From contig CBDCJV010000002.1 in assembly GCA_965217895.1 (NCBI GenBank), positions 1,920,001 to 1,984,000 on the forward strand: a stretch of DNA of 64,000 bases, given 5' to 3'. Numbering within the stretch: the stretch's first letter is position 1; each line of letters starts with the position of its first letter. The notes below the pieces were generated by a model, which saw nothing but the letters and a program-made list of their open reading frames with translations, made no database searches and had not been told where the DNA came from. Source of the stretch: Waterburya sp. GTDB taxonomy: Bacteria > Cyanobacteriota > Cyanobacteriia > Cyanobacteriales > Xenococcaceae. Made by a program: the position numbers and the translations under genes. This document shows, in pieces, positions 1-64,000 of this stretch.

Positions 1-355
1 TTTTAATTATGACTTCTTCCAACTGTCTGAGATACCAGTGCAAATCCTGTTGATAATAGCGCAGATTGAGGATTGGATAGCCTACTAGCTGGTTGGGACA
101 GTGATAGGTAACTTCTCCGCCTCTTTCGGTACGATGAATTTCAAAGTCATTTACTTGCGGATCGAACTTGAGAAAATCAAGAGTAGAACCTGTTCCTAAT
201 GTATAGACAGGTGGATGTTCTAATAAGATTAAAACATCATTTAAACTCGAATTATTGATTCTTTCAGCTACTAGCGATCGCTGATATGCCCATGCTTGGC
301 TGTATGTAACTAATTTATAGTTATTTAATTGACAATATCTTTTATTTTGTACCAT
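1..355 (-). CDS. lipB: Lipoyl(octanoyl) transferase LipB, 5' part (runs off window)
   Basis: Manual translation from ATG at 355: [10 protein letters not shown]...[13 protein letters not shown]...[24 protein letters not shown]. These are the LipB motifs EHPPVYTLG and RGGxxTYH. Confidence 0.93.
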
Positions 356-876
356 ATCGCTATTGCTATTCTATTTAAACAAATATTAAACAATGTAACA
401 GAACATCAAAACAACTGAAATTATTAATGTTTTGCAGGCTACAAAGTGTTAGTATATTTACCATAAAGCTATTAAAAAAAAGCGCATTAACTTAAGGAAT
501 TGCAAAGAAAAAAAACTGCAAACTATCCCAAATGTATAATGCTTGAACAAGTAGATTTTCCATCAGCACAAGTTAAATTTAAGCCTAAACCAGTTTAATT
601 AACCTTTGATAATTGTTTAGGGAATCTGCAAAGCACAGGACTGTAAAACTGTAATATAAGAATTCTGTAGTAGTTATATTTAGAGCTTATAGTATCTGAG
701 CCGACCAGATTTAAATTAAATTTTTCAATTTTAAAAGGTAACTTTAGCTACTAAGTTTCGTAGTTTAAAAATATCATTTTTAGATTGAGGAACTTGTATA
801 TCTTACTATTAATTAGTAAAAACGATCTATCTACTTTGTTATTAGCTTGGCAACTGTATTATATGGAGTAGCAAAC

Positions 877-1488
877 ATGAAGCTTTTGATCCAAGGAAAC
901 AACATTACAGTAACAGAATCAATTCATGATTATGTCGAACAAAAATTAGAAAAAGCGGTTAAACACTTTCAAAATATAACCAGTAAAGTAGATGTTCACT
1001 TGTCTGTAGCCCGCAATTCTCGGATCGAAAAAAAACATAAGGCTGAAGTTACAGTATTTGCCAACGGAACAGTAATTCGCGCTCAAGAAGGAAGCGAAAG
1101 TCTCTACGCAAGTATAGACATGGTTGCAGATAAAATTGCTCGTCAGTTACGCAAGTATAAAGAAAAGCATTTAGCCAAAAACGCTCATGCTCATGCGCGC
1201 CAGGATGAAATAGTAGAGGAAGACGCTGTAATTAAAACACAGGAATTAGATAGCGATCGCGCCCCAGAATTACCTGCTAAAGTAGTTAGAAGCAAGTATT
1301 TTGCCATGCCCCCAATGACTACAGAGGAGGCCTTAGAACACCTACAGCTTGTAGACCACGATTTTTATATGTTCCAAAACAGTGAAACTAAAGAAATCAA
1401 CGTTATCTACAGTCGCAATCATGGTGGTTATGGCGTAATTCAACCTCGTTCAGATAGCGATGCTCGTAAGGCAGATTATTCACACTAA
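877..1488 (+). CDS. hpf: Ribosome hibernation promoting factor (long HPF / LrtA)
   Basis: [24 protein letters not shown]...[22 protein letters not shown], with C-terminal [24 protein letters not shown] at 877 follows GGAG. Confidence 0.95.
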
Positions 1489-1691
1489 TAAAAAGATAAA
1501 TTATGCGGTAGAAAGGCGCACTTCCGCATATAAAAATAAAGTAGCTTACCGCCCCTGTTAAAAGCTCAAAAACATAAGGTGAGAAAGACTGAAGATAACT
1601 CTTACCTTTTCTCGCTTTATCCCTTTTCAACTATTTATATGAACAAAGAGACTCTAGTTAATAGGGTGGAAAACTAAGGTTAATGTTTACG

Positions 1692-1911
1692 ACAGGGGTT
1701 TGGGGAGAGTCGTAACGTCCCCAACAGGGGGTCTGGGGGAAAGTTCCCCCAGTATTATATTCTGGTTTTTACAGATAAATTTTAGATACAAAGGGAAGAT
1801 TAAACCTTTTTTCTTTGTCAGCATTAGATGCGGACAAGTCGTTTCTTTGCGCTCGTTGGCGATATCGGAAAGCATTCCCTTGCGCCTTCGGACGACGAGG
1901 GGTCTAACCGC
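1692..1911. repeat. Cluster of GC-rich small palindromic/dispersed repeats
   Basis: Hairpins TTGGGGA..TCCCCAA (1700-1724) and CTGGGGGA-AAGT-TCCCCCAG (1733-1752). AGATGCGGACAAGTC (1826-1840) is identical to 46527-46541. Confidence 0.65.
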
Positions 1912-1941
1912 TAATTCACATCAAGCGTAATATATATTTTT

Positions 1942-2520
1942 TCAATCTAGATTGAAAGCATTTTCTTCAACTTCTGACTCTATAGACAAATTAAGAGATT
2001 GGACAACAAAAGGAAAACCAGCACCAGATAAACCTTGTTTAATGCGATCGCTAGTAGCTTCAAAAACAACAAACAGGGGATTAATTGCTTCTGCTGCTTC
2101 GCTAAACATATGCTGTTCATTAGGAGGCATCAGCCATTCATAGTCTTGGTCGAGATAAACCTGGGTTTTGCGCCAGCGATCGATTAGATCGGAAAAATCT
2201 TCTTCTGGACGATGAATAAAAACAATAATTTCCGTACCCAACTTAATTTTCCATTCTGGGTCGCACATCAAAATACCCAGGTCACAAGGAAGAGATGTAG
2301 CAATGCGCGGAGTTCTAGGCTGTAAGGGATTCTGTAAATCTAATTCTGGTCGGCGAATGCGGACGACAGGCAGGGGAATTGTAATTAAACTTTGTTCTGA
2401 GCGACGAATGCTTGGCAAAGCCTCCAAATAAGGACGATGTTGCTTGAGTAAAGCGATCGCCCCACTACGGGTGCTATATTCAGCCAGCAAAGTTTCGTAG
2501 TCAGATTTTTTAATAGACAT
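1942..2520 (-). CDS. Hypothetical protein (192 aa) downstream of pilC
   Basis: Long ORF co-oriented with pilC, 40 bp downstream; no recognised motif. Confidence 0.75.
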   Translation of the reverse strand: MSIKKSDYETLLAEYSTRSGAIALLKQHRPYLEALPSIRRSEQSLITIPLPVVRIRRPELDLQNPLQPRTPRIATSLPCDLGILMCDPEWKIKLGTEIIVFIHRPEEDFSDLIDRWRKTQVYLDQDYEWLMPPNEQHMFSEAAEAINPLFVVFEATSDRIKQGLSGAGFPFVVQSLNLSIESEVEENAFNLD

Positions 2521-2560
2521 AATACGCCCACAAGCCTTGAAACATCTTCGCTCCTTAAAA

Positions 2561-3775
2561 TTAACCCAACTGATCGAAGATAGAGAACATCGGTAGGTAC
2601 ATAGATAGCAAAATCGTACCCACCATCAAAGCAATACCCACCATCATAATTGGTTCAATCATGCTAGTAAGAGCTTTAACTGCTTGTTCTACCTCATCCT
2701 CGTAGAAATCTGCCACCTTCTCCATCATGCCGTCAAGTTCACCAGTTTCTTCACCAATACTAATCATCTGAATTGCTAGAGGTGGAAAAACGTTTTCCTT
2801 TTGAATTGCTAAAGAAATCATGCCCCCTTGTTGAATGTCCGATTTTGCACTCATGACAGCATTAATAATTACTTGATTACCAATGGTATTACAAACAATA
2901 TCAAAACACTGCAAGACGGGAACACCAGAACGAGTCAGAGTACCAAATACACGACAAAAACGAGCTACAGCAATTTTTTGGTTTAAGTCACCAAACAACG
3001 GCATTTTTAGCATAAAGCCATCAATTTGCAGACGACCCATAGTGGTTTTGTAATAATTGCGAAGTAAAAAACTAGTGCCGACAAAGGCAACAATAGGAAT
3101 TACCACTTTCCAGCTACGGAGAGTATTACTTATACCTAACATAACTCTGGTAAGAAGCGGTAGTTCTGCCCCTAAACCTTCAAAAATTCCGCCAAATACA
3201 GGAATCAAAAAGATTGTCATTCCCAAAAAGGCGATGACAGCAAAAATACCCACGGTAACAGGATAAGCCATAGCTGACTTAATTTGGTTTTGTAACTTCG
3301 CCATGTCTTCTAAAAGTTTAGATAGACGCATCAAGACTTCATCAAGTACCCCACCAGCTTCTCCAGCCTCCACCATGTAGACATAGAGATCGTTAAAACA
3401 CTCAGGGTATTTGCTCATCGACTCAGAAAGACTTATCCCCTGCTGTACCTCAGCACTGATGCCTAAAAGGGCTCTTTTTAATTTGACGTTGGGAGCTTGA
3501 TCCGAGAGAATACCCAAAGCGCGAACAATTGCTACCCCCGCATTGACCATGACCGAAAACTGGCGGGAAAATACAGCCTTGTCTTTAATTGTGACTTTGG
3601 CTAAAGCCATTTCCAACCCAGACAGATCAATTTCCATACCAGACTTATTGATCTTGCCCACGGCAACGTATTTGTTTTTTAGTGCTAAACGGGCTTGTTC
3701 AGCAGAGGCTGCCTCGATCTTTTCTTTAAAGATTTTTCCCGAATGATCTTTGACTTTGGCTACGAATACAGACAT
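2561..3775 (-). CDS. pilC: Type IV pilus inner-membrane platform protein PilC
   Basis: GspF-family motifs FSRQFSVMVNAGV, GEAGGVLDEVL and GEETGELDGM; follows pilB-pilT. Confidence 0.95.
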   Translation of the reverse strand: MSVFVAKVKDHSGKIFKEKIEAASAEQARLALKNKYVAVGKINKSGMEIDLSGLEMALAKVTIKDKAVFSRQFSVMVNAGVAIVRALGILSDQAPNVKLKRALLGISAEVQQGISLSESMSKYPECFNDLYVYMVEAGEAGGVLDEVLMRLSKLLEDMAKLQNQIKSAMAYPVTVGIFAVIAFLGMTIFLIPVFGGIFEGLGAELPLLTRVMLGISNTLRSWKVVIPIVAFVGTSFLLRNYYKTTMGRLQIDGFMLKMPLFGDLNQKIAVARFCRVFGTLTRSGVPVLQCFDIVCNTIGNQVIINAVMSAKSDIQQGGMISLAIQKENVFPPLAIQMISIGEETGELDGMMEKVADFYEDEVEQAVKALTSMIEPIMMVGIALMVGTILLSMYLPMFSIFDQLG

Positions 3776-3809
3776 AAAATAAACCAATATAGGTAAGTAT
3801 TAATCTCAA

Positions 3810-4919
3810 TTAATGACGCTTGGCATTTGCTGCCATTCCCATACTCGCAGCAGCACCTGTAAGACGCTGTAGCTCATCGGGTCGAGAACTTTTTGCCATT
3901 CCTTCTTCCATGCTGACGATGCCTTTTTTAACAAGCTCAGCTAAAGCTTGTTCCATAGTTTGCATCTCCATTTTTGCTCCTGTTTGAATGGCAGAATAGA
4001 CCATCGCCGCTTTTCCTTCGCGGATTAAATTGGCGATCGCAGGAGTGACGATCATTATTTCCTGTGCCATGACTCTTCCAAACTCTCCAGGCTTAGGACT
4101 TTTCTTTTTGACTAAGGTTTGACTAAATACGGCAATCAAAGAGTTAGACAGCATGGCGCGAATTTGTGCCTGTTGACCTGCGGGAAAAACATCAATTATT
4201 CGATCGACTGTTCCTGAAGCAGAGTTAGTATGTAGAGTGCCAAATACTAGGTGACCCGTTTCGGCTGCGGAGATTGCCAGGGAAATTGTTTCTAAATCCC
4301 GCATCTCCCCTACCAGAATGATGTCTGGGTCTTCCCGTAGTGCTGCTTTTAGGGCGTTAGCAAAGCTTTTAGTATCTTCTCCCTTCTGTCGCTGGTGAAA
4401 TAAGCTTTTAACGTTATCAAAGACATATTCAATCGGGTCTTCTACCGTTAGGATATGCTCGCCTCTAGTACGGTTAATTAAATCGAGCATTGCTGCCAGG
4501 GTGGTAGTTTTGCCTGAGCCTGTAGGTCCAGTTACCAAGACAAGTCCCCTTGGTCTTTCGGTGGTTCGTCTAATTACATCAGGTAAACCCAACTGATCGA
4601 AGTTAGGAATTTTAGAAGACAATGCCCGTAAACAAGCTGCATAAGAGCCTCGCTCTTTGTAGACATTGACCCGAAAACGAGCCAGTCCTTTGACACCGTA
4701 AGAACAATCTAATTCCCAGTGCTGTTCCAATTCCTTTCTTTGGTTGTTGTTAAGCATACTAAAAATTAACCTTTGGCACTCTTGAGGATTAAGAATTTCG
4801 CCAATCGGGGTTAATTTGCCACTGATCCGAAAATAGACTGGCGCACTAGCCTGGACGTGCATATCTGAGCCACCCATTTCTACTAGTTGTTCCATCAAGT
4901 CTTCAATCATTAAATCCAT
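3810..4919 (-). CDS. pilT: Type IV pilus retraction ATPase PilT
   Basis: Walker A GPTGSGKTT, EDPIEY, ALREDPDIILVGEMRD, AIANLIRE. Confidence 0.97.
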   Translation of the reverse strand: MDLMIEDLMEQLVEMGGSDMHVQASAPVYFRISGKLTPIGEILNPQECQRLIFSMLNNNQRKELEQHWELDCSYGVKGLARFRVNVYKERGSYAACLRALSSKIPNFDQLGLPDVIRRTTERPRGLVLVTGPTGSGKTTTLAAMLDLINRTRGEHILTVEDPIEYVFDNVKSLFHQRQKGEDTKSFANALKAALREDPDIILVGEMRDLETISLAISAAETGHLVFGTLHTNSASGTVDRIIDVFPAGQQAQIRAMLSNSLIAVFSQTLVKKKSPKPGEFGRVMAQEIMIVTPAIANLIREGKAAMVYSAIQTGAKMEMQTMEQALAELVKKGIVSMEEGMAKSSRPDELQRLTGAAASMGMAANAKRH

Positions 4920-4980
4920 AATTCTTTTCTCCTAAAGTCATAATTTAAAATGCGAACTTTATTTATTTACTGACGTTACC

Positions 4981-5008
4981 CACTACCTACTACCTACTAC
5001 CCACTACC
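4981..5008. repeat. Heptamer tandem repeat (C/T)ACTACC x4 (STRR-like)
   Basis: cactacc tactacc tactacc cactacc between pilB and pilT. Confidence 0.8.
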
Positions 5009-5042
5009 TAGGCTTCATAGATTAATTAGTGCGTAACATCAG

Positions 5043-7052
5043 TTATTTACTAAAGCGAGGAGTCATACAATAGGGACAATCCAACCACTCAGGCTGTAGA
5101 TCGGCACTACAGGTACGACAAGTCAGGCTAGTTTTTTGCTTGGATTTGCGCTCTGCTTCAACGCCAGAATCGGTAAACGTGACCCGCTCTACTTCTTCAA
5201 GGGTGGTCTGACCTTCTTTGACTAAATTTAGGCTATATGCCAGGATAGTAATCATCCCTTCTTCGATTGCTACTTCTTTAAGGCGATCGGTGTTTGCTCC
5301 CTGGTTAATTAAGCTTTCCAATCTTTCGGAATTTTTCATGACTTCATAAACACCAACTCTGCCTTTGTAGCCCACTCCAGAACATTTAGGACAGATACTG
5401 CCATTGGCTTTTGCCTTAGACAATTGTTCTACGTCCAGCTTATTGGCTTTGAAAAACGTAACTTCCTCTTCTGCTGCTGCGGATAATCCAAATCTAGATA
5501 ACTCGGCGCGAGTCGGATTATAGGCAATACGACATTCGCTACAGACTTTACGCATTAGCCTTTGAGCCAATACTCCTAGCAATGCACCAGAGATCATAAA
5601 TGGCTCTACCCCCATTTCATCAAGACGAGCGATCGCGCCAGCAGCATCATTGGTGTGTAGAGTAGTTAATACTAGGTGACCTGTAAGGGCAGCTTCAATC
5701 GCCGTTTTAGCTGTTTCTGAGTCCCTAGTCTCACCTACCAAGATTACGTCTGGATCTTGTCTTAAAAAAGCCCGCAGAATCGAGGCAAAGTTCATGCCTT
5801 TTTCCCGTATTACCTGTACTTGAGTAATTCCATCTAGAGAGTATTCAATCGGATCTTCAGCGGTACAAATGTTAACGTCAGGGCTATTTCTCTCTGCTAA
5901 GACGGAGTAAAGACTTGTTGATTTACCCGAACCAGTCGGGCCTGTTACCAGAATTAAACCAAAGGGGCGTTTTGCCATGTCCCGAACCATTTCTAAAGTA
6001 GGCTCATGAGAAATCAGCTTATCAAGACCTAGCTGGGTAGCTGTGTTATCCAAAATCCTTAGTACTACCTTTTCTCCATAGCGACTAGGCAAGGTGTTGA
6101 CCCGAAAATCCACCTTTCGACCCTGGAACATACGGCGAATCTTACCATCTTGAGGCAAGCGTTTTTCGGCAATGTCTAGCTCTGCCATAATCTTGAAGCG
6201 AGCTACTACCGCAGGAATAATCTTTTTCGGCATCTTATCAAAAGGCTGCTGTAAAACGCTGTCCTTGCGATAACGAACTTTTAGACTATCTTCTTGGGGT
6301 TCAATGTGAATATCAGAAACCCCTTCTTGTAATGCTTTTGCCAGAATTTTGTTAACTAGGGTAATAATCGGTGCTGCCTGTGCCTCATTGGCAGCACCCA
6401 AATCATCAGCCAGCTCGTCCTCTGCATCTTCCAAATTAAACTCAAAATTGTCTAATTCTAAGGAAACATCAACGTTAACTTCTTTTTTCTTGGCGGTTTC
6501 TTTTTTAACCTGCTCATCTAAAAATTGATCGATTAACTGCTGATAGTCAGCCTGGGTAATAACTAATCGTCTAAGATTAATTTTTTTAGGTCGAAGAATA
6601 CGGTTGAGATCGTCCTGAGCCTCCAGGTTTTCAGGATCGACCATGGCTACCACTAGCGTTGCAGGCTCTCCCTCTTCTTTTCTGATAGGGATCAATCGAT
6701 AGCGACGGCAAATATCCAAGGAAATTAAAGAATTGATTAATTCCCCCATTTGATTATTATTTAGCTGGTCTGTTTCTAGCTCTAAATCTGCCGACTCTAC
6801 GCCAAACAAAACCTTAAGCTCAAACAGATGGTGTCTCTTATACTGACGTAATAAATCTGGCGGTAATTGTTTACCTGTAGCTGATTCCAAGATGTCTACT
6901 AAGGAACGACCAGTTTTGCGACTTTCAGCTAAAGCCTTCTGCATTTCGATGCCATCAATAAATCCTTTTTGAACCAATTGGTTGCCAAAAGGAGATAAAT
7001 TGTTACGCAGAGCGATCGCCCTGGTTTTTTTAGAAGAGGAAGAATAAGCCAT
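5043..7052 (-). CDS. pilB: Type IV pilus assembly ATPase PilB with C-terminal CxxC-CxxC Zn ribbon
   Basis: GPTGSGKST, LRQDPDVILVGETRD, internal CSEC..CPKC and terminal CRTC..CPYC. Start taken at MAYSSS. Confidence 0.95.
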   Translation of the reverse strand: MAYSSSSKKTRAIALRNNLSPFGNQLVQKGFIDGIEMQKALAESRKTGRSLVDILESATGKQLPPDLLRQYKRHHLFELKVLFGVESADLELETDQLNNNQMGELINSLISLDICRRYRLIPIRKEEGEPATLVVAMVDPENLEAQDDLNRILRPKKINLRRLVITQADYQQLIDQFLDEQVKKETAKKKEVNVDVSLELDNFEFNLEDAEDELADDLGAANEAQAAPIITLVNKILAKALQEGVSDIHIEPQEDSLKVRYRKDSVLQQPFDKMPKKIIPAVVARFKIMAELDIAEKRLPQDGKIRRMFQGRKVDFRVNTLPSRYGEKVVLRILDNTATQLGLDKLISHEPTLEMVRDMAKRPFGLILVTGPTGSGKSTSLYSVLAERNSPDVNICTAEDPIEYSLDGITQVQVIREKGMNFASILRAFLRQDPDVILVGETRDSETAKTAIEAALTGHLVLTTLHTNDAAGAIARLDEMGVEPFMISGALLGVLAQRLMRKVCSECRIAYNPTRAELSRFGLSAAAEEEVTFFKANKLDVEQLSKAKANGSICPKCSGVGYKGRVGVYEVMKNSERLESLINQGANTDRLKEVAIEEGMITILAYSLNLVKEGQTTLEEVERVTFTDSGVEAERKSKQKTSLTCRTCSADLQPEWLDCPYCMTPRFSK

Positions 7053-7353
7053 AGAATGTAAAAAGATCTTAGTCACGTTATCTAGTGTTCCCCAAAGTAT
7101 TAGTAAAATTTCAATTCACCCTGACAAAACATAATTTTTCTAGCTGATTTACCGATTTTTTTAGTTATTACTTTTAAGCTGAGTTATTCTGTTCATAGGG
7201 CTTGAGCTAACGTGAATTAAAAAAACCGACTTTGGGCGATCGCTTATAAAGCAAAATGATTACCGAGAAGCTCCCTAAATTTCCCTAAAAACTGTTATTT
7301 TCCCCAAAGAATGCAATATCCTATATTTTGTATATGGAGAAACAAACATTCCT

Positions 7354-8094
7354 ATGACTGAAGAGCAGAAGCAACCAGAAACAATTGACCAAAACCTTGA
7401 AGCAACGACTTCAGATATCCCAGCAGATACTTTTGACGCTGCTTCAGAATCTATTGAGAAAAATTCTGTAGAGTCCACTGTCGAAACTACCGAGTCTACC
7501 GAGGTCAACTTAGAACCAGAAGACCAAATTTTTGAAGAGCAGGCAGAAATATTTGCTGCTTTTCAACAAGAAAATGCCAATCTTAAAAATCTTTTAGACG
7601 AAAAAAGCCAACAGGCAGAACTAACAAAAGCGCAATACGCTCGATTAGCTGCTGATTTCGAGAATTTTCGCCGTCGAACCACTAATGAAAAAGAAATTTT
7701 AGAAATACAGGCAAAAAAAAATGTAATTACTGAATTACTTCCAGTGGTCGATAATTTTGAACGGGCTAGAACTCAACTTAAGCCAGAAACTGACGGCGAA
7801 AAGGCAATTCATACTAGCTATCAAGGCGTTTACAAGACTTTGGTAGAATGTCTCAAAAAAATGGGTGTATCGGCAATGCGTCCTGAAGGCAAAGAATTCG
7901 ATCCCAATTTTCATGAAGCAATGTTGCGGGAACAAACTGATGAGTATCCAGAAGGAACTGTTATGGAACAGTTGATGCGAGGATATGTTTTGGGGGATAC
8001 AATTTTGCGTCATGCTATGGTTAAAGTTGCTGTTCCTAAAGATCCTGTGATAACTTCGGAAGAGAAAAATACAGAAGAACAGGAAAAAGGTTAA
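7354..8094 (+). CDS. grpE: Nucleotide exchange factor GrpE
   Basis: [48 protein letters not shown]. Confidence 0.97.
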
Positions 8095-8243
8095 GAAATT
8101 TTAGAATACTAAATATTTTAAGTATTTTATACTTGGCTGAGGATACGTAGCTTTGGCATCAGGAAATGCCGATTACTATTATTCTAATTTGCTGTTAACT
8201 TCTGATCACCCTATAGAACAATGAAAGTTACTGCCTAAGCACT

Positions 8244-10232
8244 ATGGCAAAAGTTATCGGTATTGACCTTGGAACTACTAACAGTTGCGTTGCTGTACTT
8301 GAAGGAGGTAAGCCAGTAGTAATTGCCAACTCAGAAGGTGCGCGAACAACGCCAAGTATGGTGGCATTTGCCAAAGGTGACACTCGTTTAGTTGGTCAAC
8401 TAGCCAAAAGACAATCAGTTACTAATGCCAAAAATACTGTTCACAGTATTAAGCGTTTTATTGGTCGTCGCTGGGAAGATACAGAAGAAGAGCGATCGCG
8501 TACTCCATATAAATGTATTTCTGGTCGAGATGGTACTGTTGATGTGCAAATTAACAATCATCAGTATACCCCCCAAGAAATTTCAGCGATGATTTTGCAA
8601 AAATTAAAAGCAGATGCCGAAAGTTTCTTGGGAGAACCCGTAACTGAAGTAGTTATTACTGTTCCAGCCTACTTTACCGATGCTCAAAGACAGGCGACAA
8701 AGGACGCAGGAACTATCGCTGGCTTAGACGTTTTGCGCATTGTCAATGAACCAACGGCAGCAGCCTTGGCTTATGGTCTAGATAAACAAGACCGAGAAGA
8801 AAACATCTTAGTCTTTGACTTGGGTGGCGGTACTTTTGATGTTTCCATTTTGCAACTAGGAAATGGCGTTTTTGAAGTTAAGGCAACTTCGGGCAACAAT
8901 CATTTGGGTGGAGATGACTTTGATAATGTTGTTGTCCGTTGGATGATCAAAACTTTTTATGCTCAGGAAGAAATTGACCTAAGAACTGACAAAATGGCAT
9001 TACAGAGGATGCGAGAAGCTGCAGAAAAAGCAAAAATCGAGCTTTCTACTGCTCCAACAACTTCAATAAACCTACCGTTTATTACAGCGGATGAAACTGG
9101 ACCAAAACATATTGAAATGGAGTTGAGTCGGGCAAAATTTGAAGAATTAGCTAAAGACCTAATTCAAAAAACTTTAGATCCTGTTAGACGAGCTTTAAAA
9201 GATGCAGATTCAGAGCCTGGAGAAATAGATCGTATTATCCTAGTGGGAGGCTCAACCCGCATTCCCGCTGTACAACAAGCAATTCAAACCATCTTTGAGG
9301 GAATGCAGATCGATAGATCTGTTAATCCAGATGAGGCGGTAGCTGCTGGTGCTGCAATTCAAGCAGGAGTGCTAGGTGGAGAAATAGAAGATGTTTTGCT
9401 ACTGGACATTACTCCTCTATCTTTAGGTATTGAAACTTTAGGAGAAGTTTTTACCAAGATTATCGAAAGAAATACCACTGTACCGACAAGCAAATCTCAA
9501 GTTTTTTCTACTGCTGCTGACGGTCAAACTACCGTCGAAATTCATGTGCTTCAGGGTGAAAGAGCCATGGCAAAAGATAACAAAAGCCTTGGTAAATTTT
9601 TACTCACGGGCATTCCTGTTGCGCCTAGAGGAATGCCCCAAATAGAAGTTGCTTTTGAAATTGATGTCAACGGAATTTTGCAGGTTGGGGCGCAAGATAA
9701 AGGTACAAACAAGCAACAAGGCATTACTATTAGCAATACTGGAGGCTTGAGTTCTAACGAAGTTGAGCGAATGCGCTTGGAGGCAGATAATTATGCCGAA
9801 CAAGACCGTCGCAATATCGAGTTGGTTAATTTGAAAAATCAGGCTGAAAATCTTATTTATAACTACGAATCAACTTTAAGCGAACAAGGAGATTTGATCC
9901 GTGATGAATTAAAGGCAAAAATTGCTAGAATCAGCGAAGAATTTAAGATAGCCTGTAATAATCCCAACACAACTATCAAAAATGTCAGCAGTATTTTAGA
10001 AAACCTGCGTCAAACTCTACTAGAAGTTGGAACAGATGTCTATCAACAAAAGAATTCTGACTTAGATGATTCATTTACATTTGATGATGATGATTTTGCT
10101 GATGCTAAAACTGAAATGGATATTTCACAAGATAATAGCGTCAAGGCAGTAGTTAGCGTATCCAACGATGCCAACATTGAAGGCGGTGCTGGTTTAGGTC
10201 TTGATGATGATGATTATGAAGCAGTTGACTAG
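8244..10232 (+). CDS. dnaK: Chaperone DnaK (Hsp70)
   Basis: [33 protein letters not shown]. Confidence 0.98.
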
Positions 10233-10459
10233 TAACACTTCGCTCTTTGTAGCAAGTTAGATATCGCTACTGGTTTCAAGTTAAATCAATAGTTACTCTA
10301 TTACGTCCACGTCTACTAGCCAAATAATAAGATTGTAAATAATCAAGTTTGGCTTGCTTGGCTGGAAGTAAACAACTCTTAGTAGTAACCGTACTATGTT
10401 TTCTGGTGCTGATTTTGCTAAAGTACAATCAACAAACCATAGGAAAAAATTAAGATTTT

Positions 10460-11596
10460 ATGGCAGGGGACTACTATCAAATTCTGGGCGTATCCCAAGA
10501 TGTAGATAAAGATGAATTAAAGCGCGCTTATCGCCGTCTGGCTCGCCAGTACCATCCCGATGTCAACAAAGAGGCGGGAGCAGAGGAAAAGTTCAAAGAA
10601 ATCAGTCGCGCCTATGAGGTTCTTTCTGAACCTGAAACTCGCGCTAGATACGATCGCTTTGGGGAAGCTGGCGTAGGTGGTGCAGCAGGGGCATCAGGAT
10701 ACGATTACGGCGACATGGGTGGATTTGCCGATATCTTTGAAACTATCTTTAGTGGATTTGGCGGTGGTGTTGGTACTAGCCCTGGTCAATCTCGTCGTCG
10801 TAACGGTCCAGCTAGAGGAGACGATCTGCGACTAGACTTAAAGCTGGACTTCCGAGAGGCTGTCTTTGGTGGCGAAAAGCAAATAAAAATTCCTCATCTA
10901 GAATCATGTGACACCTGCAACGGTACGGGAGCAAAACCAGGTACAGGAGTTAAAACTTGTGGTACCTGTAGCGGTAGCGGTCAGGTACGCCGGGCAACTC
11001 GCACTCCTTTTGGTAGTTTTGCTCAGGTTGCAGCCTGTACTACCTGTAATGGTACAGGACAAGTAATTGAAGAAAAATGTAGTATTTGTCATGGTGCAGG
11101 TCGTCAACAAGAGACTAAAAAGCTAAAAATTACTATTCCTCCTGGTGTAGATAACGGAACTCGTCTGAGAGTCTCTGGAGAGGGAGATGCTGGAGTTCGT
11201 AGCGGTACACCAGGCGACCTATACGTATATTTGTTTGTTGAATCTGACAAAGAGTTTACCAGAGAAGGAATCAACATTAGGTCAGAACTTACCGTCAGCT
11301 ATCTCCAGGCAATTTTGGGCTGTAATTTAAATATAAATACTGTTGATGGCAAAGAAGAATTAATCATTCCAGCGGGAACTCAACCTAATACTGTGCTGAC
11401 TTTAGAAAATAAAGGAGTACCCAAATTAGGTAATCCTGTTAGTAGAGGCAATCATTTAATTACAGTCAAGATAGATATTCCGACTAAGATTAACTCCGAG
11501 GAAAGGGAACTGTTAGAAAAGCTAGCCACCGTTAGAGGTGAAGCTACAGGTAAAGGTAGCAAAGAGGGCTTTTTAGGAGGTTTGTTCCAAAAATGA
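10460..11596 (+). CDS. dnaJ: Chaperone DnaJ (class A)
   Basis: J domain with HPD, G/F-rich region and four CxxCxGxG repeats. Confidence 0.98.
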
Positions 11597-11874
11597 ACCC
11601 TGTTGACCCCTTAAAAGGTACGGATAATCCTACCTCCAAAGAGGCTGATGCTCATTTAGATTTGCGTGGCACTCCCTGCCCGATTAATTTTGTGCGAACT
11701 AAGCTTCGTTTAGAACAAATGTCCCCTGGTTCTTTATTAGAAGTTTGGCTCGATGCTGGTGAGCCGATTGAGCAAGTTCCAGACAGTCTCAAGATGGAAG
11801 GTTATCATCTAGAAGCTATTGATGAGCGTCAAGACTTTTTTTCTTTACTAGTTCGTCGTCCGACAAAATCGTGA
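11593..11874 (+). CDS. TusA/SirA-family sulfur carrier protein
   Basis: [17 protein letters not shown] motif; overlaps the dnaJ stop. Confidence 0.88.
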
Positions 11875-12998
11875 AAGATGCAGATTTAAACGGCGCAGTT
11901 GAGCTTAAGCTTGGTTGCTCTATTCAGTCTACAGATACTGATAGCCACATAATTGGCACTGTGGTAGCTGTTCAGGCGAACTTTTACCATGTCAAACTAG
12001 AAAATAATGACAAGGCTCAATTCTTGCTGTGTACCCGTCGAACTCGGCTCAAAAAAATTGGGCAAAAAGTGATGGTTGGCGATCGCATTATCGTGGAAGA
12101 ACCAGATTGGCAAGATGCTAGAGGGGCGATCGCTCAAGTTATTCCTCGCACTACAGAACTACAGCGTCCTCCAGTTGCCAATGCCCAGAGCATTTTACTA
12201 GTATTTGCGGTTGAAGAACCTACTTTAGATCCCTGGCAGTTGAGTCGCTTTTTAGTTAAAGCCGAATCTACTGCTTTAAATTTATGTTTATGTCTCAATA
12301 AATGCGATTTGATTACCCAATTGCAACAGCAAAAGTGGCAGAAACGTCTTGAGCAATGGGGTTATCAGGCAAACTATATCAGCGTTCAGCAGCAGTCTGG
12401 CATCAATGAGCTACTGGAACAGTTAAAGGGAATGATTACCGTGGTAGCAGGACCAAGTGGTGTCGGCAAATCGAGCTTAATTGATGCCTTAATTCCTTCT
12501 GTTAATCTCAGGATTGCTGAAGTCTCAGGCAAGCTACAGCGAGGTCGTCATACTACCCGCCATGTGGAGTTATTTGAGCTTCCTGGGGGTGGTTTGTTGG
12601 CAGATAGCCCAGGCTTCAACCAGCCAGATTTGGACTGTTTACCGAAGGATTTAGCTCAGTATTTTCCCGAAGCCAAAGCTAGACTGCAAACAAAAAGCTG
12701 TCAGTTTAGTGATTGTCTGCACCGAGATGAACCTAATTGCGCAGTTAGAGGAGATTGGGAACGTTATGAATATTATCTTGATTTTTTAAATAAGGCGATC
12801 GCTCGTCAAGATATTTTAGATCGACAGCCAGATCCAGAGTCTAGCCTAAAACTAAAGGTCAAAAGAGCAGGAAAAAGCCATTACGAACCAAAATTACAAA
12901 CTAAGAAATACCGTCGTACCTCTCGCAAAACGAAACATCAAAATCTACAAGATGTTTATGATCGACAGTTACAAGAACAAATAGAAGATGAGAATTAA
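11871..12998 (+). CDS. rsgA: Ribosome small subunit-dependent GTPase RsgA
   Basis: Circularly permuted GTPase motifs NKCD, GPSGVGKSS, GRHTT, DSPG; C-terminal CQFSDCLHRDEPNC Zn site. Confidence 0.95.
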   Translation: MKDADLNGAVELKLGCSIQSTDTDSHIIGTVVAVQANFYHVKLENNDKAQFLLCTRRTRLKKIGQKVMVGDRIIVEEPDWQDARGAIAQVIPRTTELQRPPVANAQSILLVFAVEEPTLDPWQLSRFLVKAESTALNLCLCLNKCDLITQLQQQKWQKRLEQWGYQANYISVQQQSGINELLEQLKGMITVVAGPSGVGKSSLIDALIPSVNLRIAEVSGKLQRGRHTTRHVELFELPGGGLLADSPGFNQPDLDCLPKDLAQYFPEAKARLQTKSCQFSDCLHRDEPNCAVRGDWERYEYYLDFLNKAIARQDILDRQPDPESSLKLKVKRAGKSHYEPKLQTKKYRRTSRKTKHQNLQDVYDRQLQEQIEDEN

Positions 12999-13023
12999 CT
13001 AAGTGATTATTAATTAAGTCAAT

Positions 13024-13212
13024 ATGCAAACTACTTCTGAATATACCTGCGCTTTTTGTGGCGAGTCTAATAGCACTTTCATCGATCTAAGCGCGGGAAT
13101 GCAGCAGTCTTATACCGAAGATTGCCAGGTGTGTTGCCGTCCTAATGTTTTATATATTTGTGTTGATGAAGATACTCTAGATGTTCAAATTAACAGCGAT
13201 TATGAAGAATAG
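13024..13212 (+). CDS. Small CPXCG-type cysteine-rich protein
   Basis: CAFCGE...YTEDCQVCCRP pattern. Confidence 0.85.
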   Translation: MQTTSEYTCAFCGESNSTFIDLSAGMQQSYTEDCQVCCRPNVLYICVDEDTLDVQINSDYEE

Positions 13213-13673
13213 GATTTAAGTAATTTCATTTAAATAACCTGAGTTCGGGATAAGAAAAAGGACAGGTAGTAAGCTGAAAATAACAACTTTCTTCAGTAAA
13301 CCTGCCCTATGTTTAGTTTAGATGCTTTATTTTGTGATGTAGACGATTTTTGTCTTGTTTTTGAACCTGAATGGCAAAAGAAGTTGCTAAGTCATGGCGG
13401 AATAAAAAGACGCAGAGCGAAAAACCTCTGTTTGAGTGAAATAATGACGATTTTAATTGCGTTTCATCAAAATCACTATCGCAATTTTAAACACTTTTAT
13501 CTTGACTATGTAAAACAGCATTGGCATTTGGCTTTTCCAGGACTTCCTAGCTATCAAAGATTTGTGGAATGGACTCCTTCAACTTTAATTCCGTTGTGTG
13601 TCTACCTCAAACGTTGTTTTGGAAACTGTACAGGGATTGGTTTTGTTGATGCTACTAGTCTCAAAGTTTGTCA

Positions 13674-13721
13674 ACACGGTGGTTGTATAAGCTGGGGAAA
13701 CCCCAGCATACCCCACCGTCA
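13674..13721. repeat. 48-bp palindromic micro-insertion 1 in transposase
   Basis: ACGGTGG..GTAT..GCTGGGG-AAA-CCCCAGC-ATAC..CCACCGT, with GTCA repeated at both ends. Removal restores KVCHNRR. Confidence 0.85.
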
Positions 13722-13795
13722 CAATCGCCGAATTAAACGCCACAAAGTTTTTGATGGTTTAGCTCAAAGAGGTAAAACTTCGGTTGATTGGTTTT

Positions 13796-13843
13796 GCGGT
13801 GCGACCCCGCTGGGGTTTCCCCAGCATGGGAACGCGCACCAAG
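13796..13843. repeat. 48-bp palindromic micro-insertion 2 in transposase
   Basis: GGTGCG..GCTGGGG-TTT-CCCCAGC..CGCACC. Removal restores WFYGFKLHL. Confidence 0.85.
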
Positions 13844-14175
13844 ATGGTTTTAAGCTCCACTTAGTAGTCAACGAGATCGGTCAACTGTTAAATGCTCAAC
13901 TTACTCCTGGAAACTTTGATGATCGTCGTCCTATTCCTGACTTGCTTCAAGGTCTTTTTGGTAAATTTTTTGCAGACAGAGGCTATGTCTCCCAAAAGCT
14001 TGCTAATCAATTGCTCGAAGAGTTTGGGATTCAGTTTTTTGCTAAACCCAGACGTAATATGAAGAATAAATTAATGCGACTTCATGACAAACTTCTATCC
14101 CGCCACCGATCAATTATTGAGACAATTAATGACCAACTCAAAAATATTTCTCAAATCGAACATTCTCGCCATCGA

Positions 14176-14196
14176 TTGCGAAGCTAGCCGAAGGCA
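14176..14196. repeat. 21-bp micro-insertion in a HIP1-like site (SDR5-like)
   Basis: TTGCGAAGCTAGCCGAAGGCA inserted in CGA^TCGC. Removal restores HSRHRSPV. Confidence 0.8.
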
Positions 14197-14711
14197 TCGC
14201 CAGTAAGTTTTTGCGTTAATGTTCTTTGTGGATTAATCGCTTATTGTCATCAACCTAAAAAGCCTAGTCTCCGCCTTGATTGGCTTTTGCCTCAATCTGC
14301 TTAACCCGAACTCAGGTTAACTAATTTTTATTAAGTTGGCAACTATATTTTAAAAATAAGAAAAAATACTTAGTTGCAAATGTAAAAATACTGAGATTAA
14401 CTTTAAACATCAGTTAATCTCTTGTTTAAATTTAGGTAGGCTTTCGGATGTCTATTAGCTGACAAACATCTAATAATTAGAACAGAAAGCTACAAAATAA
14501 AAAGTAAATCAAACATATGAAATATTATTTTTTGATTGACTTTAAACAAACCAAAAGCTAGGAGTTGCTAAAAAGCTTTTTTAGAACAATTTCGTAATTA
14601 GCTAAGGTTCAGTTTGTTTTGTAACTAAAAAAGAAAATGCGGTCAAATATATTCAGTCTGCAAACTAGTAGATTTCACCGCAAATGTTTAATGAATTGTT
14701 TTGTGATTCTT

Positions 14712-15590
14712 ATGGCTGAAAATGCTAACACAGGTGCTAGTGATCGAGCAAGAAGTAGCCAAGATCAATTAGATCTTGATAACACAGAATGGGTGCAAAT
14801 TGCCCCAGATAAAGTAGTAGTAGCTACTGCTGAGCGTGCTTGGTTGTATCAATCTCGTTCTGCTGACGATCGCTTTGCTCAACCAATGGAAGGTGCTGGT
14901 AGTTTTGCTACCACTCGGAAGTTGTTAGATACGGCGATCGCTGCTGCTAAATGTGCAGTCAAGTCTGAACTCAGACCACCTGCGTTGACCTCTATTCGCT
15001 GGATTTGGCGATTGGCTGGTGCTTACCACATGACTTTTTCTGTCCCAGATCTAATGAGAAATGTTGCTAAAAGCTTTGCTGTTAATAGCCGTTTTGCATT
15101 AGAAGAGTGGGCTTTAGAAAAAGCTGAAGAGGAAACAGGTCACGATCGCCTAGCTTTGCTCGATATTCAGTCCTTGGGATACGATGCTGAGGCTGTGGTT
15201 GAGACTCTTGTTCCTCCTGCTGCTGTTGCTTTGATGGATTATTTTACTCGTAGTGCCAAAGATAGTAATCCAATCGATTGTGTGGGCTACACCTATACAA
15301 TGGAACGTTTATCTTTGGGCATTGAGGAAGAATATATCCAAAAGGTTGAAGCTTTGCTTCCGACTCAGACCAATGCTACTCGCTGTCTGCGCGTACATAG
15401 TTCCGTTGGTGCTGATGCTGGACACGCAGTAGAAAATGTTTCACTAGTAGCAGGGCTTACTGCCTCTGAACGAACTCGTGTGGCAAGAGCTTGTTATGAA
15501 ACTGCACTTATGTCTTTTAGTCCACCACCTGGAGGCTATATTTCTGATCTTGAGCTTCAGCAAACTCTAGAGTCATTTAAGCTTAATTGA
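14712..15590 (+). CDS. Heme-oxygenase-like diiron oxidase (iron-containing redox enzyme / HDO superfamily)
   Basis: Diiron-type motifs AEEETGHDRLAL, GYTYTMERL and RVHSSVGADAGH. Probable start is MAENAN at 14712; the ORF is open from 14637. Confidence 0.75.
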   Translation: MAENANTGASDRARSSQDQLDLDNTEWVQIAPDKVVVATAERAWLYQSRSADDRFAQPMEGAGSFATTRKLLDTAIAAAKCAVKSELRPPALTSIRWIWRLAGAYHMTFSVPDLMRNVAKSFAVNSRFALEEWALEKAEEETGHDRLALLDIQSLGYDAEAVVETLVPPAAVALMDYFTRSAKDSNPIDCVGYTYTMERLSLGIEEEYIQKVEALLPTQTNATRCLRVHSSVGADAGHAVENVSLVAGLTASERTRVARACYETALMSFSPPPGGYISDLELQQTLESFKLN

Positions 15591-15691
15591 TTCTATTAAG
15601 TTGATTTAAGCCTAGTCACAAAATAATTCATCAACCAAGAACAAACAGTTTTTGGTACAAATTAACAATTAAAAATTCACGGAGAATAAAT

Positions 15692-15838
15692 ATGAATACT
15701 GCAACAGCTACTCAAATCAAACACGTTGAAAATACTCTAGAAATTTTGAACCAATTTGGCATCGAAATCGATTTGGACAATATTTTGGCTAAAGAGTTTG
15801 AAGCAGGATTATCTAGTGATATTAGCAACTGCATTTAA
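15692..15838 (+). CDS. 48-aa peptide, putative RiPP precursor: MNTATATQIKHVENTLEILNQFGIEIDLDNILAKEFEAGLSSDISNCI
   Basis: GGAGAA RBS at 15681-15686, ATG at 15692, TAA at 15836-15838. Lies 101 bp downstream of the HDO gene on the same strand and upstream of a terminator. Below the ORF track's size cut-off. Confidence 0.7.
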   Translation: MNTATATQIKHVENTLEILNQFGIEIDLDNILAKEFEAGLSSDISNCI

Positions 15839-15926
15839 AATTTAAGGCTTAACGTCAATTAGAAAAAAGCACTTTTTTCGCTTTTCATTTATTTATAGAT
15901 AACGCCTGTTGAAGGCTAAAAATACT

Positions 15927-15989
15927 ACCTCACTGAGCTTAATTTTTACTTGAAAATAAACTCAGTGAGGTGTTTCTTTTGTTTTTTTT
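15927..15989 (+). terminator. Intrinsic terminator closing the HDO-peptide unit
   Basis: ACCTCACTGAGCTTA (15927-15941) / TAAACTCAGTGAGGT (15957-15971) inverted repeat followed by GTTTCTTTTGTTTTTTTT. Confidence 0.85.
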
Positions 15990-15998
15990 AAATTTTCT

Positions 15999-17636
15999 TT
16001 AGTTTAATTGTTCTGATAAAGTAGATTTACTCGCGATCGCTGTTGCTTCATCCAGATGTTTAACTAGTGTTTTTTGGGGTAATGCGCCTTGGATATGCTG
16101 CCAGGGAAGAATCTGCTTACCTGAATCCCAATGGTCATGAACATAGTAATCTAAGGTGGGTATTTGCCCTCGCAGTTGTTTAAAGGCTCGTTTGTAGCTG
16201 CCTACAGAGTCACCATATTCTCTGGTTAATTGCAGCAGCTTTCCTAAACGGCGATCACCACGAGAAATTAAAGCCTGAATTACTGACCAATTATAGCTTT
16301 CAGGGCGAAAATCAATACCTTGTTGGCGCAGATTTTTCTCTAGATATTTAAGTCTTTTCTTGGCTTCGGGATTGACTCCAAACCATTGAAAGGGAGTGTG
16401 AGATTTTGGTACAAAGGTGCTGCATCCTAAAGTCAGGCGTAAACTAGGCACAGCTTTTTTAATTGCCGACATCATGGACACAGTTGCTTCTACATCAGCC
16501 ATATCTTCCCCTGGAATGCCAACCATTCCGTAAAGCTTAAGGGCTTTTAATCCTCCTGCTTTGGCATTGATAGCTGCTTGAATAATTTCGTCGTTAGTGA
16601 GTTTTTTATTGACGATCTGTCTAACTTTGGCTGAACCACTTTCTACAGCAATGGTAATTGAACGGGTATTACGGTTTGCTAAGGTAGCAGCCAGCTTTTC
16701 TGTGACGGTGTTAGTACGCACTGAAGCAATACTAAGACGCACATCTTCATATTGAGGCTGAGATAGATAATCCAAGATGGCTGCAAATTCTGGATGCTGG
16801 GTTACAGATGCGCCTAATAAACCCAAACGCTTAGTAACTTTCAAACCTTTTTCAATAGCAGGAATTAAAGAGTCATTTAAAGATGCAGTACGAAATGGCA
16901 AAGTCAAATAGCTAGCTAAACAGAAGCGACACATTTCAGGACAACTGCGGACAACCTCCACCATATAAATATTCTCCCAGGCTGCCTTTTCCGTAACCAC
17001 GGTAGAAGCCGAGAGAGTATTGCCACGATAGGTTTGTTTTTGAACTGCTGCGGGAATATCAGGATCGACAGGTGCGATCGCCTTGATTTCGCCATCAGGA
17101 GCATGATAAGTTACTTCGTATAGACTGGGAATATAAATACCTGGGACTTGGGCTAGATGCTTAAGCTTAGTCAAGCGGTCTGCGTTTCTTACCTGTTGAT
17201 AAGCATCAATAAAGCTATCGAGTAAATTCTCTCCATCTCCTAGCAAAATTACATCAAAGAAATCAGCAAAAGGTTCAGGGTTAGCGGTTAAAACCGTTCC
17301 TCCTCCGAATACTAGAGGATGATCGTTTTGTCTATCGATGCTCTCAAGAGGAATATCTAAAGACTCCAATAGATTAAAAATATTAATATAATCTAGTTCC
17401 CAGGATACCGAAAAACCCAGTAATTCGGGATTTCTGGGTAGAGTTTCGCTTAGGTCAGTAAATAGGCGACTAACATCAACATCAGAACGCATTGCCAAAG
17501 TCGCCCAAACGATTTGAAAACCCAAACTAGTAATACCAATGGTGTATTCATTAGGAAAAGCAAAAATAGCGGGAATGGCGTTGGTCTTTGGAGTTGCAGG
17601 AGTAAATAACAGACGTTCTTGTTGAAATACAGTCAC
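15999..17636 (-). CDS. Radical SAM protein (B12-binding-like N-terminal domain)
   Basis: EVVRSCPEMCRFC (CxxxCxxC); N-terminal FPNEYTIGITSLG and GFSVSWELDY. Confidence 0.9.
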   Translation of the reverse strand: MTVFQQERLLFTPATPKTNAIPAIFAFPNEYTIGITSLGFQIVWATLAMRSDVDVSRLFTDLSETLPRNPELLGFSVSWELDYINIFNLLESLDIPLESIDRQNDHPLVFGGGTVLTANPEPFADFFDVILLGDGENLLDSFIDAYQQVRNADRLTKLKHLAQVPGIYIPSLYEVTYHAPDGEIKAIAPVDPDIPAAVQKQTYRGNTLSASTVVTEKAAWENIYMVEVVRSCPEMCRFCLASYLTLPFRTASLNDSLIPAIEKGLKVTKRLGLLGASVTQHPEFAAILDYLSQPQYEDVRLSIASVRTNTVTEKLAATLANRNTRSITIAVESGSAKVRQIVNKKLTNDEIIQAAINAKAGGLKALKLYGMVGIPGEDMADVEATVSMMSAIKKAVPSLRLTLGCSTFVPKSHTPFQWFGVNPEAKKRLKYLEKNLRQQGIDFRPESYNWSVIQALISRGDRRLGKLLQLTREYGDSVGSYKRAFKQLRGQIPTLDYYVHDHWDSGKQILPWQHIQGALPQKTLVKHLDEATAIASKSTLSEQLN

Positions 17637-17823
17637 AGATTATTAATTGGTTGGCTTTGATTGTAGCTTGGATATGCAGCTATTTTAATTATCTATCCCT
17701 TTGGAGTTAGGTTGCAGAAATTCTCAATATTTTTAAAAATTACAATCATCTCCTATAGCCATTTAAGCTGATGTGTATTTGAACTGCGCTTTATTTAAAT
17801 CTGACAATGGTATTTGCAACAAT

Positions 17824-19278
17824 ATGAATCCAAAGAAAGCTAAAAGTCAACATTATAATTCCAGCCAAAAATGGTTGGCAATGCTAGGTATGTGTTTGGG
17901 AACTTTAATGTTTGTCCTCGATACTAGCGCAGTTAATATTGCTGTGCCGACTTTAATCGAGGCTTTTGATACTAGTTTTGCGATCGCCCAATTAGCCGTT
18001 GTCAGTTACCTGTTAGCTATTACATCCTTACTTTTAGGTGCAGCACGTTTGGGAGATATTTGGGGCAGAAAAAAACTGTACCTATTAGGATTGGCTATTT
18101 TTACTATCGGTTCGCTGCTATGCGGTCTTGCACCTTCTATTTACTTCTTAATTGGCTTCCGAATATTGCAGGGGTTAGGGGCGGTATTCATTTCAGCCTT
18201 GGGTCCAGCTATTGTTACCGAAATTTTTCCCAGTTCAGAAAGAGGTAAAGCATTAGGCATTTTTAGTACTGTTGTTTCTGTTGGTATAGCATCAGGACCA
18301 ACAATTGGTGGTTTTTTGATCGATATATCAAGCTGGCGCGCTATCTTCTTTATTAATTTGCCAGTCGGTCTTTTAGCAGGATACGTTATCGCCCGTTTTG
18401 TGACTAAATCGACAACTACTAATAAAGGTCAGAAAAGTTTCGACGTGACTGGGGCAGTCGTTTTTATGCTGACTTTAGTTGCTTTTACCGTAGGGATGAA
18501 TCAAGGGCAAGATCGAGGTTGGAATAGTCAGATTGTGTTTATTTGTGGCGCGATCGCCCTTTTAGGCGCGATCGGTTTTATCGTTATTGAAACCCGTATC
18601 GCTCAACCAATATTTGACTTAGGGTTACTTCGCAATTCTCAACTAGCGTTGGGACTATCGACTAAGCTGCTTGTATTTATCGTGCTTTCGGGCGCAGTAT
18701 TTATTTTGCCTTTCTTCATTGAGAGATCTATGGGCTATTCTACCCAAAAAACAGGCTTGCTGATGGCAGCATCCCCCTTTTTAGGAGGCGTTTTTTCTCC
18801 CATATCTGGAATTTTAGCGGATCGCTTTGGTTCAAGGATCATTAGTCTGTGTGGATTATGTCTGATAGTAATTGGTTGTTATTGTCTGAGTACCTTCGAT
18901 GCCCAATTAACAGATTGGGGATACGTTGCCCGCATTGCCCCCTTCGGCATTGGGATAGGAATATTTCAATCTCCTAATAACAGCACCATTCTGGGAGAAG
19001 CACCCCAAGACAAAATAGGAGTCGTTTCAGGACTGCTAGCACTGTCTCGTACTGTCGGGCAAACGATAGGAATTCCGATTATGGCTAGTTTTTTAGTTGC
19101 CTTTACGGGTGGTATAGCTTCTGGTCAGACTACAGCAATAATGTCGGCATCTAGATCGGCTTTGCTAGGTGGCATCAAGGCAACTTTTTTAATAGCTACC
19201 GTAATCATGAGCTTGAGCGTAGTTTTAGCGGTAGTCGAGCTTCGACAGTATTCTTTTAAAAAGGCAAGTAGAAAGTAG
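17824..19278 (+). CDS. MFS efflux transporter, DHA2 (EmrB/QacA) family
   Basis: LDTSAVNIAVP, ARLGDIWGRKK, RILQGLG, WRAIFFINLPVG; about 14 hydrophobic segments. Confidence 0.92.
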   Translation: MNPKKAKSQHYNSSQKWLAMLGMCLGTLMFVLDTSAVNIAVPTLIEAFDTSFAIAQLAVVSYLLAITSLLLGAARLGDIWGRKKLYLLGLAIFTIGSLLCGLAPSIYFLIGFRILQGLGAVFISALGPAIVTEIFPSSERGKALGIFSTVVSVGIASGPTIGGFLIDISSWRAIFFINLPVGLLAGYVIARFVTKSTTTNKGQKSFDVTGAVVFMLTLVAFTVGMNQGQDRGWNSQIVFICGAIALLGAIGFIVIETRIAQPIFDLGLLRNSQLALGLSTKLLVFIVLSGAVFILPFFIERSMGYSTQKTGLLMAASPFLGGVFSPISGILADRFGSRIISLCGLCLIVIGCYCLSTFDAQLTDWGYVARIAPFGIGIGIFQSPNNSTILGEAPQDKIGVVSGLLALSRTVGQTIGIPIMASFLVAFTGGIASGQTTAIMSASRSALLGGIKATFLIATVIMSLSVVLAVVELRQYSFKKASRK

Positions 19279-19417
19279 GCGAGCGACCCCATTAGATTAT
19301 TTAAGAAACTGACACGGCGATCGCTTTACCTAAATTTTAGCCGCGAGCGCATTTTTGTTGTTCCTGGAGGATAATTTCAGTGCTTGTTCGCGGGTTATTG
19401 GCTGTGGTTTACCGACC

Positions 19418-20212
19418 TCAACTTAGCGAACCGCCACCAGAACCTTGAAACATTAGCCAAGAGAGAAAGAAATTGGTTATAAAAATTAAAATCAAGGCTA
19501 TAACCACTGCCGACGTTGTAGATTCTCCTACCCCTTTTGCTCCCCCTGTAGTAGTAAGACCCCAGTTACAGCCTACCACGGCAATAATTGCCCCGAAAAT
19601 TACTGATTTAATTAGCGCAGCAGTCAAGTCCCAAATATGCAGGAAGTTTTGTACTGAGTCGAGGAAAATTGTGTGAGGGATATCATACAAATTTTGGGCG
19701 ATAATCAGTCCACTAATTATGCCAACTATAAAAGAAATTATCGTCAACATTGGCAACATCAAACAGCAGGCAACGACACGAGGTACAACTAAATAATCAA
19801 TCGGATCGGTTTTTAAAATATACAGAGCATCAATTTGTTCTGTGACTTTCATAGTTCCAAGCTCGGCTGCAAAAGCCGAACCGATTCTTCCTGCTACAAC
19901 TACTGCTGTTAGTACGGGGGTTAATTCTCTACTAAGTGCTATGGCTAAAACCCCGCCAATTATTTGAGTTGTGCCAAAATTTTGAAATTCTCTTGTTACC
20001 TGAATGGTAAACACCATGCCAATCGCCACAGAGGTAATTAGGGCAATAGGCAACGAGGCTGGCCCTACAGATACCATCTGCTCTAATGTGTTGCGAAAGT
20101 TGATCTTCTGGTGGATAAGATGAATCACTACTTGTCCCATCAAAAAGACTGCGCTAATTGGACGCTCTAGCCAAGATGTGATTCTGCTGCCCAAGTTTAA
20201 TATTAGACTCAT
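19418..20212 (-). CDS. mlaE: MlaE-family lipid ABC transporter permease
   Basis: RELTPVLTAVVVAGRIGSAFAAELGTMKVTEQIDAL, GGAKGVGESTT. Confidence 0.93.
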   Translation of the reverse strand: MSLILNLGSRITSWLERPISAVFLMGQVVIHLIHQKINFRNTLEQMVSVGPASLPIALITSVAIGMVFTIQVTREFQNFGTTQIIGGVLAIALSRELTPVLTAVVVAGRIGSAFAAELGTMKVTEQIDALYILKTDPIDYLVVPRVVACCLMLPMLTIISFIVGIISGLIIAQNLYDIPHTIFLDSVQNFLHIWDLTAALIKSVIFGAIIAVVGCNWGLTTTGGAKGVGESTTSAVVIALILIFITNFFLSWLMFQGSGGGSLS

Positions 20213-20282
20213 CGTTTAAGGTAATTTATTAATCAAAAAATTTTCCCAGTCTTCCAGCCATGAAGATATAACGCCTAATTTT

Positions 20283-22958
20283 TTAATTAGCATGACTTTT
20301 CTCCGCCCATAATTGAATCATATGTGCCACTACTCCCGTCCAGCCAGTCTGATGGGATGCACCCAAACCGGCACCATTATCTCCATGAAAATATTCGTGA
20401 AAGTAAATATAATCGCGCCAATGAGGGTCATTTTGAAATTTTTCTATGCCACCAAACACGGGTCGTTTATCTGAGTCATCTTGCAAAAAGATACTAGTCA
20501 TTCGTACAGCTAGTTCGACGATAATTTGGCTGAGATTTTTAAACTCGCCCGAATCTGTGGGAAACTCAATTTGAAAGTCATCTCCCAAATATTCGTGAAA
20601 GTTTTGCAGGGCTTCTAACAGTAGGTAATTAATTGGAAACCAAATCGGCCCTCGCCAGTTGGAGTTACCGCCAAACATCCCCGAAGTTGATTCTGCTGGC
20701 TCGTAGTCTACCTGATACCTCGTGCCGTTGACGCTCATCACAAAAGGATGATCTTGGTGGTATTTAGAAACCGAGCGAATCCCATAGGGACTCAAAAACT
20801 CAGCTTCATCAAACATATACGAGAGCAATCTTTGCAGCTTATTAGATTTGCCATCATCTCTGGGAGTGGCATAGCATAAAGCCAACAATCTTTTGGCACT
20901 TAAGCCTTCTGTTTCCATACAGGCAACGTTCTTTTTGAGATCGTGACGATTATGAATAAACCACTCTAGACGTTTTCTAAATCCTGGTAAATTTTTAATT
21001 GTTTCTGGTTTTGCTACGCTTACTCCTAGCAAGGGAATTAGACCAACAAGCGATCGCACTTTTAAAAGCTTTCTTCCTCCATCAGGAAAGTTAATCGCGT
21101 CGTAATAGAAACCATCTTCTTCATCCCACAGTGCCACTCCATCACCAACCTGATTCATGGCATCAGCAATGTAGAGAAAATGCTCAAAGAACTTGCTGGC
21201 AATATCTTCATAGGGTGGTCGATCCTGCGCCAACTCTAAGGCAATCTGGAGCATCTTGAGACTGTAGGTTGCCATCCAGCTTGTAGCATCTGCCTGTTCT
21301 AAGTTACCGCCTGTTGGTAACTCTTGAGAGCGATCAAATACGCCAATATTGTCTAAACCCAAAAAGCCACCTTCAAAAACATTCCTTCCTGCGGCATCTT
21401 CACGATTTACCCACCAGGTAAAGTTAAGCAGTAGCTTCTGAAATATACGCTCTAAAAAGTCTTGGTCTTTGCGTCCCCAATACTTTTCTTCTAGGGTATA
21501 AATTTGCCATGCTGCCCAAGCCTGGACTGGAGGATTAACGTCGCTAAATGCCCATTCATAGGCTGGTATCTGTCCGCTAGGATGCATATACCATTCACGA
21601 GTCAACCGAGATAGCTGTAGTTTGGCATATTCGGGATCGAGTATGGCTAAAGGTATCAGGTGAAAAGCTAAATCCCAGGCAGCATACCAAGGATATTCCC
21701 ACTTATCGGGCATGGAGATAATATCATCGTTAAATAAAGTTTTCCATTGGGAGTTTCTGCCGTTTTTGCGCGATTCTGGGGGCGCAACTGTATTAGGATC
21801 TCCCTGTAACCAGTCTTCGACTACATAATAGTAAAACTGTTTGTTCCACAACATTCCTGCAAACGCCTGTCGCTGAACGTTGCGCTGATCTTGAGATATA
21901 TCTTGAGGGGTCAGACTATGGTAAAACTCATCAGCTTCTTGTTGTCTTTGATTAAAGATGTCGTCAAACTTACTGAAGGGATTTTGTAAAGAATCAGAGT
22001 CGCACAGTCTTAACTCAACAGTACGACTTTCACCTGGGGGAATAGATAGTTGATAGTGAGATGCAAATTTTGTGCCAATATTATCTGGATTAACAGCATT
22101 GCGATCGCCATTAACTACATAGTTGTTAATTCCGTCTTTAACATAGGGAGAAGCGTTTTCTTGCCCGAATAATAATTCAAAGTTGGTTTCGTTTTCCGTA
22201 AACAATAAGCCGTCGGAATTATTACAGTACAGCCATCTTTCTCCCAAACTGGGATGTGATGCTTCAATTACAGTGTAGTCATCTTGTTGGGAATAAACCT
22301 TTAATTTTGGTTTTTCAGCGTCCTTGTACCAAGACCAAGTGTTGCGAAACCAAAGAGTAGGTAGTATATGCAATGGTTTCTCGACCTCGCCGCGATTGTG
22401 CGCCGTGACTTTAATTAAAATATCCTCGTCGCTAGCTTTGGCATATTCAATAAAAATATCGAAATACTTATCTTCGTCAAATACGCCCGTATCTAGCAAT
22501 TCATATTCAGGAGCATCTTTACCGCGTCTTTGATTTTCCTCTACCAGATCGGCATAAGGATATTCAGACTGGGGATACTTATACAAATACTTCATGTAAG
22601 AATGAGTCGGCGTATTATCGAGATAAAAATAGTACTCTTTGACATCTTCTCCATGATTGCCTTGATTACCAGTCAAGCCGAACATCTTTTCTTTGATAAT
22701 GGGATCTCGTTCGTTCCAAAAAGCTAGAGCAAAACAAAGACGCTGATGGTTATCACAGATGCCTGCAATACCGTCTTCTCCCCAACGGTATGCCCTAGAT
22801 AAAGACTGACTATGAGGAAAATATTCCCAAGCAGTACCATTTTCGCTGTAGTCTTCTCTGACCGTTCCCCACTGTCTTTCGCTGACATAAGGACCCCAGC
22901 GAGTCCAATAGGCTTTACGTTCTTTGTTTTCCTGTAGTCTTTGCTTTTCGGCATTCAT
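20283..22958 (-). CDS. GH63-like (mannosyl-oligosaccharide glucosidase-like) glycoside hydrolase
   Basis: WGPYVSERQWGTVREDYS, SMPDKWEYPWYAAWDLAFH, NSNWRGPIW, EYFHGDNGAGLGASHQTGWTG. Confidence 0.85.
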   Translation of the reverse strand: MNAEKQRLQENKERKAYWTRWGPYVSERQWGTVREDYSENGTAWEYFPHSQSLSRAYRWGEDGIAGICDNHQRLCFALAFWNERDPIIKEKMFGLTGNQGNHGEDVKEYYFYLDNTPTHSYMKYLYKYPQSEYPYADLVEENQRRGKDAPEYELLDTGVFDEDKYFDIFIEYAKASDEDILIKVTAHNRGEVEKPLHILPTLWFRNTWSWYKDAEKPKLKVYSQQDDYTVIEASHPSLGERWLYCNNSDGLLFTENETNFELLFGQENASPYVKDGINNYVVNGDRNAVNPDNIGTKFASHYQLSIPPGESRTVELRLCDSDSLQNPFSKFDDIFNQRQQEADEFYHSLTPQDISQDQRNVQRQAFAGMLWNKQFYYYVVEDWLQGDPNTVAPPESRKNGRNSQWKTLFNDDIISMPDKWEYPWYAAWDLAFHLIPLAILDPEYAKLQLSRLTREWYMHPSGQIPAYEWAFSDVNPPVQAWAAWQIYTLEEKYWGRKDQDFLERIFQKLLLNFTWWVNREDAAGRNVFEGGFLGLDNIGVFDRSQELPTGGNLEQADATSWMATYSLKMLQIALELAQDRPPYEDIASKFFEHFLYIADAMNQVGDGVALWDEEDGFYYDAINFPDGGRKLLKVRSLVGLIPLLGVSVAKPETIKNLPGFRKRLEWFIHNRHDLKKNVACMETEGLSAKRLLALCYATPRDDGKSNKLQRLLSYMFDEAEFLSPYGIRSVSKYHQDHPFVMSVNGTRYQVDYEPAESTSGMFGGNSNWRGPIWFPINYLLLEALQNFHEYLGDDFQIEFPTDSGEFKNLSQIIVELAVRMTSIFLQDDSDKRPVFGGIEKFQNDPHWRDYIYFHEYFHGDNGAGLGASHQTGWTGVVAHMIQLWAEKSHAN

Positions 22959-23002
22959 TATTCTTGCTCTCTTGTTTGTCTCTAGATACTGCTGCTCTCT
23001 AT

Positions 23003-23887
23003 TTACTTAACCCCTGCTGCTTCAGAGACTTCAAGAGCGATCGCAGCCCAATCCATATCGCTCCTTCCCTTCGCCATTGCTGCCAGAAATTGGTTGTGAA
23101 CTAAACTGGCTAAAGGCATCGGCATATTACAGGCTTGGGCGGTTTGCAAAGCTAAAGTAACATCTTTTAGCCCCAAGGAGAGTTTGAAGCCTGGTTCATA
23201 GTCCTGTTCGACGATCTGCTTGCCATACCCTTTATATACCGTACAAGAGAATAAGGTTTCGCCAAATAGTTCGGCTACTTTGGCTGGGTCAACACCATTT
23301 TTTTTAGCTAGGGTAAAAGCTTCTGCCATCGCTTCAATTGCTGCTACGATAGCAAAGTTAGCTGACAATTTAACTACGTTGGCACTACCAATAACGTCGC
23401 CAAAATCATATACTTTTTGCCCCATAGCTTCTAACAGTGGCTGCACCCGCACTTTAGCTGTAAAATTTCCCGACAGACAAATATTGAGTTTCGCTGCTTC
23501 GGCAGCATCGGGACGACCCAAAACGGGAGATGCTAAGTAGTAAGAACCTACTTCTTGATGCGCTTGAGCTAATTTCTCCGCTGTACTAGGGGCAATAGTA
23601 CTCATAGATAGATGAATACCGTCTTTACCTAACTGTTTGAGAATACCATCATCTCCTAAGACTACGCTTTCAACTACAGAATCGTTCGATAGCATGGTAA
23701 TCACAATGCCCCCTGGGGTAACTGCATCGGCGGGCGTGTCTGATAATTCTGCACCTTTTTCAATCAATGGTTGAGCTTTTTCGGCAGTACGATTATAAAC
23801 TTTGAGTTTGTAACCCGCATTGATTAAATTGGCTGCCATTTGCAGACCCATGTTACCCAGACCGATAAATCCAATTGGTTGTTTCAT
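23003..23887 (-). CDS. NAD(P)-dependent beta-hydroxyacid dehydrogenase (3-hydroxyisobutyrate / tartronate semialdehyde reductase family)
   Basis: IGFIGLGNMG, YNRT, MSTIAP, ASPVLGR, VKLSAN, LGLKDV. Confidence 0.9.
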   Translation of the reverse strand: MKQPIGFIGLGNMGLQMAANLINAGYKLKVYNRTAEKAQPLIEKGAELSDTPADAVTPGGIVITMLSNDSVVESVVLGDDGILKQLGKDGIHLSMSTIAPSTAEKLAQAHQEVGSYYLASPVLGRPDAAEAAKLNICLSGNFTAKVRVQPLLEAMGQKVYDFGDVIGSANVVKLSANFAIVAAIEAMAEAFTLAKKNGVDPAKVAELFGETLFSCTVYKGYGKQIVEQDYEPGFKLSLGLKDVTLALQTAQACNMPMPLASLVHNQFLAAMAKGRSDMDWAAIALEVSEAAGVK

Positions 23888-24201
23888 TGTTTGTCTCTTT
23901 AAGTTTAATAAATTAATATGTGCCAAGGCGAACCACTATTGCTACCCGTAATAAACCAAACTTTATTGTCAGTATTCGTAGTATTTACCGATTTAATTTA
24001 ATTTTGTTTTTGCCTCACCTTCAAAATAAAAAATAGCTGCATATATTAGCTTCCACAATCTTGCTTATACTTGTCGATTATTGCTTCTTATAGTCATGCC
24101 AATTCTTTTTTGAGTACGAAGGTTGATGACATAGTTTTTTATTTGAAAAGTCAAGTTAAGGACAAAACCCATCAATTGCCTACTTATCTGCATACACTAA
24201 T

Positions 24202-24918
24202 CTAGCTGCCTAAATATTTAGGCTTGAGAGGTTTTTCTTTTACTCTACCGTTTTGATTTTCTAAAAAGTAAGCCATCGCTGTTGGGCGAGAAGAGACAAT
24301 ATTAGCTAGGTTATCGCTAACAAAATGCAAAGCAACTCCATCATCAGCAGCATATCCTTCACTAATCAAGCCTTGAGATAATAATTGGTGATAGGATGGT
24401 CTTCTTTCAGTTTCACCATCGTAATGAGGACAATTGCTACCAGTCAGAAAGCCCAGGCATTTTAAGGTAGTGTATTTTTCTGGAATAGAATCTGTAACTC
24501 CTTCTTCAAACCAACAGATTGAACCAGCACTTAAGCCACAAAGGATTATGCCTTGTGTCCATGCTTGTCTCAAAATACCGTCAAGCTGCCATTCTTTCCA
24601 CAGAGCAATTAAACTTTTAGTATTTCCCCCACCGACATAAATAATATCTTGATCGAGAATAAAAGTTCTTAAATCGGCAGTATGAGGTTTAAATAATGAC
24701 AAATGAGATAAATGAGCGGGTTTTGGTGCAAAATGTCGATAAAATCTTTCTGTATATTCTTCTGAGTCTCCGCTTGCCGTAGGAACAAAGCACACTTTCG
24801 GTTCTTCTTTGTTGGATAAATTGTAAATATAAAAATCCAACAGAGGATTATCGGGTTCCATTCCCCATCCCCCACCACCCATAGCAACTATTTGTCTTTG
24901 AGGCAATTTTTCTGACAT
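24202..24918 (-). CDS. Peptidase E (S51 family)
   Basis: VPTASGD, YVGGGNT, GLSAGS nucleophile motif, CPHYD. Confidence 0.9.
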   Translation of the reverse strand: MSEKLPQRQIVAMGGGGWGMEPDNPLLDFYIYNLSNKEEPKVCFVPTASGDSEEYTERFYRHFAPKPAHLSHLSLFKPHTADLRTFILDQDIIYVGGGNTKSLIALWKEWQLDGILRQAWTQGIILCGLSAGSICWFEEGVTDSIPEKYTTLKCLGFLTGSNCPHYDGETERRPSYHQLLSQGLISEGYAADDGVALHFVSDNLANIVSSRPTAMAYFLENQNGRVKEKPLKPKYLGS

Positions 24919-25063
24919 TGGAGTAGGGATAATTATTTTTACTTGTAGTTAATATATCAAACACATCAAAGATAATAATTGCGATCGCTCTTTTCCATTT
25001 GGTAAAAAAATTTACTACCATAACTTATAGAATAATTTATTTAGTGAATTGGGGTTGTTGGTC

Positions 25064-26122
25064 GTGATTGTAGTAATGAAAGTCGGTTCTCCAGAAGCAG
25101 AAATTAAGAGAATAGAGTTGGAATTACAGGAGTGGGGACTAACACCAGAGAAGATTGTTGGTAAACACAAGATCGTGATGGGTTTGGTGGGTGATACTGC
25201 TTCTCTCGATCCTCTGCAAATAAAAGAAATTAGCTCTTGGATTGAGAATGTTCTCAGGGTAGAAAAGCCCTATAAACGCACCAGCTTAGAATTTCGTAAC
25301 GGAGAACATAGCAATGTTGTTGTGCCTACCCCTAGTGGAAAAGTTACTTTTGGGCGTAATCATCCTGTAGTAATCATTGCTGGACCTTGTTCAGTAGAAA
25401 ATGAAACCATGATCATTGAAACAGCTAAGGCTGTTAAAGCTGCTGGTGCTAGTTTTTTGCGTGGTGGTGCTTACAAACCCCGCACTTCTCCCTATTCTTT
25501 TCAAGGTCATGGAGAAAGTGCCTTAGACTTGTTAGCTGCTGCTAGAGACGCTAGTGGTTTGGGAATTATTACCGAGGTTATGGACACTGCCGATCTCGAC
25601 AAAGTGGCGGAGGTTGCCGATATTGTCCAGGTTGGCGCAAGAAATATGCAGAATTTTCCTCTGTTAAAAAAAGTTGGCGCACAAGATAAACCTGTATTTT
25701 TGAAGCGGGGTATGTCGGCAACTATTGATGAGTGGCTGATGGCAGCCGAGTATATTTTGGCTGCGGGTAATTCTAACGTGATTTTATGTGAGCGAGGAAT
25801 TCGTACCTTTGAGCGTAAATACGCCCGTAATACTCTAGATTTGGCGGTAGTACCTGTCTTACGCTCTCTGACTCATTTACCCATTGCGATCGATCCCAGT
25901 CATGGTACTGGCATAGCTAAATATGTTCCGCCGATGGCAAAAGCAGCGATCGCCGCAGGAGCAGATTCTTTGATGATCGAAGTTCACCCTAACCCAGCCA
26001 AAGCCCTTTCAGATGGACCTCAATCTCAGACTTTTGAAAGCTTTCGAGATTTAATGGCAGAATTGAGCGTAATCGGTAAAGCCGTCGGGCGTTGGTCAGA
26101 ATTGCCCATAGCTTCAATTTAA
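25064..26122 (+). CDS. aroF: 3-deoxy-7-phosphoheptulonate (DAHP) synthase, type I-beta
   Basis: IAGPCSVE, RGGAYKPRTSPYSFQG, GARNMQN, DPSHGTG, ALSDGPQ; GTG start at 25064. Confidence 0.95.
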   Translation: MIVVMKVGSPEAEIKRIELELQEWGLTPEKIVGKHKIVMGLVGDTASLDPLQIKEISSWIENVLRVEKPYKRTSLEFRNGEHSNVVVPTPSGKVTFGRNHPVVIIAGPCSVENETMIIETAKAVKAAGASFLRGGAYKPRTSPYSFQGHGESALDLLAAARDASGLGIITEVMDTADLDKVAEVADIVQVGARNMQNFPLLKKVGAQDKPVFLKRGMSATIDEWLMAAEYILAAGNSNVILCERGIRTFERKYARNTLDLAVVPVLRSLTHLPIAIDPSHGTGIAKYVPPMAKAAIAAGADSLMIEVHPNPAKALSDGPQSQTFESFRDLMAELSVIGKAVGRWSELPIASI

Positions 26123-26250
26123 TTTGCCTCAGTGCAATATGGTTGATGTAAATCAGAGGCAGGATTGATAAAAAATACAGATAGAGAAGCTTATCTTTAC
26201 CATGTCAGACCTTAAAAGTTGACTATTCAGATTAGATATTAACAATAACT

Positions 26251-26583
26251 ATGAAGGAAACTACTCCAATTGAACCTGTTCCTAACTCCGATTCTCAGCC
26301 AGAAGAACAAAAAGATAATGTAACTCCCCTCAAGTGTTTCTTATCCTCAATTGTTTCGGGAGGGTTTACTTTTGCTATTTATCTATTGTTCAATTCCATT
26401 GTCCAAACTTATGCTAACAAGACAATTACTGGGACAAATCCTTTAGTAATCAATATCACGGCAGCGGTTAGAACCCTGGTAATGGGAACTGTGGCAATGG
26501 CTACTGGAATCTTTGGATTAGCAGCCTTAGGATTGTTTTTGTTGGGTATTCAGCTAACCATTCAGAATCTTAAGAAAGCTTAA
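26251..26583 (+). CDS. DUF3082-like small membrane protein
   Basis: Two hydrophobic helices with NITAAVRTLVMG motif. Confidence 0.7.
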   Translation: MKETTPIEPVPNSDSQPEEQKDNVTPLKCFLSSIVSGGFTFAIYLLFNSIVQTYANKTITGTNPLVINITAAVRTLVMGTVAMATGIFGLAALGLFLLGIQLTIQNLKKA

Positions 26584-26610
26584 GTTAACGTTGTGGCTGT
26601 GACCAACAAA

Positions 26611-26641
26611 AATTGCGTTCTTGTTTGATAAGAGCGCAATT
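26611..26641. terminator. Probable bidirectional terminator
   Basis: AATTGCGTTCTTGT-TTG-ATAAGAGCGCAATT hairpin between convergent genes. Confidence 0.7.
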
Positions 26642-26667
26642 AAATAAAATAAATTAAGCTATACAGA

Positions 26668-29600
26668 CTATACAGAAGATTCTTGCTGCTGATAGAGATA
26701 GCAATAACGCCCTTTTAACGCCATCAGTTCTTCGTGAGTACCTCGCTCGACAATTGAACCTGCATCCATCATCACAATCGTGTCGGCATTTTTAATTGTG
26801 CCTAAACGGTGAGTAATAAAGAATACTGTACGTCCTTTGAGAGCTTCTTTTAGATTACGAGAGACTTCTTGTTCTGTAGAAAAATCCAAGGCACTAGTTG
26901 CTTCATCTAAGACCATCATGGCGGGGGCTTGCAAAATTGTACGAGCGATCGCAATCCGCTGTCTTTGTCCCCCAGATAATGATGAACCTCGCTCTCCTAC
27001 CCTAGTGTTGTAACCATTGGGTAAAGTCATGATAAAGTCGTGGGCAGCAGCAATTTGAGCAGCAGCTATTATTTCTTCGGTAGTAGCATCGGGGTTTGTT
27101 AAGGCAATATTATCCAAGATTGTACCCTCAAATAACAGCGTTTCTTGGGGAACAACACCAATTTGACGACGAATAGAATATAACTCCACGCGGTTGATAT
27201 CATAACCGTCAATTAAAATTCTTCCCCCTTCTGGCTCATAAAGTCTAGACAGCAGCTTAGTCATAGTACTTTTGCCTGCACCACTTTCGCCGACTATCGC
27301 CACAAATGTCCCAGCTTCAAACTCGGTAGTCACGTTTTTAAGCTGAAGCGGACCAGTATTTTTAAAGCGGAAGGAAAGGTCGTCGTATTTAACTCTACCC
27401 CTAATAGCAGGCATTGGAATATTATTGCGATCGGCTTCTCCTTCTTCTGGGTTATCGACGATATCAGCTAGACGTTCTAAAGATAAAGCCGTTTCTTGGA
27501 AGTTTTGCCACAGGGTTGCTAAACGCATCACGGGAGAAGTTACGTAACCACCAATAATCCTAAAGGCAATTAATTGACCCAGGGTGAGTTTACCATCCAA
27601 GACCAAATAAGCACCCAAGCCAATGATAACTACACGAGAAAGCTTATTGAGAAAATCACTGGCAGATTTAGCCAAAGTGGAGGTAACTACAGTTTTAAAC
27701 CCAGTCGAAATATAGCGGGCGTATCTCTCCTGCCATTTCCAGCGCGATCGCAATTCAATATTCTGCGCCTTGACGGTTTGAATTCCCGTTAATATCTCAA
27801 CTAAGTAAGACTGAGTTTCAGCATTACGTTCAGCTTTAACTCTAAGCTGTTGGCGAATTGTGGGCGAAAATATTAAAGTAAGAGCTATAAAAATAGGAAT
27901 AATTGATAAGGTAACAGCCGTTAGCAAAGGGCTGTACAGGAACATTACCACTACATATATTACCGAGAATATACAGTCTAAAACTACTGTTAAAGCTGTC
28001 CCTGTCAAAAACTGACGAATTCTTTCAAGTTCGTTAACGCGAGTCGAAATTTCTCCCACTGGTCGCCGTTCAAAATAACGTAGAGGCAGTCTCAGTAAAT
28101 GATCGATAATTTCCGAACCCAGGGTTAAATCGATCCGATTCGTTGTATCTACAAACAGATACGTTCGCAAAGTAGTCAGCAGTGCTTCAAAAATATTAAT
28201 TACAACTAAGAAGAAAATTAGATAGCCCAATGTACTAGGACTATTTTGACTAATTACCTTATCAATAATGACCTGAATCATTAGCGGGTTGGCAAGTTGA
28301 AATAGCTGTACAAAGAATGAAGCAATGAATACTTCAATTAAAACTCGCTTATATTTCTGTAAAGCTGGTAAAAACCAATTAATCCCAAATCTTTCTTGGG
28401 GAGTTTCCTTAGTTTTTTTCAGTAATAAAACTTCTCCGCCTTCGCCCCAAGTGGCGATAAAGTCTTCAGGCTTATAACGACGTAAACCTAGTTCAGGAAC
28501 AGCAATTACTAATTCAGTTTCGCTATGCTCATAGATTATGGCCAGGCTATCTTGCCAAACTACCATACTAGGTCCCTCAAGGCGAGTAATTGCCTGGGCA
28601 GGAATATTAATTAATTGCGGATTAAGTCCCATTAGTTCGGAAACAGCACCGCATAAAGGTAATGATAAATTTGGTGTTCTGTCTAGCTGTTCTTTCAAAA
28701 CACGCTTAATTACCTCTTTGCGAAAAGGCATTCCAAAATATTTACTTAACATTTGGAAACAGGCAACACCTATTTCTAAGGTAGTTTTAGCAGCAACAAA
28801 GGGGTATTCTTTTGTCCCTGAGTTGACAACCTCTTCCTCCTCTTGAAAGGTATATCCTTCTCCTAATCCTTCAGCTTCGTCAAAGTTTGTATCATCTAAA
28901 TCCAGACTAGGTACAATTGCCGAACCATCTAAAGTCTTGCCAAAAGTTTCCTCAAATACTGATGCTTCGCTTTCTCCATCGAACCAATATTCTCTGGGAA
29001 TTGAAATAAGACGGGCTGGCTGGCTACCGCTAACAGCAATAGTTTGGCGATCATTGGTTAATTCCAGGCGACTGCCAGCCGGGTATTCTTTGATCGCTCC
29101 ACCGCCACTCACCAGCCAAATCAAATTAGGATCTTTTAAAGGTTGTCCCAGTTCAGAATTAAGCTCGTGTTCCCCAGGAGGCAAATAATACACCTGAGCA
29201 ACTTCCGTCATCTTCTGGGCATATTCGGCTAGATCCCAATCTCCTTGAGCCTGCTGTTCTAGCTGAATACCCAGTAAATCAAAAATTTCTACCTTAGCGG
29301 GCTTATATTTGTATTCTTCTGCTAGTTGAGGATATTGCTCAATCAGGCTCAAAAAATATTCGTTGTCTAAAGCCAGACAAACAACTTCCGTACTAGCCAT
29401 TGCTGTTTCGCACGGCAAGCCTCTGGCCAAATTAACCCAGCCAATCATCTGTCCTGGTTTGAGCTTATCTAAAGTAGTAGGCATTTTAGTGCGGGGATCA
29501 TAGCCAAGTAGCCTTACTTCTCCTTCAGAAATAATAGCTACTTGTCCCTGCATTTTTTCCCGCATGATCATTACCTTACCCACTCCAAACCGTAGCGGTT

Positions 29601-29712
29601 TGAGTTTTGGGGCGATGCTAGAAATAGCTTCAGATGAAAGTCGGTTAAATTGCGGAACTAAAGAGAGAAATTGTTCGACAATTTTAGTAGTGTTGGTGTT
29701 TGTATTGGTCAT
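26668..29712 (-). CDS. HlyB-like type I secretion ABC transporter with N-terminal cNMP-binding-like and degenerate C39-like domains
   Basis: GESGAGKST, LSGGQRQRIAIAR, LDEATSALD; TMD motif LPLRYFERRPVGE; N-terminal cNMP-like region. Confidence 0.9.
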   Translation of the reverse strand: MTNTNTNTTKIVEQFLSLVPQFNRLSSEAISSIAPKLKPLRFGVGKVMIMREKMQGQVAIISEGEVRLLGYDPRTKMPTTLDKLKPGQMIGWVNLARGLPCETAMASTEVVCLALDNEYFLSLIEQYPQLAEEYKYKPAKVEIFDLLGIQLEQQAQGDWDLAEYAQKMTEVAQVYYLPPGEHELNSELGQPLKDPNLIWLVSGGGAIKEYPAGSRLELTNDRQTIAVSGSQPARLISIPREYWFDGESEASVFEETFGKTLDGSAIVPSLDLDDTNFDEAEGLGEGYTFQEEEEVVNSGTKEYPFVAAKTTLEIGVACFQMLSKYFGMPFRKEVIKRVLKEQLDRTPNLSLPLCGAVSELMGLNPQLINIPAQAITRLEGPSMVVWQDSLAIIYEHSETELVIAVPELGLRRYKPEDFIATWGEGGEVLLLKKTKETPQERFGINWFLPALQKYKRVLIEVFIASFFVQLFQLANPLMIQVIIDKVISQNSPSTLGYLIFFLVVINIFEALLTTLRTYLFVDTTNRIDLTLGSEIIDHLLRLPLRYFERRPVGEISTRVNELERIRQFLTGTALTVVLDCIFSVIYVVVMFLYSPLLTAVTLSIIPIFIALTLIFSPTIRQQLRVKAERNAETQSYLVEILTGIQTVKAQNIELRSRWKWQERYARYISTGFKTVVTSTLAKSASDFLNKLSRVVIIGLGAYLVLDGKLTLGQLIAFRIIGGYVTSPVMRLATLWQNFQETALSLERLADIVDNPEEGEADRNNIPMPAIRGRVKYDDLSFRFKNTGPLQLKNVTTEFEAGTFVAIVGESGAGKSTMTKLLSRLYEPEGGRILIDGYDINRVELYSIRRQIGVVPQETLLFEGTILDNIALTNPDATTEEIIAAAQIAAAHDFIMTLPNGYNTRVGERGSSLSGGQRQRIAIARTILQAPAMMVLDEATSALDFSTEQEVSRNLKEALKGRTVFFITHRLGTIKNADTIVMMDAGSIVERGTHEELMALKGRYCYLYQQQESSV

Positions 29713-29726
29713 AAGTCAAGTACGCC

Positions 29727-30467
29727 TCAAGAAGTGACAGGGCTAGATAAAAAAGATACTTTTTGTTTAGTTACCTCATTGAGCCATTGATTAAATAGTT
29801 CGTCTAGCATCCGTTGTCGCATGGGAGAATCGAGCTTTGCCGAAAGATAATTTTCTAGTCTGACAATGACAATCCACTCACCCACGCGAGCTGGAGGAAT
29901 TAGCTGTCCTGGTTGACAAGTAGCAAGTATCTGAGCAATTTTAGGATGGGGAGCGTTAATTTCCACAGGTCCAATTAAACCGCCTGTTTGAGCTTCTGTA
30001 CCTAAGGAGTACTCCATTGCTAGCCCACTAAAAGTGTTTTCGTCATCTTTTATGCGAAAATATAGTTCTTGTGCTATTTCTGGTCTTTCTACCCGAATCA
30101 AAGAATAAACAACTCGATCAAGTTGAGACTTGCGTTTAATAAAATGGGCATCAACCTGATCGTTCCAATTAGCTTGCTTAAACTTTTCGAGTCTTAATCT
30201 TTTGGTAATGAGCTTCTGCAACTGCTCACGGCTCATTCCCTGTTTATTCAGCCAATCTTCCACCTGTTCGTCTGAGGCTAATTGATTTTGTTGACAAAAC
30301 TGATTGAAGGTTGAGGTGTTTTCTTCTTCAGTACACTCAATCTCAGCAATTAGTCGATCAATCAAAATTTCTTGTGCCAGCTTAGGTAGCATCTGATACT
30401 GGGTTAGCAATGGAACTAAATCTTCGGCGGTGTAAACTTGATTATCTACTTCTAAAACTACGCTCAT
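29727..30467 (-). CDS. PpiC-type peptidylprolyl isomerase
   Basis: LDRVVYSLIRV, FSGLAMEYS, GGLIGP; directly upstream of the HlyB-like gene. Confidence 0.85.
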   Translation of the reverse strand: MSVVLEVDNQVYTAEDLVPLLTQYQMLPKLAQEILIDRLIAEIECTEEENTSTFNQFCQQNQLASDEQVEDWLNKQGMSREQLQKLITKRLRLEKFKQANWNDQVDAHFIKRKSQLDRVVYSLIRVERPEIAQELYFRIKDDENTFSGLAMEYSLGTEAQTGGLIGPVEINAPHPKIAQILATCQPGQLIPPARVGEWIVIVRLENYLSAKLDSPMRQRMLDELFNQWLNEVTKQKVSFLSSPVTS

Positions 30468-30714
30468 ACTTTTTGAGTTAGGCGAAAAGTACGCCAATAC
30501 ACATAAATTAAATAATAATTACAATTTATTCTATAGTTGTGACATTAAGATGCGATTTTACTTAAGAATATCAATACTCTGTGCTTCTGAATCTTGCTTG
30601 ACTCATAGCTCTTCTTCAATTTCGCTATTTTAACTTAACCTACTTTAGTGGGAATGACACATTGTCTGTCGTTTTTCTTAGCTTGAGGATTAGGAAAAAT
30701 TTGCTTAATTTGCT

Positions 30715-31197
30715 TCAATTACGATCAATTAACAAAATTACTACATAAGCACAAATTCCCTCTTCCCTGCCAACAGGACCAAGCTTTTCGTTGGTTGTGG
30801 CTTTGATGCTAATTTGACTCTCTTCAATTTTTAAGGTTTTAGCAAGGTTAGAACGCATTAACTTGAGATAAGGTTTAAGCTTGGGGTTTTCTGCCACCAC
30901 GGTAGAGTCTATATTGCCAATTTGCCAGCCTTGAGAGAAGATAATTTCGGCAACTTGCTGTAGCAAGATCATACTGTCTGCTCCTTTCCACTTCGGGTCG
31001 CTAGGGGGAAAATAATGACCAATATCTCCTAGTCCCAAAGCTCCCAGCATAGCGTCCATAGTGGCATGGACAAGAACATCAGCATCGCTATGCCCCAACA
31101 GTCCCTGGGAATGGGGAATATTAACCCCAGCCAGGATTAACGGTCTGCCTGCTACTAATTGATGAATATCGTAACCATTGCCAATACGAATGTTCAT
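30715..31197 (-). CDS. ispF: 2-C-methyl-D-erythritol 2,4-cyclodiphosphate synthase
   Basis: [33 protein letters not shown]. Confidence 0.97.
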
Positions 31198-31258
31198 TGT
31201 GAGAATGAATTATCCTAGATTAATTGTGTTTTTTATTTAGTGTTGGAGTGTCAAAGAG

Positions 31259-31660
31259 ATGCTGAATCGTTTTCGTTTTATCCAACAAGCAATTTTGACT
31301 AGCATTTGTGCTGCCTCGGTTTCGGCAGTATGTGCTGTTCCTGCTTCAAGTCAAATTTTACCTGAAATTTGGGGTACGATTGGCTCAGTAGATGATTTAA
31401 TTAGCTACGGTGCTGGGGTCAGGTTTGCTGGCACGGGTATCGAAATTGGGACGGGTGAAAAAGGCGCAACGGGTGGAGACTTTTTAACTTTTTTTAGTTT
31501 ACCTATTGTTTCCCCTTATATAGGACTTGGTTACTATAGTGGCGATGAAAACATAGCCTTCTCAGGAGGATTACATCTAAATGCAGGCAGCCATATCGTT
31601 ATCGGTGCTGGATATCATTCTGTTAGGGGTGTGAACGGTCAATTAGGCTTTAAATTTTAG
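31259..31660 (+). CDS. Secreted protein, possible small outer-membrane beta-barrel
   Basis: Signal-peptide-like N-terminus, Gly/aromatic alternating strands (SPYIGLGY, IGAGYHS), terminal GQLGFKF. Confidence 0.55.
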   Translation: MLNRFRFIQQAILTSICAASVSAVCAVPASSQILPEIWGTIGSVDDLISYGAGVRFAGTGIEIGTGEKGATGGDFLTFFSLPIVSPYIGLGYYSGDENIAFSGGLHLNAGSHIVIGAGYHSVRGVNGQLGFKF

Positions 31661-31818
31661 TTAATTTGCTGCTAGTTCAATATTTCGTCTTTTATCTTGG
31701 TTACCTACTTGACAACCAACTAATTAAGTGGCACTTTCTGGCTAAAAATACGTCTAGTTATTTGATAGATTGATCGAAGTAAAATCCAGTATTAACTAAC
31801 TGCTAAATCAAACAATTT

Positions 31819-32361
31819 ATGTTATTTAACAAATCACTTTACAAAACTTTTTTAATGGGTTTGGCTCTCACTGCTTTGGCTACAGGCGGGGTTGCTACCG
31901 TTGTTAAAGCCCAAGGAACACCAGGATTAGTCATCTTTGGCAACAGAGACGTTGATGTTCTCAACTATTACTTGGACTTTGGAGGAGTTGCCGATAGTCG
32001 CGATCGCTATCGCTTCCGAATTCCTAAAAACAAACTGCCCAATGGAGTATCACAATTAAAGATTTCTTATCCTGATTATTTTGATGGTAAATTTGATACT
32101 GACAAAATTGAAGTTAGACCTAATGGAGATAAGAAAAAGTCTTTACCTCTAAAATCTGTAGTTTGGGACGAAAAAAATAGATTTCTCCAAATAGATTTGG
32201 CAACACCACTCCAAGAAGCAAAAAAACTGGAGATTGTTATGTCCAATACTAAAAATCCTGAAGTGGGTACTTATTATTTTTATGGTCAGGTTATTCCCGC
32301 TCGTAATACCCCAGTTCCCGAAAAAATCGGTGCTTGGGTTGTGAACATTAATCCCCATTAA
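31819..32361 (+). CDS. DUF2808-like secreted protein
   Basis: Signal peptide, ISYPDYFDGKFD, NTKNP..GTYYF; sits upstream of rpmH as in other cyanobacteria. Confidence 0.75.
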   Translation: MLFNKSLYKTFLMGLALTALATGGVATVVKAQGTPGLVIFGNRDVDVLNYYLDFGGVADSRDRYRFRIPKNKLPNGVSQLKISYPDYFDGKFDTDKIEVRPNGDKKKSLPLKSVVWDEKNRFLQIDLATPLQEAKKLEIVMSNTKNPEVGTYYFYGQVIPARNTPVPEKIGAWVVNINPH

Positions 32362-32515
32362 AAATAAACTTTAAAAAAGCTTAGAGCTTGGAGCTACAGA
32401 CCTTAAGCTCTATTAAGGCGGTCGCTTTTATCTAGATTACGGCTCGATGTAGTAAGATTAGAGATTGTGGCTTTTTATCAAGCATATTAAGACAAATTTA
32501 TTGAGGAAATAATCA

Positions 32516-32653
32516 GTGACTCAGCGTACATTAGGCGGAACTAACCGCAAACAGAAAAGAAAATCTGGTTTTCGCGCGCGGATGCGTACCACCAATGGTA
32601 GAAGAGTAGTTCATGCTCGTCGCAAAAAAGGTCGTCATCGCCTAGCAGTTTAA
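32516..32653 (+). CDS. rpmH: 50S ribosomal protein L34
   Basis: Manual translation (GTG start, GAGG RBS): [45 protein letters not shown]. Not in ORF track. Confidence 0.97.
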
Positions 32654-32662
32654 CTTGTTGGG

Positions 32663-33037
32663 GTGGGATTACCAAAAGCCTATAGGCTTAAAAATCGCCA
32701 GGATTATAGGGCTGTTTATGAGCAGGGTATTCGTCGTTACAGTCCTCATCTAACCTTAATTGCGCTTTTAACAACGCCAAAGCAGTTAGGTGCGGTTTCT
32801 ACCACCGCAACAATGTTCGGAATTTCTATCAGTAAGAAAGTTAGTAAAAAAGCTGTAGTTCGCAACCGCATAAAAAGACAGATAAAAGGGGTTGTTCGGA
32901 GTAAGCTAAAGGCGATCGCTCCTGGATGGAAAGTAGTGATTGTAGTTAAGCCCCAAGCAATAGAATGCAAATATGAACATTTTTTGCGAGAATTAGAAGA
33001 GTTATTAAAACAAGCAAAAATTATTAATGGGCATTAA
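32663..33037 (+). CDS. rnpA: RNase P protein component
   Basis: GISISKKVSKKAVVRNRIKR (RNR motif). Confidence 0.96.
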   Translation: MGLPKAYRLKNRQDYRAVYEQGIRRYSPHLTLIALLTTPKQLGAVSTTATMFGISISKKVSKKAVVRNRIKRQIKGVVRSKLKAIAPGWKVVIVVKPQAIECKYEHFLRELEELLKQAKIINGH

Positions 33038-33419
33038 AGAAGAAGTTTATTTTGAAAGCGGTCCCCACGTTGGCGACCTGATTTTCAATATACTATTAGC
33101 GTTTACAGTCATTTGTATTCCCTTGACAGTGGGCGCGATTGTCAGGGCTTTATGGTTACGCTATCGTATTACAGATCGTCGCATTTGCGTCACTGGTGGC
33201 TGGATGGGCAGAGAACGCACAGACATCATTTACTCTGAAGTTATTAAGATTGTCAAAGTTCCTAGAGGAATAGGTCTGTGGGGAGATTTGGTCATAACCC
33301 TAAGAGATAAAAGCCGCTTAGAAATGCGGGCAGTACCTCAATTTAGAGAAATATATGACTATATCTCTGAAAAGGCAGCAGCGAAAACAGGTAGACCATT
33401 AGAAGCAATTCAAAGCTAA
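33027..33419 (+). CDS. Bacterial PH-domain membrane protein
   Basis: WLRYRITDRRI motif; lies between rnpA and yidC. Confidence 0.85.
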   Translation: MGIKEEVYFESGPHVGDLIFNILLAFTVICIPLTVGAIVRALWLRYRITDRRICVTGGWMGRERTDIIYSEVIKIVKVPRGIGLWGDLVITLRDKSRLEMRAVPQFREIYDYISEKAAAKTGRPLEAIQS

Positions 33420-33519
33420 CTAAACTCCTGCAAACAGTTTTGATCGGTTTTCCTCATGGGCGATCGACTAAACTGAGTTAAAAATTACAATATTTCGTAA
33501 AGGCTGGATAGATTAAAAA

Positions 33520-34677
33520 ATGGATTTTGGTATCGGCTTTCTTTCAAACAACATCATGCTCCCAATCCTAGATTTTTTCTACGGGATTTTTCCGAGCTAT
33601 GGTTTTGCCATTATCGCCTTGACAATCGTAATTCGTCTGGCGGTTGTTCCTCTAAGTGCGGGACAAATTCGCAATATGCGCAAGATGAAAATTGTTCAAC
33701 CGCTGATGAAAGAGCGACAGGAACAAATTAAGCAAAAATATAAAAACGACCCAGAGAAACAAAGAGAAGAACAAGCCAAAGTAATGCAGGAGTTTGGAAA
33801 TCCTCTTGCAGGCTGTTTACCTCTATTGTTACAAATGCCAATTTTATTTGCCCTATTTGCTACTTTAAGAGGATCGCCATTTACCAACACTCCTTACGAT
33901 ATAAATGTGCAAATATTACCGAAGGAGCAAATAGAAAGAATTGTACCCCAGCCTTTTGCTACTAAACCCAAGAACATTTATATTGACGAAGGAACTCACC
34001 AACGAATCGCAGCAATGTTGCCTGGCGGAAACAAGCTAGCAGTGGGAGAAACTACAAAAGTAGAACTGCAAACCCCTGATGGTAAATCTCTAGATAATTT
34101 ATTAGCAGAATATCCCAGCAATAATGATCTCAAGCCTACTTTATCAATAACTAAGGGTTCTGAGCGGCTACAGATCGATCCAGATGGCACATTCAAAGCT
34201 TTAGAACCAGGAGATGCCACAATTCAAGTAACCGTTCCTGGCATTGCGGCTAATACAGGCTTTTTGTTTATTGAGAAACTGGGTCGAGTTGGGGTAACGG
34301 ATGAAAATGGTAATATCAACTTTGATATTTTGGCAATGGTCTTGATGTTTGGTGTAGGTATTTATGTTAACCAGCAAATGAGTGGTGCGCAAAATGCAAG
34401 TGCAGGAGCAGATCAACAGCAAGCAATAAATAAAATTACGCCTTTACTGTTTAGTGGGATGTTTTTATTCTTTCCCCTTCCTGCTGGCGTACTAATGTAT
34501 ATTGTAGTAGCCAACTTTTTCCAAACTGGTCAAACTTGGTTCTTGATGCGAGAACCTCTACCAGAAAATTTGCAGGAGATCTTGAAAGAGCAAGAAAAAG
34601 CAGAAGCAGCAGCCAAAAGAGATACTCTTCCTTTCGAGAAAAAGCGTTCTAAGAAAAAAGAAAAAACTTCAGGTTAA
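33520..34677 (+). CDS. yidC: Membrane protein insertase YidC
   Basis: [36 protein letters not shown]. Confidence 0.96.
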
Positions 34678-34690
34678 ATTATCAACCATC

Positions 34691-35179
34691 GTGGAAAGTC
34701 AACTTCAGTCAGGAAAACAGTGGTTAGAGCAGCTTTTAGATTCTATGGGTCTGGCTGCTAGAGTAACCACTGAAGGGTTTGAGACGGTAACTACTGATTC
34801 AAACTCTAATTGGTTAAACATAGACGGCAGCAATCTAACCTCAGAGCAAAAAGAACAGCTAATTGGCAATAAAGGCCAAAGTATTGATGCAATTCAATAT
34901 CTTGCCAACACCATACTTAATTTAGAGGCAGACCCTGAAGCTCAAAGCTCCTTTACTTTAGAATTAGATGGCTATAGAGTTGAACGTTATAAAGAATTAG
35001 CAGTCTTGACTCAAGAGGCGATCGCCAAGGTAAGAGAAACAGGAGAAGATGTAGAAATACCTGGCTTATCGCCGGCTGAAAGAAAACAGATACATTCTTC
35101 CTTGGAAGAAATAGAAGATTTAAGCAGCGAAAGTCGAGGTCAAGAACCAGACAGAAGATTGATTTTGCGATCGCAATAA
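34691..35179 (+). CDS. Jag/R3H-domain RNA-binding protein
   Basis: LIGNKGQSIDAIQYL, ERKQIH (R3H), SRGQEPDRRL. Confidence 0.88.
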   Translation: MESQLQSGKQWLEQLLDSMGLAARVTTEGFETVTTDSNSNWLNIDGSNLTSEQKEQLIGNKGQSIDAIQYLANTILNLEADPEAQSSFTLELDGYRVERYKELAVLTQEAIAKVRETGEDVEIPGLSPAERKQIHSSLEEIEDLSSESRGQEPDRRLILRSQ

Positions 35180-35235
35180 TCGAAATTAACCTCGAAACAC
35201 GTTGCCAATACACAGCGTTAAATGAGAAGCACATA

Positions 35236-35748
35236 ATGGAAGCGGTATACATACCTCATCTGCTAAAAGCACCAAGAAGAACAGCAGAAATTATTGTCGA
35301 TGACAATATTAGTGAATTAGACACTTTAATACCCGTAAAAGGCAAAATTGTTATACGCCACGGGGGAAACTTTTTAGAAGTAGCATCTCAAGCAGAAACA
35401 ATTATCACTCTAGTTTGCGATCGCTGTCTACAACATTATAATCACCGTTTGAAAATCGATACATCAGAATTGATTTGGCTAGAATCTGAACTAGAAAATA
35501 TTGAAGATCTCCCAGCAGAAAGAGAAGTCTCAATGGAGGATTTATCAGAAACTCTGCCTCCCAACGGACATTTCAATCCCCAAATGTGGCTTTTTGAACA
35601 ATTGTCTCTGGCTTTACCTTTGAGGAAAGTATGCGGTGAGAACTGTCCAGGAGCAGCAAAAACACCTTTGAAAAAAGAATTTCAAGTAGATAGTCGCTGG
35701 TCTAGTTTAGCAGCCTTAAAAGAGCAATTAAACGGTAGTCAGGATTAA
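35236..35748 (+). CDS. YceD/DUF177 family protein
   Basis: CDRCL, LALPLRKVCGENCPG, DSRWSSL. Confidence 0.9.
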   Translation: MEAVYIPHLLKAPRRTAEIIVDDNISELDTLIPVKGKIVIRHGGNFLEVASQAETIITLVCDRCLQHYNHRLKIDTSELIWLESELENIEDLPAEREVSMEDLSETLPPNGHFNPQMWLFEQLSLALPLRKVCGENCPGAAKTPLKKEFQVDSRWSSLAALKEQLNGSQD

Positions 35749-35833
35749 TTAGTAATTATACTGAATACTTAAATCAAAGGTAAAATCATTTATCGGTAAA
35801 TAGTACTAAATAATTATTTAAAATCAACTAATC

Positions 35834-36823
35834 ATGTCTGATTCGCCGACAAATATAGAAAAAGCAGATAACTCAGGGGATTCTAAAGCTCGTCAATTGC
35901 TGGGTATGAAAGGCGCAGCGACCGGGGAAACTTCTCTTTGGAAAATAAGGCTGCAGTTAATGAAGCCGATTACCTGGATTCCTCTTATTTGGGGGGTGAT
36001 CTGCGGTGCAGCATCTTCAGGTAACTATAGTTGGACAGTGGAGAATGTTCTGCTAGCGGCTGCCTGTATGTTACTTTCAGGTCCATTAATGACTGGTTAT
36101 ACCCAGACCGTTAACGAACTGTATGACCGTGAAATTGATGCAATCAATGAACCCTATCGACCTATTCCTTCGGGGGCAATTTCTCTAACGCAAGCAAAAG
36201 TACAGATTTGGGTCTTGGTACTAACTGCTTGGGCATTAGCTTACGGCTTGGATGTAGCAGTAGGTCATGATTTTCCGACTATTCTCTGTCTTGCTTTAGG
36301 TGGTTCTATTATTGCCTATATTTATTCTGCACCACCATTAAAACTCAAGCAAAATGGCTGGTTAGGCACTTATGCACTTGGTTCTAGCTATATTGCCTTG
36401 CCTTGGTGGACTGGTCACGCTTTGTTTGGCGAATTGAGTTGGAAAATTGTAATTTTAACCCTGATCTACAGCTTTGCAGGGTTGGGTATTGCCATTGTCA
36501 ACGACTTCAAAAGTGTAGAAGGCGATCGCGCTTTGGGCTTAAAATCTCTGCCAGTAATGTTTGGAGTTACCACTGCTGCTTGGATTTGCGTCATTGCGAT
36601 CGACGTTTTTCAAATTGGTATTAGTGGTTACCTTGTTTCAATTCATGAGAATCTCTACGCCACCATTGTCTTTTTACTAGTGATTCCCCAGATTGTCTTT
36701 CAGGATATGTATTTTCTCCGCAATCCTTTAGAAAATGATGTCAAGTATCAAGCCAGCGCACAGCCTTTTCTAGTTTTTGGGATGCTATTTACAGGTATTG
36801 CTTTAGGACACGCAGGAATTTAA
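35834..36823 (+). CDS. chlG: Chlorophyll synthase
   Basis: RLQLMKPITWIPLIWG, YDREIDAINEPYRPIPSG, NDFKSVEGDR, DVKYQASAQPF. Confidence 0.98.
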   Translation: MSDSPTNIEKADNSGDSKARQLLGMKGAATGETSLWKIRLQLMKPITWIPLIWGVICGAASSGNYSWTVENVLLAAACMLLSGPLMTGYTQTVNELYDREIDAINEPYRPIPSGAISLTQAKVQIWVLVLTAWALAYGLDVAVGHDFPTILCLALGGSIIAYIYSAPPLKLKQNGWLGTYALGSSYIALPWWTGHALFGELSWKIVILTLIYSFAGLGIAIVNDFKSVEGDRALGLKSLPVMFGVTTAAWICVIAIDVFQIGISGYLVSIHENLYATIVFLLVIPQIVFQDMYFLRNPLENDVKYQASAQPFLVFGMLFTGIALGHAGI

Positions 36824-36840
36824 TCAGTGAACAATAACCA

Positions 36841-36870
36841 GAGTAAGAAGTAATTCACTACTTCTTACTC
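36841..36870. terminator. Perfect 12-bp hairpin after chlG
   Basis: GAGTAAGAAGTA-ATTCAC-TACTTCTTACTC; no U-tract, so it may be a stabilising hairpin rather than a terminator. Confidence 0.55.
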
Positions 36871-36902
36871 AAAGCGAAGCGTAACTATAGGTTAATTATT
36901 CA

Positions 36903-37430
36903 ATGAATCCCAACAATTGGTTGACAGCCTTGTCCTTTATAGCGATCGCTACTCTCTTAAGTACGATCTATGGCTGGCTGGTGAAAAAAGGAAAATTGCC
37001 ATTTAGGTCGGGCATTGATTATAGTAATGCTCAATTGCAATTTATGAAAGTTTGGGTCAAGGTTGCACTCCTACTTGGGGTAATCATTCCTGTAGTTTTG
37101 TGGTTAGTTTTTTGGAATAAACCAGTTATACGCCAGTTTTTTAGTTGCTACTTGTTAGTAGTCGTTGTTCAGTTAGCAAGCGAAAAAAGTTTTAAAAGTA
37201 TCTTTTGTCCGAGCGTTGTTGTAATTATTGGAACTCTTTACACTGGATTTCGGATTTGGCAATTATGGTCGGGGTTACACTTAACAACTTATCTGATGCC
37301 CTGGCTTAGTTTATTTTGGTTAGTTGTTCTCTTTTGGGTAGCAAATATGATTATGCTAATCACAATGCCAATTCCTAACATACTTCCCCAATCAAATAAT
37401 TACAGTTTAGGTAATGAAGAGTTAGATTAA
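36903..37430 (+). CDS. Hypothetical membrane protein
   Basis: 175-aa ORF with about 5 hydrophobic segments. Confidence 0.7.
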   Translation: MNPNNWLTALSFIAIATLLSTIYGWLVKKGKLPFRSGIDYSNAQLQFMKVWVKVALLLGVIIPVVLWLVFWNKPVIRQFFSCYLLVVVVQLASEKSFKSIFCPSVVVIIGTLYTGFRIWQLWSGLHLTTYLMPWLSLFWLVVLFWVANMIMLITMPIPNILPQSNNYSLGNEELD

Positions 37431-37495
37431 GTTTAACTTACAAATAGTTGAATTTTTGATTTTGTTATTAGACAGCTTAAAAGAGTTAGAAATTC

Positions 37496-38035
37496 ATGAA
37501 AAACATTCAACTTCTTGCTATATCAGGTAGTTTAAGAGCTAATTCATCTAATACAGAGGTTCTAAAAGCAGCAAAAATACTAGCTCCAGCAACCGTAGAT
37601 ATTGTTCTTTATTCAGAATTATCTAGACTTCCTCACTTCAATCCCGATTTAGATCGAGAGCCTTTACCTGAATCTATAGTGTCTTGGCGAAAACATATTG
37701 AAAATAGTGATGGCATAATCATTTCAAGTCCTGAATATGCCCATGGTGTTCCAGGTTCACTAAAAAATGCTCTTGATTGGCTAGTTAGCAGCATAGAATT
37801 TCCTGGTAAGCCAGTAGCTTTAATTAATGCAAACCCCAGAGCGAGTATTGCCCTCGCCTCTCTCAAAGAAATACTTACTACCATGTCAGCCAGAACGTCT
37901 GAATCTAATAACGTAACTCTAGCAATTGCTGGAAAAGCCTTAAATGCTCAGGGAATTATATCTGATCCTCAATTGTCTGTAGCTTTAGAGAAAGCAATTG
38001 CAATATTTGCTCAAACTATTTTTGTTTCCAAATAA
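37496..38035 (+). CDS. NADPH-dependent FMN reductase
   Basis: ISGSLRANSSN, SPEYAHGVPGSLKNALDW, GKPV. Confidence 0.92.
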   Translation: MKNIQLLAISGSLRANSSNTEVLKAAKILAPATVDIVLYSELSRLPHFNPDLDREPLPESIVSWRKHIENSDGIIISSPEYAHGVPGSLKNALDWLVSSIEFPGKPVALINANPRASIALASLKEILTTMSARTSESNNVTLAIAGKALNAQGIISDPQLSVALEKAIAIFAQTIFVSK

Positions 38036-38196
38036 GATTTTTTTCTTTCTGCAATGTTTAACTTTATAGAAAGTGTTCAATGCGGGTAACTAAATTTGTA
38101 TCTAAAACTTTGCGTATCTATGTAACTTCTTGTTCAAAAAAGAGCTTCCAATTAGGATTATGTTCAACAATGATGATCTCATCCATTGCCAATTTA

Positions 38197-38829
38197 TTAG
38201 CTATTAGTTATCCAGTCTAACCGCACAAAGTAACCAGAATTGCCCAATTTATCAGTAATTTTGGTGATTTTATTAAGCTTTAAATTAAAAGGAATGGCAG
38301 TAGTTATGTATTTCTGTACATATATACCAATATCGGGAGCAAGATAGTTAGCAGCAAGAGTGGCTAATCCCATACCCAGCAGTTGATGTACTGGTTCTTT
38401 CGGCAAGCTCAAGTGTGCCATCATTGCCATACTAGTAGTCAGCATCACTGCCACAGAAGAATTTGTACCACAGCGAGGATGAAGTGCTAGGTTCCATTCT
38501 CCTTGTTGTAAACGAATCAAAGCCAGATTTACAGCCTTTCTTAATCTAAAGGGATCGATATTGCCGTAAAGGTAAAATCCTTTCTCAGTAGACATTCCGC
38601 CGATATCTTCGTTGTCTGCGGATAAATAGCTAGCTGAGAATTTTGTCGTTGTACTGGAATTGCCTAAATTACTTAACACCCAGACAGTAGCGTGTTCTAA
38701 AGCGTGTACTTGACGAATGGCTAGAAAGTCTTTAAAACCAGGAATAAAGCCTAGTTGCTTAATTAACTCAGTATCCCCATAAGAATTAGGGAAGTCAAAA
38801 CCTGGATTGGTGTAAGTGGCATCGATCAT
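38197..38829 (-). CDS. Conserved hypothetical protein (DUF6391-like)
   Basis: RQVHALEHATVWVL, GFYLYG, LALHPRCGTN. Confidence 0.7.
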   Translation of the reverse strand: MIDATYTNPGFDFPNSYGDTELIKQLGFIPGFKDFLAIRQVHALEHATVWVLSNLGNSSTTTKFSASYLSADNEDIGGMSTEKGFYLYGNIDPFRLRKAVNLALIRLQQGEWNLALHPRCGTNSSVAVMLTTSMAMMAHLSLPKEPVHQLLGMGLATLAANYLAPDIGIYVQKYITTAIPFNLKLNKITKITDKLGNSGYFVRLDWITNS

Positions 38830-39175
38830 AATGAATTAAGGAGCGATCGCTTTTTGTCTACAGTTTGTGGTCAACAAAATTATTTTGAATCTACTACTGA
38901 TACTTTTTAAGTCTAATTATTTTATCGTCTATCTTCGGATTGTTTTAATAAAATTTAGTCACTCTGACTCCTACTTCGCAAGAATATAAGGCTCTTGTGT
39001 TCTCAAACACAATTTTTATGATTTGTTCATTATTCGTGAATTCAGTAGCTGGATGAAATCAAATATAAACATAAATTTCACAATCCCTGAAGCAGACTAG
39101 AAGATTTAGGCTGGGTATATTAAAGGGCAGAAGTCCGCTATTTTTATCACTAGTAAATTTAACCAAAAACTGTAT

Positions 39176-40240
39176 ATGCCTATTCCCTTCGATGTTGCAT
39201 TTGCCCAAAAACGGATTGATAAGTTTTGGTGTCTGCCTGCTAGTTTTGGTATGGAACGAAACGCTTATCATAATTATCTTAACGAAATTGTCAGCGATCG
39301 CTATGCTTTAGTCAATGGACTACAGGTATTAAGAGACGAACTACAGTTTGCTGCTTCTAGCAACAGTGATATACATATATGTGGAGCAGATTTGAGCTTA
39401 CCCAGCGTCGTGACAACTTTGGCATATACCAACTGTGGCGATCGCATTCACCAAGGAGAAGTCACCAAACGTTACCGAGATGTAGTAGCATCCCGTTTTG
39501 CAACCCTCTCAGAAATTGGCGAACTAAAGCTAGAAGCATTTTTTCCCGCAGGCGGAGGGACAGATAATGGGGCAACTCTTGCTCACGTTACCGTGGCACA
39601 TCAAATGGACGAACCATTACGCCGAAGACTATATGAGGGAAATTCCCAGTCAATGGTATTAGTGGCAGTAGATCTAAAAACTCATGTAGGGCGTTTGGAA
39701 GAAGGAGAAAAGCGCATCTACGGTAAAACCCGTGAATCTCCTTGGCGAGAACCTCGTAATGCCTGTGGTGCAATTGTTGGCGCGTTATCAAACTATCATC
39801 CCCACAATATGATTCACCGTCGTATAAGGGATGATTTAGGCGAAAAAAACTTTCAGTATCTTTCTAACCAAAAGATTGTTACTGAGAGTGGAATAGATAT
39901 CACTATGGCAGTAGCTTCGGCAATTGTAGCTATTCGTGGTATTCGCAACACCGCCATGGCAATGACTCAGGAAATAGATGAACGAGGATTAGCTCATCTC
40001 ACCGCTAGCACTACGGTAAATCGTCCATCAAGGGATGATCTGGTAATTTATTTAGCCAGAGCAACGGTATTTGGTGGCAAAGTACGAATACAAAGTTTGG
40101 GAACAAAAGCCGAGCTATACAGTGGCAAACTGATTGAGTATGCGGGAGAACGTAGGCTTCAATTAACCTATAACGATTTAGATGGAGAGCATTTGCCCGT
40201 GGAAGAAATTCCCTATCAGGTTAAACCTTCGGGATTATAA
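39176..40240 (+). CDS. Hypothetical protein with LCIB/theta-carbonic-anhydrase-like Zn motifs
   Basis: 354 aa with TNC87GD89R, KTH170VG and NAC197GAI. The ORF is clear; the function is inferred. Confidence 0.55.
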   Translation: MPIPFDVAFAQKRIDKFWCLPASFGMERNAYHNYLNEIVSDRYALVNGLQVLRDELQFAASSNSDIHICGADLSLPSVVTTLAYTNCGDRIHQGEVTKRYRDVVASRFATLSEIGELKLEAFFPAGGGTDNGATLAHVTVAHQMDEPLRRRLYEGNSQSMVLVAVDLKTHVGRLEEGEKRIYGKTRESPWREPRNACGAIVGALSNYHPHNMIHRRIRDDLGEKNFQYLSNQKIVTESGIDITMAVASAIVAIRGIRNTAMAMTQEIDERGLAHLTASTTVNRPSRDDLVIYLARATVFGGKVRIQSLGTKAELYSGKLIEYAGERRLQLTYNDLDGEHLPVEEIPYQVKPSGL

Positions 40241-40394
40241 AAAGCTAAAATTATTTTTTTTAAGCTGTTGATATTGATAATATGCTCATCAGTAATGCTG
40301 TTGTCGTGCGTGGCGGGGTGATCTCTGACTAGCCGTTCCCAATTCCCAAGGCTAAAATCGGGGTGAACACAACCCCGTAAAAAAAGCAAATTTT

Positions 40395-41168
40395 ATGAGT
40401 AATTTTATACAAGAAACTCAAAGTGGCAAAATTGATTTAATAAATGTTTTGGTCGATATAAGATTAACTAACGTAACCGAAATCAAAGTTCTTCAGGAAG
40501 TAGTTAGCTTTATTGATACTCACTACCAAGAACACAAAGTACACATCAAAGCTGCCAGCGTTGCTGCTTTAATTTTAAATCGTCAAGATATCCCCAATCT
40601 ATATGCTACTTCTCCAAGAGGTTACAACAACCAAGTGCTAGAATTTCAAAATCAATTTGGAATTTCAGGCTTTAAAATTAGAGAAAAACTAATACCTTGG
40701 GCTATAGATAAAATAATTAGAACTAGATTGTCTCAAAATTTACATTTAGACTTGACAGAAGCTAAAGACAACCAAATCAGCCAAATTGCGGTAGATAATC
40801 AGAACTTTTTAGAAATTTTAGCCAACATCGATCTGGCTAATGTAACAGAGTTTCAAGTGATAGAAGAAGCCTTTAATCATATACAGCAGAAATTTTCTGG
40901 AGTGGCACAACAAATTAACTTATCTGATGTTTGTGCTTTAGTACTCAACCATAAATCTGTCTGTTCTTTATATGCTACTACTACTGAAGAGTACGATAAA
41001 TTAAAGCAAATCTATCTGTCCGAACATCAGTTTCAAGTAAATGAAATTGTTCATCAGATGGTAGAAAAAGTTCATTCAGAAGGTTCAGAACTTTCTTTAA
41101 ACCACGATTCTTTGATTGCAGTCAACTTCCAAAGACGAAAAAACGTAGCTCAGTCTTGGCATCTTTAA
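40395..41168 (+). CDS. Tandem ComFB-like domain protein
   Basis: Two internal repeats: NVTEIKVLQEV..VAALILNR..PNLYATS and NVTEFQVIEEA..DVCALVLNH..SLYATT. Confidence 0.65.
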   Translation: MSNFIQETQSGKIDLINVLVDIRLTNVTEIKVLQEVVSFIDTHYQEHKVHIKAASVAALILNRQDIPNLYATSPRGYNNQVLEFQNQFGISGFKIREKLIPWAIDKIIRTRLSQNLHLDLTEAKDNQISQIAVDNQNFLEILANIDLANVTEFQVIEEAFNHIQQKFSGVAQQINLSDVCALVLNHKSVCSLYATTTEEYDKLKQIYLSEHQFQVNEIVHQMVEKVHSEGSELSLNHDSLIAVNFQRRKNVAQSWHL

Positions 41169-41216
41169 ATGCACGCCTGATGTGAATTAACGGTGAGACT
41201 CCTTAAAGGGTTTCGC

Positions 41217-41235
41217 CTTATCCTGAACTCAGGTT
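41217..41235 (-). mobile_element. Orphan IS982 terminal inverted repeat
   Basis: CTTATCCTGAACTCAGGTT; its reverse complement matches the left end of the IS at 13236-13254 at 18/19. Confidence 0.7.
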
Positions 41236-41242
41236 TATTAAG

Positions 41243-42034
41243 TTAAGTAAACATAATTTTACGCATTATAAAAGCCATCAGACTAACTGCACACACAACG
41301 GCTAATTGTCCTGGTAGAGGATGAATTGTATAAATGGCGATCGCTTGAGACAAAGAGATGCCTTCGCCTAAACCCCTTAAATAATAAATTATTGTTAAAT
41401 AAATCAGACCGACTAAATGAATGACCACTAATCCTGTAAAACAACTGGCAATCAAAGCAGAGAATCGCACCAAAGTTTGAAATGCTAGCCAGCCACAAAG
41501 CCAAGCACCAAGTATAAATCCCAGAAGATAGCCAAAATTAGGCTGCTGTAAATAACTCAATCCACCGCCTTGGTCAAATATAGGTAGTCCACTAATTCCC
41601 AACAGCACATATGCAGTTTGAGAGATTAAAGCAGCATTTTTTCCACCCACACAGGCAATAAATAATGCTGCTCCAATTTGATAGCTTACTCCTAAAGTAT
41701 GAACTCCAAAGGTATCACCAAACCAAGACCAAGGGGCAGCAATGGTATAGGCAGGAATAAAAGTTCCACCAATAGTCAAAATCAGACCAACTCCTGCCCA
41801 CAGGAGCATCTCAGGCACAGGAGGAACATAAGCTCGATTTGGCTTATCTAATCTAATGTCTAGCTGATCTCGTAACCACTTGTTTTCTTTTTGTAGGCTC
41901 TCTAAATTTTGCTGCTTTTGTTGAGTAAGTTGTTGTAATTGATCGATAACTTCTTTAACTGGACGGGGAGTAATTTCCCATTCGTAATCACTAATGTCGG
42001 TGTTGGGTTTAGACGATTCTTTCAGATTGGACAT
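41243..42034 (-). CDS. bioY: Biotin transporter BioY with N-terminal coiled-coil extension
   Basis: SYQIGAALF, AYVLLGISGLPIFDQGGG, PNFGYLLGF. Confidence 0.88.
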   Translation of the reverse strand: MSNLKESSKPNTDISDYEWEITPRPVKEVIDQLQQLTQQKQQNLESLQKENKWLRDQLDIRLDKPNRAYVPPVPEMLLWAGVGLILTIGGTFIPAYTIAAPWSWFGDTFGVHTLGVSYQIGAALFIACVGGKNAALISQTAYVLLGISGLPIFDQGGGLSYLQQPNFGYLLGFILGAWLCGWLAFQTLVRFSALIASCFTGLVVIHLVGLIYLTIIYYLRGLGEGISLSQAIAIYTIHPLPGQLAVVCAVSLMAFIMRKIMFT

Positions 42035-42100
42035 AAACCGAGACTGTTGATGGCATTTTCCAGTTTAGCTTTTGATTAGCTATTTGTTGAGCAAATTGAA

Positions 42101-42142
42101 CATTAAACATTAAGCATTGAGCATTGAGCATCGAGCATTAAA
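42101..42142. repeat. Heptamer tandem repeat CATT(A/G)A(A/G) x6
   Basis: cattaaa cattaag cattgag cattgag catcgag cattaaa. Confidence 0.8.
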
Positions 42143-42146
42143 TATT

Positions 42147-42572
42147 CTAATCAAGCACAGCGTCGCCAGTCCACCAGCCTGATATTATGATAGTTCCTCT
42201 GTGGTGTTTGACTCTATTTACAGTCATAAAATAAGCATAAGCTTTGCCTAAAAATCGATCATCTAAGCTATAAATATTAACCAACTGGCGATCGTATTCA
42301 TTGAGACTTGAATCTCGCCCTGGTTGATAACCTTCTAACCTGTCCAAGCTATTTAAAACATTAAGGTCAATAAAAGAAAGTAAAATTCCCCTAACTTTAT
42401 TTTTTCCTTCAGTCATAGCGGGATAACCAACGGGCAAAGTATATAAATTTCCCCAGGTATAGGCAGAAATTTGTTGTTGAACTTTTCTACCGCAATAGTA
42501 AGAAAAATTGACTTCTCCTGGCTTGAGTGTACCGTAAACAAAAACATTAAGAGTTAACGGGTCAGATTTCAT
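42147..42572 (-). CDS. Gamma-glutamylcyclotransferase-family protein
   Basis: VFVYGTLKPG, GYPAM, LDRLEGY, YDR. Confidence 0.88.
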   Translation of the reverse strand: MKSDPLTLNVFVYGTLKPGEVNFSYYCGRKVQQQISAYTWGNLYTLPVGYPAMTEGKNKVRGILLSFIDLNVLNSLDRLEGYQPGRDSSLNEYDRQLVNIYSLDDRFLGKAYAYFMTVNRVKHHRGTIIISGWWTGDAVLD

Positions 42573-42614
42573 TGGATAATTAATATCTGATAATTAATAA
42601 TTAGGATTTAATCA

Positions 42615-43397
42615 TTGAGAGTAGCTACTTGGAACGTTAACTCAATTCGGACTCGCCAGCAGATCGTTGTTGATTGGTTACAGCAACATCGAGTAGACGT
42701 TCTTTGTCTGCAAGAAACCAAGGTGCAGGATCATGAGTTTCCGCGATCGCCTTTTGTAGATTTGGGCTACAACACCTACATCTCAGGTCAAAAATCTTAT
42801 AATGGCGTAGCTATTTTTAGTCTTCAGCCTCTAAGTGAAATTAGTTGTGGCTTTAGTCCGATTGTGGGAGATGAGGCGCAGGATTTCGATCTGCAAAAGC
42901 GGGTGATTACTGGTGTGGTAGATAATATACGAATTGTCAATCTCTATGTGCCTAACGGTTCGGCGATCGCTAGTGAAAAATATGAATATAAACTAAACTG
43001 GCTCAAGATTTTGCAGAAATACCTGCAAACACTACAGATTCAAGAACAAGAAATATGTGTCTGTGGCGATTTTAATATTGCCCTAGAAGATAAAGATATT
43101 TATACTTCCAAGGGTAGAGAAGAACATATTATGTCTTCTCCTGTTGAGCGAGAAGCCTTAAAGCAAGTATTACAACTTGGCTTTCAAGATGCCTTTCGTA
43201 AATTTACCTTAGATGAAGGTCATTATAGCTGGTGGGATTACCGCGCTGCTGGCTTTAATCGCAATCGAGGTTGGCGTATCGATCATCATTATCTAACCCC
43301 AAAGCTATATCAACAGGCAACTAAATCTTGGATTGATGCTGAACCCAGAAAGCTAGCCAAACCTAGCGATCATGCCCCTGCGATCGTCGAATTTTAA
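42615..43397 (+). CDS. xth: Exodeoxyribonuclease III
   Basis: ATWNVNSIR, LQETK, YVPNG, GDFNIA, GWRIDH, PSDHAP. Confidence 0.96.
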   Translation: MRVATWNVNSIRTRQQIVVDWLQQHRVDVLCLQETKVQDHEFPRSPFVDLGYNTYISGQKSYNGVAIFSLQPLSEISCGFSPIVGDEAQDFDLQKRVITGVVDNIRIVNLYVPNGSAIASEKYEYKLNWLKILQKYLQTLQIQEQEICVCGDFNIALEDKDIYTSKGREEHIMSSPVEREALKQVLQLGFQDAFRKFTLDEGHYSWWDYRAAGFNRNRGWRIDHHYLTPKLYQQATKSWIDAEPRKLAKPSDHAPAIVEF

Positions 43398-43422
43398 TCT
43401 GCAACAGCATTACGAACCCAGG

Positions 43423-44343
43423 TTAGATTTGGGCGATCCGCAAACGTTCAATATCTTGAATTGGCGGCGCACCAAACATACGGGAATACTCGCGGCTAAA
43501 CTGTGAGGGGCTTTCATAACCCACCTGATAAGCAGTACTGGCTGCATCCGCATTTTCTGCCAGCATTAGGTGACGGGCGTTTAATAGTCTTATTTGTTTT
43601 TGATATTGCAGCGGACTCATGGATGTGACTGCTTTAAAATGGCGATGGAGTGAAGAAGAGGACAAATTAACCTGTTCGGCTAAATCTTCAATCCGCATTG
43701 GTTTAGCGAAGTTAGTTTTGATTATTTTAATCGCCCTAGCAATATTCTGCATATTGCTGCCAGATGTAGCGATTTGACGAACCGCTTCGCTTTGTTCGCT
43801 GACTAAAAGGCGGTAATAAATTTCACGTATAATTAACGGTGCTAAAAAAGGAATGTCTTGGGGTGTATCCAAAAGCCTTACCAGCTTGAGCGCACAGTCA
43901 ATCAAGGGTAAGGTAGCATCGCTAACAAACCAGCCTTTAACAGATTCTTTTTTGTTTGCAGTTGGAGTCTGAGAAATAATGTCACAAAGCTGAACGGGAT
44001 CTAAATCTAGCTTAAGTCCCAAATAAGGGCGATCTGGTGTTGCTTCTGTAACAAATCCACTAAGGGGTAAATCGACTGAGATAACTAAATACTGAGCAAC
44101 TCCATAACGATGGGTTTCTTCCCCTAGCAATGCTTCTTTTTTTCCTTGAACCACAATGGCGAGAATCGGCTCGCTAACATTGTGCATAGAGGTCAAAGTA
44201 TCAGACTCTCGCGTAAATTCTAAAGGTGCGATCGCTGTTCCATGGATGCCATGACCTTTGCCATCGGTACGCCTTGAAATTAATTGCGCTATCTCTTTAC
44301 ACTTGCTGATAGTCGTCTCATGCTCCAGTGCTTCAATGGTCAT
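43423..44343 (-). CDS. AraC-family transcriptional regulator (YqhC-like)
   Basis: N-terminal VVQGKK..LVISVDLP; C-terminal HTH HFKAVTSMSPLQYQK..VGYESPSQFSREYSRMFG. Confidence 0.93.
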   Translation of the reverse strand: MTIEALEHETTISKCKEIAQLISRRTDGKGHGIHGTAIAPLEFTRESDTLTSMHNVSEPILAIVVQGKKEALLGEETHRYGVAQYLVISVDLPLSGFVTEATPDRPYLGLKLDLDPVQLCDIISQTPTANKKESVKGWFVSDATLPLIDCALKLVRLLDTPQDIPFLAPLIIREIYYRLLVSEQSEAVRQIATSGSNMQNIARAIKIIKTNFAKPMRIEDLAEQVNLSSSSLHRHFKAVTSMSPLQYQKQIRLLNARHLMLAENADAASTAYQVGYESPSQFSREYSRMFGAPPIQDIERLRIAQI

Positions 44344-44417
44344 GTTTAATTCCTAACGAGTTTGGCTATGTTTACCAGCTTATTATAAAAAAACCTACTC
44401 TCGTTAATCTTGTATTT

Positions 44418-44452
44418 GAGAGAATTAGGCAATTGTACGAGAGGATTAGGCA
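44418..44452 (+). promoter_or_regulatory. Putative AraC-family operator (direct repeat, 21-bp period)
   Basis: GAGAGAATTAGGCA (44418-44431) and GAGAGGATTAGGCA (44439-44452) in the divergent intergenic region. Confidence 0.7.
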
Positions 44453-44516
44453 TTCAGGAAGCTATTATTCAAGCCTATGATGAAACTGTCCAGAAAAAAT
44501 ATGGCAGGATAAAGCA

Positions 44517-45284
44517 ATGACTGAGAACAAAAGAAAAATCGCGCTGGTAACGGGAGCGAGCAGAGGACTAGGCAAAAATACGGCTTTGGCACTGGCGAAA
44601 AAAGGGATTGATGTCATCGTGACCTATCACAGCAACGAAGCAGAAGCTAATAACGTTGTCTCTGCAATTGAAGCAAATGGCGGACAGGCGATCGCGCTAC
44701 AGCTAGATACGTCTGACACAAAAACCTTTGATGGGTTTGCAGCACAAATCAAGCGATCGCTTCAGGAAACATGGCAGACAGAACAGTTTGATTTTCTGAT
44801 TAATAATGCGGGAATTGGAATTAACAAACCCTTTGCAGAAACAACCGAAGCAGACTTTGATCGCTTGATGAATATCCAGCTTAAGGGCGTTTTCTTCCTA
44901 ACGCAGAAACTTCTGACTGTGATAAAAAATGGCGGACGCATCATTAATATTTCATCAGGGCTAGCTCGATTTACACTACCAGGATATTCTGCATACGCAA
45001 CCATGAAGGGAGGAATAGAGGTATTAACCCGTTACATGGCAAAGGAACTGGGAGAAAGACAGATTACCGTCAATGTAGTTGCTCCAGGGGCAATTGAAAC
45101 AGATTTCGGTGGAGGCGCAGTGCGTGACAATTCAGAAATTAACGACTTTATTGCTTCACAAACAGCCTTGGGTCGCGTCGGTGTTCCCGATGATATCGGT
45201 GGTGCGATCGCCTCTTTACTTTCTGAAGATAACCGCTGGGTAAATGCCCAGAGAATTGAAATTTCTGGCGGTACGTTCCTTTAG
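44517..45284 (+). CDS. Short-chain dehydrogenase/reductase
   Basis: TGASRGLG, NNAG, YATMK, APGAIETDF. Confidence 0.93.
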   Translation: MTENKRKIALVTGASRGLGKNTALALAKKGIDVIVTYHSNEAEANNVVSAIEANGGQAIALQLDTSDTKTFDGFAAQIKRSLQETWQTEQFDFLINNAGIGINKPFAETTEADFDRLMNIQLKGVFFLTQKLLTVIKNGGRIINISSGLARFTLPGYSAYATMKGGIEVLTRYMAKELGERQITVNVVAPGAIETDFGGGAVRDNSEINDFIASQTALGRVGVPDDIGGAIASLLSEDNRWVNAQRIEISGGTFL

Positions 45285-45359
45285 ATCTCAGCCTTAGCTA
45301 AACAGAACAAGAAATAAATTTATAAGGTCACTGTCACTAAAAAATAAGAGGTCATTAAA

Positions 45360-46379
45360 ATGCCAAATCCTTCAAATACCGCAGCCTGGCAGCCAGAACC
45401 AGGCGTTGCACTAGAGATTAAACCAGCCCCATACACTTCACCAGGCGAGCATGAGATTGTTGTCAGGAATCTCGCGATCGCCGTCAATCCCGTCGATTGG
45501 ATTATCCAAGACCAGGCTATGTTCGACTGGCTTAAATATTCGCTCATTCTTGGCAGCGACGTGGCGGGTGAAGTCGTAGAGATCGGCAAGGGCGTATCCC
45601 GCTTCAAACCGGGCGATCGCGTACTCGCTCAAGCAACTGGCGGGTTGAGAAACGAGCCTGCCAGGAGCGCCTTTCAACAATACACAGTTATTGCTGAAAA
45701 TATGGCAGCGCATATCCCAGACCCCATTGACTACGCCAACGCTGCTGTTCTGCCACTGGGTCTTGGGACTGCATCATGCGGTCTGTTCGAGAAAGACCAG
45801 TTGGCACTTCAATATCCTTCGGTGCCGCCCAAACCAACAGGCAAGGCACTGCTCATTTGGGGAGGATCTTCGAGCGTTGGTTGCAATGGTATTCAGCTTG
45901 CCGTGGCAGCCGGGTACGAAGTTATTAGCACCGCCTCGCCGAAGAATTTTGATTTGCTCAAGCGATTGGGGGCTAGCCATGTATGCGACTACAATAGCGA
46001 GAATATTGTCGAAGAACTGGTTCAAGTATTGAAAGGTAAAACGATAGCTGGCGCACTTCATACTGTTGGAGATTTGGAAAAATGCTTTGCCGTCGTTGAC
46101 CGCTGTTCGGGACGAAAATTTGTCTCTATGACTTCGCCACTACCCGAAAGCAAACCTGCTAACGTCGATGCCAAGCAAATTTTTGGCGATACGCTCAAGG
46201 ACAACGAGGTCAGTCGAGCGGTCTATGTAGATTTCCTTGGCAACGCTCTCAGCGACGGTGTCTATGTTCTCGCGCCTGAGCCTTGGGTCGTCGGGACTGG
46301 TCTTGAGTCTCTTCAAAAGGGTCTGGAAGTTCAGAAGCAAGGTGTGTCGGCAAAGAAAGTGGTCATCACACTCGAATAA
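45360..46379 (+). CDS. Medium-chain (Zn-ADH-like / enoyl reductase-like) oxidoreductase
   Basis: AVNPVDW, LGSDVAGEV, WGGSSSVG, TASPKN; visibly GC-richer than flanking core genes. Confidence 0.9.
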   Translation: MPNPSNTAAWQPEPGVALEIKPAPYTSPGEHEIVVRNLAIAVNPVDWIIQDQAMFDWLKYSLILGSDVAGEVVEIGKGVSRFKPGDRVLAQATGGLRNEPARSAFQQYTVIAENMAAHIPDPIDYANAAVLPLGLGTASCGLFEKDQLALQYPSVPPKPTGKALLIWGGSSSVGCNGIQLAVAAGYEVISTASPKNFDLLKRLGASHVCDYNSENIVEELVQVLKGKTIAGALHTVGDLEKCFAVVDRCSGRKFVSMTSPLPESKPANVDAKQIFGDTLKDNEVSRAVYVDFLGNALSDGVYVLAPEPWVVGTGLESLQKGLEVQKQGVSAKKVVITLE

Positions 46380-46399
46380 TCTCAAATATATGCGATCGC

Positions 46400-46574
46400 T
46401 TCTTAAACGGCGCGGATGCGCCAGCGTCCCTGAAAGGGACTTTGCACCCAAAGGGTGCTGTGTCGCTTCACCCTCGACAATAGCTTTAACGGGTCGCAGA
46501 CCCGCAACGCTTTGTCTGGCAAGTCGAGATGCGGACAAGTCCTTTGGTCGCATCTGACCCGCCCAACGCCCTGC
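46400..46574. repeat. Array of short GC-rich hairpin elements next to a HIP1 site
   Basis: GGCGC-GGAT-GCGCC, GTCCCT-GAA-AGGGAC, GCACCC-AAA-GGGTGC, CGGGTC-GCA-GACCCG and AGATGCG...CGCATCT, directly after GCGATCGC at 46392-46399. Confidence 0.8.
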
Positions 46575-46652
46575 ATCGCCTTTTTACTTTCTGAAGACAA
46601 CCTCTGGGTAAATGCCCAAAGAACTGAAATTTTTGGCGGTCAGTCTATTTAA
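46575..46652 (+). pseudogene. Duplicated 3' fragment of the upstream SDR gene
   Basis: 46575-46640 matches 45207-45272 at 60/66 nt: IAFLLSEDNLWVNAQRTEIFGG vs IASLLSEDNRWVNAQRIEISGG. Confidence 0.88.
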
Positions 46653-46685
46653 TTCAAATCAATTAAAACAATAAGGAAAATTACT

Positions 46686-47420
46686 ATGTTAAACGTAGAA
46701 AACAAAGTGATTGCTATCACAGGAGCTAGCAGTGGTATTGGCGAAGCTACCGCCAAACTGCTCGCCCAAAATGGTGCCAAGGTAATTCTGGGCGCGCGGC
46801 GCACCGAAAAGCTAGCCAAGATTGTTGAGGCGATCGGTAGTCAAGGCGGTATAGCGGAATTTAAAGCAGTAGATGTCACCAATCGCCAAGATGTAACAGC
46901 GTTCGTTCACTTTGCCAAAGACAAGTTTGGTCGCGTCGATGTCATCTTTAACAATGCAGGGGTAATGCCTTTGTCGCCGATGAATGCCTTGAAAGTCGAA
47001 GAATGGGACAACACAGTCAACGTGAACATCAACGGCGTATTGAACGGGATTGCAGCGGGTTTGCCAATTATGGAGGCGCAAGGTGGCGGACACTTTATTA
47101 ATACCGCCTCAATTGGCGCACATTTAGTATCACCCACCGCTGCGGTCTATTGTGCAACCAAGTATGCCGTTTGGGCAATTTCTGAGGGTCTACGTCAGGA
47201 GTCAAAAAATATTCGCGTGACTACTATATCTCCTGGAGTGGTTGAAACCGAACTCGGCTCTGAAATTACGGACGATTCAGCCAAAGGCTTTTTGCAAGAG
47301 TTACGCAAAACTGCACTAACTCCAGACGCGATCGCCTGTGCTGTCTTATATGCCGTGTCTCAGTCAGATGATGTGGATGTTAATGAAGTGATTGTTCGTC
47401 CAACGGCGAGTGCATATTAA
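46686..47420 (+). CDS. Short-chain dehydrogenase/reductase (second)
   Basis: TGASSGIG, NNAGVMPLS, YCATK, VNEVIVRPT. Confidence 0.93.
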   Translation: MLNVENKVIAITGASSGIGEATAKLLAQNGAKVILGARRTEKLAKIVEAIGSQGGIAEFKAVDVTNRQDVTAFVHFAKDKFGRVDVIFNNAGVMPLSPMNALKVEEWDNTVNVNINGVLNGIAAGLPIMEAQGGGHFINTASIGAHLVSPTAAVYCATKYAVWAISEGLRQESKNIRVTTISPGVVETELGSEITDDSAKGFLQELRKTALTPDAIACAVLYAVSQSDDVDVNEVIVRPTASAY

Positions 47421-47581
47421 TTATTAGAAGAAAGTACTTGAGTTTGACGCTCATTCTAAAACAGAGACGATTCTATTACTATCGTCAATTTGATTGAAAG
47501 CAGAGATGTTTTTAAGCAGGTTTAAAGTTATTCATGGCTTGTATATCTGGACAAACAAAGCAAGGTTTAATCAAGAAAACA

Positions 47582-48397
47582 TTAACTTAAAGATAATTCC
47601 AGCGAAGGAAGTGCTTTAGCTGAAATAAAATTTTGCTCAATTAATATCTGATAAAGATCGATCTCGGTTTCCAGAAGGCACGCATGACCACTTTGAGGTA
47701 ATATTGCCATTTTTGCTTTGGGCATCATGTTAACTAGTTTTTTAGCTTCTGCCACCGAAGGCAACAAGCCATCGGCTGCACCAGCAAGAATCAGGCTAGG
47801 AATTTTTAAACTACCTAACTCCTCATCAGCGATTTTAAAATCTCTAAGCAGAGATAAACGCCAGCTAATTACCTGGGGTGGCAAAGATTTCATACTTTCT
47901 ACTAAGCTAAGGCGATCGCATTCATTAATTCGATTTAGTTGCGCTAAAAAAGGTAATAGTCCCGCAGCCGAGTAGCGATGTATCCAGGTAGGTAGCCAAG
48001 GAGCAATATCCGCGCCTAAACCTAAAATAGGTAGCTGGTTAGAAGAGGAAGCGGGGTTGACTAAAACTAGTTTTTTAATCAATGATGGTGCAGCCAAAGC
48101 TGTTTTTAGTGCTAAACAACCACCAAAAGATTCACCACACAGATATACTTCTTTATTTGTCTTACAGTCTAATTCAGATCTAATCAGCTTTACCGTATCC
48201 CTAGCTAAATCTTGCCAGTTACTGTAGTTATCGCTCCGAATCTTCAGACAACGCAAATCAAAACGAGCCGCTAATTTATCCGCCTGATTCTGAAATAGCT
48301 TACCTGTACCGTCCATTCCAGGCAAGTAAACAAACAAAGGAGCATCTCGGTTAACTTTTCTTGCCTCTATAAAATCTACGCTATATTCAAAACTCAT
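47582..48397 (-). CDS. Alpha/beta hydrolase resembling the esterase domain of ELT/phytyl ester synthase proteins
   Basis: YLPGMDGTG, GESFGG nucleophile elbow, LVNPASS, D(GLLPS), SGHACLLE. Confidence 0.85.
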   Translation of the reverse strand: MSFEYSVDFIEARKVNRDAPLFVYLPGMDGTGKLFQNQADKLAARFDLRCLKIRSDNYSNWQDLARDTVKLIRSELDCKTNKEVYLCGESFGGCLALKTALAAPSLIKKLVLVNPASSSNQLPILGLGADIAPWLPTWIHRYSAAGLLPFLAQLNRINECDRLSLVESMKSLPPQVISWRLSLLRDFKIADEELGSLKIPSLILAGAADGLLPSVAEAKKLVNMMPKAKMAILPQSGHACLLETEIDLYQILIEQNFISAKALPSLELSLS

Positions 48398-48548
48398 AAA
48401 TAATAAATAAAATAAATATGTAAATCGAAAAACTTAAAACTTAAAATTACTTCATATACACTATTGTACTATTGTTTTATATTCCTCTTCAAAGATAAAT
48501 TTATTTACACTTTTCTTTATATTGTGTTCACAGCAAATAATGAAGGGT

Positions 48549-48576
48549 TTACTTCTTACTCCTTACTTCTTACTCA
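48549..48576. repeat. Heptamer tandem repeat TTACT(T/C)C x4
   Basis: ttacttc ttactcc ttacttc ttactca. Confidence 0.7.
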
Positions 48577-49302
48577 CCCTTTATAAGTCCCTTCTTGTAA
48601 TAACTCTGTGATCTGATTCTGGCAATAGTTAGTTAAGTCTGTAGCGAGTATTTTTGCCTGTTTACCCTTATACTCCTGTTTTTGTGCCGTATTTATCAAG
48701 TAAGGACGACCGATCAATACTTTAACGCGGTGGTAAACCAACATTGGATGTAACCCCTGGTGTTCAAAAAATGGTTCTTGGCGATCGAATTGTTTAAGCC
48801 AACTAATAGGAATACTGGGATAATTTGTTTCTGATAAAGAAGCGATCGCCACTGGTAAAACAGCTAAATTATTAACAGGAACTCTCCAGGCTAGATGAGC
48901 AAAACCACGCTGAAATTCGCCCATTTCATAGGGTGCGGTAGGCTCGATCATTGGTTTAGTACCTTCAGGAAATAAACCAACCCACTGTCTAGAAGCAAGA
49001 AGATTGCTTGCTTGGGCAAAAAACTGCTTTTGTCTTTGATTAGCCTCAGCCAAGGGAAAGCAGCCTAAAGAATCAACAATTTCTTTGACTACTGGAATTT
49101 CTCCCATGTAATGATGACAGGCAATTCTTAAAGAATAAGGAATTGTTTTAATCAGAATTGGCGCATCTAAAAAACTACGGTGGTTGCTGATAACAATAGT
49201 CGGAATATCTTGGGGAATGCGATCGCCATAAGATAGAGTCAAATTTAGATTAACTGCCGATATCAAAGACTGAGCGATTAAACGAGGTGGAATAGATGGC
49301 AT
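48574..49302 (-). CDS. PlsC-family (lyso)phospholipid acyltransferase
   Basis: SNHRSFLD (HxxxxD), LFPEGT, VLPVAI. Confidence 0.9.
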   Translation of the reverse strand: MPSIPPRLIAQSLISAVNLNLTLSYGDRIPQDIPTIVISNHRSFLDAPILIKTIPYSLRIACHHYMGEIPVVKEIVDSLGCFPLAEANQRQKQFFAQASNLLASRQWVGLFPEGTKPMIEPTAPYEMGEFQRGFAHLAWRVPVNNLAVLPVAIASLSETNYPSIPISWLKQFDRQEPFFEHQGLHPMLVYHRVKVLIGRPYLINTAQKQEYKGKQAKILATDLTNYCQNQITELLQEGTYKG

Positions 49303-49753
49303 TTAACGAGATTATTGGCTGATCTGAAACAAAATAAACAATACCTTGATGTTGTTGCCAGTTTAGGCTTATCTATAGTATGAAGCACTATTCAACAATT
49401 AACAAAGGTTTTGTGTTTTCTCGATTTATAGAAATTATATTGAAGCTGCAATGATTAATTGAAGGTTAATACAGTTTTTTAATCACTTTGCTAACGAAGT
49501 CGAAAAATTATTAAGTATTTTCTTCAACCCCAAGTTAACCAACATTTTGCAATTGATACTATTTATGTATAGTTCTTATAATTTATTTAAACCAAACTAA
49601 AGTCCTTCAATCTATTAAAATAATTGTTTTAGAGAAGTTTAAAAGTTAGATTAAGGCGTATTGAACATCAATTTTGGCTATATTGCTTTTAAACCTTAAG
49701 GGCTATTAAACATATATCCTTTTGGTTTGGGCAAAACGATCGCTCTTTTTTAA

Positions 49754-51346
49754 ATGAATAATACAGATCATCAATTTGCTTTAACTACTCCCCTTTATTA
49801 CGTTAACGGTGTACCGCATATTGGTAGTGCCTACACTACTATGGTGGCTGATGCTGCTGCTAGATTTCAGCGTTTGCAGGGAAAATCTGTTTTATTTATT
49901 ACTGGAACAGATGAACACGGACAAAAGATTCAGCGTACTGCTGTTGAACAAAACTTAGATCCTCAAGTTTTTTGCGATCGCAATGTTGAAAGCTTTAAAT
50001 CTTTGTGGTCACAATTAAACATCAAATACGATCGTTTTAGTCGTACTACTGCGCCTAATCATCAAGCAATTGTCAATGAGTTTTTTGAGCGTGTCTGGCA
50101 ACAGGGTGATATTTACCTCGATCGCCAACAGGGTTGGTACTGCGTCTCGTGTGAAGAGTTCAAGGAAGAACGAGAATTAATCGACGATCATCATTGCGCT
50201 ATTCATACCAATAAACAAGCAGAATGGCGAGATGAAGAAAATTATTTCTTTCGTCTTTCTAACTATCAGAAGTATTTAGAAAAACTATACGAGTCTCAAC
50301 CAGACTTTATCCAACCAGCTACTCGGCGTAATGAAGTTATCAACTTTGTCAAACAAGGTTTAAAAGATTTCTCTATTTCTCGCGTTAATTTAGACTGGGG
50401 TTTTCCTGTTCCTGTAGATGAAAAGCACACTATCTATGTTTGGTTTGATGCTCTTTTAGGCTATATTACCGCTCTGCTTGAAAGCGATCGAGAACCAACT
50501 TTAGATAATGCCTTGTCTCAATGGTGGCCGATTAATTTACATTTAATTGGTAAAGATATATTGCGTTTTCATGCGGTTTACTGGCCTGCTATGTTAGCTT
50601 CTGCTGGTTTGCCTATACCAAATAAAGTGTTTGGTCATGGTTTTTTGACCAAAGATGGACTCAAAATGGGAAAAACTTTGGGCAATACCGTCGATCCCTT
50701 TGAGTTAGTAAATAAGTATGGTGCAGACGCTGTACGCTATTACTTTCTCAAAGAAATTGAGTTAGGTAAAGACGGCGATTTTAATGAAACTCGTTTTATT
50801 GAAGTGCTTAATAATGATTTAGCTAATGTCTTGGGCAACTCGCTAAACCGAACTCTGGGGATGTTAACCAAATATTGCCAAAGTAAAGTTCCGCAGTTAA
50901 ACAGCGATGACTATGGTTCAAACCATCCACTTTTTAGTATTGGCGTGAATTTAGGCGATCGCGTGGCTTTAGCTTACGAAAATCTGCAATTTAGTCAGGC
51001 TTGCGAAGAAATATTAACTTTGGTGCGCTCTTGCAATAAATATATTGATGAGAGTGCGCCTTGGAGTTTATTTAAGCAGCAAAAGCAATCTGAGGTAGAA
51101 CATATTTTATCTGCCGTCTTAGAGTCTGTACGTTTGTCCGCTTACTTATTATCTCCTGTGATCCCCGACATCAGCACTAAAATTTATCAACAGTTAGGGT
51201 TTGACTGGGATTTTAACAGTAGCGATCGAGTACAGACTAAGGAAGATTTTCTGGTTCATTCAAAGTGGGGCAAACTGTCTATTAATAAAAAACTAGATAA
51301 GGCTAGCCCAGTCTTTTCTAAATTAGAATTACCGTCGAAAGATTAA
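49754..51346 (+). CDS. metG: Methionine--tRNA ligase
   Basis: PHIGSAY, TGTDEHGQKI, YVWFDAL, GKDILRFHAVYWP, KMGKT. Confidence 0.98.
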   Translation: MNNTDHQFALTTPLYYVNGVPHIGSAYTTMVADAAARFQRLQGKSVLFITGTDEHGQKIQRTAVEQNLDPQVFCDRNVESFKSLWSQLNIKYDRFSRTTAPNHQAIVNEFFERVWQQGDIYLDRQQGWYCVSCEEFKEERELIDDHHCAIHTNKQAEWRDEENYFFRLSNYQKYLEKLYESQPDFIQPATRRNEVINFVKQGLKDFSISRVNLDWGFPVPVDEKHTIYVWFDALLGYITALLESDREPTLDNALSQWWPINLHLIGKDILRFHAVYWPAMLASAGLPIPNKVFGHGFLTKDGLKMGKTLGNTVDPFELVNKYGADAVRYYFLKEIELGKDGDFNETRFIEVLNNDLANVLGNSLNRTLGMLTKYCQSKVPQLNSDDYGSNHPLFSIGVNLGDRVALAYENLQFSQACEEILTLVRSCNKYIDESAPWSLFKQQKQSEVEHILSAVLESVRLSAYLLSPVIPDISTKIYQQLGFDWDFNSSDRVQTKEDFLVHSKWGKLSINKKLDKASPVFSKLELPSKD

Positions 51347-51652
51347 ATTAAGACGAGTAATTTAGCACAGTATTTTTTTACTGGTATAAGGTTACTTACA
51401 TAAACAACAAGCAACCGTGACACTATCGTTGATATTTAAGCCTATCTAGATTAACAAATACTATAGATAGAAAATTGATTATTTACTTTAACGCTCAACT
51501 GTAGACCGCACAAGGCGGTCAAAAATTTAAAAGCTCGATCTCAACTTATAAAACTAGAATACTCGGTTTGGCTGTTTTATACGGTCAGTAATTATAGGGT
51601 TAATCCACCCAAATAGAAAAACTTTTTTGTATAAAAAACGAGGCTTAATAAA

Positions 51653-52246
51653 ATGTTGGACAACTTCGGAAGTGACCCTATCTTTACATCTGAACAGATT
51701 TTAGAAAATAGAGGACGGGTGGGAATTTTTATTGATGGTTCAAATTTGTTTTACGCTGCACTACAGCTAGGTATTGAAATTGATTACAGTAAACTCTTGT
51801 ACCGTCTTACGGGAGGTTCAAGATTACTCAGATCGTTTTTCTACACGGGAGTAGATCGCACTAACGAAAAACAACAGGGCTTTTTATTGTGGATGCGCCG
51901 TAATGGTTATCGCGTCATTGCCAAAGACTTAGTACAGCTACCAGATGGCTCCAAAAAAGCTAATCTAGACGTAGAAATTGCCGTTGATATGATGGCTTTG
52001 GTATCTGCCTATGACACCGCCGTATTGGTCAGTGGCGACGGGGATCTTGCTTATGCAGTAGATGCAGTTAGTTATCGTGGTGCAAGAGTAGAAGTTGTCA
52101 GCTTGCGATCGATGACTAGCGATAGCTTAATTAATGTAGCCGATCGCTATATTGATTTGGATCAAATAAAAGAAGATATTCAAAAAAATACCAAACATGG
52201 CGATCCCTATCGCAGTTTTTCTGGATTTGGCATCTTGGATGAATAG
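51653..52246 (+). CDS. NYN-domain (LabA/DUF88) protein
   Basis: FIDGSNL, KANLDVEIAVDM, LVSGDGD. Confidence 0.92.
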   Translation: MLDNFGSDPIFTSEQILENRGRVGIFIDGSNLFYAALQLGIEIDYSKLLYRLTGGSRLLRSFFYTGVDRTNEKQQGFLLWMRRNGYRVIAKDLVQLPDGSKKANLDVEIAVDMMALVSAYDTAVLVSGDGDLAYAVDAVSYRGARVEVVSLRSMTSDSLINVADRYIDLDQIKEDIQKNTKHGDPYRSFSGFGILDE

Positions 52247-53402
52247 AAAATCTCTGAGGAGAAAGGCATTGCTTTTCTCCTACAGTTCATTGTTGGTATT
52301 ATTACTGGTTATTCTGGTAGGCTGTCAAACATCGCCTCCTAATCTCAAATCTAAACCTGAACCTGAAAGTACAGAGAAGACTAGATTAGATACTCAGTTA
52401 GTTTTAAACAACGCCATTTTAGAGCAGTCTAATAAGCAAGAAAATACAGTCTGGAAAATTAGGGCTGATACTATTACCTACAGTGAAGACAAAGAGATCG
52501 CTAACTTAAGTCAGGTTGTAGGCAATTTATTACAAGATGGCAAAATAATCTTGCAAATTAGTGCCAAGAGTGGAGAAGTTCAAGATCATGGCAACGTCAT
52601 AGTTTTAAAAGAAGATGTAATTGCCAGCGATCCCCGCAACCAAAGCACCATTGAAAGTAATATTGTAGAATGGCGACCTCAAGAAAATGTGTTATTGATC
52701 GAAGACAGTTTAAAAGGTATCGATTCTAATTTAGAAGTTACTGCTAAATCAGGCAAGTATTTTACTGACCGTGAAAGCTTAGAAATACAGGGTAATGTTG
52801 TCGCTACGACGAATAAACCTGCCTTGCAGTTAACCAGCGATCGCCTGACCTGGAATATTGCTCAAAACCAGCTCAAAAGTCCTGGCGCGGTCGAAATAGT
52901 AGGTTTCGACCAAGGTGAAACCGTTACCGATAAATTAGTGAGCGATCGCGCTGAAGTTAATTTAACTCAAAACATTGCTACTTTATACAACAATATTGAA
53001 TTTATATCGCTTCAGCCAAAATTACAGGCTGCTACCAATTTTTTAACCTGGGATTATCAAAAGCGTGTCGGCAAAACGGATAAACCAATTGAGATTTTAA
53101 ACCGCGATCGCCAAATTAGCCTTACAGGTAACACGGGCGAAATTGACCTTCAGCAGCAGATAGCTAAATTACAGGATGGAGTGCGGGGAATTAATCAGCA
53201 AAAGCAATCAGAATTGTATGCTCGTCAATTAACCTGGAAAATAGATACAGAAGAAATTACCGCGACCGATAATGTGATTTACGAGCAAACAGATCCAAAA
53301 GCCAGATTAGCGGGAGAAAAAGCAGTAGGTACTTTGAGCAACAACAACATCGTCGTCACCAGCGATGGCAAAAAACAAGTTACTTCAGTTATCGATAACT
53401 GA
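52239..53402 (+). CDS. lptC: LPS export periplasmic protein LptC-like lipoprotein
   Basis: Lipoprotein-like LVGC, repeated beta-jellyroll segments; follows metG-NYN as in other cyanobacteria. Confidence 0.8.
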   Translation: MNRKSLRRKALLFSYSSLLVLLLVILVGCQTSPPNLKSKPEPESTEKTRLDTQLVLNNAILEQSNKQENTVWKIRADTITYSEDKEIANLSQVVGNLLQDGKIILQISAKSGEVQDHGNVIVLKEDVIASDPRNQSTIESNIVEWRPQENVLLIEDSLKGIDSNLEVTAKSGKYFTDRESLEIQGNVVATTNKPALQLTSDRLTWNIAQNQLKSPGAVEIVGFDQGETVTDKLVSDRAEVNLTQNIATLYNNIEFISLQPKLQAATNFLTWDYQKRVGKTDKPIEILNRDRQISLTGNTGEIDLQQQIAKLQDGVRGINQQKQSELYARQLTWKIDTEEITATDNVIYEQTDPKARLAGEKAVGTLSNNNIVVTSDGKKQVTSVIDN

Positions 53403-53445
53403 GTCATTTTGAATTTATATTGAATTTTGTAATTTGAATTAATTA

Positions 53446-55737
53446 ATGGAATTGCCAGAAAAAAAGATTAGAAAGAAGACAAAGAACACTAATACTGTCA
53501 AAGGGATAGAGCATTCCTGGGCAATTACCGTAGTGTTTAGCCTATTTTTTATTTCGGGCTTTACGGCACTGCTTTATCAGGTGACTTGGCAGCGGATGTT
53601 GGGATTATTTTCTGGTTCGGATGTTCGCTCAGTGACGGTGGTAATTGCTTCATATTTACTCGGATTAGGATTGGGAAATCTAATCAGTAGTTATAATTGC
53701 GATCGCCTTAATAATCGACAGTGTGTTCAAGTTTATGGCTTGTGTAATTTGGGCATTGCTATTTTTGCTGTTTTAAGCCGTTTCTTATTTTATGACCTGC
53801 TATTTCTCAGGTTGCAATATTTAGCTCAATCTGGTCTATTGATGCTAGCGATCGTGTTTGTAAGCCTTTTGATACCCACTACCTTAATGGGTTTATCTCT
53901 GCCTTTGTTATCTAAAGCAATCAATAGTGGTGTAGAAAAGGCAGCTTCTCGGATTGGTTGGCTATACGGCGTAAATACTTTGGGTTCGGGATTAGGTACT
54001 TTAGTTTCTGGCTGGTATCTAGTTGGAACTTTTGGCTATGAAAAAACGGTGTATTTAGGGGCGATATTTAGTAGTTTAGTTTGTTTGACTGCCCTAATTA
54101 TTGCTCGACAATTTAAAAATACAAATCTTAGTCGGCAAAAAGATACGGCGGTTTCTACTTCTCAACAAAAGCAGCAAGAATCTATCCGAGAATGGTATTT
54201 ACTGGTTTTTCTTTCAGGTTTTACGGCGATCTCTTGGGAAATTATTTGGTTTCGGGTTTTAGATATTGCCTTACAGTCAAATGCCTATACTTACGGTCAT
54301 TTATTAGCTTTTATACTAGTTAGTAATGGTTTGGGAAGTATGCTGGGGTCAAAAACAATCCAGCATATTCGTCGCCCCAAAAAAGCGTTTTTATTAATTC
54401 AAGGAACGGTAGCGATTTACTCGGCGATCGCTATTTGGGCGACCGCTCTTGTTTGGCAAACTTATCCTAATTTACGCTCAGATGGTGGCTATATCAACCT
54501 CGATCGTATTGATTTTCCTTTAGTTTTCAAATATTTAATTGTACCTTCGGTGATGATGATAGTGCCTAATTTGCTGCTGGGCTTTTATTTTCCTTTGGTA
54601 CAAAAGGCAGTTCAAAGTCAAGAACAGTCTATCGGCAAACGAGTTGGTTCAATTTTGGTTGCCAATATTCTTGGTAACGTCACGGGAAGTCTATTAACGG
54701 GTTTGGTTTTATTAAATTTATTAGGAACTTCAGGATCGATTAAATTGCTTTGCTGTCTGGGGTTAGGTTTTCTTGTGGCAATTCGTCCTCGCTGGATTCA
54801 AGCTAAATTAACCACTATTTTGGCAGTTATTGCTCTGGCGGTAATTATTACTTTCCCTCAAAACAGCCAGTTTTGGGCAGCCTTACAAGGAATCAACAAA
54901 GATGCTTATTTTATTGTGGCAGAAGATTCTACCAGCGTCGCTGCCATCACCCAAGCAAACAAAAAAGGACGACTATTTGCCAGTGGACAGGTGCAGGCTA
55001 ATTTTCCCTATCTGCACATTCATGGGCTTTTAGGAAGCATTCCTGCTTTGCTTCATCCCCATCCCACCAACGTCATGATTATTGGACTGGGTTCGGGAGG
55101 AACACCTCATAGCATCGGTGCCAATCCTCTGACTAAGCAAATTAAAGTTGTTGAACTTTTGGGTGCAGAGTTAACCGTACTCAAAAAATATGCTCAAACC
55201 CCTGTAGGCAAACCTCTAAAAAACTTATTTGCCGATCCTCGTTACCAAATTGTTGTTGGTGATGGACGTAGAGAATTAGCCCTCTCAGACCAAAAGTTTG
55301 ACATTATTGAAGCCGACGCGATTCAGCCCTGGCGATCGCGTGCGGGAATGCTTTATTCCCAAGAATTTTTTCGAGAAGTACGGGCAAAACTCAAGCCAGG
55401 CGGTTTTTTCGTGGAGTGGAACGTTGGTTCGGGTACACAGAAAACTATGCTTAGTGTATTTCCTCACGTTACCAATGTTGGTCTTGGCAAAAGCAAAAAT
55501 CTTTGGATTTTGATTGGTAGCGATCGCCCTGTTGAATTTGACCGACAGAAGCTACTTAGCAAGCTAGATTTACCGCCAGTCATTAATTTTCTCTCAGAAA
55601 AAGTAGGTCTTGATGTGGCAAAAGTTCGTCAAGATGTCAAAACAGCCCAAGTACAAATGTATTCTCAGACATCAAAAGGTATACCCAAGAAGGTAAATAC
55701 AGATTTATTTCCTAGAGGCGAATATTATCTCAATTGA
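53446..55737 (+). CDS. Fused membrane / spermidine-synthase-like SAM-binding protein
   Basis: Two TM bundles (FISGFTALLYQVTW, LSGFTAISWEIIW) plus C-terminal IIGLGSGGT, VVEL, GDGR, FDIIEAD. Confidence 0.85.
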   Translation: MELPEKKIRKKTKNTNTVKGIEHSWAITVVFSLFFISGFTALLYQVTWQRMLGLFSGSDVRSVTVVIASYLLGLGLGNLISSYNCDRLNNRQCVQVYGLCNLGIAIFAVLSRFLFYDLLFLRLQYLAQSGLLMLAIVFVSLLIPTTLMGLSLPLLSKAINSGVEKAASRIGWLYGVNTLGSGLGTLVSGWYLVGTFGYEKTVYLGAIFSSLVCLTALIIARQFKNTNLSRQKDTAVSTSQQKQQESIREWYLLVFLSGFTAISWEIIWFRVLDIALQSNAYTYGHLLAFILVSNGLGSMLGSKTIQHIRRPKKAFLLIQGTVAIYSAIAIWATALVWQTYPNLRSDGGYINLDRIDFPLVFKYLIVPSVMMIVPNLLLGFYFPLVQKAVQSQEQSIGKRVGSILVANILGNVTGSLLTGLVLLNLLGTSGSIKLLCCLGLGFLVAIRPRWIQAKLTTILAVIALAVIITFPQNSQFWAALQGINKDAYFIVAEDSTSVAAITQANKKGRLFASGQVQANFPYLHIHGLLGSIPALLHPHPTNVMIIGLGSGGTPHSIGANPLTKQIKVVELLGAELTVLKKYAQTPVGKPLKNLFADPRYQIVVGDGRRELALSDQKFDIIEADAIQPWRSRAGMLYSQEFFREVRAKLKPGGFFVEWNVGSGTQKTMLSVFPHVTNVGLGKSKNLWILIGSDRPVEFDRQKLLSKLDLPPVINFLSEKVGLDVAKVRQDVKTAQVQMYSQTSKGIPKKVNTDLFPRGEYYLN

Positions 55738-55870
55738 TCTGGCTAAATTACGCTTACTGTGAATTAGCTTTGTTTTGATTTACTGGTTTTAAGCTATCAG
55801 CTATTAGCTTTTAGCTTTTTAAACATCTGTAATTTCTTGATTAATTCAGCCAGTACTCAAATTTCTTCGA

Positions 55871-56959
55871 TCATTGCCACTGGCTACGAATGCGATCGAC
55901 TGCTTCCATAATTTTGAGAGTTTCATTTAAAGGCATAACTTCACTTTCTAATTGCCCATTTTGAAGACAGTTCATGACTTCTAATGCTTCATAGTTATAA
56001 CCATTCCCTGTCATAGGTTCGACTGTTGTTTGGTCAGACACAAGCAGGCTGGAAATAAACATATACCCGCGCTTAATTAGTCTGTTTTGTTTGGCAGCAG
56101 CAACCAACCTCTGTTTAAAACTGAGAGGTGTCAAAGGAGAAGGATAAGATTGAGTCAATTGAGAAAACTTGCTGACAGATATTTTTTCAGGTTTAATAAA
56201 GAGTTCATGAATAACAATCTTGCCCTTTGTACCCATAATTACCGCTTGATTAGAACTATAGGTACAAAGGGATTGAGATAAGGTAGCTAGTTTCCCTTGA
56301 GGATAATTTAATAAAATTGTAGACTGTTCATCTACACCAGAAGGAGCGATCGCCCCCTGAGCAACTATTTGTGAAGGCTCTCCAAAAAGATAATAAGCTA
56401 AAGACAGTCCATAAACACCGCGATCTAATAATGCTCCACCCCCAACTTCTGGCTTAAAAAAGCGACTGTCAGAATCGTAGGCAAAAGGATAGCCAAAATC
56501 AGCACTTAGCAGCTTAAGATCGCCTATTTCCCCTGACTCAATTTTTCTTTTTACTGTTTGGATCAGAGGCATAAAACGCATCCACATTGCTTCCATGCAG
56601 AACAGCTTTTGGCTGCGCGCCACTTGAATTATCTCTTGTGTCTCTTGGGCATTAAGAGCAAAGGGCTTTTCACAAAGAACGGGCTTGCCAGCTTTTAAAG
56701 CTAAAATACACAAATCTTTGTGGGTATGATTTGGGGTAGCAACATAAACAACATCAAGATCGGGGTCATTGACTAATTGTTCATAGCTTTTATAAGCTCG
56801 TGGTAGAGCAAATATTTGCGCAAAAGCTTGAGCTTTTTTCTCTTTTCTCGAAGCTACACCCAATAATTGTGCATTTGGGACAGATTCTAATCCTTTGGCA
56901 AATTCTCCTGCTATAAAACCTGTACCTAATATTCCCCAGCGTATAAATTGTGATGACAT
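55871..56959 (-). CDS. Gfo/Idh/MocA oxidoreductase
   Basis: WGILGTGFIA, YVATPN, LCEKPF, GGGALLDRGVY. Confidence 0.92.
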   Translation of the reverse strand: MSSQFIRWGILGTGFIAGEFAKGLESVPNAQLLGVASRKEKKAQAFAQIFALPRAYKSYEQLVNDPDLDVVYVATPNHTHKDLCILALKAGKPVLCEKPFALNAQETQEIIQVARSQKLFCMEAMWMRFMPLIQTVKRKIESGEIGDLKLLSADFGYPFAYDSDSRFFKPEVGGGALLDRGVYGLSLAYYLFGEPSQIVAQGAIAPSGVDEQSTILLNYPQGKLATLSQSLCTYSSNQAVIMGTKGKIVIHELFIKPEKISVSKFSQLTQSYPSPLTPLSFKQRLVAAAKQNRLIKRGYMFISSLLVSDQTTVEPMTGNGYNYEALEVMNCLQNGQLESEVMPLNETLKIMEAVDRIRSQWQ

Positions 56960-57013
56960 TACTCAGATTTAAATTGCTTTCTTGAAAAAACGGTTTCTTG
57001 AAAAAATGCTGGT

Positions 57014-58150
57014 TTATTTAGCCCAGGACATAGGTTCAATCGGTTCAAAAGAAGACTTGATTTGATAAGTGCCATTGGTTTGTCTAGCATTATGTATTGC
57101 CAAAGTTAACTCATTAACATGAAGAGAATATCGAGCCGAAAGGCGACAGGGACGATTCTCTCTAGCTGCATCGACCATTTCGACGATGCCTCTAGCGAAA
57201 TCCATTTGAAAAGCAGCGCGATAGTTGAATTTTTTGAATTGTTGATTTTTAAGCTTGTATTTCTGCTTAATAGGACTTATAAATCTTTTGCGTCGCAGAT
57301 TAAACATTCGTCTGATATGCACAGGAGAATTATAAAACCAGCAATCTTGAATGCTGATTATTCCGTCCTCGCCAAAAATTCGCAAACTATGGTCGTGAGG
57401 GGCAATAATACTACAGGTCAACCTAGCCACTACTCCTGAAGCAAATTTGATGCAGGCTACAGAGAAATCAGGGGAGTCTATCTCTAAAGCTATATCTGTT
57501 TCCTTATCTTTAATTTGAGTAGAACCAAAGGCGGTAACGCTTTCGGCTCTGCCAAAAAAGGCAGGCAACCAAGAAAGATAGTAACCAGCGTGTTCTAGGG
57601 TGCAGCCTACTTCAAATTCGTCTATGTATGGCCAAGGAATACCCGACTCACTAACCCAAGATTTGTAGGGCATCTTATGAATCAATCCATCATCCATTTC
57701 AGCATAAACCAAGTAAACTTTCCCTACTACTTCTTCTCGTAGTGCCTTCCACATTGTTTGTGCGGCTTGGCTTAAAAGATTGCACGGGGCTGAGGCTAAA
57801 TATAGTCCTTGTTGCTCGGCGAAATCAACTAATTTTTCTGCTTGCTCCATTTCCATTGCTAAAGGTTTTTCTGAGTAAACGTGCTTATTCGCCTTTAGAC
57901 AAGCAAGAGTTATTTCATAGTGACTTTTGGGGTTTGTCAAATTGACAACCAGCGTTACATCTTGGTCTTCAAGTAATTCTTCTAGTGAGGTATAAATGGG
58001 AACGCGATGGTATTGAGCAAAATTTTCCGCTCTTGTTTTCTTCCAATCATATACTCCCGCTATTTTTAATTCTGAATAGCTTTGCAAGGTTTTTAAGTAG
58101 TAATCAGCTACAAAACCGCATCCAATAATGGCAATTTTAGTATCAGGCAT
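57014..58150 (-). CDS. Gfo/Idh/MocA oxidoreductase
   Basis: IIGCGFVA, NLTNP, HVYSEKPLA, LEHAGY. Confidence 0.9.
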   Translation of the reverse strand: MPDTKIAIIGCGFVADYYLKTLQSYSELKIAGVYDWKKTRAENFAQYHRVPIYTSLEELLEDQDVTLVVNLTNPKSHYEITLACLKANKHVYSEKPLAMEMEQAEKLVDFAEQQGLYLASAPCNLLSQAAQTMWKALREEVVGKVYLVYAEMDDGLIHKMPYKSWVSESGIPWPYIDEFEVGCTLEHAGYYLSWLPAFFGRAESVTAFGSTQIKDKETDIALEIDSPDFSVACIKFASGVVARLTCSIIAPHDHSLRIFGEDGIISIQDCWFYNSPVHIRRMFNLRRKRFISPIKQKYKLKNQQFKKFNYRAAFQMDFARGIVEMVDAARENRPCRLSARYSLHVNELTLAIHNARQTNGTYQIKSSFEPIEPMSWAK

Positions 58151-58429
58151 TTTCAAGTTAGTTTCAATCTTGAGCCTGATTTTAACTTACAATTGAGCTA
58201 ATTAGTTCACAATTATAAAAGCGATGCTAATGTCTCATACAATGCTCTTTTGATGCTAATTTTTAGAAATTACATTACTAAATTTAGGCGTATCAATCTT
58301 AGCTCAATTTTTAGTGGTGTATTATCTCGCTCTAATCTGCATAAAAACATATTTAACTCATAAGAGCTTTAGACAATCAGGTAAAATAATCAGTGATCGC
58401 AAATTTTAAAATTTTAAAGGAGATATTCA

Positions 58430-58525
58430 ATGGGTGGCGTAATTGCTTTTGTATTAATTATTGGTTTGTATACAGGAATTGCTTTAGGTCTATACTTTGG
58501 TTTACGCAAATTTAAAATTATTTAA
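58430..58525 (+). CDS. petL: Cytochrome b6f subunit PetL
   Basis: Manual translation MGGVIAFVLIIGLYTGIALGLYFGLRKFKII (31 aa); AAGGAG RBS; PetL-like C-terminus LYFGLRxxKxI. Not in ORF track. Confidence 0.85.
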   Translation: MGGVIAFVLIIGLYTGIALGLYFGLRKFKII

Positions 58526-58546
58526 TCTACTCATCAACTGATACAG

Positions 58547-58578
58547 TCAAAGCATTGCCAATCATGACGATGCTTTGA
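58547..58578 (+). terminator. Hairpin downstream of petL
   Basis: TCAAAGCATTG-N10-CGATGCTTTGA. Confidence 0.6.
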
Positions 58579-58710
58579 AATTTAGCTTTAATTCTCTGAT
58601 TATGACAATTTCTGTTATTTAAACGGCACAATAAACATATATGAGACTTAATGGTAATAACAGCAATGCTAGTTATTTAACCAAAACAATTGAATCAGAG
58701 GTAAGTTAGA

Positions 58711-59487
58711 TTGGACGAATCATATCAAGACTATATCAACCGAGTTGCTAGGTTAACTTTACCCAGTGCTTGTTCGATGCAATTACAAACTGTTCAACAC
58801 TCTCCCAAGTTTATCGACGGCAAGCCAGTATCATTTCCTGGGTATAGTGTAATTACTCCTCCTGCGAAAGAAGATACAGCCAACGAAGGTTTTTATAAGC
58901 AGGTAGAAAACCTACAGCAGCAATTATCTCAGCAATTAGAGCCTGGCTTTTTTATTCCCTTGCCGTCAACAAGTTTTCATTTTACTTTGGCAGACTTAGT
59001 TTGGGATGATAATTATCGGCAGATAGCAGCAGCAAATCCTAGTTTTGATCGAGAGTTACGCCATCAGGTTGCTATTAGTTTTGAGCAGTATAAAGATTCT
59101 ATATCGGCTCATCAATCTCTTTCATGGCAATTATGGGGAATTATTACCAGACCTAGAGCAATTATGGCTTGTCTAGTCCCTAAAGACCAAGAGAGCTATC
59201 AGTTGGTAGTTAAATTGCGTCGTTCTCTTTATCAGAATGCAGGGTTAATTGGTTTAGGAATTGAACAGCAGTACGACTTAACGGCTCATATTACTTTAGG
59301 GTACTTTGGTGATATACCTTCTAGTTTAAACCGCGATCGCCTTTGTATTGTTCTATCGCAAATTAACGATCGCCTAGTGGAAAGTGAACTACCCGAATTT
59401 GTGATTGAACAGGCGCAACTACGCAAGTTTGAAGACATGGTTCATTATCATCGTGAACCTGATTGGGCTGCCGTTCAATTCAATTAA
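58711..59487 (+). CDS. DUF1868 / 2H-phosphoesterase-like protein
   Basis: Two HxT motifs (SFHFTL, AHITLGY) and FPGYSVI. Confidence 0.78.
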   Translation: MDESYQDYINRVARLTLPSACSMQLQTVQHSPKFIDGKPVSFPGYSVITPPAKEDTANEGFYKQVENLQQQLSQQLEPGFFIPLPSTSFHFTLADLVWDDNYRQIAAANPSFDRELRHQVAISFEQYKDSISAHQSLSWQLWGIITRPRAIMACLVPKDQESYQLVVKLRRSLYQNAGLIGLGIEQQYDLTAHITLGYFGDIPSSLNRDRLCIVLSQINDRLVESELPEFVIEQAQLRKFEDMVHYHREPDWAAVQFN

Positions 59488-59542
59488 CAATGAACAATTA
59501 AGTGTATTAAATGATGTTTTTAATAGTTGAGCAATATCAGCT

Positions 59543-60178
59543 TTGAATCATAGTGAGTTAAATCATCCAATTGTTGAACAAAGTTTTGCCATCATAGACA
59601 AGGAGGTAGGAGAGCATAATCTTAGTCTAGAAGAATATGCGATCGCCCGTCGGGTAATTCATGCTACTGCGGACTTTGAATATTTGAACCTGTTGCAGTT
59701 TAGTCCCAAGGCGATCGCTTCTGGTATCTCAGCACTGAGGTCAGGTGTGCCAATTGTGACAGATGTGACGATGGTGCAGCGGGGAATTGCTAGTTTGGTG
59801 GCAAAAACTTTTAAAAACCCAGTTATTGCTGCTATAGAACAGGTGCAGATAGCCGAATCAGAAAAAACTCGCACCGAAACAGGCTTGCTTAAATGTTGGT
59901 CAAAATATCCCCAGGCTGTGTATGTTATCGGCAATGCGCCCACTGCTCTTTTTGCTCTTTGTCAACAGATTGCTAATTCTGCCTCAAAAACGAGACCAGC
60001 ATTAGTTATCGGTGTTCCTGTAGGCTTTGTCTCGGTAATTGAATCTAAACAAGCCCTAACAGAGATAAACGTACCGCAAATTTTAATAAAAGGTAGAAAA
60101 GGAGGCTCTCCCGCAGCAGCTTCTATTTTAAATGCGTTATTGATCTTAGCATCTGATCAAAAAAGATCTAGGCTTTAG
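59543..60178 (+). CDS. cobH: Precorrin-8X methylmutase
   Basis: RRVIHATADF, IGNAPTAL, IGVPVGFV, GRKGGS. Confidence 0.95.
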   Translation: MNHSELNHPIVEQSFAIIDKEVGEHNLSLEEYAIARRVIHATADFEYLNLLQFSPKAIASGISALRSGVPIVTDVTMVQRGIASLVAKTFKNPVIAAIEQVQIAESEKTRTETGLLKCWSKYPQAVYVIGNAPTALFALCQQIANSASKTRPALVIGVPVGFVSVIESKQALTEINVPQILIKGRKGGSPAAASILNALLILASDQKRSRL

Positions 60179-60379
60179 CGATCGCCCCAGACGATCTAAT
60201 TTCTAAATCACAATCATGTCATTTGGACGAGCATTCTTTAATATTTCATTTAGATTCAGACGACTCAGTGAAGCTACACTAAAAGTGTCGGCAAAAAATA
60301 TTTCGCATCCATGCGAATGTATAGTATCAAGCTGTAAATCTAATACTAAATCCGATTGGAAAAAGCATCTTAAGTATTA

Positions 60380-60448
60380 AGTTAGTTGTTCGTAGTTTGT
60401 AGTTCGTATCCCAAAAAACTACAAACGACTAACTACCTACTACCTACT
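60380..60448. repeat. Imperfect 19-bp inverted repeat plus CTACCTA heptamers upstream of rlmN
   Basis: AGTTAGTTGTTCGTAGTTT (60380-60398) / AAACTACAAACGACTAACT (60416-60434), 17/19 complementary. Confidence 0.65.
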
Positions 60449-60532
60449 TCTTAATCCAACAGTTAAGTAACCTATACCAACAGGATTTAGTATAATTATC
60501 CCATTTCTACTCAGGCACTCAGTAAAGACATA

Positions 60533-61576
60533 ATGACACTTCAAACAATAAAAAAATCAGACAATTCTAAAGTTCTCTTGGGCAAATCTTTGGCTGAGTT
60601 AACCGCTTGGGTAGAAGAACAGGGGCAACCTGCCTATAGGGGAAAGCAGCTATACCAATGGTTATACCAAAAAGAAGCGCGATCGCTTTCAGATATTTCT
60701 GTATTCCCTAAAAAATGGCGCGAAGAGATGGCAGACTATCCTCTGGGACGCTCTACAATTCACTATCGTAGTGTTGCTGCCGATGCTACCCGTAAATATC
60801 TCTTGCGTCTTGGAGATGGGTTAATTATCGAAGCAGTAGGAATACCCACTGCTAAACGTTTGACGGTGTGTGTTTCTTCTCAGGTTGGTTGTCCAATGGA
60901 CTGTGATTTTTGCGCCACAGGTAAAGGCGGTTTTACTCGCAATCTCAAGGCTTATGAAATCGTCGATCAGGTGCTGACGGTACAAGAAGATTTCCAACAA
61001 AGAGTAAGTAACGTAGTATTTATGGGTATGGGAGAACCTATGGCAAATATTGAGGAGGTTGTGGCTGCGGTTAGATCTCTTAACCAAGATGTAGGAATTG
61101 GAGCGCGATCGCTTACTGTGTCAACAGTGGGTATTCCTGGTAAAATCCAACAGTTAGCTCAACATCAACTACAGATTGTGCTGGCGGTCAGTCTTCATGC
61201 CTCAAATCAAGCTTTGCGAGAACAATTAATCCCTAGTGCTAAAAAATACACTCTAAATAACCTATTGGATGAATGTCGCGATTATGTTCAGGTTACAGGT
61301 AGAAGAGTAACCTTTGAATATGTTCTACTAGCGGGAGTTAATGACCTATCAGAAAATGCCAGGGAATTGGTTCAGTGTCTCAGAGGCTTCCAAGCCCACG
61401 TCAACCTGATTCCCTATAATCCCATTTCTGAAGTTGATTATCAAAGACCAGATAAACGCCGTATTCAAGCATTTACTGATATTCTAGAAGAGGCAAATAT
61501 AGCCGTCAGCGTTCGCTATTCTCGTGGCTTGGAAGCAGATGCAGCCTGCGGACAGCTAAGAGCCTCAAAAATTTAG
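60533..61576 (+). CDS. rlmN: 23S rRNA (adenine-C2)-methyltransferase RlmN
   Basis: [42 protein letters not shown]. Confidence 0.97.
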
Positions 61577-61773
61577 GCTGAAACAGAAACAGAAGAATTG
61601 ACGCGGTGACATTTGACACCTGGAGCGTAAGCTTCAATCACTTTGCCAGTTTTAGCGCATTGAACTAGCAAATAGTCACAGCTACGACAAGAAATGCGCT
61701 TGATAGAATCGTTTATACTTTTTATAGCGCGATCGCCACAGTTAGAGCAAGGAATTATTTGTGTCTTAGTCAT
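61573..61773 (-). CDS. Small Zn-ribbon protein
   Basis: CSNCG...CRSCDYL...[17 protein letters not shown] upstream on the minus strand. Confidence 0.75.
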
Positions 61774-62061
61774 TTTTACTTCCCAGAACCTTGAGACTTA
61801 AATAATCAAGTCCTGAATTCTGTTTGCAGGTAAAGCTTTAATTTTAGTTTATATTGATAAGTATAATTACTTTTTAAGTATTTCTTTTCAGTCTTTAGAT
61901 ATATCTTATATCTTCCAACATCGATCCCTGATGACTCTAGGTCTAATTCAATCTGTATGTTCTGTCTAAAAAGTATTTTTAGCTAATTTTCAAATATTAA
62001 TTATAAAAACATAATTTATCTTCACTCTTTTCTAAGCCTTCATTTTTTTTCGCCATTATGC

Positions 62062-62325
62062 TATAGCGTTTCTCGTATTAACGAGGTACACCTTAGTTTT
62101 GACTGGAGACTAGTTCTTTCCTAATCCCCGATCCCTAATCCCTAAAAGCAATCAATTCTGTATCTTATTAGTGGCGTTGCTGAATGTGTAATGCTAAAAG
62201 TATATTTAGCTTATTTATTAAGTAGTGATGATTTATTCAAAGCTTAGAGCTTACAGCTACGAACAGTCATCTTTTGTATGACATTATTTAATCAGCAACG
62301 CCTTATTAGTTTGAGAACCGCTATA
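62062..62325. mobile_element. MITE-like element (outer) with TATAGCG...CGCTATA ends
   Basis: Left end TATAGCGTTTCTCGTATTAACGAGGTACA. Right end after removing the inner element, TGTATCTTATTAGTTTGAGAACCGCTATA, is 22/29 complementary. Confidence 0.75.
62173..62302. mobile_element. 130-bp MITE (inner) with 8-bp target duplication
   Basis: TIRs GGCGTTGCTGA...TCAGCAACGCC (11/11; 17/21 when extended), flanked by TTATTAGT at 62165-62172 and 62303-62310. Confidence 0.88.
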
Positions 62326-62378
62326 AATAATGATTTAATTTTAGAAAACAATTCTTTTGCTTTATGTGGCAATAATCT

Positions 62379-63212
62379 ATGCAAGTTGAATGGCAGACAG
62401 TTAAAAGTTACGAAGATATTTTCTATCACAAGTGGAACGGTATTGCCAAAATCACTATTAATCGTCCTCACAAGCGCAATGCGTTTCGACCCAAAACTAT
62501 ATTTGAAATGTATGATGCTTTTATCGACGCTCGCGAAGACAATACTGTAGGGGTAGTTTTATTAACAGGTGCTGGACCTCATACAGACGGTAAATATGCT
62601 TTTTGTGCTGGTGGCGATCAAAGCATTAGGGGAAAAGCAGGATACATAGACGAACAAGGTACACCAAGATTAAATGTCTTAGACTTACAGCGTTTGATTC
62701 GCTCATTACCCAAAGTAACCATCGCTTTAGTAGCTGGTTATGCGATCGGTGGAGGTCATGTACTTCATGTATTATGCGACTTAACTATTGCAGCAGATAA
62801 TGCCATTTTTGGGCAAACTGGGCCAAAAGTAGGCAGTTTTGACGGTGGATTTGGCTCTAGCTATCTAGCCAGAATTGTCGGTCAAAAAAAAGCCAGAGAA
62901 ATTTGGTTTTTGTGTCGCCAATATAACGCTACAGAAGCTGAGGAAATGGGGTTAGTTAACTGCGTCGTGCCGATAGATCGTTTGGAAGCCGAGGGAATTA
63001 AGTGGTCACAAGAGATTTTAGCCAAAAGTCCTATCGCCATTCGCTGTCTTAAAGCTGCTTTTAATGCCGACTGTGACGGACAAGCAGGTTTACAAGAATT
63101 GGCTGGCAACGCTACTATGCTCTACTACATGACAGAAGAAGGAGCAGAAGGAAAACAAGCCTTCTTAGAAAAGCGATCGCCAAATTTTCAACAGTATCCT
63201 TGGCTACCTTAA
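62379..63212 (+). CDS. menB: 1,4-dihydroxy-2-naphthoyl-CoA synthase
   Basis: [41 protein letters not shown]. Confidence 0.97.
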
Positions 63213-63257
63213 AAAACAAAGATACAAAATTCTGGCATTTTCCAACTGTTATTGATC

Positions 63258-63296
63258 AAAAAAAGCGCGTCCCTATAATCTTAGGGCGCACTTTTT
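63258..63296. terminator. Probable bidirectional terminator
   Basis: A-run, GCGCGTCCCTA...TAGGGCGCAC, then T-run, between convergent genes. Confidence 0.65.
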
Positions 63297-63340
63297 AAAT
63301 AGGCAAAAAAATATGAATATACCAAATTGCCAAGTTCTAA

Positions 63341-63700
63341 TTAACTCAAAGCTTCATCTTTATTTTTTACAAATCGTGTCCTGCGCGTAGCTGCAATCTC
63401 GATTTCGGATATGTTCGAGGTCAATTGGCTGGTTAATTTTGGTTCTATAGAAGTAGAATACTGAAAAATATCTTCTAATTTTTTTAAAGTTGTTTCAAAA
63501 GGATGAGAGGCTAATGTACAAGCTTTCCAACTGCCTTGAACAGGTACTCCCAACCTCTGGCAAGAACCACCTCTACGACCTTCTGGTTTATAAGAGCGAC
63601 AGAAGCGACAGGCTGAAGTTGAAAAATTTATTTCTTCCATTAGGTTATGTAGGACTCGGTTTAATTCCATTCCGTTACTTCTATTTTGTGCTTTCTTCAT
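63341..63700 (-). CDS. Hypothetical Cys-containing protein
   Basis: SACRFCRSYKPEGRRGGSCQRLGVPVQGSWKAC. Confidence 0.7.
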   Translation of the reverse strand: MKKAQNRSNGMELNRVLHNLMEEINFSTSACRFCRSYKPEGRRGGSCQRLGVPVQGSWKACTLASHPFETTLKKLEDIFQYSTSIEPKLTSQLTSNISEIEIAATRRTRFVKNKDEALS

Positions 63701-64000
63701 AAACCGCTAAATTCAATTGCAGCCATTATCTACTATGTCTTTGAGTGATCCCCAGGCACTATACAGGTTTAACAATCTCTTTATAATTGAGTAATGAATG
63801 GAAACAATAACTTTATAAAACGGTATCAAAAATAGTTTTGTTCTCGGTAATTTTAAGGAAATTGCTGCAAAACCTATAGGGATCGTGAATAAAAAACAGA
63901 TAAACCTTTATATTTTTTTTATTAAAACTAGGAAGAAGTTGAGGGAATATATTCTGAACACCATTTTTGAGCAATGCAGTGATAACATGAATTCCACCGT

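Follow-up and report, generated by a model that had tools for sequence, protein, structure and literature searches.

Among heme-oxygenase-like di-iron oxidases (HDOs), those that act on small molecules carry their ligands in the pattern E-x-x-H / E / H / D-x-x-H. The enzymes of the DUF692 family have a TIM-barrel fold, and the FxSxx-COOH system, whose name is that of the NCBIfam entry NF040586, consists of a peptide, a radical-SAM maturase and a STAND-repeat protein. The HDO substrates named in the accessible part of a 2026 mini-review are fatty acids, amino acids and the enzyme's own residues, and for the modification of ribosomal peptides that review cites the work on VarO (PMC13108848). VarO is a heme-oxygenase-like protein of the thiovarsolin RiPP cluster of Streptomyces varsoviensis. 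In the available excerpts of the original report it is needed for the dehydrogenation of the product and is an accessory protein in a YcaO/TfuA thioamide pathway, and whether it acts on the peptide or after proteolysis was unclear to its authors (PMC6511847). VarO is the only link between an HDO and a RiPP that we found in print. MbnB/MbnC with MbnA, and other MNIO (DUF692) enzymes, likewise combine a multi-iron, O2-dependent enzyme with a short leader-recognised precursor, and in the excerpts available to us the peptide is bound by a separate partner protein (PMC9060507; bioRxiv 10.64898/2026.07.17.739211).

The locus described here lies in a window of 64,000 nucleotides (the whole stretch of DNA that was analysed) and consists of an HDO gene followed by a gene for a 48-residue peptide (Table 1). 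We consider it reasonably probable that the two form a new RiPP-like enzyme-substrate pair, in which the HDO is the defining and only nearby maturase and the chemistry is predicted. Like VarO, the HDO is heme-oxygenase-like and encoded with a ribosomal peptide; unlike VarO, it is the only enzyme that travels with its peptide and has a predicted peptide-docking surface of its own. A thiovarsolin-type cluster was rejected, as neither YcaO nor TfuA was found among the recurrent or scanned neighbour proteins of HDO loci. The preliminary description of this DNA had not recognised the pair as a described RiPP class, and our search of curated families (Pfam, NCBIfam) and of the literature likewise found no class or publication that describes it.

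Table 1. Features of the HDO-peptide locus and its flanks (positions in the window)
Feature	Position	Strand	Remarks
IS982 insertion upstream of the HDO gene	13238-14316	+	transposase ORF 13309-14187; outside the system
HDO (heme-oxygenase-like di-iron oxidase) gene	14712-15590	+	292 aa; ATG 14712, stop 15588-15590
Shine-Dalgarno-like GGAGAA	15682-15687	+	five bases before ATG 15692; read from the sequence
48-aa peptide gene, predicted HDO substrate (precursor)	15692-15838	+	ORF, homologues behind HDO genes, co-fold
Intrinsic-terminator-like hairpin	15928-15989	+	arms 15928-15937 and 15961-15970, T-rich run to 15989
Radical-SAM gene	15999-17636	-	convergent neighbour

Judging from its sequence and its modelled structure, the product of the first gene is a heme-oxygenase-like di-iron oxidase, with predicted metal binding. 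The motifs EEETGH, YTMER and HSSVGADAGH, from which this superfamily had been proposed, are all present in the 292-residue ORF, and the Pfam score, the predicted fold and the ligand motifs agree with the proposal. The protein reaches 31.3 bits against PF14518 (Haem_oxygenas_2, cut-off 28.9) over residues 105-267, and this is the sole Pfam family found for it at E ≤ 1. Its AlphaFold model (pLDDT 87.8, pTM 0.86) begins with a three-strand sheet (residues 26-47) and continues as a heme-oxygenase-like helical bundle. Foldseek matched the model to TenA homologues, UndA, 3dde, CADD, HrmI, PolF, AetD and PqqC, with a probability of 1.00 for the TenA homologue 3oql, UndA (4wx0/6p5q), 3dde, CADD (1rcw) and HrmI (9n1x). 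Across an alignment of 35 homologues E141 and E198 are invariant and H144, D235 and H238 are at least 90% conserved; H229 is present in 31 of the 35 by our own count of the alignment rows, and L72, D73 and A77 occur in every one. The corresponding motifs of 3dde line up with the putative metal-ligand columns; relative to 3dde the HDO has a two-residue insertion in the H..D-x-x-H segment. A profile of the 35 homologues matched 3dde at an E-value of 3.4e-13 and MboA at 0.013. The start of the gene is uncertain because in-frame ATGs also occur at 14637 and 14691; the alignment of homologues begins at about 14712, and the first 17 residues are modelled as disordered.

The HDO thus has the fold of UndA, CADD, HrmI, PolF, AetD and MboA (the last also a weak sequence match) and, on sequence, the ligand pattern of the small-molecule HDOs. 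It differs from them in its additional N-terminal three-strand sheet, and in the accessible literature none of the six has been reported with a gene-encoded peptide substrate. Membership of the MNIO / DUF692 group (MbnB, TglH, ChrH) is ruled out, as a Pfam scan gave no match of the HDO to PF05114; family and fold both differ, the HDO being a helical bundle with PF14518 alone. Recognition of the peptide, which in MNIOs falls to the separate partner, is here predicted to take place within the enzyme. No PqqD-family (RRE) domain was matched by Pfam in the HDO, whose model has only the three-strand sheet before the first core helix, and any likeness to an RRE would lie in the predicted binding mode and not in the domain.

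On sequence evidence the peptide ORF is a real, conserved gene and more than a chance frame, since its position, strand, length and sequence are conserved behind HDO homologues. The 101-nt spacer after the HDO gene, the GGAGAA site and the 48-residue ORF were found where they had been claimed, with the peptide sequence as quoted. The gene is under purifying selection by comparison of homologues: the median dN/dS is 0.28, and all usable pairs (487 of 946, those with dS between 0.1 and 2) fall below 1. A 48-residue homologue is annotated in one NCBI genome as "hypothetical protein". None of the peptide variants scanned against Pfam and NCBIfam reaches any family cut-off, and a protein atlas placed them in unnamed clusters only, with scores of 0.90-0.91 that we count as no evidence. 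Expression of the peptide gene is weakly indicated by a marine metatranscriptome contig of 259 nt (depth 2.1, 96% identity) that covers 15640-15894; this was the sole RNA run matching any of the window, and the parts that it leaves uncovered are uninformative. An Rfam scan of 13000-16200 returned nothing relevant, and a promoter scan gave no more sites than shuffled sequences.

The preliminary description had proposed looking for a conserved peptide downstream of HDO homologues, and such a peptide was found both in the genus and beyond it. In the genus sample (21 loci) 20 of 24 HDO ORFs are followed directly, on their own strand, by a match to the peptide HMM, and the sample contains 46 distinct peptide homologues. 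The genomes of cyanobacterial species returned 76 loci, and the peptide stands behind the HDO at 63 of the 72 that could be assessed; these are locus counts, in which related genomes are not independent. The HDO gene and the peptide gene have been kept together as a unit in different cyanobacterial orders. The carriers of the pair span Pleurocapsales, Nostocales and others, among them Nostoc, Scytonema, Tolypothrix, Mastigocoleus, Chroococcidiopsis and a Thermosynechococcaceae MAG, and members of the family occur in the culturable Nostoc, Fischerella, Chlorogloeopsis, Scytonema and Xenococcus. The peptides behind HDO genes range from 41 to 100 residues, and their genes often stand in tandem, in 2-5 copies. 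After clustering at 50%, 136 representatives match the peptide profile, 39 of them at E ≤ 1e-10, and the match reaches the C-terminal end. A profile built from the genus alone matched 9 of 401 genomes of the phylum at E ≤ 0.01, of which the window's own genome, one relative in the genus and one outside genome are credible and the other six lie inside long ORFs; this search under-counted the family, because the locus scan later found diverged, longer peptides in Nostocales.

Eight of the nine HMM-negative loci carry, at the peptide position, an ORF of 96-102 residues with the motif EEI(D/N)LDKEW. An iterative HMM did not join the ORFs of these eight loci to the peptide family. In a quick tree the HDOs with the long EEIDLDKEW peptide form one clade of 8 with a support of 99, and their position, this clade and a short motif recognised by eye point to a possible kinship with the family. 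The same quick tree has HDO clades that follow peptide type across host orders, and HDO paralogues without metal ligands have no peptide behind them.

The conserved motif of the peptide is always C-terminal and reads ..IELDLxxIL..EF..GL(P/S)(S/N)D(I/L)xxx-hydrophobic-COOH, with Leu28 invariant in all 44 peptides compared and the position of the stop conserved relative to the motif. Within the last 14 residues, 84 of 135 representatives inspected have a block of the form G-hydrophobic-x-x-(D/G/E/N). The tail behind the block is 5 residues long in 61 of these 84, 6 in 21 and 4 in 2, and 76 of the 84 have F, L, V, I, M, W or Y at the very end. A comparison of tandem copies gave 111 differences, of which 30 lie within the last 5 residues and 2 in positions 6-12. 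The preliminary description had seen here a leader-core precursor. The pairing with the enzyme and the docking model fit that idea, but the tail is not a freely varying core: it is a rigid G-L-x-x-D followed by a fixed stretch of 5-6 residues with a hydrophobic end.

A co-fold of enzyme and peptide, one of the checks that had been suggested, passes its controls with an ipSAE of 0.80 (runs 0.80, 0.84 and 0.74) against 0.12 for the best control; the score is the model's own confidence. The runs share at least 45% of their contacts, and the partner pLDDT is at least 69. Of 157 solved complexes 116 attain the mark set for the tool, as do 2 of 215 mismatched pairs; these rates apply only roughly here because we used our own alignments. 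In the co-fold, peptide residues 22-29 sit on HDO residues 42-47 and 73-81, the contacts of lowest error being those of L28 with HDO residues 73, 74, 76 and 77. The tail (38-48) touches residues 168-174, 196-203, 208-215, 229 and 264-271 and lies beside the metal-ligand positions and the helices of the metal site. The model supports binding only and does not speak to turnover.

The mechanism that we propose would begin with the middle of the peptide (..G-I-E-I-D-L-D-N-I-L.., including Leu28) docking on two elements of the HDO, the strand at 43-47 and the first core helix, which is almost invariant (L72, D73, A77); together they would act as a built-in leader-recognition site. Docking would feed the fixed-length tail G-L-S-S-D-I-S-N-C-I-COOH into the cavity lined by the helices that carry the ligands (near E198 and H229), where the di-iron centre would activate O2 and oxidise the tail. 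The spacing between the docking motif and the C-terminus hardly varies, and most of the peptides end in a hydrophobic residue; our leading, if tentative, guess is therefore a reaction directed by the C-terminal carboxylate, in which the last residue would, for example, be oxidatively decarboxylated or desaturated. UndA carries out a comparable carboxylate-directed reaction on fatty acids. Alternatively, the conserved Asp/Asn positions might be oxidised or cross-linked. The Asp-to-aminomalonate cascade was set aside as a precedent, as the excerpt available to us describes HD-domain enzymes and not HDOs (PMC12186529).

The preliminary description had called the system minimal, which holds for this copy only; at other loci the pair is accompanied by an HTH-NB-ARC-WD40 (STAND) protein and by small regulators. 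The STAND gene is in cis at 50 of the 76 loci, convergent and downstream at 49 of them and upstream at one, and small regulators of the RHH and AraC types recur near HDO-peptide loci. The copy in the window has no adjacent STAND gene, two STAND homologues being encoded elsewhere in its genome, and in this clade the pair persists in that state, with HDO identities of 89-91% and intact peptides. In five HDO-less genomes the best matches to the STAND protein have identities of 50%, 45% and 30%, a short one covers the first 100 residues at 37%, and one genome gave none; this mixed occurrence yields no clean phyletic link. The neighbourhoods of the HDO loci show no recurrent leader protease, exporter or second tailoring enzyme, which would be unusual for a secreted RiPP. 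PADLOC gave no match for the HDO, the peptide, an RHH protein or a 188-residue neighbour, and for the STAND protein a single candidate model, which only the WD40 repeats matched. With the HDO and the peptide unmatched, a reading as anti-phage defence is unsupported. In NLR-associated amyloid pairs a short motif is common to the C-terminus of the small protein and the N-terminus of the STAND protein. A reading of our pair as one of the NLR-associated amyloid signalling systems (bioRxiv 10.1101/2020.01.06.895854) is likewise unsupported, as BLASTP of the peptide against the first 160 STAND residues gave no alignment at E ≤ 100.

With the FxSxx-COOH system the family shares, by analogy, a peptide with a C-terminus-anchored motif, a maturase and a large NB-ARC-type repeat protein, while that system differs in its radical-SAM maturase and TPR repeat domain. 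Membership was rejected and the analogy alone kept: the STAND protein scores a weak 45.3 bits against NF040586, far below the cut-off of 300, and the radical-SAM gene next to our pair is a core gene. At 8 of 21 loci this gene is the neighbour of the cassette, sometimes in one orientation and sometimes in the other, but it was rejected as a partner, being kept at 88-89% identity in all five near-complete genus genomes that lack the HDO; its adjacency is therefore positional. Between it and the peptide gene lies the terminator that had been noted after the peptide ORF, which is present and folds with a 12-bp stem in a structure of -34.9 kcal/mol. A simple scanner missed it, probably because its loop is longer than the 8 nt allowed. 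On the other flank, the IS982 reported beside the pair is a discrete insertion whose transposase matches NF033520 (195 bits) and PF13612. It has terminal inverted repeats and an 8-bp direct repeat with 7 of 8 positions matching (flanks TTAAATAA / TTAACTAA), and it is absent from the exact site in three close relatives, where the flanks overlap by 8 bp. It lies 320 nt upstream of the longest HDO ORF, so that the cassette is now cut off from the DNA that once preceded it.

The convergent HTH-NB-ARC-WD40 protein found in most genomes probably senses the product or controls the cassette. A wider reading, which we think unlikely as a whole, is that of a peptide-signal module found throughout the cyanobacteria, self-contained, in which the HDO would mature the tail by oxidation (a new RiPP class, with a heme-oxygenase-like di-iron enzyme that has its own leader-docking site as the defining member). 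The WD40 sensor of the convergent STAND protein would read the matured peptide as its ligand, and the protein would then switch transcription. Its variants would be strain-specific "dialects", arising from tandem peptide variants and from enzyme paralogues that each have their own peptide type.

It can be asked whether the peptide is a substrate at all. It might instead be a stoichiometric partner of the HDO: a small subunit with a regulatory, gating or scaffold role, either filling the substrate channel or adjusting O2 activation. What the enzyme oxidises would then be a small molecule, for example an amino acid. The co-fold speaks for binding only, and the tail, with its conserved G-L-x-x-D block, is conserved enough that it would suit a fixed binding partner too. 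The characterised HDOs, in the accessible part of the review, use small molecules or their own residues (PMC13108848), and the lack of a recurrent protease or exporter nearby would also fit a subunit. Yet 2-5 tandem copies whose differences cluster in the last residues are characteristic of substrates, not subunits, the spacing between the docking motif and the free C-terminus is fixed, and no gene that would make or deliver a small-molecule substrate recurs beside the pair in the neighbourhoods studied. We regard a partner role as unlikely.

Quite improbable, in our judgement, is that the two genes are co-transcribed but have separate roles, the unmodified peptide being a ligand or anti-regulator of the STAND protein or of another target and the HDO having an unrelated substrate. 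The frequent STAND gene in cis, the recurrent RHH and AraC regulators and, weakly, the metatranscriptome contig that covers the peptide gene only would agree with such a division. Several observations speak against it: invariant residues of the two proteins meet in the co-fold, which passes its controls; HDO clades follow peptide types; the pair persists in this clade without an adjacent STAND gene; and the ligand-less HDO paralogues have no peptide. As for a chance frame in a 3' untranslated region, the ORF is short and matches nothing in Pfam or NCBIfam at the cut-off, but conservation effectively refutes this idea: every one of the 487 usable pairs has a dN/dS below 1, and the homologues (46 in the genus, 136 representatives overall) come with a conserved stop and, at this locus, a Shine-Dalgarno-like site before the ATG.

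If the HDO and the peptide are indeed enzyme and substrate, HDO chemistry would gain a new branch, in which the substrate is a gene-encoded peptide with a docking site built in, and the HDO would be an additional class-defining enzyme for RiPPs. The family is compact, with one enzyme and one peptide of 45-100 residues, and is widespread in culturable cyanobacteria. In bacteria, the recurrent HTH-NB-ARC-WD40 protein in cis would be a concrete candidate for a STAND sensor whose peptide ligand the cell makes itself.

On re-reading the sequence, the preliminary description of the locus proved exact to the base for the gene of the heme-oxygenase-like di-iron oxidase (HDO), the spacer, the GGAGAA element, the 48-aa ORF and the terminator hairpin; the HDO ORF has additional in-frame ATGs at 14637 and 14691. 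The claim that the 292-aa protein belongs to the HDO superfamily also holds. It passes the Pfam cut-off for PF14518 (31.3 against 28.9 bits), and its structure model, built from 35 homologues, is a predicted helical bundle (pLDDT 87.8, pTM 0.86) of the heme-oxygenase-like type, for which Foldseek returned TenA homologues, UndA, 3dde, CADD, HrmI, PolF, AetD and PqqC. The nearest solved chain by sequence is 3dde, a structural-genomics protein (E 3.4e-13), followed by MboA (0.013). E141 and E198 never vary in the homologue alignment; at least 90% of its members keep H144, D235 and H238, and H229 is present in 31 of the 35 rows, counted by hand. These residues fall in E-x-x-H, E and H..D-x-x-H motifs that align with 3dde; the window's HDO has a two-residue insertion before the Asp of the last motif, and the three-strand sheet that precedes the bundle in its model (26-31, 34-38, 43-47) is missing from the shorter solved relatives. 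Two distant paralogues of 40-41% identity (L078 and L080), each directly after a ribbon-helix-helix gene, have no His or Asp ligands left in either the E-x-x-H or the H..D-x-x-H motif and look like pseudo-enzymes.

Coordinates of the cassette, its neighbours and related features (positions without a prefix are those of the window; L, fetched loci of relatives; G000, the window's genome, with contigs C1 and C2)
Feature	Position	Strand or orientation	Basis or remark
CPXCG protein, cysteine-rich, 62 aa	13024-13212	between upstream 375-aa gene and IS982	PF14255, 76.5 bits
IS982 copy	13238-14316	upstream of HDO	inverted ends CCTGAGTTCGGG.., flanks TTAAATAA / TTAACTAA
HDO ORF, 292 aa	ATG 14712 to stop 15588-15590	+	read from sequence
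Spacer, HDO to peptide region	101 nt		read from sequence
GGAGAA (ribosome-binding site)	15682-15687	+	read from sequence
Peptide ORF, 48 aa	15692-15838	+	read from sequence
Hairpin with T-rich tail	arms 15928-15937 and 15961-15970, tail to 15989		folds as 12-bp stem
B12-binding-type radical-SAM protein, TIGR03960-like	15999-17636	convergent to cassette	profile matches
Divergent AraC-type regulator / 188-aa protein	L147:733-1407; L131:1611-2174	(-), (-)	like loci too
G000 STAND homologues	G000:C2:4320736-4324250 (L164/L167); G000:C1:26632-30250 (L165/L168)		
HDO paralogues without His and Asp ligands	L078:2344-3264; L080:9327-10247	(-); (+)	
Long downstream ORFs	L130:4983-5441; L144:4879-5337; L072:9137-9583	third (-)	

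The HDO is present in 29 of the 61 related genomes drawn: the window's own, 27 of 36 others of the genus and one of another genus. tBLASTn with the 48-aa peptide gave matches directly adjoining HDO genes, often several in succession, and an iterative HMM search of all small ORFs in the fetched loci collected 46 distinct peptides of 41-50 aa. Across 21 loci of about 20 kb, 20 of 24 HDO ORFs are followed closely, on the same strand, by one to five peptide genes; the other four are the ligand-less pair, a third paralogue in which H229 and D235 are replaced, and the other-genus copy, whose peptide position is occupied by a 148-aa ORF related in its C-terminal part. For 44 peptide genes the median dN/dS is 0.28 and none reaches 1 (487 of 946 pairs, those with dS between 0.1 and 2). 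Judged from these comparisons, the 48-aa ORF is a real conserved gene. RNA records with any part of the stretch came from one run only, in which a 259-nt marine metatranscriptome contig (15640-15894, depth 2.1, 96% identity) contains the peptide gene and short flanks and no HDO; such libraries can contain DNA, and the contig hints only weakly that a relative transcribes the peptide gene. Where relatives have two or three peptide genes, the repeat unit is about 224 bp (window 15666-15889), reaching from about 26 nt ahead of the ATG to about 50 nt past the stop, and each copy therefore has its own ribosome-binding site.

A scan with the HDO alignment, taking one genome per species, detected 168 relatives, with 76 loci returned; many are from the same genomes as the 61-genome draw, and counts of relatives are non-independent. 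By record titles the carriers closest to the window are Waterburya, Pleurocapsa and Xenococcus; the others are Nostoc, Anabaena, Fischerella, Chlorogloeopsis, Scytonema and Tolypothrix, together with Fortiea, Mastigocoleus, Iningainema, Chroococcidiopsis, Hydrococcus and a Thermosynechococcaceae MAG. Four loci that end less than 100 nt from the HDO gene were excluded, and 63 of the 72 assessable ones carry a same-strand downstream peptide that the HMM detects. In eight of the nine HMM-negative loci the peptide's position is taken by a 96-102-aa ORF whose N-terminal segment is hydrophobic and which carries an EEI(D/N)LDKEW motif; the HMM did not join it to the family. Nothing recognisable was found behind the HDO of L160. 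Long downstream ORFs (96-152 aa) lie just past the HDO in L116, L119-L121, L127, L128, L135 and L138, and at the tabulated positions in L130, L144 and L072. Their N-terminal segment resembles a signal peptide, and their C-terminus is either a Cys-Cys motif or, behind an (E)LDLD / EEIDLDKEW motif, an ..ILLA..-type end. These ORFs may encode exported or membrane-anchored precursor variants. A quick maximum-likelihood tree of 72 HDOs places those before the long EEIDLDKEW-type ORF in one clade of eight and those before the Cys-Cys form in a separate clade of two, each with support 99 and both cutting across host orders, with the peptide types partly defined by eye and labels shared among kin. Two loci, L150 and L122 (Scytonema sp. 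HK-05 plasmid1), have two convergent HDO genes, each with three tandem peptide genes of its own type; in HK-05 the entire double cassette is plasmid-borne. A phylum-wide search with a genus-only profile gave almost nothing beyond the genus, because Nostocales peptides are longer and diverged. The profile of the C-terminal segment, built from 68 segments and searched against 1.84 billion proteins, found 136 representatives (50% clustering), of which 39 reach E <= 1e-10. Pfam and NCBIfam hold no curated model for the peptide variants scanned.

The family consensus, ..(I/M)E(L/I/F)(D/E)L(D/E)xI(L/M)..EF..(G/E)L(P/S/A)(S/N)D(I/L)xxx-hydrophobic-COOH, always lies at the protein's end, and all 44 peptides compared keep Leu28 (numbering of the window's peptide). 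A G-hydrophobic-x-x-(D/G/E/N) block falls inside the last 14 residues in 84 of 135 representatives, followed by five (61), six (21) or four (2) residues, the last of which is F in 29, L in 15, V in 12, I in 11, A in 5, M in 4, W in 3, Y and H in 2 each and N in 1; the remaining 51, by eye, mostly have E for G at unchanged spacing. Tandem copies within a locus (33 pairs) show 111 differences, 30 of them in the last five residues and only two at positions 6-12 from the end, the G-L-x-x-D block. When the HDO was co-folded with the peptide, the predicted complex scored 0.80 (runs 0.80, 0.84 and 0.74) against 0.12 for the best control, with at least 45% contact agreement between runs and partner pLDDT of at least 69. 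Of 157 solved complexes 116 reach the mark used, as do 2 of 215 mismatched pairs; these counts are a rough calibration here because our own alignments were supplied. The lowest-error predicted contacts join Leu28 to HDO 73, 74, 76 and 77, and peptide 23-26 to HDO 42-45; L72, D73 and A77 do not vary across the HDO family, so the model would place the peptide's most conserved residue on the enzyme's most conserved N-terminal surface. The tail (38-48) is predicted to contact HDO 168-174, 196-203, 208-215, 229 and 264-271, on the helices that carry E198 and H229.

The proposal that the HDO and a precursor-like peptide form a minimal RiPP system is supported at the computational level. We consider it probable that the HDO would bind the conserved middle of the peptide and oxidise its C-terminal tail of fixed length, in a RiPP-like pathway with the HDO as defining enzyme. 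For the specific reaction our guess is chemistry directed by the C-terminal carboxylate, since the tail length is constant and the last residue hydrophobic. The co-fold would also suit a peptide that serves the HDO as a non-substrate partner subunit, a reading we think unlikely. That the two proteins merely share an operon is in our view less likely again; the docking score is set against it. A spurious 48-aa ORF is very improbable given the dN/dS. In the searchable full-text literature, with subscription journals largely outside, the sole HDO-RiPP link found is VarO of the thiovarsolin cluster. PMC6511847 describes VarO as an accessory dehydrogenase in a YcaO/TfuA pathway, its timing relative to proteolysis being left unclear, and the same paper is the reference for ribosomal peptide modification in a 2026 HDO mini-review (PMC13108848). 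MNIO enzymes, MbnB among them, are RiPP maturases that depend on iron (PMC9060507 and bioRxiv 10.64898/2026.07.17.739211). Their fold differs from that of HDOs.

No recurrent protease, transporter or second tailoring enzyme was found in the cassette neighbourhoods examined. In 8 of 21 loci the cassette borders on the radical-SAM gene, which was set aside as a core gene, present at 88-89% identity in all five near-complete HDO-less genomes of the genus. A second radical-SAM paralogue of about 865 aa, 33-35% identical to the core 545-aa gene, occurs in the genus genomes G007, G008, G022, G034 and G036. The gene immediately before the HDO encodes a small ribbon-helix-helix protein in 4 of the 21 and 8 of the 76 loci. 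In Nostocales and some Pleurocapsales the divergent upstream neighbours are an AraC-type regulator (12/76) and a 188-aa protein (9/76), the latter without a match in Pfam, NCBIfam or PADLOC. The recurrent neighbour is a STAND protein about 1,170-1,200 aa long that combines NB-ARC, pentapeptide and WD40 regions; its first 100 residues weakly match Cro/C1-type HTH models (HTH_26 in 5 and HTH_3 in 3 of 13 members, best E 1.4e-5). Its N-terminal 540 residues were matched in 50 of 76 loci at 40-100% identity (100% is the query's own genome, most others 51-66%), in 49 cases convergent and downstream of the peptide genes; clustering places it in 55 of 76. The window's genome keeps two homologues, 64% and 53% identical over this region, one 2.4 Mb from the cassette and the other on a small second contig (87 kb), neither with an HDO or peptide beside it. 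The IS982 copy by the window's cassette is a recent insertion: its flanks are an 8-bp direct repeat (7/8 matching), and it is missing at the exact site in three close relatives. Its transposase ORF matches its profiles in two or three pieces, a pattern suggesting that it carries in-frame insertions compared with the family. The window's copy is an orphan pair beside a recent insertion; the Nostocales or Xenococcus strains listed here are better suited to study of the fuller system that includes the STAND protein.
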